DNA of 61,773 nucleotides, from contig CASDVD010000024.1 in assembly GCA_949284155.1 (NCBI GenBank), positions 1-61,773 on the forward strand. Reading direction: 5' to 3'. This document shows, in pieces, positions 1 to 61,773 of the stretch (within the stretch, counting starts at the first letter, position 1; each line of letters opens with the position of its first letter). Source of the DNA: an uncultured bacterium (lineage in GTDB: Bacteria > Cyanobacteriota > Vampirovibrionia > Gastranaerophilales > Gastranaerophilaceae). The notes beneath the pieces were generated by a model that worked only from the letters and a program-made list of their open reading frames with translations, was not told the origin of the DNA and did no database searches. A program made the position numbers and the translations under genes.

Positions 1-73
1 AAAACTTCCGGCAGACCGGAACCTGAACATAAAGCCACTGTTCTTTTACATACAATGGTCATCGGCATTTTTT

Positions 74-97
74 AAGACCCCTTTGGGAGTCTTTTTT
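74..97 (+). terminator. Rho-independent terminator-like hairpin ending an upstream plus-strand transcript
   Basis: AAGACCCC / GGGaGTCTT stem (one bulged A) with a small loop, followed by TTTTTT. No ORF precedes it inside the window. Confidence 0.45.
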
Positions 98-484
98 GTT
101 AGCCGGAGTCGAACAGGTTCCCGTTTCTACTTTCCGAAAAACCATTCAAATACTACATTATCTAATTATCTGCCGGCATAAGATGAATTGTTGGCAAGGA
201 TTCTGAATTGAAATAGGGAATATTTTGCCCGACCATCATCGGTCTTTTGTCATGCTGAATTCACAACTCCTACTGCAGATGAAGAATGAGTCGTACAAGG
301 GATGGTGCCCTTGGGTATTCCAACATCTTACCGACTCGCAAAATCTTTGTACTGTATTAAATTATTAAAGTTGATTAAGAAAAATTTGTCATTAATATAA
401 AAGTAATGTAATAATATTTGTAGGCAATAATTCTTTGATAGTGAGAATAATTGCATACCAGACTATAGACGGGTTGCGGAGATT

Positions 485-1195
485 ATGTTGAAAAAGAAAA
501 ATATAGTAATTGCGTTGCTTGCTGTAATATTATTCCAAACAGGCGTAATAGCAGGTGAAGCTCCAAAGGCTATGAAAATGAAGCCTTCATGGTTTTTAGG
601 AAATAAGTTTAAAAAATCTGAAGATCCTGCGCAAAAGGAAATAAAAGAATTGAGAAAAACTTATAAAGATGTCACTGAAGATGAAAAAATAATGCGAGCT
701 TTGGAACTCTTAAAAGGTACTCTTGGTGAATATTCAAGAAGTGCTATTTTAGGGAATAATTTAAGCGACAGACCTATAAGGATAGAGTTTACTGATTTAT
801 ATGTCTTAAATCCTGCGTATACAAACTTCGATGCCGTTGGTTGGAAAAAGAAAAAGGATTTATATATTTATATAAACCAAAAGCACACGGATGCTCCCGA
901 ACAGGCGTTAGCTGCACTACTCTCGCATGAGGCTTTGCATCAGGATGATTTTAACTCATTGAATGAGGAGACTTATGCATGGACAATGGAGGCAGCTGTA
1001 TGGACGCAGCTTTCAGATAAGTATCCGAAAGAGTGTAACAATATACATCCGCTTGCTGTGAGGGAAAATACCTTAAAAAAATTATTTATAAAAGGTAATT
1101 ATTCCAGCAAATATATTAGAAAAACAGTATTTTCAAATCCGGGATATAAAAATTTACCATCAAGATCTCCGGGTTTTGAGGATGATGATTTGTAA
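485..1195 (+). CDS. Secreted hypothetical protein with HExxH motif
   Basis: Signal-peptide-like N-terminus (MLKKKNIVIALLAVILFQTGVIAGEAP). Internal HEALH zinc-metalloprotease-type motif. GGAG just upstream of the ATG, and a terminator follows at 1223. Confidence 0.6.
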   Translation: MLKKKNIVIALLAVILFQTGVIAGEAPKAMKMKPSWFLGNKFKKSEDPAQKEIKELRKTYKDVTEDEKIMRALELLKGTLGEYSRSAILGNNLSDRPIRIEFTDLYVLNPAYTNFDAVGWKKKKDLYIYINQKHTDAPEQALAALLSHEALHQDDFNSLNEETYAWTMEAAVWTQLSDKYPKECNNIHPLAVRENTLKKLFIKGNYSSKYIRKTVFSNPGYKNLPSRSPGFEDDDL

Positions 1196-1222
1196 TGCTT
1201 GTGGTATATAGATTTAACAAAG

Positions 1223-1249
1223 CCGGATAATTTTATCCGGTTTTTTTTT
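1223..1249 (+). terminator. Rho-independent terminator
   Basis: CCGGATAA..TTATCCGG inverted repeat followed by T9. Confidence 0.6.
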
Positions 1250-1380
1250 GCAATAATAAAAATTATTCTGAAAAATAATCTTTGAAAGTTTGAAAAATTC
1301 TAAAATTCCATTAAAATATCTTTGAGCCCTGAATTATGTATTAGGTATCGAATTTTATTTTTCAATTACAGTAGTATATT

Positions 1381-2463
1381 TTGAAAAGAAGGATTTTTTT
1401 GAACGAATACTTAAATAAAAACTTATATGAAATTTTAGGTGTGGCATATGATGCGGATGTTATAGCCATCAAGGCCGCATATCGTAAAAAGGCTCGCATT
1501 TATCACCCTGATGTTAACAATAATACACAAGAAAGTATTGAAAAATTCAAAGAAATCACAGAAGCTTATGAATTTTTGCTAAACATAGAAAAAAGAAAAC
1601 GTTATGATGAAATTAACGGATATACAAAGCGAAAAGCGCAGGATTCACAGGCCCAGCGTACCAGAGCAAAAAAAGCATATTCTTCATCGGCTGCTGACAC
1701 AAAATCATCTACAGTAACAAAAGAGCGACCGAAAAATGATGAAAAATCTTCTTTTTCCAGTGTTTTTAATACTATTTTAGATGGTCTGTTTCCAAATGAA
1801 GAAGAGAACTCTCGCAAAGATAACGGGCATTGCAAGCCTGAAAACGGCAGAGATATTAATCTTACGGTATCAATAAAGATATCTGAGGCTTTACAAGGAA
1901 CTCACAGAACTATAAATGTTTTGCATTCAGAACCTTGTCCAAAGTGTAATGGCAGAAAATTCATAAACGGTTCAAAATGTCCGTTATGCAAGGGTACAGG
2001 CGAGATTTCAATACATAAGAAGCTTAATGTAAAAATACCGGCTAATGTAAAAAACGGGGCGAAAATTCGTATTGCCAATGAAGGTAATAAAGGTTGTAAC
2101 GGCGGCAGCGACGGTGATTTGTATTTGAATATAGAGATACAGGAAAGCAAGTTTTTTAGGTATGACGGTTTGAATGTGTTGTGTGAAGTTCCTATTACTT
2201 CTTATGAAGCGGCTTTGGGCGCAACAATAGAAATTCCTACATTGCATTCTTCTGTTAACATGAAAATTCCTTCCGGTACGACTACTGGACAAAAATTTCG
2301 TCTTTCAGGCGAGGGGCTTTCCGACGGAGAAAAAAAAGGAGATCAAATTGTTGTTGTAAAAATTGAAATGCCGCATGATATAACGCCGGAAGAAAAAAAA
2401 CTTTACGAAAGACTCAAAAGTCTTTCACGTCACAATGTTAGGGAGAATTTAGGCAATGGTTAG
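1381..2463 (+). CDS. dnaJ: DnaJ-family co-chaperone (J domain, reduced zinc finger, DnaJ C-terminal domain)
   Basis: J domain LYEILGV...YRKKARIYHPDVN with HPD. Only two CxxCxGxG repeats (CPKCNGRK, CPLCKGTG). An S/K-rich linker replaces the G/F region. The track start is TTG, so the true start is uncertain. Confidence 0.75.
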   Translation: MKRRIFLNEYLNKNLYEILGVAYDADVIAIKAAYRKKARIYHPDVNNNTQESIEKFKEITEAYEFLLNIEKRKRYDEINGYTKRKAQDSQAQRTRAKKAYSSSAADTKSSTVTKERPKNDEKSSFSSVFNTILDGLFPNEEENSRKDNGHCKPENGRDINLTVSIKISEALQGTHRTINVLHSEPCPKCNGRKFINGSKCPLCKGTGEISIHKKLNVKIPANVKNGAKIRIANEGNKGCNGGSDGDLYLNIEIQESKFFRYDGLNVLCEVPITSYEAALGATIEIPTLHSSVNMKIPSGTTTGQKFRLSGEGLSDGEKKGDQIVVVKIEMPHDITPEEKKLYERLKSLSRHNVRENLGNG

Positions 2464-3127
2464 CGCAAAGATAAATGAAATTTTTGATTCAATTCAGGGA
2501 GAAGGTCCATATATAGGCTATAGACAGATTTTTATAAGATTTTGCGGCTGCAATCTTGTTTGTGATTATTGCGATACAGAATTTCAAACCGGTGAAAGTT
2601 ATACATCCGGACAGCTTTTAAATAAAATAAATGAATATAATCTCAATGCTGTTCACAGTATTAGTCTTACCGGCGGTGAACCTCTTTTACATTATGAATT
2701 TTTACGTGAGTTTCTTCCTCAGATTCAGAAAAAAATTTATCTTGAAACTAACGGGATTTTAATAAAACCATTGGCTGATATTATCGGGTTTATTGATATT
2801 ATTTCTATGGATATTAAACTTAATTCTTCTGCCAAAATCGGTGATGTTTTTAATCAACACAAAAATTTTATTGAATTGGCTCAAAAATACGGGAAAGAAA
2901 TTTTTGCAAAAATTGTTTTTGATGAGAATATAGAAGAGTTTGAGCTCAATGAATGTGCGGCACTCGGAAAAACATATAAAATTCCTCTTATATTACAGCC
3001 TAAAATGGAAAAAGCCGGGATTTCAGTTTCAAAAGAAAAGATGCTTGAAGTTTTTGATAAATTAACTTCCAAATATTCTGATACAAGATTAATTGGGCAG
3101 GTTCATAAATTTTATGATTTTCGATAA
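2456..3127 (+). CDS. queE: 7-carboxy-7-deazaguanine synthase (radical SAM)
   Basis: N-terminal INEIFDSIQGEGPYIGYRQIFIRFCGCNLVCDYCDT is the QueE signature, including the CxxxCxxC-type cluster. Overlaps dnaJ by 8 nt. Confidence 0.85.
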   Translation: MVSAKINEIFDSIQGEGPYIGYRQIFIRFCGCNLVCDYCDTEFQTGESYTSGQLLNKINEYNLNAVHSISLTGGEPLLHYEFLREFLPQIQKKIYLETNGILIKPLADIIGFIDIISMDIKLNSSAKIGDVFNQHKNFIELAQKYGKEIFAKIVFDENIEEFELNECAALGKTYKIPLILQPKMEKAGISVSKEKMLEVFDKLTSKYSDTRLIGQVHKFYDFR

Positions 3128-3155
3128 ATTTAGTTCGACCTAAAATAAAATCATA

Positions 3156-3164
3156 TGCTATAAT
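3156..3164 (+). promoter_or_regulatory. Extended -10 promoter element (TGcTATAAT)
   Basis: TGCTATAAT lies 26 nt upstream of the ATG at 3190. No convincing -35. Confidence 0.35.
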
Positions 3165-3189
3165 ACTTCTGGAATCTACAAGAGGCTAT

Positions 3190-3834
3190 ATGAATAAGTA
3201 TATTGGTTTGATGATTATTATCAGCGGATTGTGCTTACCGGTACGGGCGGAATCTATTCCTGCTTTACAGGATGCGGTGGAAAAGAGTATTCCTTCATCT
3301 GTGTCGGCGCCTGCGCCTTCTTCATCTGCGGAAAAGTTGTTAAAGGATTTTAAAATGACTCCTTTGGTTGAGGAAACTCCGATTATGGAGGCGAAGATTA
3401 GGGCGGTTGCAGGTGAATTTCCCGTTAAAGTTAAGCCTGCTAAGAAGATAACTACATCTAATCCGTTATTAAAAGAAGGCGATTATGTAGAATTTGAAGT
3501 CGTTGAAGATGCTATGATAACGGCTGATTTTGGGCTTAAAAAAGGCGAGATTGTAAAAGGACTTGTTACTAAGCTTGTGGACAACGGTTTTAACGGTTCT
3601 GAGGCATCTATTGTAATAGATCAGTTTGAAATTACAAGAGAATCAGGAGACAAACTTTATCTTGTCGGAGAAATTAAGAGAACCGGCTCAAATCATGATA
3701 AAGCAATTGAGTCCTCAAATTATATTTTAGGGCCTGCCGCTTTCTGGATAAGAGGCGGAGAAGTCCATTTTAATCCTGAAAAGGATGTTTTTACTATATA
3801 CTTGAATAATATTGGCCAGGCTGAAAAATTATGA
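3190..3834 (+). CDS. Secreted hypothetical protein (paralog of the next gene)
   Basis: Signal peptide MNKYIGLMIIISGLCLPVRAES. C-terminal half resembles the downstream ORF (EGDYVEFEVVEDA..LKKGEIVKGLV vs KGAVVNFTTVNDV..IKKGTPVTALV). Confidence 0.6.
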   Translation: MNKYIGLMIIISGLCLPVRAESIPALQDAVEKSIPSSVSAPAPSSSAEKLLKDFKMTPLVEETPIMEAKIRAVAGEFPVKVKPAKKITTSNPLLKEGDYVEFEVVEDAMITADFGLKKGEIVKGLVTKLVDNGFNGSEASIVIDQFEITRESGDKLYLVGEIKRTGSNHDKAIESSNYILGPAAFWIRGGEVHFNPEKDVFTIYLNNIGQAEKL

Positions 3835-4310
3835 AAAAAATATTTTTGTCTTTAACCTTACTTATATTTTCTGTGCTTTTTATGCAAATGCCTTGTGAAG
3901 CAAGGAAATATGTCTTGAATATAACTCCCGCTCAGGAAATTAATACGAAGGATGAAACTTTACAAAAAGGTGCTGTTGTGAATTTTACTACAGTAAATGA
4001 TGTATATGTCGGTTCTGCTTTGTATATAAAAAAAGGCACGCCTGTTACTGCATTGGTAAATTATGTGGAAAAAGATGCATGGATTGGAGAAACTCCGTTG
4101 CTGATTCTTTCTTATTTTGAGACTAAAGATGTGACCGGTGATCCTGTTGTCATTGACTATACTCTCAAAATTAAAGCAAAATACGGCATGTCAAAATTCA
4201 GTGAGTATGCTAAATATTATGCTAAAAGTATTATTTTCTGCGCCAACCTGAACCTCAAGCCAAATGATTTAATTTTTAATGTTCTTTTTGATAAGCCGTC
4301 TGAAGATTAA
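3831..4310 (+). CDS. Secreted hypothetical protein (paralog of the previous gene)
   Basis: Signal peptide MKKIFLSLTLLIFSVLFMQMPCEA. ATGA start/stop overlap with the upstream gene. Confidence 0.6.
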   Translation: MKKIFLSLTLLIFSVLFMQMPCEARKYVLNITPAQEINTKDETLQKGAVVNFTTVNDVYVGSALYIKKGTPVTALVNYVEKDAWIGETPLLILSYFETKDVTGDPVVIDYTLKIKAKYGMSKFSEYAKYYAKSIIFCANLNLKPNDLIFNVLFDKPSED

Positions 4311-4461
4311 AAAAATTCTTATTCAAAATGATAGAAAAAATTGTTGTATCGGAAGATAATGAAAAAATTGCATGAACCATTGTATGAACATCAATGATTC
4401 AGTATTGTTACATCTGCCGGTTGGTTTATGACGAAAAATATAAAACAATTCAGGGATATTA

Positions 4462-5445
4462 TTAAATTGAACGGTGCATATAAAATTCAAAGCAGTCGCT
4501 GTTAAGTATTTTTTGATAGTTAGAAAAGTTTTTTAATTGTTTACAGATATTAAAATCAAAGCTGTCGTCTTTTGCAAGAGTAAGAACATTTTTCATTTTT
4601 TGATAGAATTGAGGTTTTAAAACAAATCGTGATTGTATAAATCTTAAAGTAAGTTCTTCATATTTATATTGGAAAAGAGCGTATTTGTATTCTTCGTACA
4701 AGTTTAAATTTCTGATTAAGTTGTCAACAGTATCAATGACACTAAATATATCAAAAATATTTTTCTTTAAATTCTGCATTAGTGAAGTACTATGGATTCT
4801 GTATTTGTAGAACGCTTCATCTGACAATATAATGCTGTTGGATTGGAAAAAAGTCTCAAAATCAAAAATCTGATTTTCAAATATATTATTTTCAGCAAAT
4901 TTAATATTTTTTTCGAGAAGAAAATATTTTCTGTAAATCTTATTGCAGGCAGAATAATTTCCGCAAAACGGATTTCTGCAATCTTGAAAAGAATGAACTG
5001 TTTGTTTGAGGTTATTCCAAGTATTAATATCAAAAAAACTGCGGGGATACAGGTCTTCAGATGCATCATTGTATATTTCCGCATTGAAGATAAAAATATC
5101 AATATCATTGTCTTCTATTTTTTGTGCAAAAGTCTTGTAAAGGGTAAGCGAAACCCAGTCATCCGAGTCAACGAATGAAATATAATCTCCTGCCGCTTTT
5201 TCAAGCCCGCAATTTCTGGCTGCACCCGGGCCTTTATTTTCTTGATTATAAATTTTAATTCTTGAATCTTTTGCTGCATATTCTTGTAATATTTTCAATG
5301 AGCTGTCCGATGAGCCGTCATTGATACACAAAATTTCATATACGCTGTAGGTCTGTAAAAGAATTGAATCCAGACATTTTTTTAAATACTTTTCACTGTT
5401 GTACACAGGAATTATGACCGAAATTTTAGGTTGTATATTCTTCAT
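4462..5445 (-). CDS. Family 2 glycosyltransferase
   Basis: ISVIIPVYNSEKYLKKCLDSILLQTY ... INDGSSD ... FVDSDD, the classic GT2 (GT-A) N-terminal motifs. Confidence 0.85.
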   Translation of the reverse strand: MKNIQPKISVIIPVYNSEKYLKKCLDSILLQTYSVYEILCINDGSSDSSLKILQEYAAKDSRIKIYNQENKGPGAARNCGLEKAAGDYISFVDSDDWVSLTLYKTFAQKIEDNDIDIFIFNAEIYNDASEDLYPRSFFDINTWNNLKQTVHSFQDCRNPFCGNYSACNKIYRKYFLLEKNIKFAENNIFENQIFDFETFFQSNSIILSDEAFYKYRIHSTSLMQNLKKNIFDIFSVIDTVDNLIRNLNLYEEYKYALFQYKYEELTLRFIQSRFVLKPQFYQKMKNVLTLAKDDSFDFNICKQLKNFSNYQKILNSDCFEFYMHRSI

Positions 5446-6443
5446 ATCATTTCTTCCAATTTTTCAAGATAAGGTTTGAATGTATCAAAGTCAACTTCTA
5501 AAAGTTTTGTCAGGTAAGAAAATAAAGGAATATTTTTGAGGAATTCAATGTCGTATTCGTTAAAATTTTCTTTCTCAAAATGTTTTTTTATTCTTGAAAA
5601 ATATTCTTCCTGAAGATTGTTATCAATTTTATGGAGTTGAACAAGAAAAGTTTTTGTCTCATACAAAAGCCAAAGAGTTTTGTATTTATCCCATTTATTA
5701 TTTTTTTTGAAAATATCTCTGGTTGTATTTAATATAAAAAATGCATCATTATAGCTTTTTTCCGTATTTGGTATTATTGAAGGCCGGTCTGCTGTTCGAT
5801 ATATATATAATTTGTTTTGGTCAAAGGATATTTTTTGTGCACTCAGAAAAATTTGAGCAAAAAACGGAATATCCTCGAAAGCATAACCGTCAATAAATCT
5901 GATATTTTTTGATTTTATGAAATCGGAAAGATAAATTTTGTTGTTGCAGGTGCAGGGTATTTCGAAAAATATTGCAGGTGGAATTTCGTTTTCATTAAAT
6001 CCCGTATTTTTATATCTTTGATCAAGAAAGTTTGATACCCCGTTATTATTATAAGCAAAGTATTTATGCTCGGCAGTGTTATACCATATGATATTGCAGT
6101 ATGCAACATCACTGTTTCTGTTTTTTGCGTTGTGGTAGAGCCGCTCGAACATTAAAGGCGAAATTCTGTCATTTGGGTCAACAAATGCTGTATATTCGCC
6201 GCATGAAGCATCAATGCCTGTATTTCGTGCGGAGGCTGTTCCGTTATGTTTTTTGTTTATAATTTTTATTCTGTTGTCAAACAGTGCATATTTTTCAAGA
6301 ATTTCCGGTGAAGAATCCGTGGAACCGTCATTAACACAGATAATTTCAATATTGCTGAAAGATTGTGAAATAATGCTGTCCAGACACTGCGCCAGCTCTG
6401 ATTCATTATTGTAAACAGGAACAATTACAGAAATTTTAGTCAT
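5442..6443 (-). CDS. Family 2 glycosyltransferase
   Basis: ISVIVPVYNNESELAQCLDSIISQSF ... VNDGSTDSS. 4-nt overlap with the downstream GT2. Confidence 0.85.
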   Translation of the reverse strand: MTKISVIVPVYNNESELAQCLDSIISQSFSNIEIICVNDGSTDSSPEILEKYALFDNRIKIINKKHNGTASARNTGIDASCGEYTAFVDPNDRISPLMFERLYHNAKNRNSDVAYCNIIWYNTAEHKYFAYNNNGVSNFLDQRYKNTGFNENEIPPAIFFEIPCTCNNKIYLSDFIKSKNIRFIDGYAFEDIPFFAQIFLSAQKISFDQNKLYIYRTADRPSIIPNTEKSYNDAFFILNTTRDIFKKNNKWDKYKTLWLLYETKTFLVQLHKIDNNLQEEYFSRIKKHFEKENFNEYDIEFLKNIPLFSYLTKLLEVDFDTFKPYLEKLEEMI

Positions 6444-6563
6444 AAGTTATTATGTGAATATTTATGTAAAAAGGTCAAGTTGTAAAAAAAATATATAGAA
6501 TGAAAATGCAACTAATATAGGATTTTTGTTGATTTTTATAAGTATTTTATGTAATCTATTTAA

Positions 6564-6581
6564 TAGTGAGAATTATCACTA
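6564..6581. promoter_or_regulatory. Palindromic operator candidate TAGTGA-N6-TCACTA (CRP/FNR- or Rex-like geometry)
   Basis: Perfect 6+6 inverted repeat with a 6-nt spacer, 58 nt upstream of hydC. It sits just downstream of a weak TTGATT-N17-TAATCT promoter-like pair (6529-6557). Confidence 0.35.
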
Positions 6582-6638
6582 ATGGTCATGTATTTAGTGA
6601 ATCATGGTAATTAAGGTAAACATGGTAAAGGAGAGATA

Positions 6639-7151
6639 ATGAGTGCAACGGCTCAAAAGGGTATTGACTACCATAAAGTCGATGAAATAATGGCATCATA
6701 CGACTATAAAAAGTCAAATTTAATTGCAATTTTGCAAAAGGTTCAAGAAGTTTTCCGCTATCTTCCGGAAGATGCAATGACATATATAGGAACGAAAATG
6801 GAGGGTCTGTCACCGGCTACTGTCTATGGTGTGGCAACTTTCTATGCGCAGTTTAGCCTTGAGCCAAAAGGCAAATATGAAATAAAAGTTTGTGACGGAA
6901 CGGCGTGTCACGTTAGAGGTTCAATGCCCGTGTTGAATGCGATTAGGGCTGCTCTTGCTTTGGACGAAGGGCAGACAACATCAGATGACGGCTTGTTTTC
7001 CTTAGAAACAGTCAGCTGTCTTGGTGCTTGCGGTTTGGCTCCGGTCGTTGTTATCAATGAAAAAGTTTATCCTCAGATGACTTCTGATGCGATAAAAATT
7101 GTAATTGATACTATTATTCATGAGGATAAAAAAGAAAGTGCAGGGGCATAA
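6639..7151 (+). CDS. hydC: [FeFe] hydrogenase NuoE-like [2Fe-2S] subunit (HydC/HndA type)
   Basis: Thioredoxin-like ferredoxin with cysteines in VCDGTACHVRG ... VSCLGACGLAPV. GGAGAG RBS. First gene of a three-gene operon. Confidence 0.85.
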   Translation: MSATAQKGIDYHKVDEIMASYDYKKSNLIAILQKVQEVFRYLPEDAMTYIGTKMEGLSPATVYGVATFYAQFSLEPKGKYEIKVCDGTACHVRGSMPVLNAIRAALALDEGQTTSDDGLFSLETVSCLGACGLAPVVVINEKVYPQMTSDAIKIVIDTIIHEDKKESAGA

Positions 7152-9007
7152 TGACGCAAACATTGATTAATATTGATAAAGAACGTGAAAAGGCTAATGA
7201 ACATATAAAGGCACAGGGCTTGAGGGTGCTTGTTTGCGCCGGAACTGGCTGTGTGGCCAACGGCTCTTTGGAAGTAATCGAACGTTTCAAAAAGCTGGGT
7301 GCTAATGTCGGCACTCTTACCCATCACGACAAAATGACAGTCGTTCCGACAGGCTGCCATGGTTTTTGTGAGAAGGGTGTTCTTGTTGTTATTCCTGATT
7401 TAGACGTAACCTATGTTAAAGTTAAGCCTGATGATGTTGAAGAGATTGTCGAAAGTCATATTAAAGAAGGAAAACCTGTAGAAAGACTTTTGTATGTTGA
7501 TCCTAAGACACAAAAACATATTGCAAAAAATGAAGAAATCGGGTTTTATGCAAAACAGACAAGAACCTCTCTTGCTAACTGCGGGCACATAAATGCGGAA
7601 TCACTGGAGGAAGCTGTTGCTGTTGGCGGTTATGCCGCATTACATAAAGTATTGGAACAAAATGACCCTGATGCGGTAATAAAAGAGATTGAGGATTCAG
7701 GGCTTCGTGGCAGAGGCGGCGGCGGATTCCCCACCGGCAGAAAATGGCGTTTTACTGCTGCAAATAAAGGCGGCAAAAGCTATGTTGTATGTAACGGTGA
7801 TGAGGGCGACCCGGGTGCATTCATGGATAGAAGCGTCATGGAAGGCGACCCGCATAAACTTCTTGAAGGTATGGCTATTGCCGGTTTTGCAATAGGTGCT
7901 GATGAAGCTTATATATATGTGAGAGCAGAGTATCCGTTGGCTATCAAACGTTTAAGAAGAGCTATTGCCGATGCTGAAGCGGCGGGATATCTCGGAAAGA
8001 ATATAATGGGCTCTGATTTTAATTTCACAATTCATATCAAAGAAGGTGCAGGCGCATTTGTTTGCGGTGAAGAAACAGCTCTTATTGCTTCAATCGAGGG
8101 AGAAAGAGGCATGCCCCGTCCAAAACCGCCATTCCCGGCAAATAAAGGTTTATTTGGCAGACCGACATTGATTAATAACGTTGAAACGCTTGCTAATGTT
8201 CCGGTTATTATTTCAAAGGGTGCAAAATGGTTTAGTTCCTTCGGAACGGAAAAATCTAAAGGCACAAAGACCTTTGCCTTGACCGGTGAAGTTAATAATA
8301 CCGGCCTTATTGAAGTGCCAATGGGAACTACGCTGAGAGAAATAGTTTTTGATATTGGCGGTGGTATCAGAAACGGCAAAAAGTTTAAGGCCGTGCAAAT
8401 AGGAGGGCCGTCAGGCGGTTGTTTGACAGAAGAACATTTGGATTTACCTATGGATTACGACAATCTTATTGCTGCAGGCGCAATGGTTGGTTCAGGCGGT
8501 CTTGTAGTAATGAATGAGGATACATGTATAGTTGAAGTTGCAAGATTTTTTATGAACTTTACGCAGCATGAATCTTGCGGAAAGTGTGTTCCTTGCCGTG
8601 AAGGAACAAAGAACATGCTGAAAATCCTTGAAAAAATTGTTAAGGGCAAAGGCGAAATGAAAGACCTTGATACGCTTGAAGAACTTGCTCATGCAGTGAA
8701 AGACGGTTCTTTATGCGGCCTCGGAAAAACTGCGCCTAACCCGGTTCTGTCGACTTTGAAATACTTTAGAGATGAATATATTGCTCACATTAAAGACAAA
8801 CGTTGCCCGGCCGGAGTGTGCTCTGCAATGAAAACAATAACAATTCAGGAAGATTTATGTAAAGGCTGTTCAAAATGTGCCAGAAATTGTCCTGTTGGCG
8901 CTATTGAAGGTGAATTGCGCTCTCCGTTTAAAATTAATCAGGAAAAATGTATTAAATGCGGAGCCTGCTTGAACGCTTGTCCGTTTAAGGCAATTAAGCA
9001 GTCATAG
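7151..9007 (+). CDS. hydB: [FeFe] hydrogenase NuoF-like NAD(P)H/FMN-binding subunit (HydB/HndC type)
   Basis: GLRGRGGGGFPTGRKW FMN/NADH motif. ESCGKCVPCREG [4Fe-4S] site. C-terminal 2x[4Fe-4S] ferredoxin (CKGCSKCARNCP, CIKCGACLNACP). N-terminal extra 2Fe-2S domain (VCAGTGCVANG). Confidence 0.9.
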   Translation: MTQTLINIDKEREKANEHIKAQGLRVLVCAGTGCVANGSLEVIERFKKLGANVGTLTHHDKMTVVPTGCHGFCEKGVLVVIPDLDVTYVKVKPDDVEEIVESHIKEGKPVERLLYVDPKTQKHIAKNEEIGFYAKQTRTSLANCGHINAESLEEAVAVGGYAALHKVLEQNDPDAVIKEIEDSGLRGRGGGGFPTGRKWRFTAANKGGKSYVVCNGDEGDPGAFMDRSVMEGDPHKLLEGMAIAGFAIGADEAYIYVRAEYPLAIKRLRRAIADAEAAGYLGKNIMGSDFNFTIHIKEGAGAFVCGEETALIASIEGERGMPRPKPPFPANKGLFGRPTLINNVETLANVPVIISKGAKWFSSFGTEKSKGTKTFALTGEVNNTGLIEVPMGTTLREIVFDIGGGIRNGKKFKAVQIGGPSGGCLTEEHLDLPMDYDNLIAAGAMVGSGGLVVMNEDTCIVEVARFFMNFTQHESCGKCVPCREGTKNMLKILEKIVKGKGEMKDLDTLEELAHAVKDGSLCGLGKTAPNPVLSTLKYFRDEYIAHIKDKRCPAGVCSAMKTITIQEDLCKGCSKCARNCPVGAIEGELRSPFKINQEKCIKCGACLNACPFKAIKQS

Positions 9008-9064
9008 CTTATAAAATCAATAATAAAAGTAATTTAAAAAGTATAAACAATAAGGATAAAAATA

Positions 9065-10825
9065 ATGAGTGATATAAAAACATTAACAGTAAACGGAAAG
9101 GTCGTAGAGTTTACCGATGAACCTAATCTTCTTGAGGTAATAAGAAAAGCCGGTTTTTCGGTGCCGACATTTTGTTACAGACCTGATTTGACTCAATTTG
9201 GCGCATGCAGAATGTGTGTTGTTGAAATTGACGGACGAGGTATCCAATCTTCTTGTACAATGCCGCCCGAGCCGGGTTTGGTAGTCCATACCAATACTGC
9301 AAGAACGAGAAGAATAAGAAAGACTGTTCTTGAACTTCTTCTTGCTAATCATGACAGAGAATGTACAACCTGTGAAAAATCCGGTAACTGTGAATTACAA
9401 CAATATGCCGAAGAATATGGAATCAAGGATGTGTCTAAATATGTCCAAAAGAAAAAAGAGGACTATCTGCCTATAGATGACACAAATCCTTCAATTGTGC
9501 GTGACCCGAACAAATGTATTCTGTGCGGGGCATGCGTCAGAGCTTGTTCTGAATTTCAGGGTCATGCAGTTCTGGGTTTTGCAAATCGTGGTTCTAACAC
9601 TGTTGTGCAGCCTATGGCAGGGAAACATCTTGCAAATGTAGATTGTGTATTTTGCGGGCAATGTCAGGCAGTTTGCCCGACAGGCGCATTGACTATCAAA
9701 TCTGAGGTAAACAATGTATGGTCGCTGGTTACTAATCCTGAGAAAAAAGTTGTCGCTCAGATAGCACCTTCAGTGAGAGTTGCTCTCGGCGAGATGTTTG
9801 GACTTGAACCGGGTGAAAACTCAATATCAAAAATAGATACTGCATTAAGAGAAATTGGCTTTGACCTTGTATTTGATACGAATTTTTCTGCTGACCTTAC
9901 GATTATGGAAGAGGCGTATGAGTTTGTCCAAAGACTGAAGGCCGGTGAAAATTTGCCGCTGTTTACTTCTTGCTGCCCGGCATGGGTTAGATATTTGGAA
10001 ACACAGCATCCTGACATGCTGAATCATCTTTCCAGCTGTAAATCACCGCAGGGCATGCTATCTCCTGTCTTAAAAGAGCTTGTTCCAAAATATTTTGACG
10101 GCTATACAAAAGAAAATATGGTCGTTGTTTCAATTATGCCATGTACTGCTAAAAAGGTAGAGGCGAAACGTTATCAGCTGTTTGGCGAAACTGATGTTGT
10201 AATGACAACGCAGGAATTAGGAAAAATGATAAAATCTGCAGGAATCGATTTTAATTCATTAGAACCGTCAAAACCTGATTCTCCGTTTGGTGAATATTCC
10301 GGTGCAGGTACGATTTTCGGTGCATCAGGCGGTGTTGCCGAGGCTGCTGTCAGAACTGCTTATGAATTTGTGACAGGTGAAGAACTGAAAGATGTTGATA
10401 TCAAAGGTATGAGAGGTGTTGATAAAAACTCAAGAACCAAAGATGTTGAGCTGGATATAAAAGGTACCAAGGTTAAGGTCAGAGTCGTTTCAACTTTGAA
10501 AGAAGCAGAAAAATCAATTCAGGAAATAAAGAAAGGAACTGCTGATTTCCAAATGTTAGAGGTTATGGCTTGTCCGGGCGGATGTATCAATGGAGGCGGT
10601 CAGCCGAGAAGCTGTGATGACAGCAAAATCAAAGAAAAACGTGCTGCCGGTTTGTATAAAGAAGACAGAGAACTTCCTGTCAGACGTTCGCATGAAAATA
10701 GTGAAATCAAGAAGCTATATGCCGAATTTTTGCAAGCTCCAGGTTCACACAAAGCTCATGAGCTTTTGCATACTACATATGCTGATATGTTTGCAAATTC
10801 ATATAGAGATCTTGTTAAGAAATAA
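9065..10825 (+). CDS. hydA: [FeFe] hydrogenase catalytic subunit
   Basis: All three H-cluster motifs are present: FTSCCPAW, MPCTAKKVEA, EVMACPGGCINGGGQP. N-terminal 2Fe-2S plus 4Fe-4S ferredoxin modules. Confidence 0.92.
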   Translation: MSDIKTLTVNGKVVEFTDEPNLLEVIRKAGFSVPTFCYRPDLTQFGACRMCVVEIDGRGIQSSCTMPPEPGLVVHTNTARTRRIRKTVLELLLANHDRECTTCEKSGNCELQQYAEEYGIKDVSKYVQKKKEDYLPIDDTNPSIVRDPNKCILCGACVRACSEFQGHAVLGFANRGSNTVVQPMAGKHLANVDCVFCGQCQAVCPTGALTIKSEVNNVWSLVTNPEKKVVAQIAPSVRVALGEMFGLEPGENSISKIDTALREIGFDLVFDTNFSADLTIMEEAYEFVQRLKAGENLPLFTSCCPAWVRYLETQHPDMLNHLSSCKSPQGMLSPVLKELVPKYFDGYTKENMVVVSIMPCTAKKVEAKRYQLFGETDVVMTTQELGKMIKSAGIDFNSLEPSKPDSPFGEYSGAGTIFGASGGVAEAAVRTAYEFVTGEELKDVDIKGMRGVDKNSRTKDVELDIKGTKVKVRVVSTLKEAEKSIQEIKKGTADFQMLEVMACPGGCINGGGQPRSCDDSKIKEKRAAGLYKEDRELPVRRSHENSEIKKLYAEFLQAPGSHKAHELLHTTYADMFANSYRDLVKK

Positions 10826-10840
10826 CGGGATAATTCGCAT

Positions 10841-10869
10841 AAAAAAAGCACCGGAAACGGTGCTTTTTT
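10841..10869. terminator. Bidirectional rho-independent terminator between hydA and the convergent amidase-like gene
   Basis: A7-GCACCG-GAAA-CGGTGC-T6. Confidence 0.7.
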
Positions 10870-10885
10870 ATGCGTGATGTAAAAA

Positions 10886-11548
10886 TTATTGAAATTTTTT
10901 GACAATTTGTTCAGCGACAGCAATTGCAGATGCGGGATTTTGTCCGGTTATTAAATTATCTGTAACAACTACATGTTCTGACCATGGCTTAGCTTCTATG
11001 AAATTTGCCCCGAGTTCTTTTAGTCTGTCTTCCAGAGAAAAGGGTATAAGCTCAGCTTTTTTTACAATTTTTTCTTCTTTGTTTGTGAAAGATGTGACTT
11101 TTTTACCTTGCACAATAGGGCTACCGTCTTTATCTTTTGCTAAAACCAGTCCTGCAGGCCCGTGACAAACGGCGCTGACTATTTTGCCGGTGTTATAAAA
11201 ATCTGAGACGATTTTGCCGATTGTTTCATTTTGGGCAATATCGAACATAGGCCCGTGTCCGCCCGGGAAAAAAATTGCGTCAAATTGAGTATAGACGAGT
11301 TCATCGACTTTCTTTGTGTTTTTTAAATATTTTGCGGCTTCATCCCATTCCATTGGATTTGAACAAGAAAGGCTGTTTTCATCAATGGGACTTTCTCCTC
11401 CAAGCGGGCTTGCAACGGTAATGTCATACCCGGTTTTCTCAAATATTATATAAGGTACTGCAAATTCTTCCAGCCAAACACCGGTTGGGGTTCCATCTGC
11501 CAGGCCGGAGGTGTTTGTCGTAATGATTAAAATTTTCTTTTTTCCCAT
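10886..11548 (-). CDS. DJ-1/PfpI-family type 1 glutamine amidotransferase-like protein
   Basis: Nucleophile-elbow context AVCHGPAGL, FFPGGHGPMFD and ITGQNPASA, typical of Hsp31/DJ-1-like proteins. Confidence 0.75.
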   Translation of the reverse strand: MGKKKILIITTNTSGLADGTPTGVWLEEFAVPYIIFEKTGYDITVASPLGGESPIDENSLSCSNPMEWDEAAKYLKNTKKVDELVYTQFDAIFFPGGHGPMFDIAQNETIGKIVSDFYNTGKIVSAVCHGPAGLVLAKDKDGSPIVQGKKVTSFTNKEEKIVKKAELIPFSLEDRLKELGANFIEAKPWSEHVVVTDNLITGQNPASAIAVAEQIVKKFQ

Positions 11549-11767
11549 TTTCGTATCTCCTCAATTTATAAAATAATACTATACCTTTTAATCAGATTCA
11601 TTACCTGATACGACGTTCTGAGATGTAATTTAGAATTTTCCGGAAGAAAAATTGTTATTGACATGTAAAAATTGCTGTAATCAATATGCTGTGCTGCTGT
11701 TCATGGTATTGATATTGACAGACTGTTGTATTATAGTATATCTATAGGTTAAATTTTGGAGAAAAAG

Positions 11768-12010
11768 ATGACTCAGATTATAAAAGTTGCATGGGAACTC
11801 AATGAGAATTGCGAAAATCGGTATCAGCTTGTATATGAGATAGCTGAACTTGCAAAGAAACTTGTTGATGAGTACCAGATGAAAAAACCCAAAGATGAGC
11901 TCGGTTATGAAGAGTTCGGCTTTGATAATACTATTAAAAAAGAAAATCCGATTGAACATGCTATTATGGTTAAAGCTTCTGAGGCTGATGAAAGCAGATT
12001 GGTCGGCTAA
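11768..12010 (+). CDS. rpoZ: Probable RNA polymerase omega subunit (cyanobacterial-like)
   Basis: NRYQLVYEIAELAKKL resembles the omega core NRY/F-x-L/I-x(4)-A-x-RA-x-x. Start moved to the ATG at 11768, which has GGAG 5-6 nt upstream. Small acidic C-terminus. Confidence 0.5.
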   Translation: MTQIIKVAWELNENCENRYQLVYEIAELAKKLVDEYQMKKPKDELGYEEFGFDNTIKKENPIEHAIMVKASEADESRLVG

Positions 12011-12054
12011 TTTAAGTACACTTATATGTTAATATAAGTTAAATAGATTAAAAA

Positions 12055-12082
12055 AGAATCCGTTAATCGGGTTCTTTTTTTA
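12055..12082 (+). terminator. Rho-independent terminator after rpoZ
   Basis: AGAATCCG-TTAAT-CGGGTTCT stem (one G-U pair) followed by a T-run. Confidence 0.6.
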
Positions 12083-12095
12083 TTATATGCAAAAT

Positions 12096-12124
12096 AAAAA
12101 GCCCGTTAAAAACGGGCTTTTTAT
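12096..12124. terminator. Bidirectional terminator (serves rpsT on the minus strand)
   Basis: A-run, GCCCGTT / AACGGGC stem, then T-run. Confidence 0.65.
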
Positions 12125-12142
12125 TTGAAAAAATCTTTTTAA

Positions 12143-12412
12143 CTATTTTGCAATTAATTTATTAGCAGCAACAGTTACTCTTGATTTTTTTCTGGAAGCT
12201 GTATTTTTGTGCAAAACACCTTTAGAAACTGCCTTGTCGCAAAGTTTATAAACATGGCTCAAAGCTGGTTTCATAGCTTCTTCATTTTTGGCCTGTGCTA
12301 ATTCAAGAACTTTTCTGATAGCAGTTTTGATTTCAGATTTTACAGCAACATTTTTCAATCTGTTTCTTTCAGCTATTAGAACTCTTTTTTTAGCGGATTT
12401 AATATTTGCCAT
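12143..12412 (-). CDS. rpsT: 30S ribosomal protein S20
   Basis: MANIKSAKKRVLIAERNRLKN is the canonical bS20 N-terminus. 89 aa, basic. Confidence 0.92.
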   Translation of the reverse strand: MANIKSAKKRVLIAERNRLKNVAVKSEIKTAIRKVLELAQAKNEEAMKPALSHVYKLCDKAVSKGVLHKNTASRKKSRVTVAANKLIAK

Positions 12413-12519
12413 TGTTTTTTCCTTTCATAATGCATATTTTTTAGGATGTATTATCCAAATCTGCATTGAGGATGGTGAGTAAGTTTATTATAACGTCTAA
12501 AATTTGAAAAACAAGAGAT

Positions 12520-12894
12520 TTATTTCAGAGAGTTAGTTTCGATATATTTATCAATTAGTGAAAATATCTCATCGAGCCTGGAGCGGTTATATAAATGGAG
12601 GTATCCTATCAAGGCCTCAAAGCCTGTCGCCAGTCTGTGCAGAGACTGATTTATTCGCCTTGCGGAGGATGAAGGGATATTTCTTCCTCTCCTTATTATG
12701 TCTTTTTCTTTTTCAGTCAGAAATGGTTCAAGATATTCTAATAGCCGGCATTGATAAGAAGCGCACACAAATGAGGTATTAATTTTGTGAAGTTTTGAAA
12801 GATTTGTTGTCATATGAATAATTTTTTCACGTACAAATACTTCAAAAACCGCATCCCCCAAATGTGCACAGCATTTTAGATTCATTTCTTCCAT
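12520..12894 (-). CDS. mrnC: Mini-ribonuclease 3
   Basis: AHLGDAVFEVFVRE, RRGRN and ATGFEALIGYLHL match Mini-III (RNase III-like domain without a dsRBD). Confidence 0.8.
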   Translation of the reverse strand: MEEMNLKCCAHLGDAVFEVFVREKIIHMTTNLSKLHKINTSFVCASYQCRLLEYLEPFLTEKEKDIIRRGRNIPSSSARRINQSLHRLATGFEALIGYLHLYNRSRLDEIFSLIDKYIETNSLK

Positions 12895-13096
12895 TTGTAT
12901 ATTATAACTTAGGTTTATTTTAAATGGAAGAAGGAGTTAACTGGACTTATATACAACTTTACACCAAATATATTCGAAATATAGCTGTAATTTCATTTTG
13001 AACTTGTTGCTGAATCTTACCGGTGTTAAGACATAGAAACTGGTTCAGGGGGAGGATTTTGGCTTTTTTAGGGTAAACTGCGATATAAGTTTCGAG

Positions 13097-14170
13097 TTAA
13101 CACCTAAAATCTTTGTACAGGCTAATTTTTTTTCTTCTAAATCCCTTTGAGGATGAAATAGTCCGTCCGATTTGTATAATTTTTCTGCTGATATCCTCTT
13201 TACATCCTGTCGGCGAGTCATTGACTGCAATTTTTCCGGGGTACAGGGTATACTGTGCTCTGTAGGGGCCTTCTGTTACATTCGGCATAACTACGTTTGC
13301 ACCGCTTTGAAGAGCCAAAATCCTTCCGTTGGGATGCAGAGTTTCCATTGCTGTTGTTGCCGGTATATTAATGTCAGGTAATAATAATCTGGTAACAGCC
13401 ATTACTTTAAGAGCCAATTCAAGAGTTCCGCCTGCTGCATCTTTTAGCGGTGTATCTTCACACGGGATAAACGGCCCTATGCCAATCATATCTGCATTTA
13501 TTTCTTTAAAGAATAAGATATCATCAGCAAGTGAATCTATGGTCTGTCCGGGCAATCCTACAAGACAGCCCGTACCTGTTTCATATCCAAGTTCTTTTAA
13601 ATTTAATATGCATTTTTTTCGATTTTCTATATCCATACGAGGATGCATAGTTTTATATAACTTTGGGTCGGTTGTTTCAATTCTAATCAGATATCTGTCA
13701 GCGCCGGCTTCTTTGTAAGCTTTGTATTCTTCATAGCTTTTTTCACCGATGCTTAGTGTTACAGCTGTATTCAGATTCTTAATTTTTGTTATGATGCTGC
13801 ACATTTTATCTGTTGAAAAATAAGAATCTTCGCCGGACTGCAGAACTATTGTTTTAAAACCGTTAGATACTGCATGTTTTGCAAATAAAAAAATCTCATC
13901 TTCTGAAAGTCTGTATCTTTGTACATTTTGTTTATCTTTTCTTATTCCGCAGTATAGACAATTTTGTTTGCAAATGTTCGAAAATTCAATCAAACCTCTA
14001 AGGTGAACTTCGTCTCCTACAAATTTTTTTCTGATATTATCAGCTGCTTTGAATAATTCAAAAGGTGCTTCTAAAAGCAGTATTTTAATCTCTTCTTTGC
14101 TAAGCGAATGAGTTAGCTGTGCTTTGTTCAGGATTTCTTTCATATTTTTAATATAACACAGCTGATTCAT
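13097..14170 (-). CDS. hydE: [FeFe] hydrogenase maturase HydE (radical SAM)
   Basis: IEFSNICKQNCLYCGIRKDKQNVQRYRL is the HydE-type CxxxCxxC context, with a biotin-synthase-like fold. The start could be the internal MKEILNKAQL. Confidence 0.8.
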   Translation of the reverse strand: MNQLCYIKNMKEILNKAQLTHSLSKEEIKILLLEAPFELFKAADNIRKKFVGDEVHLRGLIEFSNICKQNCLYCGIRKDKQNVQRYRLSEDEIFLFAKHAVSNGFKTIVLQSGEDSYFSTDKMCSIITKIKNLNTAVTLSIGEKSYEEYKAYKEAGADRYLIRIETTDPKLYKTMHPRMDIENRKKCILNLKELGYETGTGCLVGLPGQTIDSLADDILFFKEINADMIGIGPFIPCEDTPLKDAAGGTLELALKVMAVTRLLLPDINIPATTAMETLHPNGRILALQSGANVVMPNVTEGPYRAQYTLYPGKIAVNDSPTGCKEDISRKIIQIGRTISSSKGFRRKKISLYKDFRC

Positions 14171-14270
14171 TTTTCATTAGAGATTGGTTTAAATTTGCCG
14201 GTAGGATATTAATGTTTCAATATTACTATTGAGGTGACATGAGTGTGTGTATTGTTGTATCATAATAATT

Positions 14271-14675
14271 ATGAATTCAGTACGTGATATTTGTAATAAA
14301 TATAATATTGATTATCAATTTATAAAATTTCTTTTTGTAGGAGCAATAAATACTCTTTTTTCTTACAGTGTATATTCTTTATTTCTGTTTCTGGGGATGC
14401 ATTATGCTTTTGCGGCAATTGCTTCTACTGTTCTGGGGGTGCTTTTTAATTTTAAAACAACCGGAACGATTGTTTTTAAGAATAAAGACAATACTTTAAT
14501 ATTTAAATTTATTGGTGTTTATTGCATAACCTGTTCGTTGAATATATTGCTGTTAAGGTTTTTTGATGCGTTTAATTTTAATATGTATGCTGCCGGTGCG
14601 ATATTGGTGCTGCCGATTGCGATGGTGTCATATATTTTAATGAAGAAGTTAGTATTTTTCGGAAAAAGTGCATAA
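14271..14675 (+). CDS. GtrA-family membrane protein
   Basis: FIKFLFVGAINTLFSYSVYSLFLF plus four hydrophobic helices. Start moved from the GTG at 14247 to the ATG at 14271. Confidence 0.7.
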   Translation: MNSVRDICNKYNIDYQFIKFLFVGAINTLFSYSVYSLFLFLGMHYAFAAIASTVLGVLFNFKTTGTIVFKNKDNTLIFKFIGVYCITCSLNILLLRFFDAFNFNMYAAGAILVLPIAMVSYILMKKLVFFGKSA

Positions 14676-14676
14676 T

Positions 14677-15615
14677 ATGAAAAAGATAAGTATTGTTTCA
14701 GGTTGTTATAATGAAAAAGATAATGTCAGAGAGTTATGTCAAAGACTTCATAATGTCATGTCGGGATTTGAAAATAAATACCTGTATGAAATTATTATAA
14801 TAGATAACTGTTCTAATGACGGAACTGTTGACATACTGAGAGAAATGGCAGATGAAGATAAAAGGGTTAAAATTATATTGAATGCACGAAATTTTGGGCA
14901 TATTCGTTCTCCGTATTACGGAATAATTAATGCTCATGGTGATGCAGTTATATATATGGCGTCTGATTTGCAGGACCCTCCGGAATTAATACCGGAATTT
15001 ATAAAAAAATGGGAGGAAGGATATAAAATTGTTCTGGCTCAAAAAAACAAATCTGAAGAATCTGCTGTTATGTCGTTTATCAGAAAATCTTTCTATTCTC
15101 TGTTAAAATGTATATCGGATGATGAAACTGAGCTTGTAAAAAATTATACGGGATTTGGTTTGTATGATAGGAAAGTAATTGACACAGCCAGAATGATTGA
15201 TGATCCTTATCCATACTTCAGAGGGTTAATTTCCGAGATAGGTTTTGAGCGGGCATTAGTGGAATTCACTCAGCCTGTCAGGAAAAAAGGTAAAACTAAA
15301 AATAATTTTTATACATTGTATGACAATGCGATGATAGGTATCGTAAAACATTCAAAAGTTCCGTTGCGGCTGATGACTTTTGCCGGATTTGTATTGTCTG
15401 CATTGAGTATGGCTGTTGCTGTAGGGTATTTTACGTATAAGTTATTGTTCTGGGACAGATTCAATCTCGGTATTGCTCCTGTTGTTATCGGGTTATTCTT
15501 TTTTGCTTCCGTCCAGTTATTTTCTCTCGGTATTATAGGTGAATATGTAGGAGCAATATACACACGTGTAAACAAAAAACCGCTGGTTGTTGAAAAAGAA
15601 CGTATAAATTTTTAG
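14677..15615 (+). CDS. Polyprenyl-phosphate glycosyltransferase (GT2, ArnC/DPM1-like)
   Basis: ISIVSGCYNEKDNV ... IIIDNCSNDGT ... MASDLQDPPE plus two C-terminal TM helices. The usual partner of GtrA. Confidence 0.85.
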   Translation: MKKISIVSGCYNEKDNVRELCQRLHNVMSGFENKYLYEIIIIDNCSNDGTVDILREMADEDKRVKIILNARNFGHIRSPYYGIINAHGDAVIYMASDLQDPPELIPEFIKKWEEGYKIVLAQKNKSEESAVMSFIRKSFYSLLKCISDDETELVKNYTGFGLYDRKVIDTARMIDDPYPYFRGLISEIGFERALVEFTQPVRKKGKTKNNFYTLYDNAMIGIVKHSKVPLRLMTFAGFVLSALSMAVAVGYFTYKLLFWDRFNLGIAPVVIGLFFFASVQLFSLGIIGEYVGAIYTRVNKKPLVVEKERINF

Positions 15616-15734
15616 GCAGATTCTAAATTATATGCTTTAGAAAAAAATAACCGGCCGGTTTTCTATTGACTCGGCGGATAAATAAAAATTTAAAAAGATA
15701 AATAATTAACTCTGGAAACATAAAGGAGGTAATT

Positions 15735-15956
15735 ATGTATCGATTTTTACGTAATGCATCATATATTCTTGTTTTAATTGGTGCATTGAACTGGGGTCTG
15801 GTCGGAATGTTTGGTTTTGACCTGATTGCATATTTATTTGGAATAATGACGCCTTTGACACGTATTCTGTATGGTCTGGTAGGTTTAAGTGCAATTGTTT
15901 CAGCGGTAACAATGTATACTGAGCATACTGAGGACTGCTGCGGTTGTGAGTTCTAA
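15735..15956 (+). CDS. DUF378-family small membrane protein
   Basis: LIGALNWGLVGMFGFDLIAYLFG signature. Strong AAAGGAGG RBS. Confidence 0.75.
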   Translation: MYRFLRNASYILVLIGALNWGLVGMFGFDLIAYLFGIMTPLTRILYGLVGLSAIVSAVTMYTEHTEDCCGCEF

Positions 15957-15960
15957 ATAT

Positions 15961-16389
15961 ATGCCAAGGATGTCTTTGATTGAAATTTCAAAAAAAACAA
16001 CTGATTTTAAGACTTATCTTTCGGCATTAATATTGTCTGGTGTAGCCGATATTTTGACAGAAAGCAGCGGTTACACTCTGTTTGTGCCGTCTGATGAGGC
16101 TTTTGACAGTTTGGATAAAAATTTATATAGCGAAATTTTTTCAAAGAATAAACTTCATCAATTAAAACTGCTGTTAAAAAATCATATAGTCAAAGGAAAA
16201 TATGATGCGTTGGATTTGGAAGAGGTGAAAGAACTCAGGACTCTTGAAGGAAATACGTTGCATCTTGGAGAATACAATGGGGTTATTTATGTTGAAAATG
16301 CAAAAATAATCAATGAAGATATAGAAACAAAAGATGGGATGGTTCAGATTATAGATGAAGTTCTTATACCGGATTCAATGCTAAAATAG
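15961..16389 (+). CDS. Fasciclin (FAS1) domain protein
   Basis: TLFVPSDEAFDSL ... NHIVKGKY ... VQIIDEVLIP motifs. Start ambiguous (GTG 15946, ATG 15961 or ATG 15970). No obvious signal peptide. Confidence 0.7.
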   Translation: MPRMSLIEISKKTTDFKTYLSALILSGVADILTESSGYTLFVPSDEAFDSLDKNLYSEIFSKNKLHQLKLLLKNHIVKGKYDALDLEEVKELRTLEGNTLHLGEYNGVIYVENAKIINEDIETKDGMVQIIDEVLIPDSMLK

Positions 16390-16394
16390 CACCT

Positions 16395-16425
16395 GAAAAG
16401 GGGGGACTAATATGTTCCCCTTTTC
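16395..16425 (+). terminator. Hairpin terminator candidate
   Basis: GAAAAGGGG ... CCCCTTTTC 9-bp stem with a 13-nt loop and a weak U-tract. Confidence 0.4.
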
Positions 16426-16511
16426 ATTAGTCTTTTATCTGCCTGTCAGAGCGAGGTTTTTTTTCACCGGTCTGTATATAATGGGCACAGTAGTTATTAA
16501 TAAGGGTTTTT

Positions 16512-17537
16512 ATGGAAAAAATAATATTTTTTGATGTTGAAGATTATGAGCGTGAGTTTTTACAGAAAAATTGTGAGGGAAAATATAATTATATTTTCGT
16601 ATCAGAGCCGCTGAATGATTTAAAGCCTGTGCCTGAGGAATATTCGGATGTACGGATTATCTCTTGTTTTACAAACTCAAGAGTCAATAAGGAAGTTTTG
16701 GCGCAATTTCCCCGTCTTAAGCTTATTGCACTTCGTTCAGTAGGTTTTAATCATGTTGACATAAGTTATTGTAAGGAGCATGGTATTGCTGTTGAAACTA
16801 CGCCTAACTATGGAAATGACAGTGTTGCAGAGTTTGCGATAGGTCTTTTGCTGGATGTTGCAAGAAAAATTACACGTTCTTATATTAACTTGAAAAATCA
16901 GGAAGTTAATCCGATTGCAAGTGTCGGTTTTGAGCTTGCAGGAAAGACCATGGGCATTGTCGGATTAGGTAAAATCGGGTCAGAAATGGCAAGACTGGCC
17001 AAAGGGTTTGATATGAAAATTCTCGGATATGATATCAAAGAGAATATAGAACTTGAAGAAAAATACGGAGTAGAGTATACAACATTTCATAATCTTCTTG
17101 AAAAGTCTGATGTGATTTCTCTGCATTCGCCTCTTACTGCTGAGAATCTGCACCTATTTAACAAAGAAACTTTTAAAAAAATGAAAAACAATGCGATTCT
17201 AATTAATACAGCAAGAGGTGAACTAATTGAGACACAAGCACTATATAACGCCCTGGCGGCAAAAGAAATTGCAGGTGCAGGACTGGATGTGCTTGAATGT
17301 GAAGAAACACTCTCTAATCCTGACTATCTTGATGATATTGATCGTTTGAACGACAACTACCTTAGAAAAACTCTTCTTAACAACAGGATTCTTAATTTGG
17401 ATAATGCTATTGTTACTCCGCATATTGCCTATGACACAACAGAGGCAATACATAGAATTTTGAACACAACTATGGAAAATATTGCCGCATTTATCAATGG
17501 TAAAATTCAAAATAATATTATTGAAGAATTAAGCTAG
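16512..17537 (+). CDS. D-isomer-specific 2-hydroxyacid dehydrogenase (D-lactate/glycerate dehydrogenase-like)
   Basis: NAD-binding GIVGLGKIGSEMARLAKGFDMKILGYD. Catalytic region INTARG ... AGAGLDV ... TPHIA. Confidence 0.85.
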   Translation: MEKIIFFDVEDYEREFLQKNCEGKYNYIFVSEPLNDLKPVPEEYSDVRIISCFTNSRVNKEVLAQFPRLKLIALRSVGFNHVDISYCKEHGIAVETTPNYGNDSVAEFAIGLLLDVARKITRSYINLKNQEVNPIASVGFELAGKTMGIVGLGKIGSEMARLAKGFDMKILGYDIKENIELEEKYGVEYTTFHNLLEKSDVISLHSPLTAENLHLFNKETFKKMKNNAILINTARGELIETQALYNALAAKEIAGAGLDVLECEETLSNPDYLDDIDRLNDNYLRKTLLNNRILNLDNAIVTPHIAYDTTEAIHRILNTTMENIAAFINGKIQNNIIEELS

Positions 17538-18575
17538 AGAATACCAGGCTCCTCTTGTTTTTCCGTGCTTTTCAATAATTTTGTTTTCTGTCATTGATGC
17601 CAGATGTTTTTTTACTGTATTAATATTAGTTTTTGTTGTTTTTGCTACTTCGGAGATAGTTATTCTGTCCGACTTTTCAAGCAGTTTTACAATTTTAATC
17701 TGTAATTCCGGCAAATCAGTGTATTTTCCTGCCGGTTTTTGAAGCCTTTTTTCTGTTGTTTTTGGTGCTTCCTTTATTACAGGTGTAATATCTTCTGTTT
17801 TTTCTAATAAATTTAGAGCATGTTTTTGTAAAATTTTTAAATAAACTGTATTCCAAAATTCGAATTCAAGCTCTTCTTCATCATCCATTGCACTTTCATA
17901 TACAGTTTCATACAGGCCGTATTCTTCTTTTATAGTCATATCTAAAGAGAAATTCGGAAGGTAAGAATAGCCGGATTTTAGCATAATCAGCATTGTCAAA
18001 ATTCTTGACAATCTGGAATTGGCACGTGGGTATACTTTAAGCTTAAGCAGTTCTGCGGCTACAATGCAGGTTATAAAAAGCGGATGCAGCTTTCGGCCCA
18101 ATAATTCCTGTCCTGCCCATTCAAGAACATCTTCAAGAGTATATTCCGGCAGTTTGCTGTTTTCTGTTGAACCGTCTGAATCTTCGTATAAATTTATACC
18201 GCCAAAAATTGCGCAGCTGCATTCGTTGTCTGCTGCTTTGGGTATTGAACAGCTTTTTTGTATTTCTGCGTCAGGCGGAAGATTTTCTATCATTCTGTAT
18301 ATTTTGTCTATTGTTTTTTCGGAAAGTATTATGGCCTCATAGTCGGCAAATATCCAATTGAGCGCCATAAGATATCCGGTCATGTCCGTTTCTTCTTCAT
18401 ATTTTAATACGTCAGAAACAGCAGAAATACTGGTCTTTATTGTGTTTTGCAAAGGCAGTAATTCGTCCGTATTGCAATACTTTTTAAAACAGTTCCAGTA
18501 TCCTCTGACCTCATCTATTTTTGAAATTAATAATAAAATCTCTTTTGTTATCTCAAATTTTGGCGCTTTATACAT
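17529..18575 (-). CDS. Fic-family-like protein with degenerate active site and C-terminal winged-helix domain
   Basis: HPLFITCIVAAELLKLKVYPRANSRLSRIL aligns to the Fic core HPL...IHPFxDGNGRxxR, but the His and GNGR are replaced. C-terminal ISEVAKTTKTNINTVKKHL wHTH. Start moved to the ATG at 18575 (GGAGAG RBS), because the track N-terminus is encoded by a tandem repeat. Confidence 0.6.
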   Translation of the reverse strand: MYKAPKFEITKEILLLISKIDEVRGYWNCFKKYCNTDELLPLQNTIKTSISAVSDVLKYEEETDMTGYLMALNWIFADYEAIILSEKTIDKIYRMIENLPPDAEIQKSCSIPKAADNECSCAIFGGINLYEDSDGSTENSKLPEYTLEDVLEWAGQELLGRKLHPLFITCIVAAELLKLKVYPRANSRLSRILTMLIMLKSGYSYLPNFSLDMTIKEEYGLYETVYESAMDDEEELEFEFWNTVYLKILQKHALNLLEKTEDITPVIKEAPKTTEKRLQKPAGKYTDLPELQIKIVKLLEKSDRITISEVAKTTKTNINTVKKHLASMTENKIIEKHGKTRGAWYSLA

Positions 18576-18597
18576 TTTCTCTCCGACCCGATAATAC

Positions 18598-18639
18598 CCA
18601 ATTATATTCCAATATATTCCAATATGTTCCAATTATATT
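18598..18639. repeat. Four tandem 10-11 bp repeats CCAAT(T)AT(A/G)TT
   Basis: Read directly as ccaattatatt ccaatatatt ccaatatgtt ccaattatatt. Lies immediately upstream of the Fic-like gene and downstream of nadE. Confidence 0.8.
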
Positions 18640-18674
18640 TTTGCTGATATTTAGAAAAAAGGCAAACTTTTAAC

Positions 18675-20648
18675 TTATGATAATTTTGAAATTTTGTATT
18701 CTAATGTTGTTTTCTTGTAATTTATTTTTGAAGAAATGATAGGCTGATTGTACTCGGCTTTATTGATTGAACGTGCATCAACTATAGGAGAAGGAGGCAT
18801 AATAGACCATTTATACAATGCTGTAGACATTCTTTTAAAGAATTTTTCCAGCCATTGCAGTTTTTGTTCGGAAGTAATATTTTCTTTTGTCTCATATAAA
18901 AATTTTGATTCCATCATGTCGAAAATGGATTGTTGAAGGTTTTCTACCCGCCATATAACTTCGTCTAAAAATTCATACGGCATAAGGGCCTCTTCTGCCA
19001 GCAGCGGTTTTTGTGTTTTTGGGTTTATCGCCAGTTCAGCACCCGGTCTTTTGGCTATTATTTCTTCAGGGATTGCATTTTTTACAGTTCGATTTTTGTT
19101 TAGCCATTTTGCCAGTGCAAACAATTTCGTTTTTGAAACATCTGCAATTGGTGCAAAGCCGCCGGACATATCTCCGTTTATTGTTGCATACCCCATGTAA
19201 AGTTCAGATTTGTCCGAGGTAGCAATAGGCAGCGTTGATTCAAACTCATTAGCTATTCCCCACAAAATTATTGCTCTTGAGCGTGCTTGAATATTGTCAT
19301 TTGTGAAGGATTCTTTATAGCGGCAATTCCATTGTTTTTGGACCGTACAAAATATATTATCGAACTTAGTCCTTGTTGTTTCATACATTTCTTTAATAGG
19401 TATTTCGCAAAAATTTATTCCCAAATTTTCGGCAAGCTTTTTTGCATCGCTTTTGCTTTCTTCGCTTGTTATTTTAGACGGCATACTAATGCCCAGTACA
19501 TTTTCTTTTCCGAGTGCGTCAGTCAGCAATGTTGCACATACCGTGGAATCCAGTCCTCCGGAAAGCCCCAAAACAGCCCGTTTAAATCCTGTCTTTTTAA
19601 AATAATCTTTAATTGATTGGATAATCGTAAGATATGTTCTTTCCAAATCAGGCTCATGGTCAAGCGTAAATGCTTTTTGAGAGTTTAATGTTTTTTCCAG
19701 TCCTTTGGGCAGCGGATACACCTTATTTTGTTGAGGCTGAAAGGGATTAACAATAAAAAATTGTTCAGTATATGATTTTGCCATTGCAATAAGGTTTCCC
19801 TCTGCATCATAAACCCTGCTTCCGCCTTCAAAAGATATATTATCATTGGAACCTACCTGATTGACGTAGACAATAGGTGTTTTATGCTTTTGGGCGGCGA
19901 ATGAAAGCATATTATGTTTCAGCTGCTCTTTTTTGGCTCTTGTAATAGAAGATGAGCAGTTAATGAGGTAGTCCGGATGCTGTTCATTTACTACTATTTC
20001 GACCGGATCCTGCCTGTATAGATTTTTTTCAAAGAAGTCCTTATCATTCCATCCGTCTTCACAGATGATAAGTCCTGCTTTTTTGTCATTGATATTTATA
20101 ATTCTGGTTTCACTATCAATCTTTGCAGGCTCAAAATGCCGGTAATCATTAAATTCCGCATATGTTGGAAGAAGCGATTTCCTGATGATATGCGTTATCT
20201 TTCCATTTTCAAGTACAGCTGTTGAGTTGTAGAATTTTTTCCCGTATTTATCGGTATTTTTCTGTACAAATCCGATAATAACTTTTACTTTCCCTGTAAT
20301 CTTTGCAAGTGCTCGCAGCCACTCTTCATTTTCTTCGACAATTATCGGAAATCTGTCAATAAAATCGCCAATCGGGTATCCAATCAGGTACATTTCCGGA
20401 AAGATTACGGCTTCGACATTTAATTTGTTTGCCCATTTTATCCATTTAGATGCTTTACGTGCGTTGCCTTCAACATCGCCGGAAACAGGGTTGGTCTGTG
20501 CAAGTACTATAGAATTTTTTGCCAGTCTTGTGTTTATTTTTTCTGCTATTTGATTTCTTTCTGTATCTGTCAGACAAGCTTCTTCTAAATCTTTTTCAAT
20601 TATTGAAGTCAGTTCATAAATATTTTCCATATTTGAATTGTATAACAA
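18675..20648 (-). CDS. nadE: Glutamine-dependent NAD+ synthetase (nitrilase domain + NAD synthase domain)
   Basis: N-terminal CN-hydrolase domain (FPEMYLIGYP, LIICEDGW). C-terminal PP-loop GLSGGLDS. Confidence 0.88.
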   Translation of the reverse strand: MLYNSNMENIYELTSIIEKDLEEACLTDTERNQIAEKINTRLAKNSIVLAQTNPVSGDVEGNARKASKWIKWANKLNVEAVIFPEMYLIGYPIGDFIDRFPIIVEENEEWLRALAKITGKVKVIIGFVQKNTDKYGKKFYNSTAVLENGKITHIIRKSLLPTYAEFNDYRHFEPAKIDSETRIININDKKAGLIICEDGWNDKDFFEKNLYRQDPVEIVVNEQHPDYLINCSSSITRAKKEQLKHNMLSFAAQKHKTPIVYVNQVGSNDNISFEGGSRVYDAEGNLIAMAKSYTEQFFIVNPFQPQQNKVYPLPKGLEKTLNSQKAFTLDHEPDLERTYLTIIQSIKDYFKKTGFKRAVLGLSGGLDSTVCATLLTDALGKENVLGISMPSKITSEESKSDAKKLAENLGINFCEIPIKEMYETTRTKFDNIFCTVQKQWNCRYKESFTNDNIQARSRAIILWGIANEFESTLPIATSDKSELYMGYATINGDMSGGFAPIADVSKTKLFALAKWLNKNRTVKNAIPEEIIAKRPGAELAINPKTQKPLLAEEALMPYEFLDEVIWRVENLQQSIFDMMESKFLYETKENITSEQKLQWLEKFFKRMSTALYKWSIMPPSPIVDARSINKAEYNQPIISSKINYKKTTLEYKISKLS

Positions 20649-20659
20649 AAAAAAATTGA

Positions 20660-21661
20660 CTAAAACTCTTGTTGCTCGCTTTCGGAAAGCGTATTCACAA
20701 TTTCACCGAAGCATTCTTCAAATGCTTTTACTACAACAGGGTCGAATTGGGTGCCTGCATTTTTTACTATTTCCTTTAAAGCGTCTTCATAATTTGTTTT
20801 TCTTCTGTAGATTCTGTCTGAAACGATACTGTCGAATGAATCGGCAACAGAAATTATACGTGCACCTATAGGGATATCTTCGCCTTTTTTCCCTTCAGGA
20901 TATCCTGTTCCGTCGTAATTTTCGTGGTGGCATTTTATAATCTCTACAACATCCTTAAGCTGTTTAATATCTTCAAGGATTTTAACACTATAAGCAATAT
21001 GGCTTTTTATTTCATCGTATTCTTCCTGTGATAGCGCATCAATCTTGTATAATATTTCATCTGAAACACCAATCATTCCGATATCATGAAGCATTCCTGC
21101 AAGTTCTACCTTTCCGACATCAACAGGTGAAAGACCGAGCTGCTGCGCTATTTTTATAGAATAAAATGTTATTCTTTTGCTTCTGCCGGAAGTATAAGAG
21201 TCTTTGGCATCGAGTGCTTCCATTATTGCTTTAATTGTTCCTGAAAACAGTTCTTTCAAATCTTCGATTAATTTGTCATTGTCATGTTTAAGCTGATAAA
21301 ATTCCAGAGCGGAAGAGACGATGAGCTGCAATTCCTCAGGATTGTACGGCTTTTTTACGTATCTGTATATTTTTGCGTAGTTAATAGCGTCAATTAATAT
21401 ATTTGCATCAGAGTATGCGGTCAAAAGTATCCTCATTGTGTCAGGGCGTAATTCCTGTACCCGTTTTAAAAATTCTACACCGTCCATTTCCGGCATTTTG
21501 TGGTCTGATATGACCAGTTCAAAATGTTTTTCTTTCAGCAGCTCCAGAGCATGCAAAGGAGATGTTGTTTTTTCCAGATTGTAAGAACCTCTTAAGGTTC
21601 TGTATAAGAGTGCCAGATTGTCTTCTTCGTCATCAACTAATAATATATTATACTTTGTCAT
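20660..21661 (-). CDS. Response regulator with HD-GYP c-di-GMP phosphodiesterase domain
   Basis: REC domain (ILLVDDEEDN ... ISDHKMPEMDG). HD-GYP motifs (LHDIGMIG, HHENYDGTGYP). Confidence 0.88.
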   Translation of the reverse strand: MTKYNILLVDDEEDNLALLYRTLRGSYNLEKTTSPLHALELLKEKHFELVISDHKMPEMDGVEFLKRVQELRPDTMRILLTAYSDANILIDAINYAKIYRYVKKPYNPEELQLIVSSALEFYQLKHDNDKLIEDLKELFSGTIKAIMEALDAKDSYTSGRSKRITFYSIKIAQQLGLSPVDVGKVELAGMLHDIGMIGVSDEILYKIDALSQEEYDEIKSHIAYSVKILEDIKQLKDVVEIIKCHHENYDGTGYPEGKKGEDIPIGARIISVADSFDSIVSDRIYRRKTNYEDALKEIVKNAGTQFDPVVVKAFEECFGEIVNTLSESEQQEF

Positions 21662-23264
21662 TATTCATTCCTGTGTCATTCATTTTTAACGGCAGAGTGA
21701 TAGTGAACTTTGTTCCTTTTCCTTCTTCTGATTCAATCGTTATATTTCCCCGATGATTTTTTATTACTTTATAGCTAATTGCCATTCCGAGACCGGTTCC
21801 TTGTCCTACCGGCTTTGTTGTGAAGAACGGATCAAAGACTCTTTCTTTATCTTTTGTTTCCATGCCGCAGCCGTTATCTTCAAATTCTATAATCATGTTG
21901 TCATCCTGCGGCTTTATTCTTATCCAAACGTCACCTTTTTCTTTAATTGCAAAAGCTGCATTATCAAGAATATTCATAAATACCTGATTCAGCTGACCTC
22001 CGTATCCTTCGATAGTTGGCAGATTTTCAGCATATTCTTTATGTACTGTGATTTTATTTTTAAATTTATTATGCAGGATATTCAATGTTGTATCAATTTC
22101 TTTAGGCAGGTTTACATTATTTATTACTGCTTCTTCAAGCCTTGAGAAGTTTTTCAAATCCAATATAATATTTTTCGTCCGCTCTGTACCTTCCTGACAG
22201 CTTCTGATAAGATCAGGCAAATCATCTTTCAGAAAATCCAAATCTATCTCTTCTTTTAGTTCTTTTATGGCCTGTTTGTGTTCTTCTGTCAGGTCGTCAT
22301 TGTATTCGGTATATTTTTCAATTACCGAGAGCAGTTCTTTTGTATAATTATTCAGGTGAATAAGATTTCCGTAGATAAAATTAACCGGATTGTTGATTTC
22401 ATGTGTAATCCCGGCCACCAGCTCACCGAGAGATTTCATTTTTTCGCTGTGAACCATCATTGCCTGTGTATTTTTTAGTTCTGTATATGCATCTTCAAGT
22501 TCATGTGTCCGGTCTTTAACCTGTTGTTCCATTGACTGATAAAGTTCTTCCAAAGAGGCAGCCATGTTGTTATATGAAATAATGAGTCTGTTTATTTCAA
22601 GATAATTTGTCGGTTCTAACCTGTGAGAGAAATCACCTTTTGCTTCAATAAGGCTTCGTACCAACATATTAATAGGCTTGATGAGTACTTTGGCAACAAG
22701 ATTGGACATTAGAAAACCGAGAAATATGAATATAATAACCATTGCGGTCATATTTTCTATAAGTATATCGAGTCCTTCTTTAACTATCGGCTCGGAGTAA
22801 AAGCCTACAATTATAGTTTTATCGTTTTTTGTGCCGACTTCATAAGTTATATTTTTTTGAGGCTTAGCTTTTTCTTTGGATTTAAAAAATTTTTTTGGTG
22901 TTTCTGTTATGTTAAAATCATCTTCTAGGTCTAGCTCCGGCGAGTTGTAAAGAACTTTGCCGGTTTTGGTGTCTTTGATGGTCAGGCTTGCTATCAGCTG
23001 GTTATAAATCATGTTTTTTACTGATTTATCTATCATCTTGTAGTTATTTTTTTCGATGTAATCATCTACAAGCTGTCTGACTGTTGTATTAATTGATTTA
23101 TTCAAATTATTACTCTGGAGCGTGACCTGTTTTGTTAATATATCAACGAACAGAATGGAATATCCGGCAATACACAATACCATAATAGCTATTAAAAGGC
23201 TTGTTAAAAGTCCGAATTGAGTGCTTAATTTAGTTTTAAAATTTTTCATTAAATCCAACATCAC
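21648..23264 (-). CDS. Membrane sensor histidine kinase (2 TM, HAMP, HisKA, HATPase)
   Basis: H-box ITHEINNPVNFI, N-box NILDNA, G-boxes DNGCGM and GQGTGLGMAIS. Overlaps the response regulator by 14 nt. Confidence 0.88.
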   Translation of the reverse strand: MMLDLMKNFKTKLSTQFGLLTSLLIAIMVLCIAGYSILFVDILTKQVTLQSNNLNKSINTTVRQLVDDYIEKNNYKMIDKSVKNMIYNQLIASLTIKDTKTGKVLYNSPELDLEDDFNITETPKKFFKSKEKAKPQKNITYEVGTKNDKTIIVGFYSEPIVKEGLDILIENMTAMVIIFIFLGFLMSNLVAKVLIKPINMLVRSLIEAKGDFSHRLEPTNYLEINRLIISYNNMAASLEELYQSMEQQVKDRTHELEDAYTELKNTQAMMVHSEKMKSLGELVAGITHEINNPVNFIYGNLIHLNNYTKELLSVIEKYTEYNDDLTEEHKQAIKELKEEIDLDFLKDDLPDLIRSCQEGTERTKNIILDLKNFSRLEEAVINNVNLPKEIDTTLNILHNKFKNKITVHKEYAENLPTIEGYGGQLNQVFMNILDNAAFAIKEKGDVWIRIKPQDDNMIIEFEDNGCGMETKDKERVFDPFFTTKPVGQGTGLGMAISYKVIKNHRGNITIESEEGKGTKFTITLPLKMNDTGMNNDKV

Positions 23265-23272
23265 TCTTACCT

Positions 23273-23509
23273 TTACTTAAACATATGATTTGAAGAACCT
23301 TTTTTCTTTTCCGAATCGAAAATTTTGCCTATTAAAAAGCCCAAAATTCCAATACAAGAACTGGCCGGAACTATTATTGACAACGAATATATAAGAGTTT
23401 CCGCATCAAGTCCTTTTGAAAAAATAAAAATTCCGCAGATTATCGCAGTGGTGATTGCAAATATCATGCTTATTTTAAATGCATATTTTTGGTTCTCTAA
23501 ATCTATCAT
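23273..23509 (-). CDS. Small two-TM membrane protein, hypothetical
   Basis: 78 aa with two hydrophobic helices. Packed between the PilZ and kinase genes with single-digit gaps. Confidence 0.5.
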   Translation of the reverse strand: MIDLENQKYAFKISMIFAITTAIICGIFIFSKGLDAETLIYSLSIIVPASSCIGILGFLIGKIFDSEKKKGSSNHMFK

Positions 23510-23514
23510 CGTCT

Positions 23515-24105
23515 TTACTTATTTTTGTTTTCAGCTTCTTTTTTGAAGCAGAATTGTACTACAGCAATTTTATCAATATTCTTTAATAAAACAAATCGTC
23601 CGGATACTATATATTTTCCGTTTTTTTTATTTTTTGTTATTCTAATTGGCCGTAAGCAGCAATTTATATTTGCGCTGCCTTCAAGAGAAAAGCTTATAGT
23701 ATAGTCTTTTTCTGTATCTAATTCTTTATCCGTTTCTAATTTCATTCCTCCTGCGCTGATGTCCAGACAATGGCAGGTTATATCTTCATCTTTTAATTTT
23801 ATGTTTTTTTCTAAAGGAATTCTTGTAAATTCACGTCTTTGCAGAATTTCATAAGCATCAGTCGATTTGATTTTCAATATATTATCTTGAATATCTTCAA
23901 CTGTTGATCTGAGATAAAGCATTCCCTCCTGTGCCGGTGCAAAAAGTTCAATATCGGCGCCGTTTTTATAAAACGAGAGTTCAGGTTCCGGAACCGCTAT
24001 TTCAAGGTGTTCTTTCAGTGCTTTTATCACCGTCCCCGTTGCTGCTCCGTGCACATCTTCAGGTAATATACTTACGTTTTGGTTCTTTTTTAGTAATGAT
24101 TTCAT
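23515..24105 (-). CDS. PilZ-domain c-di-GMP receptor (YcgR/MotI-like candidate)
   Basis: RREFTRIPL (RxxxR) and DISAGGMKL (D/NxSxxG) PilZ motifs. Directly downstream of flhA. Confidence 0.8.
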   Translation of the reverse strand: MKSLLKKNQNVSILPEDVHGAATGTVIKALKEHLEIAVPEPELSFYKNGADIELFAPAQEGMLYLRSTVEDIQDNILKIKSTDAYEILQRREFTRIPLEKNIKLKDEDITCHCLDISAGGMKLETDKELDTEKDYTISFSLEGSANINCCLRPIRITKNKKNGKYIVSGRFVLLKNIDKIAVVQFCFKKEAENKNK

Positions 24106-24145
24106 TTATTCTGCCTTTAAATTTTTTAATTTTTAAACTAAACTT

Positions 24146-26251
24146 TTAAACTCTTGCCGGCTCTGTTCTTACTATTCCGACTGATTTTGCTTTAATATTA
24201 TTGCTTATTTCATTATACGACATAACTGCAATTTGAGGATATGTTCTTTCTATAAGCCGTCTGAACGGCAGCCGGATGGGCGAAGAACATAGAATTACCG
24301 GTTGATTTCCGAAGGATGTAATTGCTTTTTCCAGTTCTTGATTCAGGCTGTCCAGCAGTCTTCTTGTGAATGCAGGATCAAGTGTTAAACTTGTTCCGTC
24401 AGCGCTGACGCCCTGTGCAATTGTGTTTTCAACATCGGGTGCAAGTGTGATTGCCAAAAGTTCTCCGGTATCCGAGAGGTTTTGTTTACAGATTCCCCGG
24501 GCCAGTCCCTGACGAACCTGTTCTGTAAGAAAATCGGTATTTCTGCTTACTTTTGACTGCAAGCTTATTATTTCCATTATTGATTTTAAATCTCTGACAG
24601 AGACTCTTTCTCTCAGCAGGTTTTGCATTACCTGTTGAACTTCGCCGACGGAGGTATCTTTCATTAAATCTGTTACATAGTCCTCGGAAACTTCTTTTTT
24701 AAGGTTGTCTATAAGCTGTTGGACATCTGCTCTTGTAATTATTTCAGCAGAGTTCTTTTTAATAACTTCTGTCAGATGAGTAGATATTACCGCTGACGGG
24801 CTTACGACCGTGTAGCCGTATGCTTCCGCTATTTCTTTATCTTTTTCTTCAATCCATAGTGCAGGAAGCCCGAAAGCAGGTTCAATAGCTCTGATGCCAT
24901 TGATTCCCAAGTCATTTTCCGTACCTCCTGCGTTCATTGCAAGGTGTCTGTCCGGATATACTTCTCCGTTTTCTATGGCAACACCTTTGAGTTTTATCTG
25001 GTAGGTATTTGGCGGCAGCTGTAGGTTATCCCGCACTCTTATAGACGGCAGCACTATACCCAAATCGAGTGCTGTTTGTCTTCTTATTTGTGCGATTCTT
25101 TCCAGCAAATCTCCGCCCTGTTCGACATCTAATAACGGAACGAGCCTGTATCCTATTTCCATTTCAATAGTTTCTACGTTTAAAAGTTCCAGAACGCTTT
25201 CTCTGGTGGCTTTTTTCTTCTTTTTACCAACTCGATTTGCCATGGAGCTTTTTTCTTCCGCTGCTTTTTGTTCTTCGAGTTCTTTTTGTTTTATGGCTTT
25301 ATTTTTAGTAAATGCTGTCCAGCCTATACCGATAGAAACAAGAGTAAACGGTATTGTCGGCATTCCCGGAACCAGCCCGAGCAGCAAAAGCAAGCCGGAA
25401 ACAATTCCCAGTACAACAGGATTTGCAAACATTTCATTGTTTATATCACTGCTTAAGGAACTGTCCTGACCGCTTGCACGGCTCACTATTAAACCGGTTG
25501 AGAATGAAATCAAAAGTGCCGGCAGCTGCGTGACGAGACCGTCTCCTACCGTCAATATAGTGAATGTACTCAACGCTGTCATTATATCCATTTTCAGCTG
25601 CCACATACCGATAATAAAACCGCCGAAAATGTTTATTACCGTAATAATAATCCCTGCAGTGGCATCTCCTTTGACGAATTTTGAAGCACCGTCCATTGTT
25701 CCGTAAAAATCTGCTTCACGTTCGAGCTTGCGTCTTCTTTGTTTAGCCTGTTCTTCGTTTATCAGCCCGGAGTTCAGGTCAGCATCAATACTCAGTTGTT
25801 TACCCGGCATACTGTCTAATGTAAACCTTGCCGATACTTCCGCAACTCTTGTTGCACCGCCTGTAATAACCATGAAGTTTATGATTACGAGTATTATAAA
25901 AATGATAAATCCGACTACATAGTTCCCGCCGACAACGAACTGTCCGAAAGAATGTATAACCTCTCCCGCTGAACCGTCCAGCAATATTAATCTTGTTGAA
26001 CTTACGTTCAGTCCGAGTCTGAATATTGTTGCGACAAGAAGGATTATGGGAAATGAAGAGTATTCTAACGGTTCTTTGATAAATAAGCAGACAAGAAGAA
26101 TAATAACTGAAAGTGAAATATTCAATGTAAGCAATATATCCAGCAGCATCGGCGGAAGCGGTATGACCATCATTGCAACAATGATTACCAGACCTACGGC
26201 CATTATTATGTCGTTATTTTTTAGTAAGCTTACCAGATTATTCAAATTCAT
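24146..26251 (-). CDS. flhA: Flagellar type III export apparatus protein FlhA
   Basis: 701 aa. N-terminal polytopic domain with FPIILLVATIFRLGLNVSSTRLIL and FVKGDA. Large cytoplasmic C-terminal domain. Confidence 0.92.
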   Translation of the reverse strand: MNLNNLVSLLKNNDIIMAVGLVIIVAMMVIPLPPMLLDILLTLNISLSVIILLVCLFIKEPLEYSSFPIILLVATIFRLGLNVSSTRLILLDGSAGEVIHSFGQFVVGGNYVVGFIIFIILVIINFMVITGGATRVAEVSARFTLDSMPGKQLSIDADLNSGLINEEQAKQRRRKLEREADFYGTMDGASKFVKGDATAGIIITVINIFGGFIIGMWQLKMDIMTALSTFTILTVGDGLVTQLPALLISFSTGLIVSRASGQDSSLSSDINNEMFANPVVLGIVSGLLLLLGLVPGMPTIPFTLVSIGIGWTAFTKNKAIKQKELEEQKAAEEKSSMANRVGKKKKKATRESVLELLNVETIEMEIGYRLVPLLDVEQGGDLLERIAQIRRQTALDLGIVLPSIRVRDNLQLPPNTYQIKLKGVAIENGEVYPDRHLAMNAGGTENDLGINGIRAIEPAFGLPALWIEEKDKEIAEAYGYTVVSPSAVISTHLTEVIKKNSAEIITRADVQQLIDNLKKEVSEDYVTDLMKDTSVGEVQQVMQNLLRERVSVRDLKSIMEIISLQSKVSRNTDFLTEQVRQGLARGICKQNLSDTGELLAITLAPDVENTIAQGVSADGTSLTLDPAFTRRLLDSLNQELEKAITSFGNQPVILCSSPIRLPFRRLIERTYPQIAVMSYNEISNNIKAKSVGIVRTEPARV

Positions 26252-26365
26252 AGATTATACTTTCTCAGTATAAATAATACCCTATATTTCAGAGTATTTC
26301 TATTTCTTAACCTTTTTTAACCATAAAAACGAACTTGACCGTAACGAATATTAAAACAGCAGTAC

Positions 26366-28003
26366 CTATTTTATCCCTTTAAGTATATTATTTGTCAAAG
26401 GTGGAATATCCATCATTTCAATAAATAATTCTATATAATATAGTCTGTCATTTTTTTGAGAAGAAATTTCATTCAGTATTTTATCCAGTTCAAGTTCTGT
26501 TCTTGCCTGATAAATTGCGGCTTTTCCGTCAAATAATTCAGGGATTTTTGAATAATCAATTTTCATTATGTTGTTGAACTCATCAACGGGCTTTTTGGAT
26601 AATAATCTTTCAATTGTATATCCTGCATTGTTGATAACAAAAATCACAGGTGTTAAGTTCTGTTTCATCATGTTGCCTATTTCAAGAGCAGTGAGTTGAT
26701 GAGAACCTTCACCTGTGATGAGAATTGTCCTTCTTGACTTATCGGCCATTGCTCCTCCAAATGATGCCGGTGTGGCCCATCCAATCGAGCCCCAGAGTAC
26801 TTGATTTTGCAGCAATGCATCTTCCGGCAGTTTTAAAGGTGCCATTGCATACGTGAGTATTCCGGTTTCTGCAAAAATCAAATCATTTGGCTTAAGGAAC
26901 TGTTGAAGCCGTGGGAAGATGTAGTGTGTAGACAAATCTTTATCGGAAGGCGCTTCTTTAATTTGTTGATAATACCATTTCCAATCCGGATGAATTGTTT
27001 CGTTTTTGCAAACTTTGTCTGCTAATTCAAATAGAAATTCTTTCATTAAAACATCTTTATAACGTATGTTTTCAATGGTGCAATATGTGCCTTGTATGTT
27101 GATAAAATTATCGGGAACAAACGGAAGATTAAAACGCATTGTATTCAAGTCACTGAAAATTGTACCTGCGCATATAACACAATCTGATTCTTTCAGTACA
27201 TTGTATGCTTCTGTATTTCCGTATTCTCCAAGAAATGTGCCCATATAATATTTATAATTTTCATCTGTTATTCCTTTACCCATCAATAGTGATGCTGTCG
27301 GAAAAGATGACTTTTTAATAAAAGAATTAAAAGGCTCAATTGCACCATATCTTTTTATTAGCGTATCTGCCAGTATTGCAGGTTTTTTTGAATTGTTAAT
27401 GAGTTTAAGTGCATGTTCAGCTGCTGCTTTTAGATTTGCGGGGTTGCTCCGGGGCAAAGTAATATTTGGCTGATTATCTATCTTTATTGAACAAATATCT
27501 ACAGGAATAGAGATATATACTGGCTTTTTTTCTTTAATAAATATTGATAATATACGGTCAATTTCTTGTTTTGCATTTTCAGCGTTAAGAGATGCAGCTG
27601 CTGAGGTTACATTTGAAAATATCCGTTCACATGCTTTGTAGTCGGGATTTTGAAAATTATGGTGCAGCATTGTGTTATTTTTGATAAATTTAGTTGCAGG
27701 AATGCCTGTAATTTTTATAACAGGAACTGATTCGGCGTAACTTCCGGCAATGGCATTTACTGCGCTTAGTTCACCTACGCCGTATGTTGTGATTAAAGCA
27801 CCGTATCCTTTTATTCTTGCATATCCGTCAGCGGCATAGCCGGCGTTCAATTCGTTTGTGCATCCAATCCAATTTGTTTGCGGGTGTTTAATAACAGCTT
27901 CAAGAATTTCAAAATTATAGTCACCGGGCAGGCCGTAAAAATCTTTAATTCCCAGCTTATATAATTCCTGAATCAAATAATCGGCTACTGTAATTTTATC
28001 CAT
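26366..28003 (-). CDS. Thiamine-diphosphate-dependent 2-keto acid decarboxylase (indolepyruvate/phenylpyruvate decarboxylase family)
   Basis: VADYLIQELYKLGIKDFYGLPGDYNFEILEAV, NELNAGYAADGYAR and the TPP-binding GEGSHQLTALE...NNAGYTIE. Confidence 0.85.
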   Translation of the reverse strand: MDKITVADYLIQELYKLGIKDFYGLPGDYNFEILEAVIKHPQTNWIGCTNELNAGYAADGYARIKGYGALITTYGVGELSAVNAIAGSYAESVPVIKITGIPATKFIKNNTMLHHNFQNPDYKACERIFSNVTSAAASLNAENAKQEIDRILSIFIKEKKPVYISIPVDICSIKIDNQPNITLPRSNPANLKAAAEHALKLINNSKKPAILADTLIKRYGAIEPFNSFIKKSSFPTASLLMGKGITDENYKYYMGTFLGEYGNTEAYNVLKESDCVICAGTIFSDLNTMRFNLPFVPDNFINIQGTYCTIENIRYKDVLMKEFLFELADKVCKNETIHPDWKWYYQQIKEAPSDKDLSTHYIFPRLQQFLKPNDLIFAETGILTYAMAPLKLPEDALLQNQVLWGSIGWATPASFGGAMADKSRRTILITGEGSHQLTALEIGNMMKQNLTPVIFVINNAGYTIERLLSKKPVDEFNNIMKIDYSKIPELFDGKAAIYQARTELELDKILNEISSQKNDRLYYIELFIEMMDIPPLTNNILKGIK

Positions 28004-28123
28004 GTTTTTATCCTGTGTATTTTATATTGTTTTAAATAGTACGACTCATTATTACACCATATTTAAAAAATGACAATAAATCCTTTTGGCTATTGCATTT
28101 TGGCGTGTTTGAAGTTTTTCTGA

Positions 28124-28149
28124 TTTAAATATACATTTGTATATTTAAA
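28124..28149. promoter_or_regulatory. Perfect 12+12 bp palindrome TTTAAATATACA-tt-TGTATATTTAAA
   Basis: Read directly. Lies about 120 nt upstream of the decarboxylase start codon, in a 466-nt spacer. Confidence 0.35.
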
Positions 28150-28469
28150 AAAACATCCGGTGTGTAATTTTAAATTATTTTTTAGAAATTATTCAAAAAT
28201 AAAAAAAAATTGTTTTTATTGCTAAAATCTCAGAAAAAAAATTCACTTTTACAATATTTAATATTTTTAGTGTATACCGGTAAATGTTTTAACAGCTAAA
28301 TAGATGGAACAGAGCGTTTGTATATGAAACTGAAAGAAGATGTTAGGGGGGGGATATTCTTTAGTAAATCAAAATTGCGGGGTGAAGTTGCAACAGGATA
28401 TGCACAAACAATGTTAAGAAGCGGCGGACGTTCAGGTATCGGATTTGCATTGGGTGTGCGATGGAAAAT

Positions 28470-29342
28470 CTAGTATGACTTTTCTTCGATAATAAATTTT
28501 GGGTAAGCACCTAAAACTCTCAAGAAATTTGTATAAGGTTTTATTCTTTTAAGTGCTTCTTTCCCTGCTTCTTCTTCCGGATGTCCCTCAAAATCCACAA
28601 AAAATACATATTCACCGAGAAACTTTTTAGATGGTCTTGAATCAATATAACAAAGATTGATTTGCAGCTGTTCAAAAACTTTTAATACTTTAACAAGCGC
28701 TCCTGCTTCATTATTAGTTGCAAATACAATACTGGTTTTATCATTCCCTGTTATAACGGAAGGATTTCTAGATATTAGAATGAATCTTGTTTTATTATCC
28801 TTTTCATCGTTTATATTCTTTTTCAGAATTGTAAGCCCCAGCTTGTTTGCACCTGTTTCACTTCCGATGGCTGCATATGAATCATCTTTGTTTAGCAGTT
28901 CATGCATAGCCCTGCTGGTTGAGGAGGTTTCAATGAATTCAAATTTTGAACTGAATAGTTTGTGCATTGAATTTTGGCATTGGCTAAGTGCTTGAGGATG
29001 AGATATAACTTTAGTTATTTGGGACAGATTGTTATTTTTTGATACAAGGCAGTGATTAATTTCTATTACGGTTTCAGCACTAATGTGCAAGTTGGTATCT
29101 TTTATTCGGACAAGATTGTCAATTGATTCTCTGACTATTCCTTCAATAGAATTTTCAACGGGTATTATGCCGATGGCGTTAATATTATTATCAGTAAAAT
29201 CTATTACATTCTTTATGGAGTAAAAGAATTTTTGAGCATAATCATTTAACCTTAAAGAATTGCAAAATATATTTTTTGCTTCTTCACAATATGACCCTTC
29301 CGGCCCCAGATATGCAATGATTTTTTTTGAGTTTAATGACAT
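28470..29342 (-). CDS. pheA: Prephenate dehydratase with ACT domain
   Basis: IAYLGPEGSYCEEA, TRFILI, and the ACT-region IDSRPSKK (ESRP-like). Confidence 0.88.
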   Translation of the reverse strand: MSLNSKKIIAYLGPEGSYCEEAKNIFCNSLRLNDYAQKFFYSIKNVIDFTDNNINAIGIIPVENSIEGIVRESIDNLVRIKDTNLHISAETVIEINHCLVSKNNNLSQITKVISHPQALSQCQNSMHKLFSSKFEFIETSSTSRAMHELLNKDDSYAAIGSETGANKLGLTILKKNINDEKDNKTRFILISRNPSVITGNDKTSIVFATNNEAGALVKVLKVFEQLQINLCYIDSRPSKKFLGEYVFFVDFEGHPEEEAGKEALKRIKPYTNFLRVLGAYPKFIIEEKSY

Positions 29343-29415
29343 GATTTGAAGATATACACAGAATCTGCTAAAATAATTTCATGTTAATTTTACAAAAAGC
29401 CAGGATAAATGACAA

Positions 29416-30843
29416 ATGACAAATGACAATGATGGTGCCGGGCCTGCAATAAAATTCGGAACAGACGGCTGGCGTGCTGTTGTAGGAAAAGATTTTAATT
29501 TAAAGAATGTAGAAATTGTTACAAAAGCCATTGCAAAATATGTATATGATAAAGATGGTATCCAAAAACCGTTCATCATAGGTTTTGATCCGAGAAATAA
29601 AGCAAAAGAATTTGCTGAATTTTGTGCCGGTATATTATGTAATTTAGGATTTTCCGTTACTTTATCCGAGGAAGTAATTCCGACGCCTGTGCTGGCCTAT
29701 TCGGCAAAATTATACGCATCAAATGCAATAATGTTTACGGCCTCGCACAATCCGCCGGAGTATTTGGGAGTAAAATTTATTCCTGAATATGCCGGCCCTG
29801 CAACTAATGAAATTACAAATGAGATTGTTGATAATATTCATAACATCTCTGAAATTTCTTTTAATAATCTTCAAAAAGGCGAGTTAAAATATAAATCTTT
29901 CAAAAACAGATACTTTGAGCATATTGAGTCGCTTATAGATTTTAAGCGAATTAAAGAGGCGGGGATTCAGATTATATATGACGGTTTATACGGTGCGAGC
30001 ATAGGATATTTTGACCGGCTGCTGGAGCGTAACGGAATAAATTTTGAGTCAATGCATATGTATCATGACGTTAATTTTGGCGGCGGAATGCCAGAACCAA
30101 AGGCTGCATATCTTTCTGAATTAATAGATGAAATTTGTCAAAGAACCAATGCAATCGGCCTCAGCAACGATGGCGACGGGGATAGATTCGGTGTTATTAA
30201 CGAGAAAGCAGAGTATGTGTCTCCGAATGAAATTATTGCATTACTGCTTAAACATTTGCTTCTTAATAAAAAAATAAGCGGAAAACTTGTTAAAACAGTT
30301 GGAGCAAGCCAGATGCTTGACATTGTTGCCGAAAAATATGATGTTGATGTTATTGAAACACCGGTCGGCTTCAAATGGGTCGGAAAGGCCATGCGAGAAA
30401 ATGATGTAATTATTGGCGGAGAAGAATCGGGCGGATTGAGTATTAAAGGTCATATTCCTGAAAAAGACGGTATTCTTGCAAATCTTTTGATTCTTGAGAT
30501 GCTGGCTTATGAAAATAAACATCTTTGGGAGTTGCAGGAAGATTTGAAGCAAGATGCCGGATGTGAGTTTATAAATAAAAGGGTTGATGTCAAGCTGGAA
30601 AATCAACAACAGCTTAAGAAAATGATGATGGAGTTTTCTGATTTGAAAACAATTGCATCGTATAAAGTTTTTGAAAAAGATGCCAAAGACGGTGTCAGGT
30701 ATTTTCTGGATGATATGAAATCCAGAATTTTAATACGGCCCAGCGGAACAGAACCTCTTTTGAGAGTTTATTTTGAATCAGATTCGAAAGATAAAATTGA
30801 AGAACTGAAAAAGTGGTTTGAAAAGACTGAAATTATTCATTAA
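29416..30843 (+). CDS. Phosphoglucomutase/phosphomannomutase-family enzyme
   Basis: FGTDGWRAVVG, active-site FTASHNPPEYLGVKF, metal loop SNDGDGDR, sugar loop GGEESGG. Confidence 0.88.
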   Translation: MTNDNDGAGPAIKFGTDGWRAVVGKDFNLKNVEIVTKAIAKYVYDKDGIQKPFIIGFDPRNKAKEFAEFCAGILCNLGFSVTLSEEVIPTPVLAYSAKLYASNAIMFTASHNPPEYLGVKFIPEYAGPATNEITNEIVDNIHNISEISFNNLQKGELKYKSFKNRYFEHIESLIDFKRIKEAGIQIIYDGLYGASIGYFDRLLERNGINFESMHMYHDVNFGGGMPEPKAAYLSELIDEICQRTNAIGLSNDGDGDRFGVINEKAEYVSPNEIIALLLKHLLLNKKISGKLVKTVGASQMLDIVAEKYDVDVIETPVGFKWVGKAMRENDVIIGGEESGGLSIKGHIPEKDGILANLLILEMLAYENKHLWELQEDLKQDAGCEFINKRVDVKLENQQQLKKMMMEFSDLKTIASYKVFEKDAKDGVRYFLDDMKSRILIRPSGTEPLLRVYFESDSKDKIEELKKWFEKTEIIH

Positions 30844-32209
30844 TTTTCTTGGTTATAGCGGAAATGACCGTTGCCAGTGAGTTATTGTATCCCAGCTCGT
30901 CTTTGACTTTTTCATATGAGTAAAGAACGGTTGTGTGTTTTTTATCAAAAAATTCTCCGATTTGGGGGAAACTTTGTTTTGTTAAGTCACGGCAGATGTA
31001 TATCGCTACCTGCCTTGCTTCTGCTATTTTTTGTGCACGTCCGGAGCCTTTTATATCATTTGGCGAGATATTATAATAACTTGCCACTTCGTCCACTATT
31101 GAATCCAGTGTAATAGTTTTCGCTTTTTCAGAATAATTGATAATTTTTTTTACATTTTCAAGATTTAATTCCACTTCATTTATGCTTGAGTATGCTGTTA
31201 TTCTGTTGAAGGCACCTTCAAGTTCCCTTATATTATGTGCATAAATTGTTGCCAGAAATTCAATAATATTATTTGGAACATTTATTTCAGAGCTAAGGGC
31301 CAGATTATTGAGAATAGCCATTCTTGTTTCTATATCAGGAACCTGAATATCCGCCATTAATCCCCATTCAAACCGGCTCACCAGCCTGTCGGAAATTGAG
31401 GGTATTTCTTTAGGTGTACGGTCGCTCGTGATGACAATCTGTTTCCCTGCGCTATGCAAAGTATTAAAAGTATTAAAAACCTCTTCTTCTGTTCTTGTTT
31501 TGCCGGCAATTAGCTGGATATCGTCAATTAAAAGAACATCTGCTTTTCTGTATTTATTTCTGAATTTGTTCATTTTATCAATAGTATCATAGCCCTTTGC
31601 CAGTGCGTTAACGACATCATTTACGAATTCTTCGGCTTGAACAAATTTTACCTTGAGATTGGGTTTGTTTTTTATAATATAATGTCCGATTGCCTGCATA
31701 AGGTGAGTTTTTCCTAAGCCGGGGCCGCCGTATATATAAAGCGGATTGTATTTTTCTCCCGGGTTTTTTGCAACAGTTTGTGCAGCAACAAATGCAAGTT
31801 TATTGTTTGAACCTACGACAAAATTTTCAAATTTATATTTTAAATTTAAATTTGACGACTGCATTTGCGTGAGACTGTCGTACTGATATTTTTTTTGTGC
31901 ATTGTCATCTTCTTTTTTTGATTTTGAGCTTTTTTTGGCAAATTTTTTTGCTAATTCATCATCATAAATTATTTTTATTTCCAGTTCTTTGCCCAGAACT
32001 TTTTTTATTGCGCCGGTCATCTCCTGATGATGATTTTTTCTGAGCATGCCGGGAGCAAATGCTTGTCCTGTGTGCACGACAAAATTATTTTCATCGAAAT
32101 ACTGCGGCTCTAAAGGCAGAATCCATGTAGAAAAGGTGGAATCGGGGATTTCCTTTTCCAATATATCCAATATCGCATTCCAAACTTCAAGTATATTTTC
32201 CTGACTCAT
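30833..32209 (-). CDS. dnaA: Chromosomal replication initiator DnaA
   Basis: N-terminal W..IL domain, AAA+ Walker A GGPGLGKTHL, LLIDDIQ, and C-terminal DNA-binding domain (KHTTVLYSYEKV). Confidence 0.92.
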   Translation of the reverse strand: MSQENILEVWNAILDILEKEIPDSTFSTWILPLEPQYFDENNFVVHTGQAFAPGMLRKNHHQEMTGAIKKVLGKELEIKIIYDDELAKKFAKKSSKSKKEDDNAQKKYQYDSLTQMQSSNLNLKYKFENFVVGSNNKLAFVAAQTVAKNPGEKYNPLYIYGGPGLGKTHLMQAIGHYIIKNKPNLKVKFVQAEEFVNDVVNALAKGYDTIDKMNKFRNKYRKADVLLIDDIQLIAGKTRTEEEVFNTFNTLHSAGKQIVITSDRTPKEIPSISDRLVSRFEWGLMADIQVPDIETRMAILNNLALSSEINVPNNIIEFLATIYAHNIRELEGAFNRITAYSSINEVELNLENVKKIINYSEKAKTITLDSIVDEVASYYNISPNDIKGSGRAQKIAEARQVAIYICRDLTKQSFPQIGEFFDKKHTTVLYSYEKVKDELGYNNSLATVISAITKKINE

Positions 32210-32265
32210 AAAATTATTCTATATCAAAATGGTATTATTTGAAATCTTAATTTGAGACTTTAGGC

Positions 32266-33162
32266 TCATTTTTTTTCAATTTTTTCAATTATTGCATTAA
32301 GCGTAGATTTGGAGCCGTAAATTTTATTTATCAAAATTTGAAAAGGGTGAAGCATCATGCCCAGAAGACGAAATTTGTTATTCAGTTTTTTATTAAATAA
32401 ATTAGCCAGATTGTTGCTCATATATGGCATTTCGCTTTCAAATAGAGTGTATTGATAGTTTTTAAGTAATATTTGAAAACTTTTTTTTGTAAAATGCGTC
32501 AGATGATACGGTGGATAATACAGGTTTGAATATTTTCCGAATATTTTTGAAATAGCTGAATCGATGTTTGGTACTTCAATAATAAGCTTTCCATGCGGGT
32601 TGAGTTTTTCATACAGCAGTTTTATAAAGTACTGCGGGTTGTAAACATGCTCAAGAACATGCCGTAAAAAAATTACATCGTAATTTTTTTCACTATTAAA
32701 AAATTTTTCAACAGTAATATAAATTACATCTTTATTCCCGGCCAATTCCGGCGGAGGTTCTTTTGAAAAATCAACAGCAAAGACCTGTGAGTTTTTATAA
32801 AGTACTTTCATTGCTGCGGCGTATCTGCCGTTTCCTGTTCCAAAATCGGCAATTGATTCTGGACAAGAATTTTTTAAGTATCGTTTTATTTCTTTTTTTG
32901 CTATATAGTTTTTTATTCTGTCAAATATTCCTTGTTTCCCTTCATCAAAATTTTTTGAACCTCTTTTGTCGTAGAGATATTTTAAGGTATCTTCTGTCGG
33001 GATTGGAGAAGTAAAACAGGCGGAACAAGAGGTGCACTTCAGAATATTGAATCTGCCAAGATTAGTGTCATAATCTTCACATTCCAGAATCTTTTCCAGA
33101 CAAGAATTTCCGCAAATATCACATTTAGATTTTTCGACATAGATTACAGAACTTTTTGACAT
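32266..33162 (-). CDS. Class I SAM-dependent methyltransferase with N-terminal Cys4 zinc ribbon
   Basis: CDICGNS ... CTSCSACF, then IADFGTGNGRY (motif I) and VIFLRHVLEHV. Confidence 0.75.
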   Translation of the reverse strand: MSKSSVIYVEKSKCDICGNSCLEKILECEDYDTNLGRFNILKCTSCSACFTSPIPTEDTLKYLYDKRGSKNFDEGKQGIFDRIKNYIAKKEIKRYLKNSCPESIADFGTGNGRYAAAMKVLYKNSQVFAVDFSKEPPPELAGNKDVIYITVEKFFNSEKNYDVIFLRHVLEHVYNPQYFIKLLYEKLNPHGKLIIEVPNIDSAISKIFGKYSNLYYPPYHLTHFTKKSFQILLKNYQYTLFESEMPYMSNNLANLFNKKLNNKFRLLGMMLHPFQILINKIYGSKSTLNAIIEKIEKK

Positions 33163-33317
33163 AACTATATATTAGCAAAAAATATATTACCCGTCTTTCT
33201 TATATTTATTCTTTGGGTGTATCTAAGGGTCTAAAAATTTGTTAAGATTCTTGAAATGAGATTTGAACATGTTATAATAAATATACGGGGAACTAATAAT
33301 GGGAAAGGATCGAAGAA

Positions 33318-33509
33318 ATGCGAGTTGGTATTGTAAATAATGCTTCAATGTTTTGTCAACCTCTTAGATTTGGAAAATCAGAGCCGAAAAAAACGGTTGA
33401 TGAATTGAAACAGGAAAATGCTGCTCTTCGATTGAAATTTAAAAAAGCATGTGAGATTGCTGCTCTTCAGGCTGATCAGTTTGAAAGTGCAGTTAAATCT
33501 AAAAAATAA
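33318..33509 (+). CDS. Small hypothetical coiled-coil protein
   Basis: 63-aa ORF with AAGGA upstream. K/E-rich helix. Ends 2 nt from the convergent yraN stop. Confidence 0.35.
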   Translation: MRVGIVNNASMFCQPLRFGKSEPKKTVDELKQENAALRLKFKKACEIAALQADQFESAVKSKK

Positions 33510-33511
33510 TT

Positions 33512-33877
33512 TTAAAATGTGCTTATATTTTTAATATGTTCCATTTCGTAATTATCTGCACCCAGAATTGATATCACATCGATTCTGTAATTTTTATACG
33601 TTTCATTTGTCGTTTGCAGATAAAACATTGCTGCTTTGTAAATGTTTTCCAGCTTTTTTTGAGTGATTGCTTCAAGCGGATGACCAAAAAATTTTGTCTT
33701 TCTGGTTTTTACCTCTACAAAAACAATAGAATCTTTTTCTTTTGCGATGATATCAATCTCTGAATATCTTGAATAATGAAAATTTCTTTCAAGTATTTTG
33801 TATCCGAGATTTTGCAAATATTTTGATGCTATTTCTTCTCCGAGTGCACCCGTGATTTTGTTTGAAACTTTATTCAT
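33512..33877 (-). CDS. yraN: YraN-family (UPF0102) PD-(D/E)xK endonuclease-like protein
   Basis: GALGEEIASKYLQNLGYKILERNF...SEIDIIAKEKDSIVFVEVKTRKT matches the YraN core. Confidence 0.85.
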   Translation of the reverse strand: MNKVSNKITGALGEEIASKYLQNLGYKILERNFHYSRYSEIDIIAKEKDSIVFVEVKTRKTKFFGHPLEAITQKKLENIYKAAMFYLQTTNETYKNYRIDVISILGADNYEMEHIKNISTF

Positions 33878-34778
33878 ATTTTTCTATTATACTGTCTAAA
33901 AGATTTTTAAAATCTTTTCTGAATTCTTTAGGAAATTTTACTTCACAATTTTCTCTGTATCGCAGCAAACGTCTCATCAGAACCTCCCTGTCTTTGCCCC
34001 GGTTTGTAATAGTCAGGGTGGACGGTTCATTTACGTCAATTTTTTCTTCATCTCTTGAAACATATACTTTCGCCAGATGCCCTTTGAGGACAAATGTTAC
34101 ATCATTTATTATACTTTTTTCGGGGAATCTGTTGGGCAGTTGTTTTGCATCATCAATACTTTCAATCAAAAATTCTTTAAAGTTCCCTTCCGGGGGATAA
34201 TAAGCGATAAGATATGCATTATTTTGCCTTACAATAATTTCTTTAGGATGAATTTTATAGGTATTACCCTGATATTTTATTATTAGCTGCTGTTTGTCCG
34301 CACAAAAATGGATATATTGTTTTAAGAGTTTTTTTGATGTGTCATCGCAAAGATTTTTTAGCCGTATCCCTTTAGCTTCCTGTGATTTTAATAATTCATA
34401 CGATTCTTTATCAAGTGCGTTTTCTATTCTTCTGAATTGTTCATAAAGTGAACTTTGAATTTCTGATTTAACCATGCTTTTCATATAATTTTTCAGAAAA
34501 TTAAAAGCACGTATCTCATTTATATTAAGATGTAATGAATCGATATCATTTTTTAGATAAAATTTACTGCCGTTTTTTTCAATTTGAAACCCCATTACTC
34601 TTAGAGTATTAAAATATTTTGATATTGTTTCTTTTGCGTAAATATTGCTGACATTTTCATTGTCTTCAATTAATTGAATAATTTCATACCGAGAACAAGG
34701 ATGATTCGACATATGTTTATATAATTCTAAAACACGCAGACCGGCTGCTGCTACTTTACGTCTGGTCATTTTTTTCAT
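33870..34778 (-). CDS. WYL-domain transcriptional regulator (wHTH-WYL-WCX), second of a tandem pair
   Basis: N-terminal wHTH (LRVLELYKHMSNHPCSRYEIIQLI). WYL-like core NNAYLIAYYPPEGNFKEFLIESI. C-terminal extension. Overlaps yraN by 8 nt. Confidence 0.7.
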   Translation of the reverse strand: MKKMTRRKVAAAGLRVLELYKHMSNHPCSRYEIIQLIEDNENVSNIYAKETISKYFNTLRVMGFQIEKNGSKFYLKNDIDSLHLNINEIRAFNFLKNYMKSMVKSEIQSSLYEQFRRIENALDKESYELLKSQEAKGIRLKNLCDDTSKKLLKQYIHFCADKQQLIIKYQGNTYKIHPKEIIVRQNNAYLIAYYPPEGNFKEFLIESIDDAKQLPNRFPEKSIINDVTFVLKGHLAKVYVSRDEEKIDVNEPSTLTITNRGKDREVLMRRLLRYRENCEVKFPKEFRKDFKNLLDSIIEKYE

Positions 34779-35730
34779 ACTCCGCTCTGATGCTCTTTAG
34801 TATTTTAACAAATTTATCCTTGAACTCTTGCGGTGCAATAATCTTACATTCCGCTCCGTAAGAGAGTAATTTCTGTATAAAATTAAATTCACTGTAAACT
34901 GATGCTTCAATAATAATTGTTGAATCGGATTTGGAAATTATATGCTCAAATCTGTTTTCCTGAAAAGTATGCAGTGCAAGTCCTGTTAATGCATATCTGA
35001 CCTTTTTAATCAGTCCGAGATATTTTTCATAAATTTCTTTGTTGTTTCCGTATTCAATTTGTGTGACTGATTTTATTTTATCTATTCTTAAATAACCTAT
35101 ATTTTCATATTTATATGAGTATCCCCATACGTATAATTTTTCATTTTCAAATTCAATAAAATCAGGCAAAAAAGATAAATCTTCCCAGCCGTTTTTTGCG
35201 GAACGATAATGAATATTCACCGTGCATTTTTGTTTTGTTGCAATGATTAAATCTTGTAGTACTTTTTTATCTATATCTTTGAGCGGATGTTTTGTGGTGA
35301 GAAGTTCCAGAGCATATTTATCGCTGATAAAACCGGCAAGTTTTTTGTACAGGTTATTAACAGAATCGATAAGCTGCCAGTCTCCTGTCGCAATTACTCC
35401 TTTTCTTAACTCGTGAAGATAAAAGGCATTCGATTCGCTAATTTTTAAAGAAAACGGATGAGAGGTTATTGAATATTTGAAATTATTTTTTTTATTTGGT
35501 TTGGGTATAATACAGCCTGCGCTTCGTAATGTGTTGATGGTATTTGTAATTGTATCATCTGATAAATCTTTGCCAATAAATGAATCTTTTGCAAAAATTT
35601 CAGACAATTCTTCTCTGGTATAGCTGGACGTTAACAGCAGCCGTAATAAAAATAAAGCTCTGTAGCCGGTTTTGCTTATGACGTTTTCTTTTATATCCCT
35701 TATGGGGCTTTTCAACATATTTTTGTCCAT
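34756..35730 (-). CDS. WYL-domain transcriptional regulator (wHTH-WYL-WCX), first of a tandem pair
   Basis: wHTH (YRALFLLRLLLTSSYTREELSEIF). WYL core KLYVWGYSYKYENIGYLRIDKIKSV. WCX-like IIIEASVYSEFNFIQKLLSYGAECKIIAPQEFKDKF. Overlaps its partner by 23 nt. Confidence 0.72.
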   Translation of the reverse strand: MDKNMLKSPIRDIKENVISKTGYRALFLLRLLLTSSYTREELSEIFAKDSFIGKDLSDDTITNTINTLRSAGCIIPKPNKKNNFKYSITSHPFSLKISESNAFYLHELRKGVIATGDWQLIDSVNNLYKKLAGFISDKYALELLTTKHPLKDIDKKVLQDLIIATKQKCTVNIHYRSAKNGWEDLSFLPDFIEFENEKLYVWGYSYKYENIGYLRIDKIKSVTQIEYGNNKEIYEKYLGLIKKVRYALTGLALHTFQENRFEHIISKSDSTIIIEASVYSEFNFIQKLLSYGAECKIIAPQEFKDKFVKILKSIRAEYEKNDQT

Positions 35731-35809
35731 TTATTGCAGTTACGTCGGTTAGCTTAAGAATATTTTATTTTAAATTTTTCTTTTATTTGTGTATATATTT
35801 GCCGTTTAA

Positions 35810-36862
35810 TTAAGCTTTGGGAATTTCTTCTTTTTGCGGTTGTGAAATTGATTCTGTTTCTCTGATATGAATCTTGTTTATGATATTTGCACGTTTTTTG
35901 CGGAAAAGCATATCAGTGAAAGCTTCTATTCTTGTAACAAAACCGGCCTCTCCTGTTTGTTCGTCTATTGAAAGGTTCAGGCATGGTTTATTATACTTTC
36001 TTGAATATCTTTGGATTCTCTCAACCATGATTGAATCAGGGCCGCAGCCGAAGGCATTGATTGTAATGATTCCGTCAATTTTGTTATCTTGAAGATAATG
36101 CCCGGCAGCACCGGCCATTTCCAGTTCATTAGCCCAGTATATATTCGTTTCTAATGCTGACAGGCCTTCAACCAGCTGTTCTTCAGGAAGCATATATGCT
36201 GTGAATGCTTTTACATCGAGTTTTTCGAGTTTATCGAATATTTTCATAGAGACTCTGTCGTCATATAGATTATAGCCATGGGCTATTACTGCAACATTGA
36301 TAGGGTATTCTTTTTGGTTGTTAACGATAACGACTTTCCCTTCTTTAGCAAATTTTAATGCTTTTTCAAATGGGATACCCGAATTCATCATAATTTTGAA
36401 ATTATTCAAAACTTTCCAGCCTGCTTTGGAGGCCAGTTTGATTTTCTTTTCATCTGTTATTCCGAAAACTTTAACACTTTCTTTTAAAAATTGATATAGC
36501 CCTTGATTTTTTTCTGATTTATCAAGTGTCGGATCAATCAGCGTAAATTTTCTTTTTACGACATTTTTGATTAAATCCGGCAATCCTCTGATTTTTGAAC
36601 AGTTATAAATTTTATGATCAATGGACTGAATAGACGGTACAAAAATTTTGTCTATACCTTTATCAAGCAAATTCAAAATATGGCCCACATAAACTTTAAT
36701 GGGCAGGCATGTTTCTGAAACTACTAATGCAGAACCTTTAGACATTGTTTCTTTAGTTGTTTTATCAGATAGAACAACTTCAATTCCGAGTTCTTTAAAA
36801 AATCCGAACCAGAAGGGGAAATAGTTGTAATAAGACATTGCTCTGGGTATTCCTATTTGCAT
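35810..36862 (-). CDS. Acyl-CoA dehydratase activase-related protein (DUF2229-type)
   Basis: MQIGIPRAMSYYNYFPFWFGFFKELGIEVVLSDKTT ... ETCLPIKV ... AFGCGPD is the characteristic signature of this family. No BcrAD/BadFG ATPase partner in the window. Confidence 0.65.
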   Translation of the reverse strand: MQIGIPRAMSYYNYFPFWFGFFKELGIEVVLSDKTTKETMSKGSALVVSETCLPIKVYVGHILNLLDKGIDKIFVPSIQSIDHKIYNCSKIRGLPDLIKNVVKRKFTLIDPTLDKSEKNQGLYQFLKESVKVFGITDEKKIKLASKAGWKVLNNFKIMMNSGIPFEKALKFAKEGKVVIVNNQKEYPINVAVIAHGYNLYDDRVSMKIFDKLEKLDVKAFTAYMLPEEQLVEGLSALETNIYWANELEMAGAAGHYLQDNKIDGIITINAFGCGPDSIMVERIQRYSRKYNKPCLNLSIDEQTGEAGFVTRIEAFTDMLFRKKRANIINKIHIRETESISQPQKEEIPKA

Positions 36863-37245
36863 TAGATAATCCTTTTTTATCTGTACACTTATTATTGACT
36901 TGATTATAAATCAAAAAAATAAATTTTTGACATTATCTTATGACAAAGTTAATAAGGTAAAAAATATTTATTAATAATATTTAAAATTTTTTTACCCGAT
37001 TAAATTATCCCCGTGATGCTTTAATTGAGTGAAGATATGTTTGTATAATTTAAGTATATTTGTAGTTTTTAACCATAATTTTAATAAAAATAATCTTTAC
37101 AATACTTAGCGTATCTTAATAAAACTTGAGATTAAGTATAAAAATTACACTTATTATGTAAAATTATGTTAAAATGTAAACTACAAATAGCAATTTTTAA
37201 TATTGACCATCATTGAGAATTTACGTAGATGTTGTTAGGACAAAA

Positions 37246-38196
37246 ATGAAAGTTCAACCCAATTACACTAGAAGTTATACGGAAATAAGCGGAAATAACA
37301 ATCAAAAAGCAAGAAAACAAAATCCTGCTTTCGGTAATTTTGCAGTTGCTACTATGGATGCTGTAGAAAGAGGCGGTTTGTTCGCTTCATTTGCTGTTCA
37401 GGATATTCTGGGTTCTTGTGTCCCAAGAACAATTACGGGCTTTTACAGAAATAAAGATATTACCGGTAAATATAATTATGCTGAGGCCTCGGAAGTTTCA
37501 ATCAGAGAGTTTGTCTCCAGTATTACGATGTTTTTGATACCAATGGGTATTATGGCTGTTGCAAAACGCAGTATAGGTCATTCTTGTGATGTGCCGGCTA
37601 AATTTATTAAAGCTCTTGGCGAAACTTTGCAAAAAACCGTTAAAGAAAAACCTGCTGATTTGAAAAAGGCTTTTTACAATAATGCATTTAAAAAAATGTT
37701 TTCTGATTCCGGTATAAAAAACGGAGAAAAGAAAGCTGCTGAATTTGCCGATAGGCTTATAGAACTTGAGTCTAAGGACAAAAAAGCTTATAAAACCGGT
37801 CTTTCAGAACTTCAGGCTGAATATTCCGTTTTAAGAAAAGAAAATACGGCTGATGTTACTGAAGATTTTTATAAAACAACTTTAAAATACGGAAAAGAAT
37901 CTGACGGATTAAAAGCCCAGGGTTCATTCGGTAATTTTGTAAAACATATACGTGACTATTCTCATGACGCAATTGATGCTGTTAAAAAGAATCAGGAAAA
38001 CGCTGAAGAGTTTTTAGAGAAATTTAATTTTAAACGTATCGGAACAAGAGTCCTTGCCAACTTAACTATGGCTCTTTCCGTAATCGGATTTTATATGTAT
38101 ATTCCAAAACTTTATACATTGCATAAAACAAATCCGGCCCTTGCCGGTTTGGAACCGGAAACGAAAGGTACAGAAGCGGCAAATGAAAATAAATAA
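37246..38196 (+). CDS. Hypothetical membrane-anchored protein, paralog family member A (RKQNPAFG N-motif, K/E-rich centre, C-terminal TM)
   Basis: Start moved to the ATG at 37246 (AGGA RBS). Region GLFASFAVQDILGSCVPR resembles GLSTSRFIQDTSTCLLPK of ORF 56426-57577. Contains no Trp. Confidence 0.6.
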   Translation: MKVQPNYTRSYTEISGNNNQKARKQNPAFGNFAVATMDAVERGGLFASFAVQDILGSCVPRTITGFYRNKDITGKYNYAEASEVSIREFVSSITMFLIPMGIMAVAKRSIGHSCDVPAKFIKALGETLQKTVKEKPADLKKAFYNNAFKKMFSDSGIKNGEKKAAEFADRLIELESKDKKAYKTGLSELQAEYSVLRKENTADVTEDFYKTTLKYGKESDGLKAQGSFGNFVKHIRDYSHDAIDAVKKNQENAEEFLEKFNFKRIGTRVLANLTMALSVIGFYMYIPKLYTLHKTNPALAGLEPETKGTEAANENK

Positions 38197-39172
38197 TATA
38201 TCAAATTCAAATAGTTTCGCCGCAAGAAAACAAAATGTTGCTTTCGGCGCAAATGTAAGAAGTCTGACAGAATCATTGGGAAGAAAAGTCGGTAATAAGG
38301 ATGGATTTTTCTCAAAATTGAATGATCATATAGAATTTGACGGGTGCAATCTTCCGTTTGCCGTATTTATGACTGTTCTTTTTGGTGCGGTATTGCTTTG
38401 CCGATATGCGGCCGCCAGAGATAAAGATGAACGGCGTGAAATTTTGACAAGAGATTCCATTACTATCGGTACTCTTGTTTTTGCACGTCCTCCATTGAAA
38501 AAAGCTTTTGCTAAGCTTTCGCAAAAGTCAACGGGGCTGGCTCTTTCTATCAATCCTAAAAAATATTCAGAATTTAACCCGTTGAAAAAACTTTACAGCT
38601 ATCTTCAGCCTGAAGGCGGAATTAAAGTTATGACTTCAAACGACATAGCTTCTAAGTATACAACTAAAGGTTATAAAAACGGTTTTGCTGATCTTCTCCG
38701 ATTTGTTGAAAACGAAGGCGGTAATTCACAAAAAATGATATCTAAAGATAAGACCCTTTCTGATGCAGTTAAGAAAGCTTTTGAATCTGTGAGCAAGGAT
38801 AAAAAATTTGAAGAAGCTTCTGTTGATGAAATGATTAAAGTCTTTGATAAAGGACATAAGAGCCAAACAAAAGAGGTCAAAGAGTTATATTCTCTTCTGG
38901 AATCTGATAAGAATCCTATCATCAAAAAGGCAAAATCTGTAAACAGCTCATTTGACTTTGTAACTACTTTCTTGATTGTACCTACTATGCTTGGTTTTGT
39001 ATTGCCCAAGATGCTTGAGCACAGATTGAAACAAAGCAGAAAGGCTGCTGCTGCAGAGGCAAAAGCTGACAATGAATCACAACAACCATCTGTGAATGTT
39101 CAATCTTTCCTGAATACTATGAACAAGAGCAATTCACAGGCATTTAAAAGCTTTACGCAAATGGTTGGTTAA
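38183..39172 (+). CDS. Hypothetical membrane-anchored protein, paralog family member B (RKQNVAFG N-motif)
   Basis: Start at the ATG at 38183 (MKINNISNSNSFAARKQNVAFG), overlapping the upstream gene by 14 nt. C-terminal TM LGFVLPKMLEHRLK resembles IGFYMYIPKLYTLHK of member A. Contains no Trp. Confidence 0.6.
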   Translation: MKINNISNSNSFAARKQNVAFGANVRSLTESLGRKVGNKDGFFSKLNDHIEFDGCNLPFAVFMTVLFGAVLLCRYAAARDKDERREILTRDSITIGTLVFARPPLKKAFAKLSQKSTGLALSINPKKYSEFNPLKKLYSYLQPEGGIKVMTSNDIASKYTTKGYKNGFADLLRFVENEGGNSQKMISKDKTLSDAVKKAFESVSKDKKFEEASVDEMIKVFDKGHKSQTKEVKELYSLLESDKNPIIKKAKSVNSSFDFVTTFLIVPTMLGFVLPKMLEHRLKQSRKAAAAEAKADNESQQPSVNVQSFLNTMNKSNSQAFKSFTQMVG

Positions 39173-39188
39173 TACAATTTAGTTATAG

Positions 39189-39839
39189 TTATTTGTTGGA
39201 GATGATTTTTAGTATTTCCTCAGGTGTTTCCACTAAATAGTCTGCGCCGTTTTCAATAAGTATATTTTTTGAGCGGAATCCCCAGCAGACTCCTATACAT
39301 TTTATACCTGCATTTTTTGCTGTTTTTACATCAACCTCTGAGTCACCGATATATATTGAGTTTTTTTTGTTTGAGTCCAGAATTTTCATTGCTTCCAGAA
39401 CACTGTCCGGAGCCGGCTTCTTTTTCACTTTTTCTGTTTCTCCTACGGCTGTATTTATTAGTGTTCCGAAGTAATTTTTACATAGCTCTTTAACTGCTGC
39501 ATCAAACTTGTTCGATACGACAGCGGTTTTTATGCCTTTTGTTTTTAGTATTTTTAACAGCTCTATTATGCCCGGGTATGGTCTTGTTGTATTAAACATA
39601 TTTATTTTGTAGTGACTTTTGAAAACACTCAAACAATCTTCATAATCAGGATTATTCACTCCATCGGGAATTGCCCGCTCTATCAATTTTTTTACACCAT
39701 TGCCAACATAGTTTCTTATTTCTTCAATTGACTTTTGCTCATAGCCAAACTGTTTCAAGGCGTAATTTGTACTTTCTTTTAAATCCTTGAGCGAATTTAT
39801 AAGAGTTCCGTCTAAATCAAAAATCAAAGTATCAAACAT
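39189..39839 (-). CDS. HAD-superfamily phosphatase (phosphoglycolate phosphatase-like)
   Basis: LIFDLDGTLINS (motif I), VVSNK (motif II), IYIGDSEVD (motif IV). Confidence 0.8.
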   Translation of the reverse strand: MFDTLIFDLDGTLINSLKDLKESTNYALKQFGYEQKSIEEIRNYVGNGVKKLIERAIPDGVNNPDYEDCLSVFKSHYKINMFNTTRPYPGIIELLKILKTKGIKTAVVSNKFDAAVKELCKNYFGTLINTAVGETEKVKKKPAPDSVLEAMKILDSNKKNSIYIGDSEVDVKTAKNAGIKCIGVCWGFRSKNILIENGADYLVETPEEILKIISNK

Positions 39840-40243
39840 TATCTGGATTCCTGTATAGGCATGTTAAAATTCAGGTCTATATATGAAAAAATCCGCTGCG
39901 GTATGACAACAGAGAATGCATAACTGTTATCAGCGGGTGTAATTTTTATTAAAGAATTTTTGTTGTCTTTTTTCATAACGGAGAGAAGAAATTCTTTTTC
40001 ATTTGTTTTGAAAAGAATATATCCGCTGCGTGACTGCATTTCTAAAATTTCGTATTTATTGGCATTAACACTTGCCAGAGCAAGGTAAAATAATTTGTCA
40101 AAAGGCATTTGATATTTTCTTAAACAGCTTTGATATGTGGCAAATGCCTGCGGCTCCGGGGTTTGGGCCTCAGCAATCAGCGGCATCTGCATACAGAATA
40201 TTAATGCGATTATGAATAGAAATCTCATTTTAATCCTCTTCAT
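39839..40243 (-). CDS. Secreted hypothetical protein
   Basis: Signal peptide MRFLFIIALIFCMQMPLIAEAQ. Overlaps polA (14 nt) and the HAD gene (1 nt). Confidence 0.55.
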   Translation of the reverse strand: MKRIKMRFLFIIALIFCMQMPLIAEAQTPEPQAFATYQSCLRKYQMPFDKLFYLALASVNANKYEILEMQSRSGYILFKTNEKEFLLSVMKKDNKNSLIKITPADNSYAFSVVIPQRIFSYIDLNFNMPIQESR

Positions 40244-43130
40244 CCATCCAGGTTGAACCTACTTCAATATCAGCAACAAGCGGAACAAGAAGCGGCTGTC
40301 CCAGTTCCATTGCTTCTTTAACAATGTGTTTAATTTGTTCAAGTTCATCTTTGTATACTTGAAGAATCAGTTCATCGTGAACTTGCATAATCATTTTAGA
40401 CTTAAATTTTCCGTCTTGCAATTTTTTATGCAATGCAATCATTGCTTTTTTTATAATATCTGCGGCTGCGCCTTGCAGAGGGCTGTTAATTGCCGCCCTT
40501 TGGGCAAATTCTTTAATTTGATGATTAGAACTGACAAGTTCATCAAGCAAATACCGTTTTCTTCCGTACAGAGTTTTTGCATACCCGTATTGGTAAGCAT
40601 CCTGAACAGCTTTATCCATATATGCCTTAACGCCGGGATATGTTGCAAAATATTTATCTATAAAGATTTGTGCTTCTTGCGGTGATATATTGATAGCACT
40701 GGCCAGTCCGTATCTTGTCTGTCCGTATACAATACCGAAATTTACGGCTTTAGCCTTGCTTCTCATAGAGCGTGTAACTGCTTCAGGCGGAACGTCAAAG
40801 ATTTTTTGCGCTGTTCTTGAATGTATATCTTCATCGCTGTTAAATGCGTCAATAAGCATTTTGTCACGTGATATATGCGCAAGCAGCCGGAGTTCTATTT
40901 GTGAATAGTCCGAGGACAAAAGAACCTGATTTTTTCTATCCTCCGGAATAAATGCCTTTCTGATTCTGTTTCCTAATTCCGATTTAATTGGTATATTTTG
41001 TAAATTCGGATCAGAAGAGGACAGTCTCCCGGTAACAGTTATTGTCTGGTTGTAGTGTGTGTGAATTTTTTTGTCAAATACACTAATCATTGCCGGCAGA
41101 GCATCGACATATGTGGTTTTAATCTTTGAATATTGACGCTGTTCCAAAAGGCAAGACGCAATTTCATGTTCTGATGAGAGTTCCGTAAGGACTTTGGCAT
41201 CAGTGGAAAAATTTTGTGAACCACGTTTTTTCCCTCTCGGTTTTAATCCGAGTTTGTCAAATAATATTGCTCCTACCTGCCTTGGTGAATTAATATTGAA
41301 TTTTTCTCCGGCAAGCCGGTAGATATTTTCTTCTATGGTATTAAGCTTTTCTTCTAATTCTGCTGAAAATTGTTTCAAATATTCGGTATCTATTGCTACA
41401 CCCGTATATTCCATATCCGCCAGAACCAGAGAAGTCGGAATTTCAATCTCATATAATAGATTTTTTTCTTCTTTTCCCAATTTTTTTATCCAAAATCGGG
41501 TCAATTCAATAACGGAAAATATGTCATCGCAAGCATAATCTGACATCATTGATATTGACAGGTCTTCAACCGGCACCCGCCCTCTTTTTATTCCGGCAAG
41601 TTCTTTTAAGTCTTTAGTTATAAATTCCAGATGTTCAATAGCCTGTGCTTTTAAATCATGTTTTCTTGACGGATCATTCACATAGCTCGCCAGCATTGTG
41701 TCAAAAATTATATTGGAAATATTGATTCCAAGATGTCGGAAAATATTGATTTCATGTTTAGCATCGCTGAATGTTTTTCCGATTGTCGAATTTTCCAGTA
41801 CAGGTTTTAATTTTTCAACGACAAAATCTTCTTTTAGCTGCTTGCCGGCAGTATGTCCGAGAGGTATATAATAAGTTTCCGTTAAGGATTCATTATTAAT
41901 GGATTCTATTACACCTGCGCTATTTTTCAGATTATTGTTGAAGCCTATGGACAGGCCAATTAAATTTGAATCAAATGAATTTTCATCTTCGCTGATTGCC
42001 TGAATACCGATAAGAGTCTGTTTTGTTAAATCGTTTATTAGCTCTTCAAAATCTGTTTCATCAGTTACTGTGTGCTTATTAAACTTTATCTTAGTTTTTA
42101 ATATTACATCAGAGCCCAAAGCCGGCTGTTCTGTTCCAAATGAAAATCCGAGCTGCTGTACAGGTAAATTTTGTGATGTTTTTCCGTTTTCTTTTTTATT
42201 GTCATATGTTGTGTCTTCACCGGTAAATGGCCTCAGGATTTGTCCCAGATTTTTGATAAAGCTGAAAAACTGAACTTTTTTTAAAAATTCTGTTACTTTA
42301 TCTATATCAGGCATTTCAATATTTGTTTTGTCAAAATCAAAATCGACATCAACATCCAGTTTTATTGTGGCGAGGAATTGGCTTAGCCTTGCGGAATCTT
42401 TCCCTTCAATGAGTTTTGTTTTTACGGATTTGCCTTCAATCTCGTTAATATTTGCATAAATGTTATCAAGAGTGCCCCAATCTGTTAATAGTTTTGCCGC
42501 TGTTTTTTCTCCGATACCTCTTATACCGGGTATATTATCTGAGGTATCTCCTCTTAGAGCTTTGTAGTCGATTATTTGGTTTGGATATACGCCCAGTTTT
42601 TCGTGAACTTTTTCCCAGTCATAACTTACGAGTTCTCCTTTTGAGGGGATTAAGACTTTTATACAACCGTTTTTTTGAATCAGCTGAAAAGCATCCTGGT
42701 CTCCCGTAAGGATAATTGTATCATTCCCCAAGTCGCACGCTTTTGTTGCAATCGTTCCGATTACATCATCAGCTTCAAAACCTTCCTTCGTGTACATAGG
42801 GATGTTGAAGGCTTTTAATCCTTCACAGATGAGGCCCATCTGGCTTTGAAGAGTGTCGGGCATCGCTTCTCTGTTGGCTTTATAATCTGTATATAATTCT
42901 GTTCTGAATGTTTTGTGGCTTACATCAAACGCAACTCCTATTGAATCAAATTTTACATCCGGATTCTTTAACAAATCAAACAGTGCTTTAAAAAAGCCGA
43001 ATACTGCCCAGGTCGGCTGTTTATCAGAGGTTTTCATTCCTGTTCTTTCCAGTGCAAAGTAGCTTCTGTAGGCAAGTGCATGTCCGTCAATTAATACCAA
43101 TGTTTTCTTTTTTGCGTCTGAATTAGTCAT
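40230..43130 (-). CDS. polA: DNA polymerase I
   Basis: 5'-nuclease domain (LIDGHALAYRSYFA, GDTSDNIPG), 3'-5' exonuclease-like middle region, and Pol A motifs (DYSQIELRLLAH, KAVNFGIVYG, QVHDEL). Confidence 0.92.
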   Translation of the reverse strand: MTNSDAKKKTLVLIDGHALAYRSYFALERTGMKTSDKQPTWAVFGFFKALFDLLKNPDVKFDSIGVAFDVSHKTFRTELYTDYKANREAMPDTLQSQMGLICEGLKAFNIPMYTKEGFEADDVIGTIATKACDLGNDTIILTGDQDAFQLIQKNGCIKVLIPSKGELVSYDWEKVHEKLGVYPNQIIDYKALRGDTSDNIPGIRGIGEKTAAKLLTDWGTLDNIYANINEIEGKSVKTKLIEGKDSARLSQFLATIKLDVDVDFDFDKTNIEMPDIDKVTEFLKKVQFFSFIKNLGQILRPFTGEDTTYDNKKENGKTSQNLPVQQLGFSFGTEQPALGSDVILKTKIKFNKHTVTDETDFEELINDLTKQTLIGIQAISEDENSFDSNLIGLSIGFNNNLKNSAGVIESINNESLTETYYIPLGHTAGKQLKEDFVVEKLKPVLENSTIGKTFSDAKHEINIFRHLGINISNIIFDTMLASYVNDPSRKHDLKAQAIEHLEFITKDLKELAGIKRGRVPVEDLSISMMSDYACDDIFSVIELTRFWIKKLGKEEKNLLYEIEIPTSLVLADMEYTGVAIDTEYLKQFSAELEEKLNTIEENIYRLAGEKFNINSPRQVGAILFDKLGLKPRGKKRGSQNFSTDAKVLTELSSEHEIASCLLEQRQYSKIKTTYVDALPAMISVFDKKIHTHYNQTITVTGRLSSSDPNLQNIPIKSELGNRIRKAFIPEDRKNQVLLSSDYSQIELRLLAHISRDKMLIDAFNSDEDIHSRTAQKIFDVPPEAVTRSMRSKAKAVNFGIVYGQTRYGLASAINISPQEAQIFIDKYFATYPGVKAYMDKAVQDAYQYGYAKTLYGRKRYLLDELVSSNHQIKEFAQRAAINSPLQGAAADIIKKAMIALHKKLQDGKFKSKMIMQVHDELILQVYKDELEQIKHIVKEAMELGQPLLVPLVADIEVGSTWMDEED

Positions 43131-43265
43131 TTTATTAACCCCTCACAACAAGTTTATCATGTTAGATATTTATTTTAGTAATAATTTTTGTAAATTTTAA
43201 AAATTCAATATCAAAAAAATTTATCCGTGTGATTTAATAAAGATGTAAGTTTTAAGAAGGATGAA

Positions 43266-43475
43266 ATGATGATTAAGCCGGTAAAAATTATTGATAATGT
43301 ACCAAAACCAATGGATCTGGGAAAACGTTACGGAAAAAAATATCGTCCTGTAAAACCGATTGTTCCGGCGGGTCTGCCTGTTGTTGATACTTCAGTATCT
43401 CCGATTACATTGACTTTTAATAAGATAGTAAAATTTATGCGTAATGTAAAACACTCATTAGGTACACTTATTTAA
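43266..43475 (+). CDS. Small hypothetical basic/Pro-rich protein
   Basis: 69-aa ORF with AAGGA upstream. Followed by a strong terminator. Confidence 0.35.
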   Translation: MMIKPVKIIDNVPKPMDLGKRYGKKYRPVKPIVPAGLPVVDTSVSPITLTFNKIVKFMRNVKHSLGTLI

Positions 43476-43493
43476 ATCTTATAAATTTATAAA

Positions 43494-43531
43494 TAAAAAA
43501 AGACTTACTAACTAAAGTAAGTCTTTTTTTA
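43494..43531. terminator. Bidirectional rho-independent terminator (ftsH / small ORF)
   Basis: A7-AGACTTAC-loop-GTAAGTCT-T7. Confidence 0.7.
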
Positions 43532-43552
43532 TAAAGGATTTGAGAGGTACTG

Positions 43553-45421
43553 TTACCCGATATTGTGGTTAGGGCGTTCATCTTCAACTTTTTTCATAAT
43601 TTCTTCAAACTCTGATTCATCAAGAGTTTCTTTTTCAAGAAGTTCTTTTGCTATGACTTCAAGCATATCACGGTTTGCCAGAAGCAATTCTTTTGCAAGA
43701 TTGTATCTTTCATCGACAATTTTTTTGACTTCTTTATCAATATCAGCGGCAATTTCATCGGAATAATCTCTTTGGTGGCCGAAATCTCTGCCCATAAATA
43801 CATTTTCCTGGCTTTTGCCGTAAGCCATATTGCCCATTTTATATGACATGCCGTATGTAGCGACCATATTTCTGGCGGTTTGAGTAACTTTTTCTAAATC
43901 ATTTTGAGCTCCGGTAGTTATATTTTCCGGCCCGTAAATGATTTCTTCTGCAACCCTTCCGCCTAATAACATTGTTATTCTGTCAAGAAGCTGTGATTTT
44001 TTCAAAGTCAAGTGGTCTTTTTCCGGTAATGTCATTGTGACGCCAAGCGCCATACCTCTTGGAATAATTGACACTTTATGCAGAGGATCGCTGTTTTTCA
44101 ACAGCTTGGCAAGAAGTGCATGACCGACTTCATGGTATGCAGTGTTTTCTTTTTCTTCATCGGAAATAATTCTGCTTTTCTTTTCCGGGCCTGCTATAAC
44201 TTTGTCAATAGCTTCTTCAAGATAATGCATATTTATACTGGTTTGGTTGTCTCTTGCTGCAAGAAGAGCAGCTTCATTTAACAGGTTTTGCAAATCTGCG
44301 CCTGTAAAGCCCGGTGTCCTTTTTGCTAGTACTTTTAAATCACATTCATCAGCAAGAGGCTTGCCTTTAGCGTGTACTTCAAGAATCTGTTCTCTTCCCA
44401 GAATATCCGGTCTGTGAACAACAATCTGTCTGTCAAAACGTCCGGGACGAAGAAGTGCGTTGTCCAGAATGTCCGGTCTGTTAGTTGCCGCAATAACAAT
44501 TATATTAGTATTTTCGTCAAAACCATCCATTTCAACTAACAGCTGGTTAAGAGTCTGTTCACGTTCGTCATGACCGCCGCCCATTCCAGCGCCTCTTTGT
44601 CTGCCGACTGCATCTATTTCATCAATAAATATAATACAGGGCTGATGTTTTTTTGCCTGTTCAAACAGGTCTCTGACACGTGATGCACCTACACCAACGA
44701 ACATTTCAACAAAATCCGAGCCGCTTATAGAGAAGAACGGAACGCCTGCTTCACCGGCAACTGCTTTTGCCATCAGGGTTTTACCCGTACCTGGGACGCC
44801 GACAAGGAGCACGCCTTTAGGTATTTTTGCGCCGAGTTTTATATATTTTTCGCCATTTTTTAAGAAATCGACGATTTCTTCGAGCTCTTGTTTTTCTTCG
44901 TCAATACCCGCAACATCTTTAAAGGTGACTTTAACTTTGCTGTCCAGCATTAATTTTGCTTTACTTTTACCAAAAGACATTGCCTGAGAGCCGCCGGACT
45001 GAATGGTTTTTGCCATCAAAACAACAAAGCCTATGATTAACAAAAGCGGCAAGATAGTCGAAATAACAGCAAAAGCTCTTGATGAGTCGCTTGGTTTTTT
45101 GACGCTGACATCTACATTATTTTGTTCAAGAATTTTGTATAAATCAGGATCATTTAACGGAACCATGACTTTGTATTGGACAGAAGTCTGCTGCTGCGGA
45201 TTGACTGCGTTAGGCGCTTTTACCTCGCCTTTGGGTTTTGCTGTTAAAACATCTTTGTCTATGGAAACAGATTCAATTTGAGATGATTTAACTTTTTTCA
45301 GCAGTTGTGAATATGAAATATCCTGCGTTGTGGTGGTGCTTCCCGGAAAGAGCATTGCCGCAAGGCAGATTACCAGCAGAATGACTACAATCCAAATACC
45401 TGATGATTGGCTTTTATTCAT
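43553..45421 (-). CDS. ftsH: ATP-dependent zinc metalloprotease FtsH
   Basis: Two TM segments, Walker [12 protein letters not shown] region, zinc site HEVGHAL. Confidence 0.93.
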
Positions 45422-45489
45422 TTTTATTCCTCAATATTTTTACCGACTATTTCATAAATAAGTTAATAACAGACAGATGTCTGAAATTA

Positions 45490-45518
45490 ATTATATCATC
45501 TATTTTAACGTATAACAA
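45490..45518 (-). promoter_or_regulatory. Sigma-70-like promoter for ftsH (TTGTTA-N17-TATAAT)
   Basis: On the minus strand: -35 TTGTTA (45513-45518), a 17-nt spacer, and -10 TATAAT (45490-45495). A small palindrome CAGACA-tc-TGTCTG follows. Confidence 0.45.
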
Positions 45519-45626
45519 AATTTTCATCCAGATACATGAGGGTAGATTAGCGGAAGTTCTGTAAAAGCTTGTTAATATTATTGGAAAAATCTTTTGATGT
45601 ATGTTAAAACTGAATAAGTAGGAGAA

Positions 45627-45914
45627 ATGGAAATGATTACTATAAAAGACGTAGAACATGTAGCCAGGCTGGCAAGATTAGAATTAACTGAAGAAGAAAA
45701 GGTAAAATTTTCTAAACAACTGGGCGATGTTCTTACATATGCAGAGCAAATGAATGAAATTGATACAGAAGGTGTCGAACCTATGTCTCATGCAATTCCT
45801 ATTGTGAATGTAATGAGAGAAGATGAAGTCATTTGTACTTTGAGTAAAGAGGAACTGATGAAAAATGCACCGTTAAAAGAAAACGGATTCTTTAGAGTTC
45901 CTAAAATCGGCTAA
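45627..45914 (+). CDS. gatC: Asp/Glu-tRNA amidotransferase subunit C
   Basis: ITIKDVEHVARLARLELTEEEKVKFSKQLGDVLTYAEQMNEIDTEGVEPM is typical GatC. Confidence 0.88.
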   Translation: MEMITIKDVEHVARLARLELTEEEKVKFSKQLGDVLTYAEQMNEIDTEGVEPMSHAIPIVNVMREDEVICTLSKEELMKNAPLKENGFFRVPKIG

Positions 45915-45944
45915 GCCGTCAGTGTCGTTGGAAAAGGGGTTAAG

Positions 45945-47558
45945 ATGTCAACTAAATATATTTTTATAACGGGAGGGGTTGTATCTTCATTAGGAAAGGG
46001 GATAGTAGCCGCTTCTTTAGGCCGTTTGCTTAAGGCTCGGGGATTTTCTGTTGTTATACAAAAATTCGATCCGTATATAAATGTTGATCCCGGGACGATG
46101 AGTCCGTTCCAGCATGGAGAGGTTTTTGTTACCGATGACGGGGCGGAAACTGATTTGGATTTGGGGCATTATGAACGTTTTACCGACACCAGTCTGGGTA
46201 AAATTAATAACGTGACATCGGGAAGCATTTATCAAACAGTTATAAAAAAAGAGAGAAAAGGTGAATATCTGGGTGCTACTGTTCAGACAATACCTCATAT
46301 AACGAACGAAATTAAATCACGTATTAAAAAAGCAGCTGCGCAATTTAAGCCCGACTTTTTGATAATAGAAGTCGGCGGTACTATCGGAGACATTGAGAGT
46401 CTGCCGTTTATTGAGTCAATAAGACAGTTTCGTTCCGAGGCAGGATATGGCAACAGTATTTCAATCCATGTTACATTGATTCCGTATTTACCGACATCCG
46501 GCGAATTAAAAACCAAACCCTCGCAGCATAGTGTTTCTGTTTTAAGAAGTTACGGTATTCAGCCTGAAATACTTGTATGCCGTACATCAAAACCATTACC
46601 CAAAAAGGAAAAAGAAAAACTTGCATTGTTCTGTTCGGTAGATTTGGAAGCTGTTATTGAATGCAAGGATATGAAGTCGATTTATGAGGTTCCGCTGGCT
46701 CTTGAATCTCAGAATCTGGCGCAGGTTGCATTAAAACGTCTGCAGCTTTTAGATAAGAAGCCAAATCTGGAGTCTTGGATAAAGCTTGTTGAAAATATAA
46801 AAAATCCTCAAAAAACTTTCAAAATAGCTATTGCAGGAAAATACACAAAGCTTTCTGATGCTTATATTTCTGTTGTGGAAGCATTAAAACATGCCGGTTA
46901 TCAGTATAATGCCCAAATAGACGTTAAATGGATTGCTTCAGAGGAATGTGTGGATTATTCAAAGGCAAAAGAGGCAATGAAGGACGTAGACGGTCTGGTT
47001 GTGCCGGGCGGCTTCGGAGTAAGAGGTATTGAGGGAAAACTCAATGTAATAAGATATGCACGTGAAAATAATGTGCCGTTCCTTGGTTTGTGTTTGGGAA
47101 TGCAGTGTGCTGTTATTGAGTATGCGAGAAATGTTGCCGGATTGAAGAATGCAAACAGTACCGAGTTTGATGAAGGTACGGCTTATCCTGTAATAGATAT
47201 AATGTTAGAGCAAAAGAATATTCAGGGGCTTGGCGGTACTATGAGACTGGGTCAATATGAATGTCATTTGAAAAAAGGCACAAAGGCATATGATGCTTAT
47301 AAGTCGAAAGTAATATATGAGCGTCATCGTCACAGATATGAGGTAAATAACGAATTTAAGAAACAAATTGAAGATGCAGGTCTTGTATTTTCAGGGCTTT
47401 CACCGGACGGTATGCTGTGTGAAATTGTTGAATATCCTAAAAATGACTGGTTTGTTGCTTCTCAATTCCATCCTGAATTTAAGTCACGGCCTGAACATTC
47501 ACATCCGTTATTTGCAGGATTAATAAAAGCAATAAATAATAATAAAATAAAAAAATAA
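45945..47558 (+). CDS. pyrG: CTP synthase
   Basis: [18 protein letters not shown]-terminus. GATase domain GLCLGMQ and HRHRYEVN. Confidence 0.93.
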
Positions 47559-47584
47559 TGAATTAGTTTCCAAAGGAAATAAAT

Positions 47585-48376
47585 ATGAAAATATTATTAT
47601 CAAATGATGACGGTATAGTAGCAAACGGTATAAGAGCTTTGACAGAAGCTCTCAGCCAGGAGCATGAAGTTTATGTCATTGCACCTGACAGAGAACGAAG
47701 TGCGGCAGGGCATTCACTGACATTGCATACTCCTTTGAGGGTAGAAGAGCTTGAGCCAAAATTCGGAGCAAAGAGAAACTGGGTAACAACGGGAACACCG
47801 GGAGATTGTGTAAAAATTGGTTTGAGTGCAATTTTGAGTGAAGATGAGAAACCGGATTTAATTATTTCAGGTATAAATCATGGCCCTAACCTCGGTGCTG
47901 ATATATTATACTCAGGAACGGTCAGTTGTGCTCTTGAGGGTGCAATGCTTGGTTATCCTGCTATCGCAACATCTCTTGCGGGGCTGCATTCAGAGCTTGA
48001 TGACTTCAAGTTTGCCGCTGAATTTATGTGCAAATTTCTGCCTAAAATAAAAGAAATTAATTTTCCTAAAAAAAGTATTTTAAACATAAATTTTCCGTCT
48101 TTGGGAGCGGACGATATTGCCGGTGTGGCAATAACAAAACTTGGTACACGTATGTTTACCAGCAATTATGAAAAGCGTGTTGACCCACGTGGTAAGGTAT
48201 ATTACTGGCTGGCAGGCGAATTAATTGAATATGATGAAAATGACGGTACTGATATTAATGCACTTCGCATGAATAAAATCTCCATAACACCTATTACTTT
48301 TGAAATGACACATAAAAGTATTATGGCTGATTTGGAAAAAGCTTTTTGTAAAGACGGCATTTGTGATTGGTTTTAA
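47585..48376 (+). CDS. surE: 5'/3'-nucleotidase SurE
   Basis: MKILLSNDDGI and GINHGPNLG signatures. Confidence 0.9.
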   Translation: MKILLSNDDGIVANGIRALTEALSQEHEVYVIAPDRERSAAGHSLTLHTPLRVEELEPKFGAKRNWVTTGTPGDCVKIGLSAILSEDEKPDLIISGINHGPNLGADILYSGTVSCALEGAMLGYPAIATSLAGLHSELDDFKFAAEFMCKFLPKIKEINFPKKSILNINFPSLGADDIAGVAITKLGTRMFTSNYEKRVDPRGKVYYWLAGELIEYDENDGTDINALRMNKISITPITFEMTHKSIMADLEKAFCKDGICDWF

Positions 48377-48378
48377 TA

Positions 48379-48579
48379 ATGAGAATAACTATTAACGGAA
48401 ATTCTGTTGAAATAAAAGACGGTATAAACATTACTGATTTTTTAAAAACTGTTGAAAATTTGCCGAAATTATTTGTGATAGAACAGAATAAAAATATTAT
48501 ATATAAAGAAGATTATGATTCTGTTTTTTTGAAGGACGGAGATGAAATAGAGCTTGTGACTTTCACGGGCGGGGGCTAA
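48379..48579 (+). CDS. thiS: ThiS/MoaD-family sulfur-carrier (ubiquitin-fold) protein
   Basis: 66 aa. MRITINGNSVE ... ELVTFTGGG with a C-terminal Gly-Gly. Start set to the ATG at 48379. Confidence 0.7.
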   Translation: MRITINGNSVEIKDGINITDFLKTVENLPKLFVIEQNKNIIYKEDYDSVFLKDGDEIELVTFTGGG

Positions 48580-48649
48580 TTGTTTTCTGCCTGCCTTTGC
48601 GAAAAATATCCGTTTAAGTTATGATATGACTGAAAGGCGGGAGAAAAAT

Positions 48650-49945
48650 ATGATTGAGCGGTATTGTTTAAAAGATATGAAAAAGCTTTGGGAGCTTGAG
48701 TCAAAGTTTTCGTATTATCTTAAAGTTGAACTTGCCGTTTGCGAGGCATATAACGAGTTTGGGCAAATCCCGGATGAAGCGTTTTTGCAAATTAAAAATA
48801 ATGCTTCTTTTGATATAAAACGCATTGATGAAATTGAAAGAGAAGTAAATCATGATGTCATTGCTTTTTTGACAAATGTTAATGAAAATATCGGTGAAGC
48901 ATCAAGGTATGTTCATATGGGTATGACAAGCTCTGATGTTATAGATACGGCTTTTGCGCTGCAAATTAAAAGAGCCGGAGAAATTATTCTTTCTGATTTG
49001 GATAAAGTAATTTCCGCAATAAGAGAAAAGGCACGTGAAAATAAAGAAACTGTATGCATAGGCCGTTCGCATGGTGTTCATGCGGAACCTATGACTTTTG
49101 GCGTTAAATTATGCAGCTGGCTGGATATTTTTGAAAGGGCTAAAAAACGTTTTTTGAATGCTCTCGATGAAGTCTGTGCCGGTCAAATATCAGGGCCTGT
49201 AGGTACATACAGCAATATAAGCCCTGAAATAGAAAAAGCAGTGTGCGAAAAACTGGGATTGGCTCGGGCCAAAATTTCAACGCAGGTTATTGCCCGTGAC
49301 AGGCATGCAAATTTTATGAATGCTCTTGCTTTAATTGCGTCTGCAATTGAGCAGTGCGCCGTTGAGATACGGCATCTTCAAAGGACAGAGGTTTTAGAAG
49401 TTGAAGAGGCTTTTAAAAAAGGACAAAAAGGTTCTTCTGCAATGCCGCATAAAAAGAATCCCGTTTCTTCCGAAAACCTCTCCGGGCTGGCAAGAGTTGT
49501 AAAATCGAATGCTGCTGCAGCAATGGATAATATTGCGCTATGGCATGAGCGTGATATTTCCCATAGTTCGGTAGAGAGAATTATATTTCCAGATTCTACA
49601 ATTCTTATTGATTATATGTTGAACAGGTTCTGTAATGTTGTTCAGGGGCTTGTTATACATAAGGATAACATGATTAAAAATACCGCATTGTATGGCGGTA
49701 TTGTATATTCACAGAGAGTTCTGCTCGAGTTGACGAAAAAAGGATTGAGCAGAGAAAGGGCTTATGAAATTGTTCAAAGAAATGCATTGAATGCTTTTAA
49801 TCATGAAAACGGCAATTTTAAGGTAAATTTGGTTAATGATAGTGAAGTGTGCAAATATTTAAACACTGATGAAATAGAAAATTGTTTTGATTCAGGTTAT
49901 TATTTGAGAAATATTTCTGAAATCTATAAAAGATTTGATATCTGA
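48650..49945 (+). CDS. purB: Adenylosuccinate lyase
   Basis: MIERYCLKDM N-terminus (start moved to the ATG at 48650 after a GGGAG RBS). Fumarate-lyase signature GSSAMPHKKNP. Confidence 0.9.
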   Translation: MIERYCLKDMKKLWELESKFSYYLKVELAVCEAYNEFGQIPDEAFLQIKNNASFDIKRIDEIEREVNHDVIAFLTNVNENIGEASRYVHMGMTSSDVIDTAFALQIKRAGEIILSDLDKVISAIREKARENKETVCIGRSHGVHAEPMTFGVKLCSWLDIFERAKKRFLNALDEVCAGQISGPVGTYSNISPEIEKAVCEKLGLARAKISTQVIARDRHANFMNALALIASAIEQCAVEIRHLQRTEVLEVEEAFKKGQKGSSAMPHKKNPVSSENLSGLARVVKSNAAAAMDNIALWHERDISHSSVERIIFPDSTILIDYMLNRFCNVVQGLVIHKDNMIKNTALYGGIVYSQRVLLELTKKGLSRERAYEIVQRNALNAFNHENGNFKVNLVNDSEVCKYLNTDEIENCFDSGYYLRNISEIYKRFDI

Positions 49946-49956
49946 GGAGCAGGTAA

Positions 49957-50553
49957 ATGGGCTGTTTAAGGTTCATAGTAAGAGTAATAATAGTTGTGCT
50001 TGCAATAATAGGTTTTAAATCTATTGGCGGTATAGATTTTATTAAAAATCTTCATATTTTTGAGAAACCGTCTCAGGAAGTTTTGATAGAGAAGAGCAAA
50101 ATGATTGCGGATTTTTCAAAAATTCCTGATGAATATGAGATAGACAGAACAGCAGATATGCTCGGATATAAAGGTGTTCTTGCGGAACATAAAGCATCAG
50201 GCCAAAAGCTTGCTGTTTTGAATCCTGATAATAAGGCGATTTTGACAAAGAAAGATTTTTCTGACGGTTCTGTTAAAAAAAAGATTGATGCAATGAATGA
50301 GAAGCTGGCATATCAATATATTCGTTTTGAGAATTTTAAGATTTTAAAGCATGGCAAATTTAATTCAATGGGTCAATCTATTCCGTATATCAAATATGAA
50401 GCAGAGGTTACAAATCTGCCGATAAAAAAGATAGAAGGAATAATCGGTGTAGCTGAAGATAAAGAAAAAAACAGCAAAATATTGCTTTCCGCTGCTCAAA
50501 GCGGGAAATATTCACAAATTATTACTGAAGAATTTTTTAATAAAGTAAAATGA
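49957..50553 (+). CDS. N-terminally membrane-anchored hypothetical protein
   Basis: TM anchor FIVRVIIVVLAIIGF. ATGA overlap with ribD. Confidence 0.55.
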   Translation: MGCLRFIVRVIIVVLAIIGFKSIGGIDFIKNLHIFEKPSQEVLIEKSKMIADFSKIPDEYEIDRTADMLGYKGVLAEHKASGQKLAVLNPDNKAILTKKDFSDGSVKKKIDAMNEKLAYQYIRFENFKILKHGKFNSMGQSIPYIKYEAEVTNLPIKKIEGIIGVAEDKEKNSKILLSAAQSGKYSQIITEEFFNKVK

Positions 50554-51677
50554 CGGTTGATTATAAAAAATATATGAAAATGTGTATAGCTCTTGCAAAA
50601 AAAAGCGAAGGGCGGGTCAGTCCGAATCCTCTGGTTGGAGCTGTCGTTTTGGACAAAAATGGTATGGTGGCAGGTAAAGGCCGGCATGAAAAATACGGGT
50701 GTGCTCATGCGGAGGTTAATGCTCTTGCGCAGGCAGGGGGAAGGGCTGTCGGAGGAACAATTATTGTTAATTTGGAGCCGTGTTCTCATTACGGGAAGAC
50801 GCCGCCTTGTGCAGATTTGATTATAAAAAAAGGTATAAAAAAACTTGTGGTGGGAATGATTGATCCAAATCCGAAGGTATGTTCACGTGGAATACAGAAA
50901 TGTAAAGAAGCGGGTATTGAGGTCATCTCGAATGTTCTGGAAGAAGAATGTAAAGCATTGAATGAGGTTTTTATAAAAAACCAGACAGAAAAGAAACCTT
51001 TTATTGCTATAAAAACTGCAGTCACATCAGACGGCAAAATTGCGTCAGCAATCGGAGATTCAAAATGGATAACTAATGAAAAATCCAGAAAATATGTTCA
51101 TTCCCTTAGAAATAAATATGATGCAATTTTAACTGCATCAAACACGGTTCTTGCTGATAATCCTCAAATGACGTGCAGGATAAAAAACGGAAGAAATCCT
51201 ATTAGGATTATTGTAGATTCTGATTTGAGGTGTTCTCATGATTTTCGAATTTTTGAAGATAACTGTTCAAAAATAATTGTGGCAGTAAAACAAACTGTTG
51301 AAGAAGAAAAAATAAGACAATTTCCTTCTCATATTCATTTTATAAAATGTCCCGTACATGAAGGTAAAATAGATTTGAAGTATTTGGCGGATAAACTTTT
51401 TGAAGAGGGGATATGCAGTATACTGATAGAAGCGGGCGGTATTTTAAACGGTGCATTTTTGAAAAATAATCTTGTTGATAAGATATATCAATTTATTGCG
51501 CCAAAAGTACTTGCTGACAAAAATGCAAAAAACTGGGCAGAGGGTTGTTCTTCTGAAAGAATTGAAGATTGTTTCAGGCTTTCACTTGTCCGCAGCAAAT
51601 TTTTTGACGGAGATATATTGCTGGAATGGTTAGTCGGCAGGGATGAGCCTGTATCGGATAAGATATTGAATTATTAG
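50550..51677 (+). CDS. ribD: Bifunctional riboflavin biosynthesis deaminase/reductase RibD
   Basis: CMP/dCMP deaminase zinc site HAEVNAL ... PCSHYGKTPPC. C-terminal RibD reductase domain. Confidence 0.9.
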   Translation: MTVDYKKYMKMCIALAKKSEGRVSPNPLVGAVVLDKNGMVAGKGRHEKYGCAHAEVNALAQAGGRAVGGTIIVNLEPCSHYGKTPPCADLIIKKGIKKLVVGMIDPNPKVCSRGIQKCKEAGIEVISNVLEEECKALNEVFIKNQTEKKPFIAIKTAVTSDGKIASAIGDSKWITNEKSRKYVHSLRNKYDAILTASNTVLADNPQMTCRIKNGRNPIRIIVDSDLRCSHDFRIFEDNCSKIIVAVKQTVEEEKIRQFPSHIHFIKCPVHEGKIDLKYLADKLFEEGICSILIEAGGILNGAFLKNNLVDKIYQFIAPKVLADKNAKNWAEGCSSERIEDCFRLSLVRSKFFDGDILLEWLVGRDEPVSDKILNY

Positions 51678-51700
51678 GAAAAATGACATAGAATAATCTT

Positions 51701-53320
51701 ATGGAAGATAATTTTTCGGAAAAAATAACAACTCTTCAAAAAAATTTTTATGACTTAAATAATCTTTTTGAATTGAGTATAATTGCAACGCAAGCGGATT
51801 CTCTTGAAGATTTGATTGATAAAGTTACTGATTTTATCATTCAAACATTGAATATTGAAAATATAAGATTTTTTATTAATTCCGATAATGTTTATTACAT
51901 GGTTACAAATCCCCGTAATCAAAATAAAGAAAACTTTCAATTCGAAAACGATGATGAAGGTTTTTGGGAAGTATTAAACAGAAATGAATTTATTAAAGTA
52001 ACAACGGATACCGGACAGCCGATATATAAATCTTTCTGGGAAAAATACAACCTGCATAATCTTTCAAGTTCTTATTTTAAGCTGTTTCAAAAGGATTCTG
52101 TGCCGTATTTTATTTGCTCTCTCGGATTGAAAAAATCTGGAGAACCGTTCAGTGATGAAGATATAGCTTATTTGAATAAAGTTTTTAATTATATTGAGCC
52201 TATTTTAATTAAATATATAAAACGCAGAGATCAGGAAAACGACCTTAAAAAGCTGCAAAAGTCATTGCATAATATATCTATCCTTTATAATATTTCTCAG
52301 GCTGTTAATTTTATTGATGATTTGAAACGGCTGTTGAGAGTTATTCTGAGCAAGGCTCTTGATACAATTGAAGCTGAAAAAGGCTCGTTAATGCTTTATA
52401 ATTTTACGGAAAATGTTTTGCAGACGAAAGTTGTATATGGTCTTGCCGATAAAAATTTGGAAACTGAGATTAACAACGGACTTGTTGAATGTAATAAAAT
52501 AAAAGTCGGTGAAGGTATTGCCGGTACTGTTTTTGTGGAAAAGAAATCCATTATTTCCAATCTGGGAAAAAATGACCCGAGATTTTTAAATGTCGGAGAG
52601 GATTTGAATGTATCCTCATTGCTTTGCGTTCCTCTTATTGCAAAGGGTGAGCCCATAGGGGTCATTAATATAACCAACAAACAGAACGGAAAACTTTTTA
52701 ATAAGCAGGATTTGGAGTTTATTGAGGCACTGGCTAATCAGGCAGCTATTGCTATTGATAATGCAAAATTATATGAACTTGCAACAAAAGACGGACTGAC
52801 TAAATTATACATCTATAGACATTTCTATACACTTTTGGAAACAGAACTTAAACGTTCTGCAAGATATAACCATGAAATGACACTGTTGATGATGGATATT
52901 GATAACTTTAAATCAATAAATGATACATACGGACACCCTGTCGGCGATCAGGTGCTGAGAGAGATTGCGAACTGTATAACACAAACAATAAGAAAGATTG
53001 ATATTGCTTCAAGGTACGGGGGAGAAGAATTTACTGTCATTCTTCCTGAAACTAATACAAAAGATGCGAGAATTATTGCCGAACGTCTAAGAAAAAATAT
53101 CAGCGAATTGAAAGTAAGAACAAAAGAAGACGTCATTATCAGCCCGACAATAAGTATCGGTATGTCTGAATATCCTTCTTGCGCATTGGACGAACAGACG
53201 CTTATAGAGTTGGCGGATGTTGCTTTGTATAATGCAAAAAATAACGGTAAAAATTGCGTTTGCGAATATAGTCCCAACGGGTGCACACTTGTTTCTCACG
53301 GGCATGATATAAAATTATAG
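51701..53320 (+). CDS. GAF-domain diguanylate cyclase (GGDEF) with I-site
   Basis: GAF region (GIAGTVF ... SLLCVPL). GGDEF domain with RYGGEEF, and RKID (RxxD) five residues upstream of it. Confidence 0.88.
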   Translation: MEDNFSEKITTLQKNFYDLNNLFELSIIATQADSLEDLIDKVTDFIIQTLNIENIRFFINSDNVYYMVTNPRNQNKENFQFENDDEGFWEVLNRNEFIKVTTDTGQPIYKSFWEKYNLHNLSSSYFKLFQKDSVPYFICSLGLKKSGEPFSDEDIAYLNKVFNYIEPILIKYIKRRDQENDLKKLQKSLHNISILYNISQAVNFIDDLKRLLRVILSKALDTIEAEKGSLMLYNFTENVLQTKVVYGLADKNLETEINNGLVECNKIKVGEGIAGTVFVEKKSIISNLGKNDPRFLNVGEDLNVSSLLCVPLIAKGEPIGVINITNKQNGKLFNKQDLEFIEALANQAAIAIDNAKLYELATKDGLTKLYIYRHFYTLLETELKRSARYNHEMTLLMMDIDNFKSINDTYGHPVGDQVLREIANCITQTIRKIDIASRYGGEEFTVILPETNTKDARIIAERLRKNISELKVRTKEDVIISPTISIGMSEYPSCALDEQTLIELADVALYNAKNNGKNCVCEYSPNGCTLVSHGHDIKL

Positions 53321-53327
53321 GTGTAAT

Positions 53328-54011
53328 ATGAATTATTGCCCGATTTGTGGAGAAGAAAGTGAATTTTTACCGTTTGGGTTGATTCAAAGGCAAAATGCTC
53401 TTTGTCCTGTTTGTAATTCGTTAGAAAGACACAGATTTGTTTATTTTTTATACCAAATTTTATTTATGAATAATAATTTTATGCAGAATGTGTTGCACTT
53501 TGCACCGGAAAAGTGTTTTGCCGATGTATTAAGCAGCAAAAAATCTATGATAAATTATCTTCCTGCTGATTTATATCCGGAAAATTATGCCCATATTCGC
53601 TTAGGTTCTGGCAGAAAAGTTATAAAACTGGACGCTTGCAATATTGATTTGCCGGACAATTCAGTTGATGTGGTAATAGCTAATCATTTGGCGGAGCATC
53701 TTGAAGATGATAAAAAATTTGTTAGCGAGTCGGTTCGTGTGTTAAAAAAGTCCGGTGTGTTAATATTTACCGTTCCGTTTGACATAAATAGAGATACAAC
53801 CTATGAAAATGCGGATATTGTGACAGAAGAAGAGCGGCGTATTCACTTTGGACAGGAAGACCATTTGAGAATATACGGAAATGATGTGCAGGAGCGGTTT
53901 AAAAGTGAAGCTTATACTATATCTCAGATAGAATCAACTGTTCTGCCTGATTCATCAAGAGAAAAAATGGGTATAGTATACGACAGGGCATACATTGTTC
54001 GTCCAAAATAG
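53328..54011 (+). CDS. Class I SAM-dependent methyltransferase with N-terminal zinc ribbon
   Basis: CPICGEE ... CPVCNSLERHR, then VVIANHLAEHLEDD and GVLIFTVP. Confidence 0.7.
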   Translation: MNYCPICGEESEFLPFGLIQRQNALCPVCNSLERHRFVYFLYQILFMNNNFMQNVLHFAPEKCFADVLSSKKSMINYLPADLYPENYAHIRLGSGRKVIKLDACNIDLPDNSVDVVIANHLAEHLEDDKKFVSESVRVLKKSGVLIFTVPFDINRDTTYENADIVTEEERRIHFGQEDHLRIYGNDVQERFKSEAYTISQIESTVLPDSSREKMGIVYDRAYIVRPK

Positions 54012-54065
54012 TGTTATTATGCTTGTGCGTAATTATTGGTTTTGGTTTAAAAAACGGGTGTTTAA

Positions 54066-54094
54066 TTGATAAGTGGTAGTTGTTGTTGTATAAT
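54066..54094 (+). promoter_or_regulatory. Near-consensus sigma-70 promoter for trpS (TTGATA-N17-TATAAT)
   Basis: -35 at 54066-54071, an exactly 17-nt spacer, and -10 at 54089-54094, 35 nt before the ATG. Confidence 0.5.
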
Positions 54095-54128
54095 CTTTTT
54101 GCTGTAACTCTTGTCAGAAGGATAAATT

Positions 54129-55139
54129 ATGGAGCAAAGAAAAAGAATCGTTTCAGGGATGCGCCCGACAGGTAAACTTCATTTAGGACATTATCTCGGT
54201 GTTTTAACAAATTGGGTCAAACTGCAAAATGAGTATGACTGCTTTTTCTTTGTTGCTGATTGGCATGCCTTGACGACAAAATTTGATAAGACTGAAGATT
54301 TAAAACAAAACACTATTGATGTTGTATTGGATTGGCTGGCAGCGGGGATTAATCCTGAAAAAGCCGTTATATATGCACAATCTCATGTCCCGGAAATAGC
54401 GGAGCTGCATATATATTTGAGCATGATTACACCGCAAAATTGGGTGGAAAGAGATCCTACATTGAAGGATTTGGCTAAAATGGTCAGAAATTCCGAAGAA
54501 GATAACAAGCCCAATGTAAGCTATGGACTGTTGGGATACCCTGTGCTGATGGCTGCGGATATTATGATGTTCAATGTTGATTATGTTCCGGTAGGCATTG
54601 ACCAGGTTGCCCATATAGAGATTGCTCGTGATATAGCCAGAAGGTTTAATCATATTTATAATGTCGAACTTTTTAAAGAAGCTGTGCCGAAATTAACCCA
54701 AATACCTCTCGTAAAAGGATTAGACGGTCAAAAAATGGGTAAATCATTTCATAACGATATTAAAATTTCTGATGATGAACAAACTACTGCAAAGAAAATT
54801 ATGCAGGCTATAACTGACAGAAGCCGGGCAAGAAAAGATGATCCCGGTCATCCTGACAAATGTGAAGTGGCTTTTTCATATTGGGAAGCTTTTGGTGATT
54901 CTGAAATTATTGAGACGGTTAAATCTGAATGTATTGCCGGAAAAAGAGGATGTGTTGACTGCAAAAGACAGCTTGCTTGTGCAGTTAATGAGAAGCTTCG
55001 TCCTTTGCGTGAACGTCGAAAATACTATGAGAACCATCTTGATGAAGTGCACAAAATCATCAAAGAAGGCTCTGAAAAAGCTCGTGTTGAAGCTGGAAAA
55101 CTGCTTGCGCAAGTTAGAGATGCCGTTAGAATGTACTAA
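54129..55139 (+). CDS. trpS: Tryptophan--tRNA ligase
   Basis: GMRPTGKLHLGHYLG (HIGH-type) and KMGKS motifs. 336 aa. Confidence 0.92.
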   Translation: MEQRKRIVSGMRPTGKLHLGHYLGVLTNWVKLQNEYDCFFFVADWHALTTKFDKTEDLKQNTIDVVLDWLAAGINPEKAVIYAQSHVPEIAELHIYLSMITPQNWVERDPTLKDLAKMVRNSEEDNKPNVSYGLLGYPVLMAADIMMFNVDYVPVGIDQVAHIEIARDIARRFNHIYNVELFKEAVPKLTQIPLVKGLDGQKMGKSFHNDIKISDDEQTTAKKIMQAITDRSRARKDDPGHPDKCEVAFSYWEAFGDSEIIETVKSECIAGKRGCVDCKRQLACAVNEKLRPLRERRKYYENHLDEVHKIIKEGSEKARVEAGKLLAQVRDAVRMY

Positions 55140-55148
55140 TAAAATATA

Positions 55149-56384
55149 TTAGTTTATCGGAAGCTGAACTATAAATGTACTGCCTTTTTGCGGCTCGCTT
55201 TCAAAAGATATTTTTCCGCCGTGGAGTTCTGTTAATTCTTTTGTAATAGTCAGCCCCAGTCCTGTTGAACTTTCATTTTTGCAGTAAATGTTGTTTAATT
55301 GGACAAACTTGTCAAATATTTTTTCGTGATGTTGTTGTTCAATGCCTATTCCGTTATCTTTAACAAATATTTTTACGATATTGTTGTTTTGAGTATATCC
55401 TGCTTCAATTTTACCTCCTGCCGGTGTAAATTTTATTGCATTGCTCAAGAGGTTAAACAGAATTTGCTGAACCTTTTGATAATCTGCCTTAATACCGGCA
55501 CCGGTTGCAGGAATGTTTTTAAGCAGGGTCAGATTTTTTTTATCCGCTAACGGTTGGACTATATTAATTACTTCTGTTATAGCAATGTTTAAATCAAAAA
55601 CAGAAGGCGTGAGTTTTAGTGCATGGGCTTCAATTTTTGAAATTTCCAGAATTTCATTAATCATACCGAGCAAATGCAGTCCGGAAACATGTATATCTCG
55701 TATATATTCGGACTGCTTTTCATTTACCGGCCCGAACAGCTGTTTTGAAAGCACTTCTGAAAATCCTATAATGGCATTCAACGGTGTACGCAGTTCATGA
55801 GAGGTATTTGCTAAGAATTCTGATTTTACTTTGTCTGCTTCTAATATTTTTTCATTTTGTTTTTTTATTGTTTCATTAGCTCTGGTTTTTTCAAGCAGAC
55901 TTTCTTGCAATGCTTTCAGCTGCAGTTTAAAGACATTCGACAGTTCACTGTCTTTCACTGCATAAGAGGCTATTGAACAGAATACATCAGTAATTTCTTT
56001 ATCCTCTTCATTAAATTCAGAATTCTTTTCTAAAAGTATAAACCCAAAAATGGTTCCGGCGATAATTAACTTAGATAAAAGATAATAGTTTTTATTATTT
56101 AAATTGAATGCCTTCGCAAGTATATCGTTGCCGTTAAATATTAAAGATTCTTCCGAATACAAAAGCGGTTTTATCTTTTCCGATACCTCAAAAGGTTTAT
56201 CAAAGGCGGCGTTTAATGTGTATTTAACAGCTGCATTATCAGAATTAACATAGCAGACAACTGCGGCGTCAAAGTTTACAACTGTCTGTAATAAGGCGAA
56301 TAAATTTTCATAGCAGCTTTCAGCATCTTCTGTATTTTTTAAAATAAGCGGGACTTTTTTTAATAAATTTTTAAACTTGTTCAT
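55149..56384 (-). CDS. Cytoplasmic GAF-like sensor histidine kinase
   Basis: H-box TSHELRTPLNAI, N-box LLSNAIKFT, G-boxes DNGIGI and GLGLTI. No TM segments. Contains no Trp codon. Confidence 0.88.
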   Translation of the reverse strand: MNKFKNLLKKVPLILKNTEDAESCYENLFALLQTVVNFDAAVVCYVNSDNAAVKYTLNAAFDKPFEVSEKIKPLLYSEESLIFNGNDILAKAFNLNNKNYYLLSKLIIAGTIFGFILLEKNSEFNEEDKEITDVFCSIASYAVKDSELSNVFKLQLKALQESLLEKTRANETIKKQNEKILEADKVKSEFLANTSHELRTPLNAIIGFSEVLSKQLFGPVNEKQSEYIRDIHVSGLHLLGMINEILEISKIEAHALKLTPSVFDLNIAITEVINIVQPLADKKNLTLLKNIPATGAGIKADYQKVQQILFNLLSNAIKFTPAGGKIEAGYTQNNNIVKIFVKDNGIGIEQQHHEKIFDKFVQLNNIYCKNESSTGLGLTITKELTELHGGKISFESEPQKGSTFIVQLPIN

Positions 56385-56425
56385 AAAGCGATTATAGGAT
56401 TCTTTTAGCTGAAAAACAAGTATAT

Positions 56426-57577
56426 TTAGCCCTGTTTGTTTTCTTTATCAAATCTGTATTTTGTAAAGATATTAGAAATTGCGGCTACAAAAAATCCCAT
56501 GAACCCTATGCTGAATAAGAAAGGAATACCATTTACCAGCACTTTTTGTTGTGCTAATTTTTTAAATTCATTTTTATTTGCAGCATTTTTAGCGATTGTC
56601 TCAAAAGATGGAATATCTAAATTTTCGCCTATTAATTCTTTACATCTGCCGGATTTTAAAAGCAATTTTTTGAAACCTTTTTCAAACAGCTCGCTTCCGG
56701 TAATTATATAAAATCCTGTTAACGGGAATCTGAAAAGAGTTTCCAGAAAATTCTGTTTCCCTCTGTCTTTTGCTGCTCCGAAATATCCGGCTCCTCCAAT
56801 TAATACGCATGAGGTAAGCTGTCCTTTGCTCAAAACCAGCTTTTCGTTTTGTGAATTAAAATCCAATGAAAAATATTTATTGAAAAAGTTGCGTTTTTTA
56901 GCATTGTTTTTAAATAGTTTTGTACCCGGTGCAAGAACAAATTCTGCAATATTTTGTAATAATTTTGACTTCTCTCCTCTTTTATAAATAAGAGCCGCAA
57001 GCCCTAAACAACACGAAAAAACGGCGGCTGCACGTTTTATATTTTTATGGGCGCTTTTTTCAACTTTTTTTTGTTTTTCTGTGTCTTCTTTTTTGGTTTC
57101 AAGGCTGGCAATGTTATTAAAATCAGCCTTTTTGAAAGTTTTTAAAGTGAAGAGATTTTTGAAATAATTTAATGTAAATTCGCAAAGAGGTATTATTGTG
57201 CCGCTTAGTGCAACTGCAGCTTTTGCACATAGTATTTTTTTGTTCAATGCTGTCGGATTTTTCATCAATGCCGTTGCGACTGTGCTGATTTGCCGCTGTG
57301 CATTTTTGTCCAGTTTTGATGAAAAAATTTTTCTTGATATATTTTCACCGATTAGTGCCGGCGCAAAATATACAAGAGCGCTTTCTGAAAGTTCGAGAAG
57401 GCTGTTTTCCGCTAAATCTTCTTTCGAACGTGCAAAAACTGCCTTGGGCAACAAGCAGGTGGATGTATCCTGAATAAATCTTGATGTGGAAAGACCGGAT
57501 GCCTGTTCTTGCGAATAAATGAACTTTGCGGCTGTTTTAAGGGGTTGTGATAACGTGTTTATTAATGTGACTTGCAT
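56426..57577 (-). CDS. Hypothetical multi-TM membrane protein, paralog family member C
   Basis: AAGGA RBS. N-terminal region similar to ORF 37246. YFGAAKDRGKQNFLETLF...FEKGFKKLLLKSG resembles RYAAARDKDERREILTRD...LKKAFAKLSQKSTG of ORF 38183. No Trp in 383 aa. Confidence 0.65.
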   Translation of the reverse strand: MQVTLINTLSQPLKTAAKFIYSQEQASGLSTSRFIQDTSTCLLPKAVFARSKEDLAENSLLELSESALVYFAPALIGENISRKIFSSKLDKNAQRQISTVATALMKNPTALNKKILCAKAAVALSGTIIPLCEFTLNYFKNLFTLKTFKKADFNNIASLETKKEDTEKQKKVEKSAHKNIKRAAAVFSCCLGLAALIYKRGEKSKLLQNIAEFVLAPGTKLFKNNAKKRNFFNKYFSLDFNSQNEKLVLSKGQLTSCVLIGGAGYFGAAKDRGKQNFLETLFRFPLTGFYIITGSELFEKGFKKLLLKSGRCKELIGENLDIPSFETIAKNAANKNEFKKLAQQKVLVNGIPFLFSIGFMGFFVAAISNIFTKYRFDKENKQG

Positions 57578-57607
57578 AAAATTTTCCTTTTAAATCTAAA
57601 AAATAAA

Positions 57608-57680
57608 AACCTGTACATACTCAGTACAGGTTTTTAAACAAAAATTTTATGCATTAAACACCTGTACTTATTACAGGCGC
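57608..57680 (-). promoter_or_regulatory. Putative ribosome-mediated Trp attenuator: 1:2 hairpin (57658-57680) and 3:4 intrinsic terminator (57608-57632 plus U-tract)
   Basis: Minus-strand RNA reads GCGCCUGUA-AUAAG-UACAGGUGU, then AACCUGUAC-UGAGUAU-GUACAGGUU followed by UUUAUUUUUU. Segment 2 (UACAGGU) can alternatively pair with segment 3 (ACCUGUA). Confidence 0.6.
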
Positions 57681-57718
57681 CACCAATTTTTATTTAAATT
57701 TAAAATACTATTTTTCAT
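57671..57718 (-). CDS. Leader peptide MKNSILNLNKNWWRL with tandem Trp codons
   Basis: Read codon by codon on the minus strand: ATG AAA AAT AGT ATT TTA AAT TTA AAT AAA AAT TGG TGG CGC CTG TAA. Its last codons form the 5' arm of hairpin 1:2. No SD; the ATG lies about 7 nt after the predicted -10. Confidence 0.55.
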   Translation of the reverse strand: MKNSILNLNKNWWRL

Positions 57719-57725
57719 AAATTTG

Positions 57726-57754
57726 ATTCTATATTCAACATAAAAAAACGTCAA
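57726..57754 (-). promoter_or_regulatory. Sigma-70-like promoter for the leader transcript (TTGACG-N17-TAGAAT)
   Basis: On the minus strand: -35 TTGACG (57749-57754), a 17-nt spacer, and -10 TAGAAT (57726-57731). Confidence 0.5.
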
Positions 57755-57877
57755 TAAGAAAATTTGCTGATTAATGCGGGAAAATAAACTTCTGCTGTTA
57801 ATATAGAAGTTTATTTATGTTAATTATCATTTTATAATATAGCTAAATTTGTGCAATGGATTCGGAACTATCAAAAG

Positions 57878-58411
57878 ATGCTTTATAAATCAAGTTATAA
57901 GTCGCCAATAGGAAATTTGATGCTTGCCAGTGACGGTGAAAACCTTATAGGTTTATGGTTAGAAGGTCAAAAATATTTTTGTGCGACTATTTCGGAACCG
58001 ATTTATGAAAACAATTCTTTGAAAATATTTGCCGATACAAAAAAATGGCTGGACAAATATTTTGCTCAGCAGAAACCTGATATATGCGAATTACCTCTGC
58101 TGCCGTCAGGGAACGAGTTTCGTCAGTCCGTATGGAAAATTTTATGTGAAATTCCGTATGGAGAAGTCACTACTTACGGAAGAATTGCAAAAAAGATTGC
58201 AAAACAGCGTGGTCTGTTAACCATGTCTGCGCAGGCTGTCGGCGGTGCTGTGGGGCACAATCCTATTTCGATTATTATTCCATGTCATCGTGTTGTCGGA
58301 CGAAACGGTTGCTTGACCGGATACGCTGGCGGCATTGAGAAGAAGGTTGAGCTGCTTCGCCTGGAGGGTGCGGATGTATCTTTGTTTTTTGCTCCCCAAA
58401 ATGCTAAATAA
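57878..58411 (+). CDS. ogt: Methylated-DNA--protein-cysteine methyltransferase
   Basis: Active site IIIPCHRVVG. YGEVTTYGRIAK helix-turn-helix region. Start moved to the ATG at 57878. Confidence 0.88.
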   Translation: MLYKSSYKSPIGNLMLASDGENLIGLWLEGQKYFCATISEPIYENNSLKIFADTKKWLDKYFAQQKPDICELPLLPSGNEFRQSVWKILCEIPYGEVTTYGRIAKKIAKQRGLLTMSAQAVGGAVGHNPISIIIPCHRVVGRNGCLTGYAGGIEKKVELLRLEGADVSLFFAPQNAK

Positions 58412-58668
58412 TAAACTTGTTTTTGTTGTTACTTACATGTAATATTGATTTGTGCTCTGTATAGATTTTGTGTAATATACAAACTGTAAACTGACAATGC
58501 TGGACAAAAGAGTTCTTCTTATAAAATTTGATTGGGATTTTGAATTGGAAGACGAGAAAGATATAACCGGAGATAATGCAATCTTTTGTTATTTATTCAA
58601 TATTTTATGAGGAAGCAAGAGTAATTTCTGCTAAAAAGTAAAAGGTACATTTGCAGTTGATTAAGAAT

Positions 58669-58692
58669 ATAACCTGATATCTGCGGCATAAA
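58669..58692 (+). repeat. Left copy of a direct repeat flanking the recombinase gene (ATAACCtgATATCTGCGgcaTAAA)
   Basis: Shares ATAACC, ATATCTGCG and TAAA blocks, in the same order and orientation, with 59309-59328. Also part of the local inverted repeat TATAACC...GGTTATA. Confidence 0.55.
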
Positions 58693-58721
58693 TGTTGGTT
58701 ATACCTATAGGAGTTATTAAG

Positions 58722-59261
58722 ATGAATATTGTAGAGCCAATCAGAAAAAAACAGGATATTGCTAAAGTAGAAAATATATTGCGTCAAAATAAAAGAGACT
58801 TGCTTTTCTTTGTTATGGGAATCAACAGCGGGCTGCGTATATCTGATATACTCGCTCTGGATGTGAAAGATGTGCATAATGTATCGCATATTGAGGTTGT
58901 TGAAAAAAAGACAGACAAACGTAAGAAATTTTTTGTGAATTCAAAACTAAGGCCGATGATTGCAGAATTTATCAAAGGCAGGAAGGATGATGAACCGCTA
59001 TTTTTATCCCGTTTCGGCAATCGGCTGAATCGGATACGGGCATATGAGATTGTTAATTTTGCATGTAAAAAATCCGGAATAAAATATAAAGTCGGCACTC
59101 ACACATTGCGTAAAACATTCGGGTATCATCATTACCGGCAGTTTAAAGATGTGGCATTGCTCCAGAGAATTTTCAACCATTCAAGTCCTTGTGTAACAAT
59201 GAGGTATATTGGCATAGAACAAGATAACATAGATGCAAGCTACAAAAAATTTATTCTTTGA
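58722..59261 (+). CDS. Minimal tyrosine recombinase (catalytic domain only, about 180 aa)
   Basis: Catalytic residues are recognisable: NSGLRISD (Arg I), GTHTLRKTFG (HxxR), NHSSPCVTMRYI (His/Tyr). Start at the ATG at 58722 after an AGGAG RBS. No N-terminal core-binding domain. Confidence 0.82.
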   Translation: MNIVEPIRKKQDIAKVENILRQNKRDLLFFVMGINSGLRISDILALDVKDVHNVSHIEVVEKKTDKRKKFFVNSKLRPMIAEFIKGRKDDEPLFLSRFGNRLNRIRAYEIVNFACKKSGIKYKVGTHTLRKTFGYHHYRQFKDVALLQRIFNHSSPCVTMRYIGIEQDNIDASYKKFIL

Positions 59262-59308
59262 GCAAGGTGCAGTAAATTAAAAAATGACCTGAAAACTCAG
59301 AAAAAATG

Positions 59309-59328
59309 ATAACCAATATCTGCGTAAA
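59309..59328 (+). repeat. Right copy of the direct repeat flanking the recombinase gene (ATAACCaATATCTGCGTAAA)
   Basis: See the left copy. Located between the recombinase stop and its terminator. Confidence 0.55.
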
Positions 59329-59377
59329 CAGACACTTCAGGTATGCTCAACCGAATTTTTATTGTATATAGAACAAA

Positions 59378-59400
59378 AAGACGTTTCATAAACGTCTTTT
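59378..59400 (+). terminator. Rho-independent terminator after the recombinase
   Basis: AAGACGTTT-CAT-AAACGTCTT followed by TT(G). Confidence 0.5.
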
Positions 59401-59691
59401 GAAAAATGGGGCGGCAAATTGGAACATGCTGCAACCTTTAGCTGTTTTTATCGCAAAAGAATTTAAGAACATACCGATAGAGGAAATACGTTGTTTTCTT
59501 GCAGAGTCTTAAACTTGTCGGATTATAAGAAGTTCAATGCGCCTAATTATTGTATTTATTTTTTATGATAATAATTAAAAAAATATTAATTTTTATCGTT
59601 ATTTGAATTTAATACGTTACCATAAAAATAGATTGCTTAGTTAAACTAGACTATTAATTTTAGCATCTGAATAAAATGTGGAAGGAGTAAA

Positions 59692-61512
59692 ATGAAAGAT
59701 TTTTTCAAAGTTGTTAAACCCAATATAGCAAATAATGATAACCTTAGAGACCCTCAAAAATATGGATATGAAGCAATTGAACAATCTACTGAAGAAAAAG
59801 AAATTGGAATTGTTTTACCTGTAGGCTGTGGGAAATCAGGATTAATTGCATTAACTCCATTTGCATACAAAGCCAACAGAGTTTTAATCATTGCCCCATT
59901 TGTAAAATTAGCTGAACAACTACATGATGATTTTGACCCTACGACAGGAGAAATATTCTATCATAAAAGGCAGGTAGTCTGTGATGATTCTTTTGCAGAA
60001 CCAGTACTTATCCGTGGAACAAGCGTAAATATGGCTGATTTAGATGAAGCTGATGTTGTCGTTGCAAATATACAACAATTACAAGGTGGAAACAATAGAT
60101 GGTTAACAACGTTACCAACCGACTATTTCGATTTAATATTGTTTGATGAAGCTCATCACAATGTAGCCGAAAGTTGGGAAATCTTGCGGAAAAAATTTCC
60201 CGAAGCAAAAATTGTTAATTACAGTGCAACACCTTGTCGCGCTGACGGAAAAATTATGTCTGGTAAGATAATTTATTCCTATTCTATATTTGATGCAATA
60301 CAAAAAGGTTATGTCAAAGAATTAAAAGCCTTAATGTTAAATCCTGCAACTCTAAAATATGTCCGAATTGATGATGAAACACAGACAGAAATTGAAGTTT
60401 CAAGAGAGGAAGTTCTCAAATTAGGAGAAGAAGATGCAGATTTTAGACGTAGTATAGTTACATCAAAAGAAACATTAAATACTATTGTTGATGCCTCTAT
60501 CAGAGAATTAAACCGAATTAGAGAAATTACAAAAGACAACAAACATAAAATAATTGCATCTGCCTTAAATTACCGCCATTGCCATCAAATTGTAGCAGCT
60601 TACGAAGCAAGGGGAATGAGGGTAGATTATGTTCATAGTAAAAGACTGGAAAAGGATGCAAATAAAATTGTTCTTGAAAAATTAGAAAAACATGAATTAG
60701 ATGTAATTGTACAAGTTAGAAAACTGGGAGAAGGTTTTGACCATCCGTACTTATCTGTAGCAGCTATATTTAGTATTTTTAGCAACCTGTCACCATTTGT
60801 CCAGTTTGTTGGTAGAATAATGAGGGTTGTTGACCAAAATAATCCAAGCAGTTTGAACAACAAGGGAACTGTTATCTTTCATGCAGGAAGTAATATCGCA
60901 AGCAAGTGGTCCGATTTTCAACATTTTAGTGGTGCCGATAAAGATTACTTCGAACAACTTCTTCCTCTTGTAGAAGAAACAGATTTTATAAGTAATTCAG
61001 GTACATCTGATGCTGAAATTATTCCAAAGCAAAGAAGTCGATATAAACGAGAATTAGAAATCAAAACACAAGCGGGTGTTACAATCGATGAAATTCCATT
61101 AATTTTAGACAAAAACTTAATGCAATTAATTCAAATAGGTGTATCTGATGAAAAAATTATGGAAAGGTTACAAGAATTAAGAAATACTGTTATAGAACAC
61201 AAACCTCTCTTAACTACAAAAGTTAAAAAAAGACAAGCTGACAGAAAGTCTTTAGATAAGACCGTAAAAGTTATAGCCGCAGAAATGTTAGAAGTTCATG
61301 GAGAAAACCCTGGTCATAAAAATCTTTCGAAGTCTCCATCTGTTACAAATTTTATATTTATCAAAAAGTTACTAGACGAAAAAATTGCTAAATTTTTAGG
61401 TCGAAAATTAGGAGAACGATTTGAGTATAGTCAAAAAGAATTAGATGCAATATTTGATAATTTGGACAATATAGCAGCTGATATAGAAAAAGAGGTGTTT
61501 CCAAATGGCTAA
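59692..61512 (+). CDS. Superfamily 2 DEAH-box helicase (type III restriction Res / SSL2-like core) with an uncharacterised 170-aa C-terminal extension
   Basis: Motif I LPVGCGKSG, II FDEAHH, III YSATPCRADG, V/VI KLGEGFDHPYL and QFVGRIMR. GGAG RBS. Pro codons are almost all CCA/CCT, whereas CCG-rich usage is seen in core genes such as pyrG. Confidence 0.85.
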   Translation: MKDFFKVVKPNIANNDNLRDPQKYGYEAIEQSTEEKEIGIVLPVGCGKSGLIALTPFAYKANRVLIIAPFVKLAEQLHDDFDPTTGEIFYHKRQVVCDDSFAEPVLIRGTSVNMADLDEADVVVANIQQLQGGNNRWLTTLPTDYFDLILFDEAHHNVAESWEILRKKFPEAKIVNYSATPCRADGKIMSGKIIYSYSIFDAIQKGYVKELKALMLNPATLKYVRIDDETQTEIEVSREEVLKLGEEDADFRRSIVTSKETLNTIVDASIRELNRIREITKDNKHKIIASALNYRHCHQIVAAYEARGMRVDYVHSKRLEKDANKIVLEKLEKHELDVIVQVRKLGEGFDHPYLSVAAIFSIFSNLSPFVQFVGRIMRVVDQNNPSSLNNKGTVIFHAGSNIASKWSDFQHFSGADKDYFEQLLPLVEETDFISNSGTSDAEIIPKQRSRYKRELEIKTQAGVTIDEIPLILDKNLMQLIQIGVSDEKIMERLQELRNTVIEHKPLLTTKVKKRQADRKSLDKTVKVIAAEMLEVHGENPGHKNLSKSPSVTNFIFIKKLLDEKIAKFLGRKLGERFEYSQKELDAIFDNLDNIAADIEKEVFPNG

Positions 61513-61735
61513 GATGAAAAATCTTATTTTAAAATGCCAAATAGAAACAGCTCAAAGGAAACATTATTGTAACCATAACAAAAAACATATAATTTCAAGA
61601 GGTGAATTACGCCTTGCTATAACCCTAAACGATGGACGTGCTACAAAAATTTATTACTGTAAAGAATGTGCACTAAAAATGATTGAGCAAGCTAAGTTAG
61701 ACCTTTGTAGGCTTGAAAGCTGTATTAAATTATAA
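61505..61735 (+). CDS. Small Cys/His-containing hypothetical protein (possible zinc ribbon), translationally coupled to the helicase
   Basis: 76 aa with KCQ..HYCNHNKKH...YYCKECALKM. 8-nt overlap with the helicase stop. Confidence 0.5.
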   Translation: MAKMKNLILKCQIETAQRKHYCNHNKKHIISRGELRLAITLNDGRATKIYYCKECALKMIEQAKLDLCRLESCIKL

Positions 61736-61773
61736 CTATTAATACCTTTAAAGCTAAGCTTTAAGCAGGCTTA

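Follow-up and report, generated by a model that had tools for sequence, protein, structure and literature searches.

A predicted tryptophan leader-peptide attenuator conserved ahead of a Trp-free orphan protein in uncultured gut relatives of the Cyanobacteria

Leader-peptide attenuation is a textbook mechanism of gene control, described mainly for the amino-acid biosynthesis operons of the Proteobacteria and Actinobacteria. In Escherichia coli, trpL is a leader of the 14-codon class with the tandem tryptophan codons UGG UGG followed by CGC, a stop codon in or beside segment 1, four RNA segments and an intrinsic terminator. The choice made by the E. coli trp switch is kinetic, the terminator being the more stable fold overall. 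Two other kinds of regulatory leader bear comparison with the locus described here. TnaC, which carries a conserved W-x3-D-x7-P motif, responds to free Trp by way of its nascent chain; the ribosome halts on the TnaC stop codon, and Rho is blocked. The mgtL and mgtP leaders of Salmonella use Pro codons and alternative stem-loops to control non-biosynthetic membrane proteins, and sense Mg2+ and ATP.

Comparative genomics has also uncovered His leaders ahead of the hisS and hisZ paralogues of Bacilli; the 2010 survey that reported them knew of no leader-peptide attenuation outside the Proteobacteria and Actinobacteria before these cases (PMC2965389). In mycobacteria, leaderless short ORFs with polycysteine runs are reported to act as amino-acid-responsive attenuators of downstream genes (bioRxiv 10.1101/834739). 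In the literature we found no prior description of leader-peptide attenuation in Melainabacteria, nor of a leader peptide built on methionine codons.

Here we present a comparative analysis of a candidate attenuator in an uncultured member of the Gastranaerophilaceae. The window, i.e. the whole stretch of DNA that was analysed, consists of positions 1 to 61,773 of contig CASDVD010000024.1 (assembly GCA_949284155.1), has a G+C content of ~35% and carries ordinary chromosomal genes, among them those for an FeFe hydrogenase, FtsH, Pol I and CTP synthase. A sequence-only reading had pointed to a promoter, a Trp-containing mini-ORF, two hairpins and an AAGGA ribosome-binding site on the minus strand, and all of these are present as first described, at 57754-57575. 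The -35 hexamer TTGACG (57749..57754) and the -10 hexamer TAGAAT (57726..57731) are separated by a 17-nt spacer and precede a leader ORF of 15 codons plus stop, MKNSILNLNKNWWRL (57671..57718, with its ATG at 57718-57716). The -10 hexamer lies only 7 nt before the AUG, so the mRNA of the mini-ORF is predicted to be leaderless, a point that we add to the promoter assignment, and we infer a transcription start at about 57718-57719. The tandem Trp codons, TGG TGG, are codons 12 and 13 (57685-57680), and the stop codon TAA (57673-57671) marks the end of segment 1.

The Arg, Leu and stop codons of the leader ORF make up segment 1 (GCGCCUGUA, 57673..57681), which pairs with segment 2 (UACAGGUGU, 57657..57665) in the expected 9-bp hairpin (57681-57673 with 57665-57657). 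Segment 3 (UAAAAACCUGUAC, 57624..57636) can serve either as the partner of segment 2 or as the 5' arm of a terminator, the 3' arm of which is segment 4 (GUACAGGUUUUUA, 57604..57616), directly followed by the U-tract UUUUUU (57598..57603). The strong stem-loop noticed earlier corresponds, with this U-tract, to an intrinsic terminator with a 13-bp stem (57636-57604, -15.9 kcal/mol) that spans 57636-57598, between the leader ORF and a 383-aa gene. This gene, X383 (56426..57577, minus strand, ATG at 57577), is preceded by the Shine-Dalgarno sequence AAGGA (57585..57589), and its product is Trp-free, lysine-rich and helical.

The arrangement resembles E. coli trpL in its length of 14-15 codons, in the UGG UGG CGC near its end, which is the Trp-Trp-Arg match that first drew attention to it, in the 1:2, 2:3 and 3:4 pairings, and in the use of an intrinsic terminator. 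It differs in having a mini-ORF predicted to be leaderless, in a cargo that is an uncharacterised Trp-free protein rather than trpEDCBA, and in its host, a non-photosynthetic relative of the Cyanobacteria. As in tnaC-tnaAB, a short Trp-linked leader peptide would control a gene outside Trp biosynthesis; unlike tnaC, the leader has tandem Trp codons, an intrinsic terminator and a predicted opposite logic, being on at low Trp. Regulatory leader codons are likewise shared with Salmonella mgtL and mgtP, but the mgt cargo is not depleted in the sensed amino acid. The Bacilli His leaders are similar in being attenuators outside the Proteobacteria and ahead of paralogues, but they read His codons and their cargo has a known link to that amino acid (PMC2965389). 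A leaderless short ORF with single-codon runs is also the feature shared with the mycobacterial polycysteine system, which differs in reading Cys rather than Trp or Met, in belonging to Actinobacteria, and in its expression platform and cargo (10.1101/834739).

When the whole window was searched with the Rfam covariance models, there was no match at the gathering thresholds, and permissive settings returned sub-threshold noise only. Neither a T-box nor any other known riboswitch came near any Rfam threshold. Against the Trp_leader family, RF00513, the leader scores 19.8 bits, where the threshold is 41, and it is not a member of that family.

The 145-nt leader folds far more stably than expected (z = -5.35 against dinucleotide shuffles, with 0 of 200 shuffles as good). 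Taken separately, hairpin 1:2 has an energy of -12.5 kcal/mol and terminator 3:4 one of -15.9 kcal/mol, to be compared with -13.7 kcal/mol for the 2:3 antiterminator alone. For the leader at full length, the lowest free energy belongs to the terminator fold, in most loci even with segment 1 masked, so the choice between the folds must be kinetic, as in E. coli; at one locus (L011; loci are referred to by L numbers) masking segment 1 flips the full-length minimum-energy fold to 2:3. Because the full-length masked folds failed to flip to the antiterminator in most loci, truncated transcripts were folded as well. When the transcript ends short of segment 4 and its first 15 nt are masked, the 2:3 pairing reaches -16.4 kcal/mol, which bears out the proposed ability of segment 2 to pair with segment 3. 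The stalled-ribosome geometry put forward in the sequence-only reading also held up in these folds: -16.4 kcal/mol with the ribosome stalled at the Trp codons compares with just -1.8 kcal/mol of structure left for segment 2 when the ribosome is modelled on the stop codon, the footprint size being an assumption taken from the literature.

The heptamer pair CCTGTAC/GTACAGG occurs 10 times in the window against 1.9 expected, with three copies in the leader and seven scattered in coding sequence without a hairpin. A REP-like repeated palindrome was considered and rejected, since the window has a single copy of the full hairpin and each of the remaining CCTGTAC copies stands by itself within coding sequence.

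To place the leader in a wider context, orthologous loci were collected, giving a set of 80 loci at 55-80% identity, all of them from Gastranaerophilales (Melainabacteria) MAGs or mislabelled gut MAGs. In each of the 79 loci with upstream DNA, a Trp-Trp mini-ORF and the first and second hairpins stand ahead of the X383 orthologue, and at least 42 of the 79 have, by a sequence criterion, a U-tract behind segment 4. This conservation excludes a chance arrangement. Classes of expression platform derived from minimum-free-energy folds proved unreliable, since the U-tract was absorbed into a stem, and were replaced by the sequence criterion. The motif TGGTGGYRCCTGT is found once per locus and invariably upstream of X383 (80 matches in 1.14 Mb). 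When both strands of these related loci, 1.14 Mb in all, were scanned generically for short ORFs of the WW or poly-Met type with a terminator behind them, 119 sites came up, 118 of which lie directly upstream of X383-family genes.

The in-frame TGG TGG is invariant in all 72 distinct leaders, those with entirely different stems included, and is followed by CGC, TGC or CAC. Conservation of the peptide goes beyond the two Trp residues, with an LNLN-like stretch before them and Arg, Cys or His after. The Leu at position -4 is coded by TTG, TTA, CTT and CTC across distinct leaders, which indicates selection on the peptide reading frame, and Asn is retained at -3, -5 and -8. Conservation of this extent is more than a pure codon sensor would need, and we count it against the attenuator reading. 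One or other of two initiation signals marks the start of the mini-ORF: 49 of the 79 loci have the leaderless arrangement (TTGACx-N17, or N16 in a few, then TAnnnT, with 6-7 nt between the -10 hexamer and the AUG), and in 22 an AAGGA-type Shine-Dalgarno sequence precedes the mini-ORF instead. At locus L052 the mini-ORF starts with TTG and is preceded by a Shine-Dalgarno site. Beyond the orthologue set, an environmental homologue of ~26% identity (L167, 2330-2465) has a leaderless MKNVSYQITWWRLP leader followed by a hairpin and a terminator, so the WW leader is old.

The patterns of substitution in the stems are informative about both folds. Segments 1 to 3 scarcely vary among the 50 nearest leaders and segment 4 drifts, as would be expected if both segment 2 and segment 3 had to pair with two partners and segment 1 had to encode the peptide besides. 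More distant clades have different stems, and there the pairings covary. In the 19 leaders of clade C, 90.7% of the cells of hairpin 1:2 and the terminator are paired, six pairs are changed on both sides, and the covariation score was reached by none of 500 shuffles. For the antiterminator 2:3 in the same leaders, 94.4% of cells are paired, against 25-41% with the partner slid; 12 cells show compensatory changes, and again 0 of 500 shuffles reached the score. Individual cases are easily followed: in L050 an A-to-G change in segment 2 is matched by a U-to-C change in segment 3, so that UGCAGG pairs with CCUGCA, and in L078 AGACAGGUC pairs with GACCUGUCU. The comparison of leaders thus gives covariation support to both the terminator fold and the 2:3 antiterminator fold.

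The expression platform itself varies between clades. In ~20 loci, clade B, the second hairpin is weaker, has no U-tract and abuts the Shine-Dalgarno sequence, and these leaders appear to occlude that sequence instead of terminating transcription. About nine clade D leaders have a longer expression platform. We take the leaders of clades B and D to be probable variants of this switch, translational or composite in type. The clade C ORF passes through hairpin 1:2 and stops 14 nt past segment 2, with a third Trp codon at its end, and the footprint logic is less clean there.

Further details of these clades were observed. The clade C leader ORF, e.g. at L056 (3807-3960), has 24 codons and ends in ...LLSW(Q/R)-stop; its stop-codon region, AAGCUGAUAAUAA, is complementary to UUGUCAGAUUAU, located between the terminator and the Shine-Dalgarno sequence, and this pairing may constitute a second control layer. 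In clade D (L046, L054, L055, L057, L058, L061, L062, L064 and L068) the leaders are 190-250 nt long, and a conserved long-range helix, CUUGU...ACAAGUUUUAGGA, adjoins the Shine-Dalgarno sequence in a platform unlike a simple terminator.

Taken together, the in-frame single-codon runs, the start signals, the covarying hairpins and the avoidance of the same amino acid by the cargo lead to ribosome-mediated attenuation. We put at roughly 80% the probability that the element is a transcription attenuator of the ribosome-mediated, leader-peptide kind, responding to how much charged tRNA-Trp is available. Comparative evidence strongly supports the core proposal, in which the Trp leader-peptide attenuator is complete and has the alternative pairings 1:2, 2:3 and 3:4. 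In the predicted pathway, transcription would begin at or beside the AUG of the 15-codon leaderless mini-ORF. With Trp-tRNA plentiful, the ribosome would proceed to the stop codon, covering segment 1 and about half of segment 2; terminator 3:4 with its U-tract would then form, and transcription would end near 57600. With Trp-tRNA scarce, the ribosome would stall at codon 12 or 13 (UGG UGG) and cover segment 1 only; the emerging segment 2 would pair with segment 3, the terminator would be blocked, and RNA polymerase would enter the 383-aa gene. X383 would be the only conserved cargo of the switch and, being Trp-free, could be made when Trp is limiting. The direction of regulation, on at low Trp, is one that we infer from the footprint geometry. 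In published reconstructions of gut Melainabacteria, Trp and Met are not listed among the missing biosynthetic pathways (PMC3787301), which we count against the attenuator reading, together with the greater stability of the terminator fold over the whole leader, the clade C geometry, the leaders that have no U-tract and the Trp residues of L167.

The conservation of the peptide raises the alternative that the leader is a ligand-dependent arrest peptide of the TnaC type, in which the nascent ...LNxNWWR would, together with free Trp or another small molecule, jam the ribosome, so that the switch would report on a metabolite. The preservation of Leu -4 through synonymous codons and of Asn -3, -5 and -8 besides the two Trp codons, as well as the survival of the WWR core in L167 at ~26% identity, would fit such a mechanism. 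However, just 12-13 residues would have been made at the stall, too short a chain for the exit tunnel; the leader does not have the TnaC-like W-x3-D-x7-P motif, or indeed any Asp or Pro; and the terminator is intrinsic rather than Rho-dependent. The Met-codon runs in paralogues, combined with avoidance of the same amino acid by the cargo, fit starvation sensing instead, and we judge an arrest peptide unlikely. Those same paralogues bear on another possibility, a general sensor of translation stress resembling ermC or toiL, for which Trp and Met codons would simply be slow-decoding sites and any slowdown of the ribosome, such as that caused by antibiotics, would be inducing. A non-biosynthetic cargo and codons that differ between paralogues are compatible with this idea, but the removal of Trp from the proteins behind WW leaders and of Met from those behind poly-Met leaders argues for amino-acid specificity, and both paralogues seem to share one genome, which would be redundant for a general sensor. 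We judge stress sensing, too, to be unlikely.

It could also be supposed that the mini-ORF is incidental and that the terminator is governed by RNA alone or by a bound protein, as in a riboswitch or a TRAP- or PyrR-like system, with the almost invariant segments 1-3 of the 50 nearest leaders as a possible binding site. Invariance of these segments with a freer segment 4 is, however, also what the double pairing constraints predict. Moreover, the in-frame TGG TGG stays fixed while the stems change, the start signals of the ORF are conserved in two different forms, an analogous poly-Met ORF is present in the sister subfamily, and no Rfam family was found at threshold. We consider this the least likely of the alternatives, with very little probability attached to it.

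The composition of the cargo is in line with the attenuator reading. X383 of the window and all 80 orthologues have a Trp count of zero, and 119 of 120 database homologues are Trp-free, against a background of 0.5-0.6%; more distant members of the family have 0.4-2.6% Trp. Three columns at which the sister subfamily has Trp (35/35, 24/35 and 33/35 sequences) are occupied in the WW-leader subfamily by Leu, Leu and Phe, in 81, 77 and 86 of 89 proteins respectively. Because conserved Trp columns have been replaced, X383 looks to have been purged of the amino acid that its leader would sense, and without tryptophan it is still makeable during Trp limitation. The rule is not universal: L167, which has a WW leader, has four Trp residues. 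The homologues L081 and L169, which have no leader at all, contain 5 and 11. The earlier suggestion of a Trp-starvation response module is made more plausible by the Trp-free X383; the inclusion of the kinase and trpS is not supported, these neighbours being unconserved. The absence of Trp from the kinase (411 aa) had been considered as a signal and was set aside, as it is insignificant alone with ~2 expected.

X383 has no match in Pfam, NCBIfam or PDB sequence searches, in agreement with the view that trp biosynthesis is not what the cargo encodes. Its close homologues, which number more than 1,200, are likewise without a Pfam domain. Among 1.84 billion representatives, only 217 clusters at 50% identity match it, and the cluster names are uniformly "hypothetical protein". 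The label "multi-TM" given to it earlier fits weakly: there are about three hydrophobic segments, the strongest C-terminal, and a net charge of +28. An AlphaFold model from a 101-sequence alignment (pLDDT 92, pTM 0.88) is all-helical with one beta hairpin; an earlier model from 12 sequences was poor (pLDDT 59). Foldseek comparison of the model with the PDB and viral structures gave a best E of 0.18 and TM values of at most 0.26, so that the modelled fold is without a known counterpart, and as far as the sequence matches extend, the family is restricted to Melainabacteria. A role in amino-acid-specific scavenging or in a starvation function at the membrane is a low-confidence guess.

The gene downstream (55149-56384, minus strand) encodes a kinase with HisKA and HATPase_c domains and a weak GAF match, and had been taken as part of a membrane-protein/sensor-kinase operon. 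Among the 80 loci, a kinase gene stands beside X383 only in L052, where it is upstream of the gene, and ogt only in L001, the closest relative; trpS is not a conserved neighbour in these loci either. In the 41-nt gap after X383 there is a promoter-like site, TTGTTT-N17-TATAAT-N6-ATG (56385-56412, minus strand), with the leaderless-type spacing seen at the leader ORFs, and for this reason the kinase probably has its own promoter. The operon thus did not survive comparison, and the regulated unit would be the 383-aa gene alone; the convergent trpS looks coincidental. No trp biosynthesis genes were found among the 28 window ORFs searched with Pfam, a scan that omitted 17 of the 44 ORFs of at least 180 aa, all at 14668-39172. 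Just beyond ogt, the plus strand at 58692-61512 encodes a short tyrosine recombinase of 189 aa (Phage_integrase) and a 606-aa ResIII/helicase protein; this could be the border of a mobile or defence island.

A sister subfamily provides a parallel to the WW group. In ~45 loci, homologues of ~40-55% identity are preceded by poly-Met leader peptides with a Shine-Dalgarno sequence and a strong terminator. These leaders have 6-9 Met codons (L091-L163; e.g. L109 at ~2330-2500 and L085 at 2329-2500), as exemplified by MKNNTMMMQMMMMQSLNSGGHCYANRMC. The AUG run, acting as segment 1, can pair with a downstream CAUUGU stretch, and the GGCGGUC, GGUGGU or GGCAGU that comes next shows complementarity to the terminator's 5' arm. 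This 2:3 complementarity to the locus's own terminator has a median of -11.9 kcal/mol, against -8.4 kcal/mol for cross-locus controls (p = 3e-11). The proteins behind poly-Met leaders are Met-poor, with a median of 0.46% internal Met against a background of 2.1%, and have retained Trp, the opposite of what is seen in the WW group (Mann-Whitney p = 1.7e-6 and 1.1e-8, uncorrected for phylogeny). In two assemblies, poly-Met and WW copies lie on different contigs with coverage of 270/266 and 263/262, and the near-equal coverage is suggestive, but not proof, of both paralogues being in one genome. The poly-Met leaders look like a methionine-codon attenuator, and the sister subfamily together with the WW group suggests a modular family of sensors and effectors in Trp and Met versions. 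Single-codon runs that differ between paralogues are the expected look of tRNA-charging sensors.

On the computational evidence assembled here, we regard the leader as a real and deeply conserved regulatory element. Its kind of mechanism is known; the lineage is new and the cargo unusual. The same attenuator logic would be kept throughout an order of uncultured gut bacteria related to the Cyanobacteria, and the switch would mark X383 as a tryptophan-limitation gene, with which its Trp-free sequence agrees. For an uncultured host, this offers a concrete inducing condition under which to study a highly conserved orphan protein, as well as a compact Trp- or Met-responsive RNA part. More tentatively, and at odds that we put a little below even, the X383 proteins may be new amino-acid-specific starvation effectors, with paralogues wired to Trp-Trp, poly-Met and possibly Ile-rich leaders and each purged of the amino acid concerned. 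If so, ribosome-mediated attenuation that reads methionine codons would have its first example in the poly-Met version, the X383 fold would be new, and its function, be it uptake, salvage or a membrane response, would be directly testable, the inducing signal being known.

Several other arrangements were noted among the homologues. L132 (~2300-2485) is a single case of an Ile/Leu-rich leader, MFETLNIVIISLIIISLLDSKRLLYCECRI, with a terminator; Ile depletion is absent in the L132 protein, which has 6.9% Ile. At L143 (~2400-2470) and L145 (~1550-1620), tandem palindromes, GTTACTATATACAGTAAC and GTTACTATGTATAGTAAC, lie over a TTGACA promoter with no leader ORF, and look like a repressor operator. 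Finally, in L085-L090 the poly-Met-leader gene is flanked by divergent genes for a LexA-like Peptidase_S24 protein and a Y-family polymerase, with a zinc alcohol dehydrogenase gene 15 nt after it, an arrangement conserved only within that cluster.
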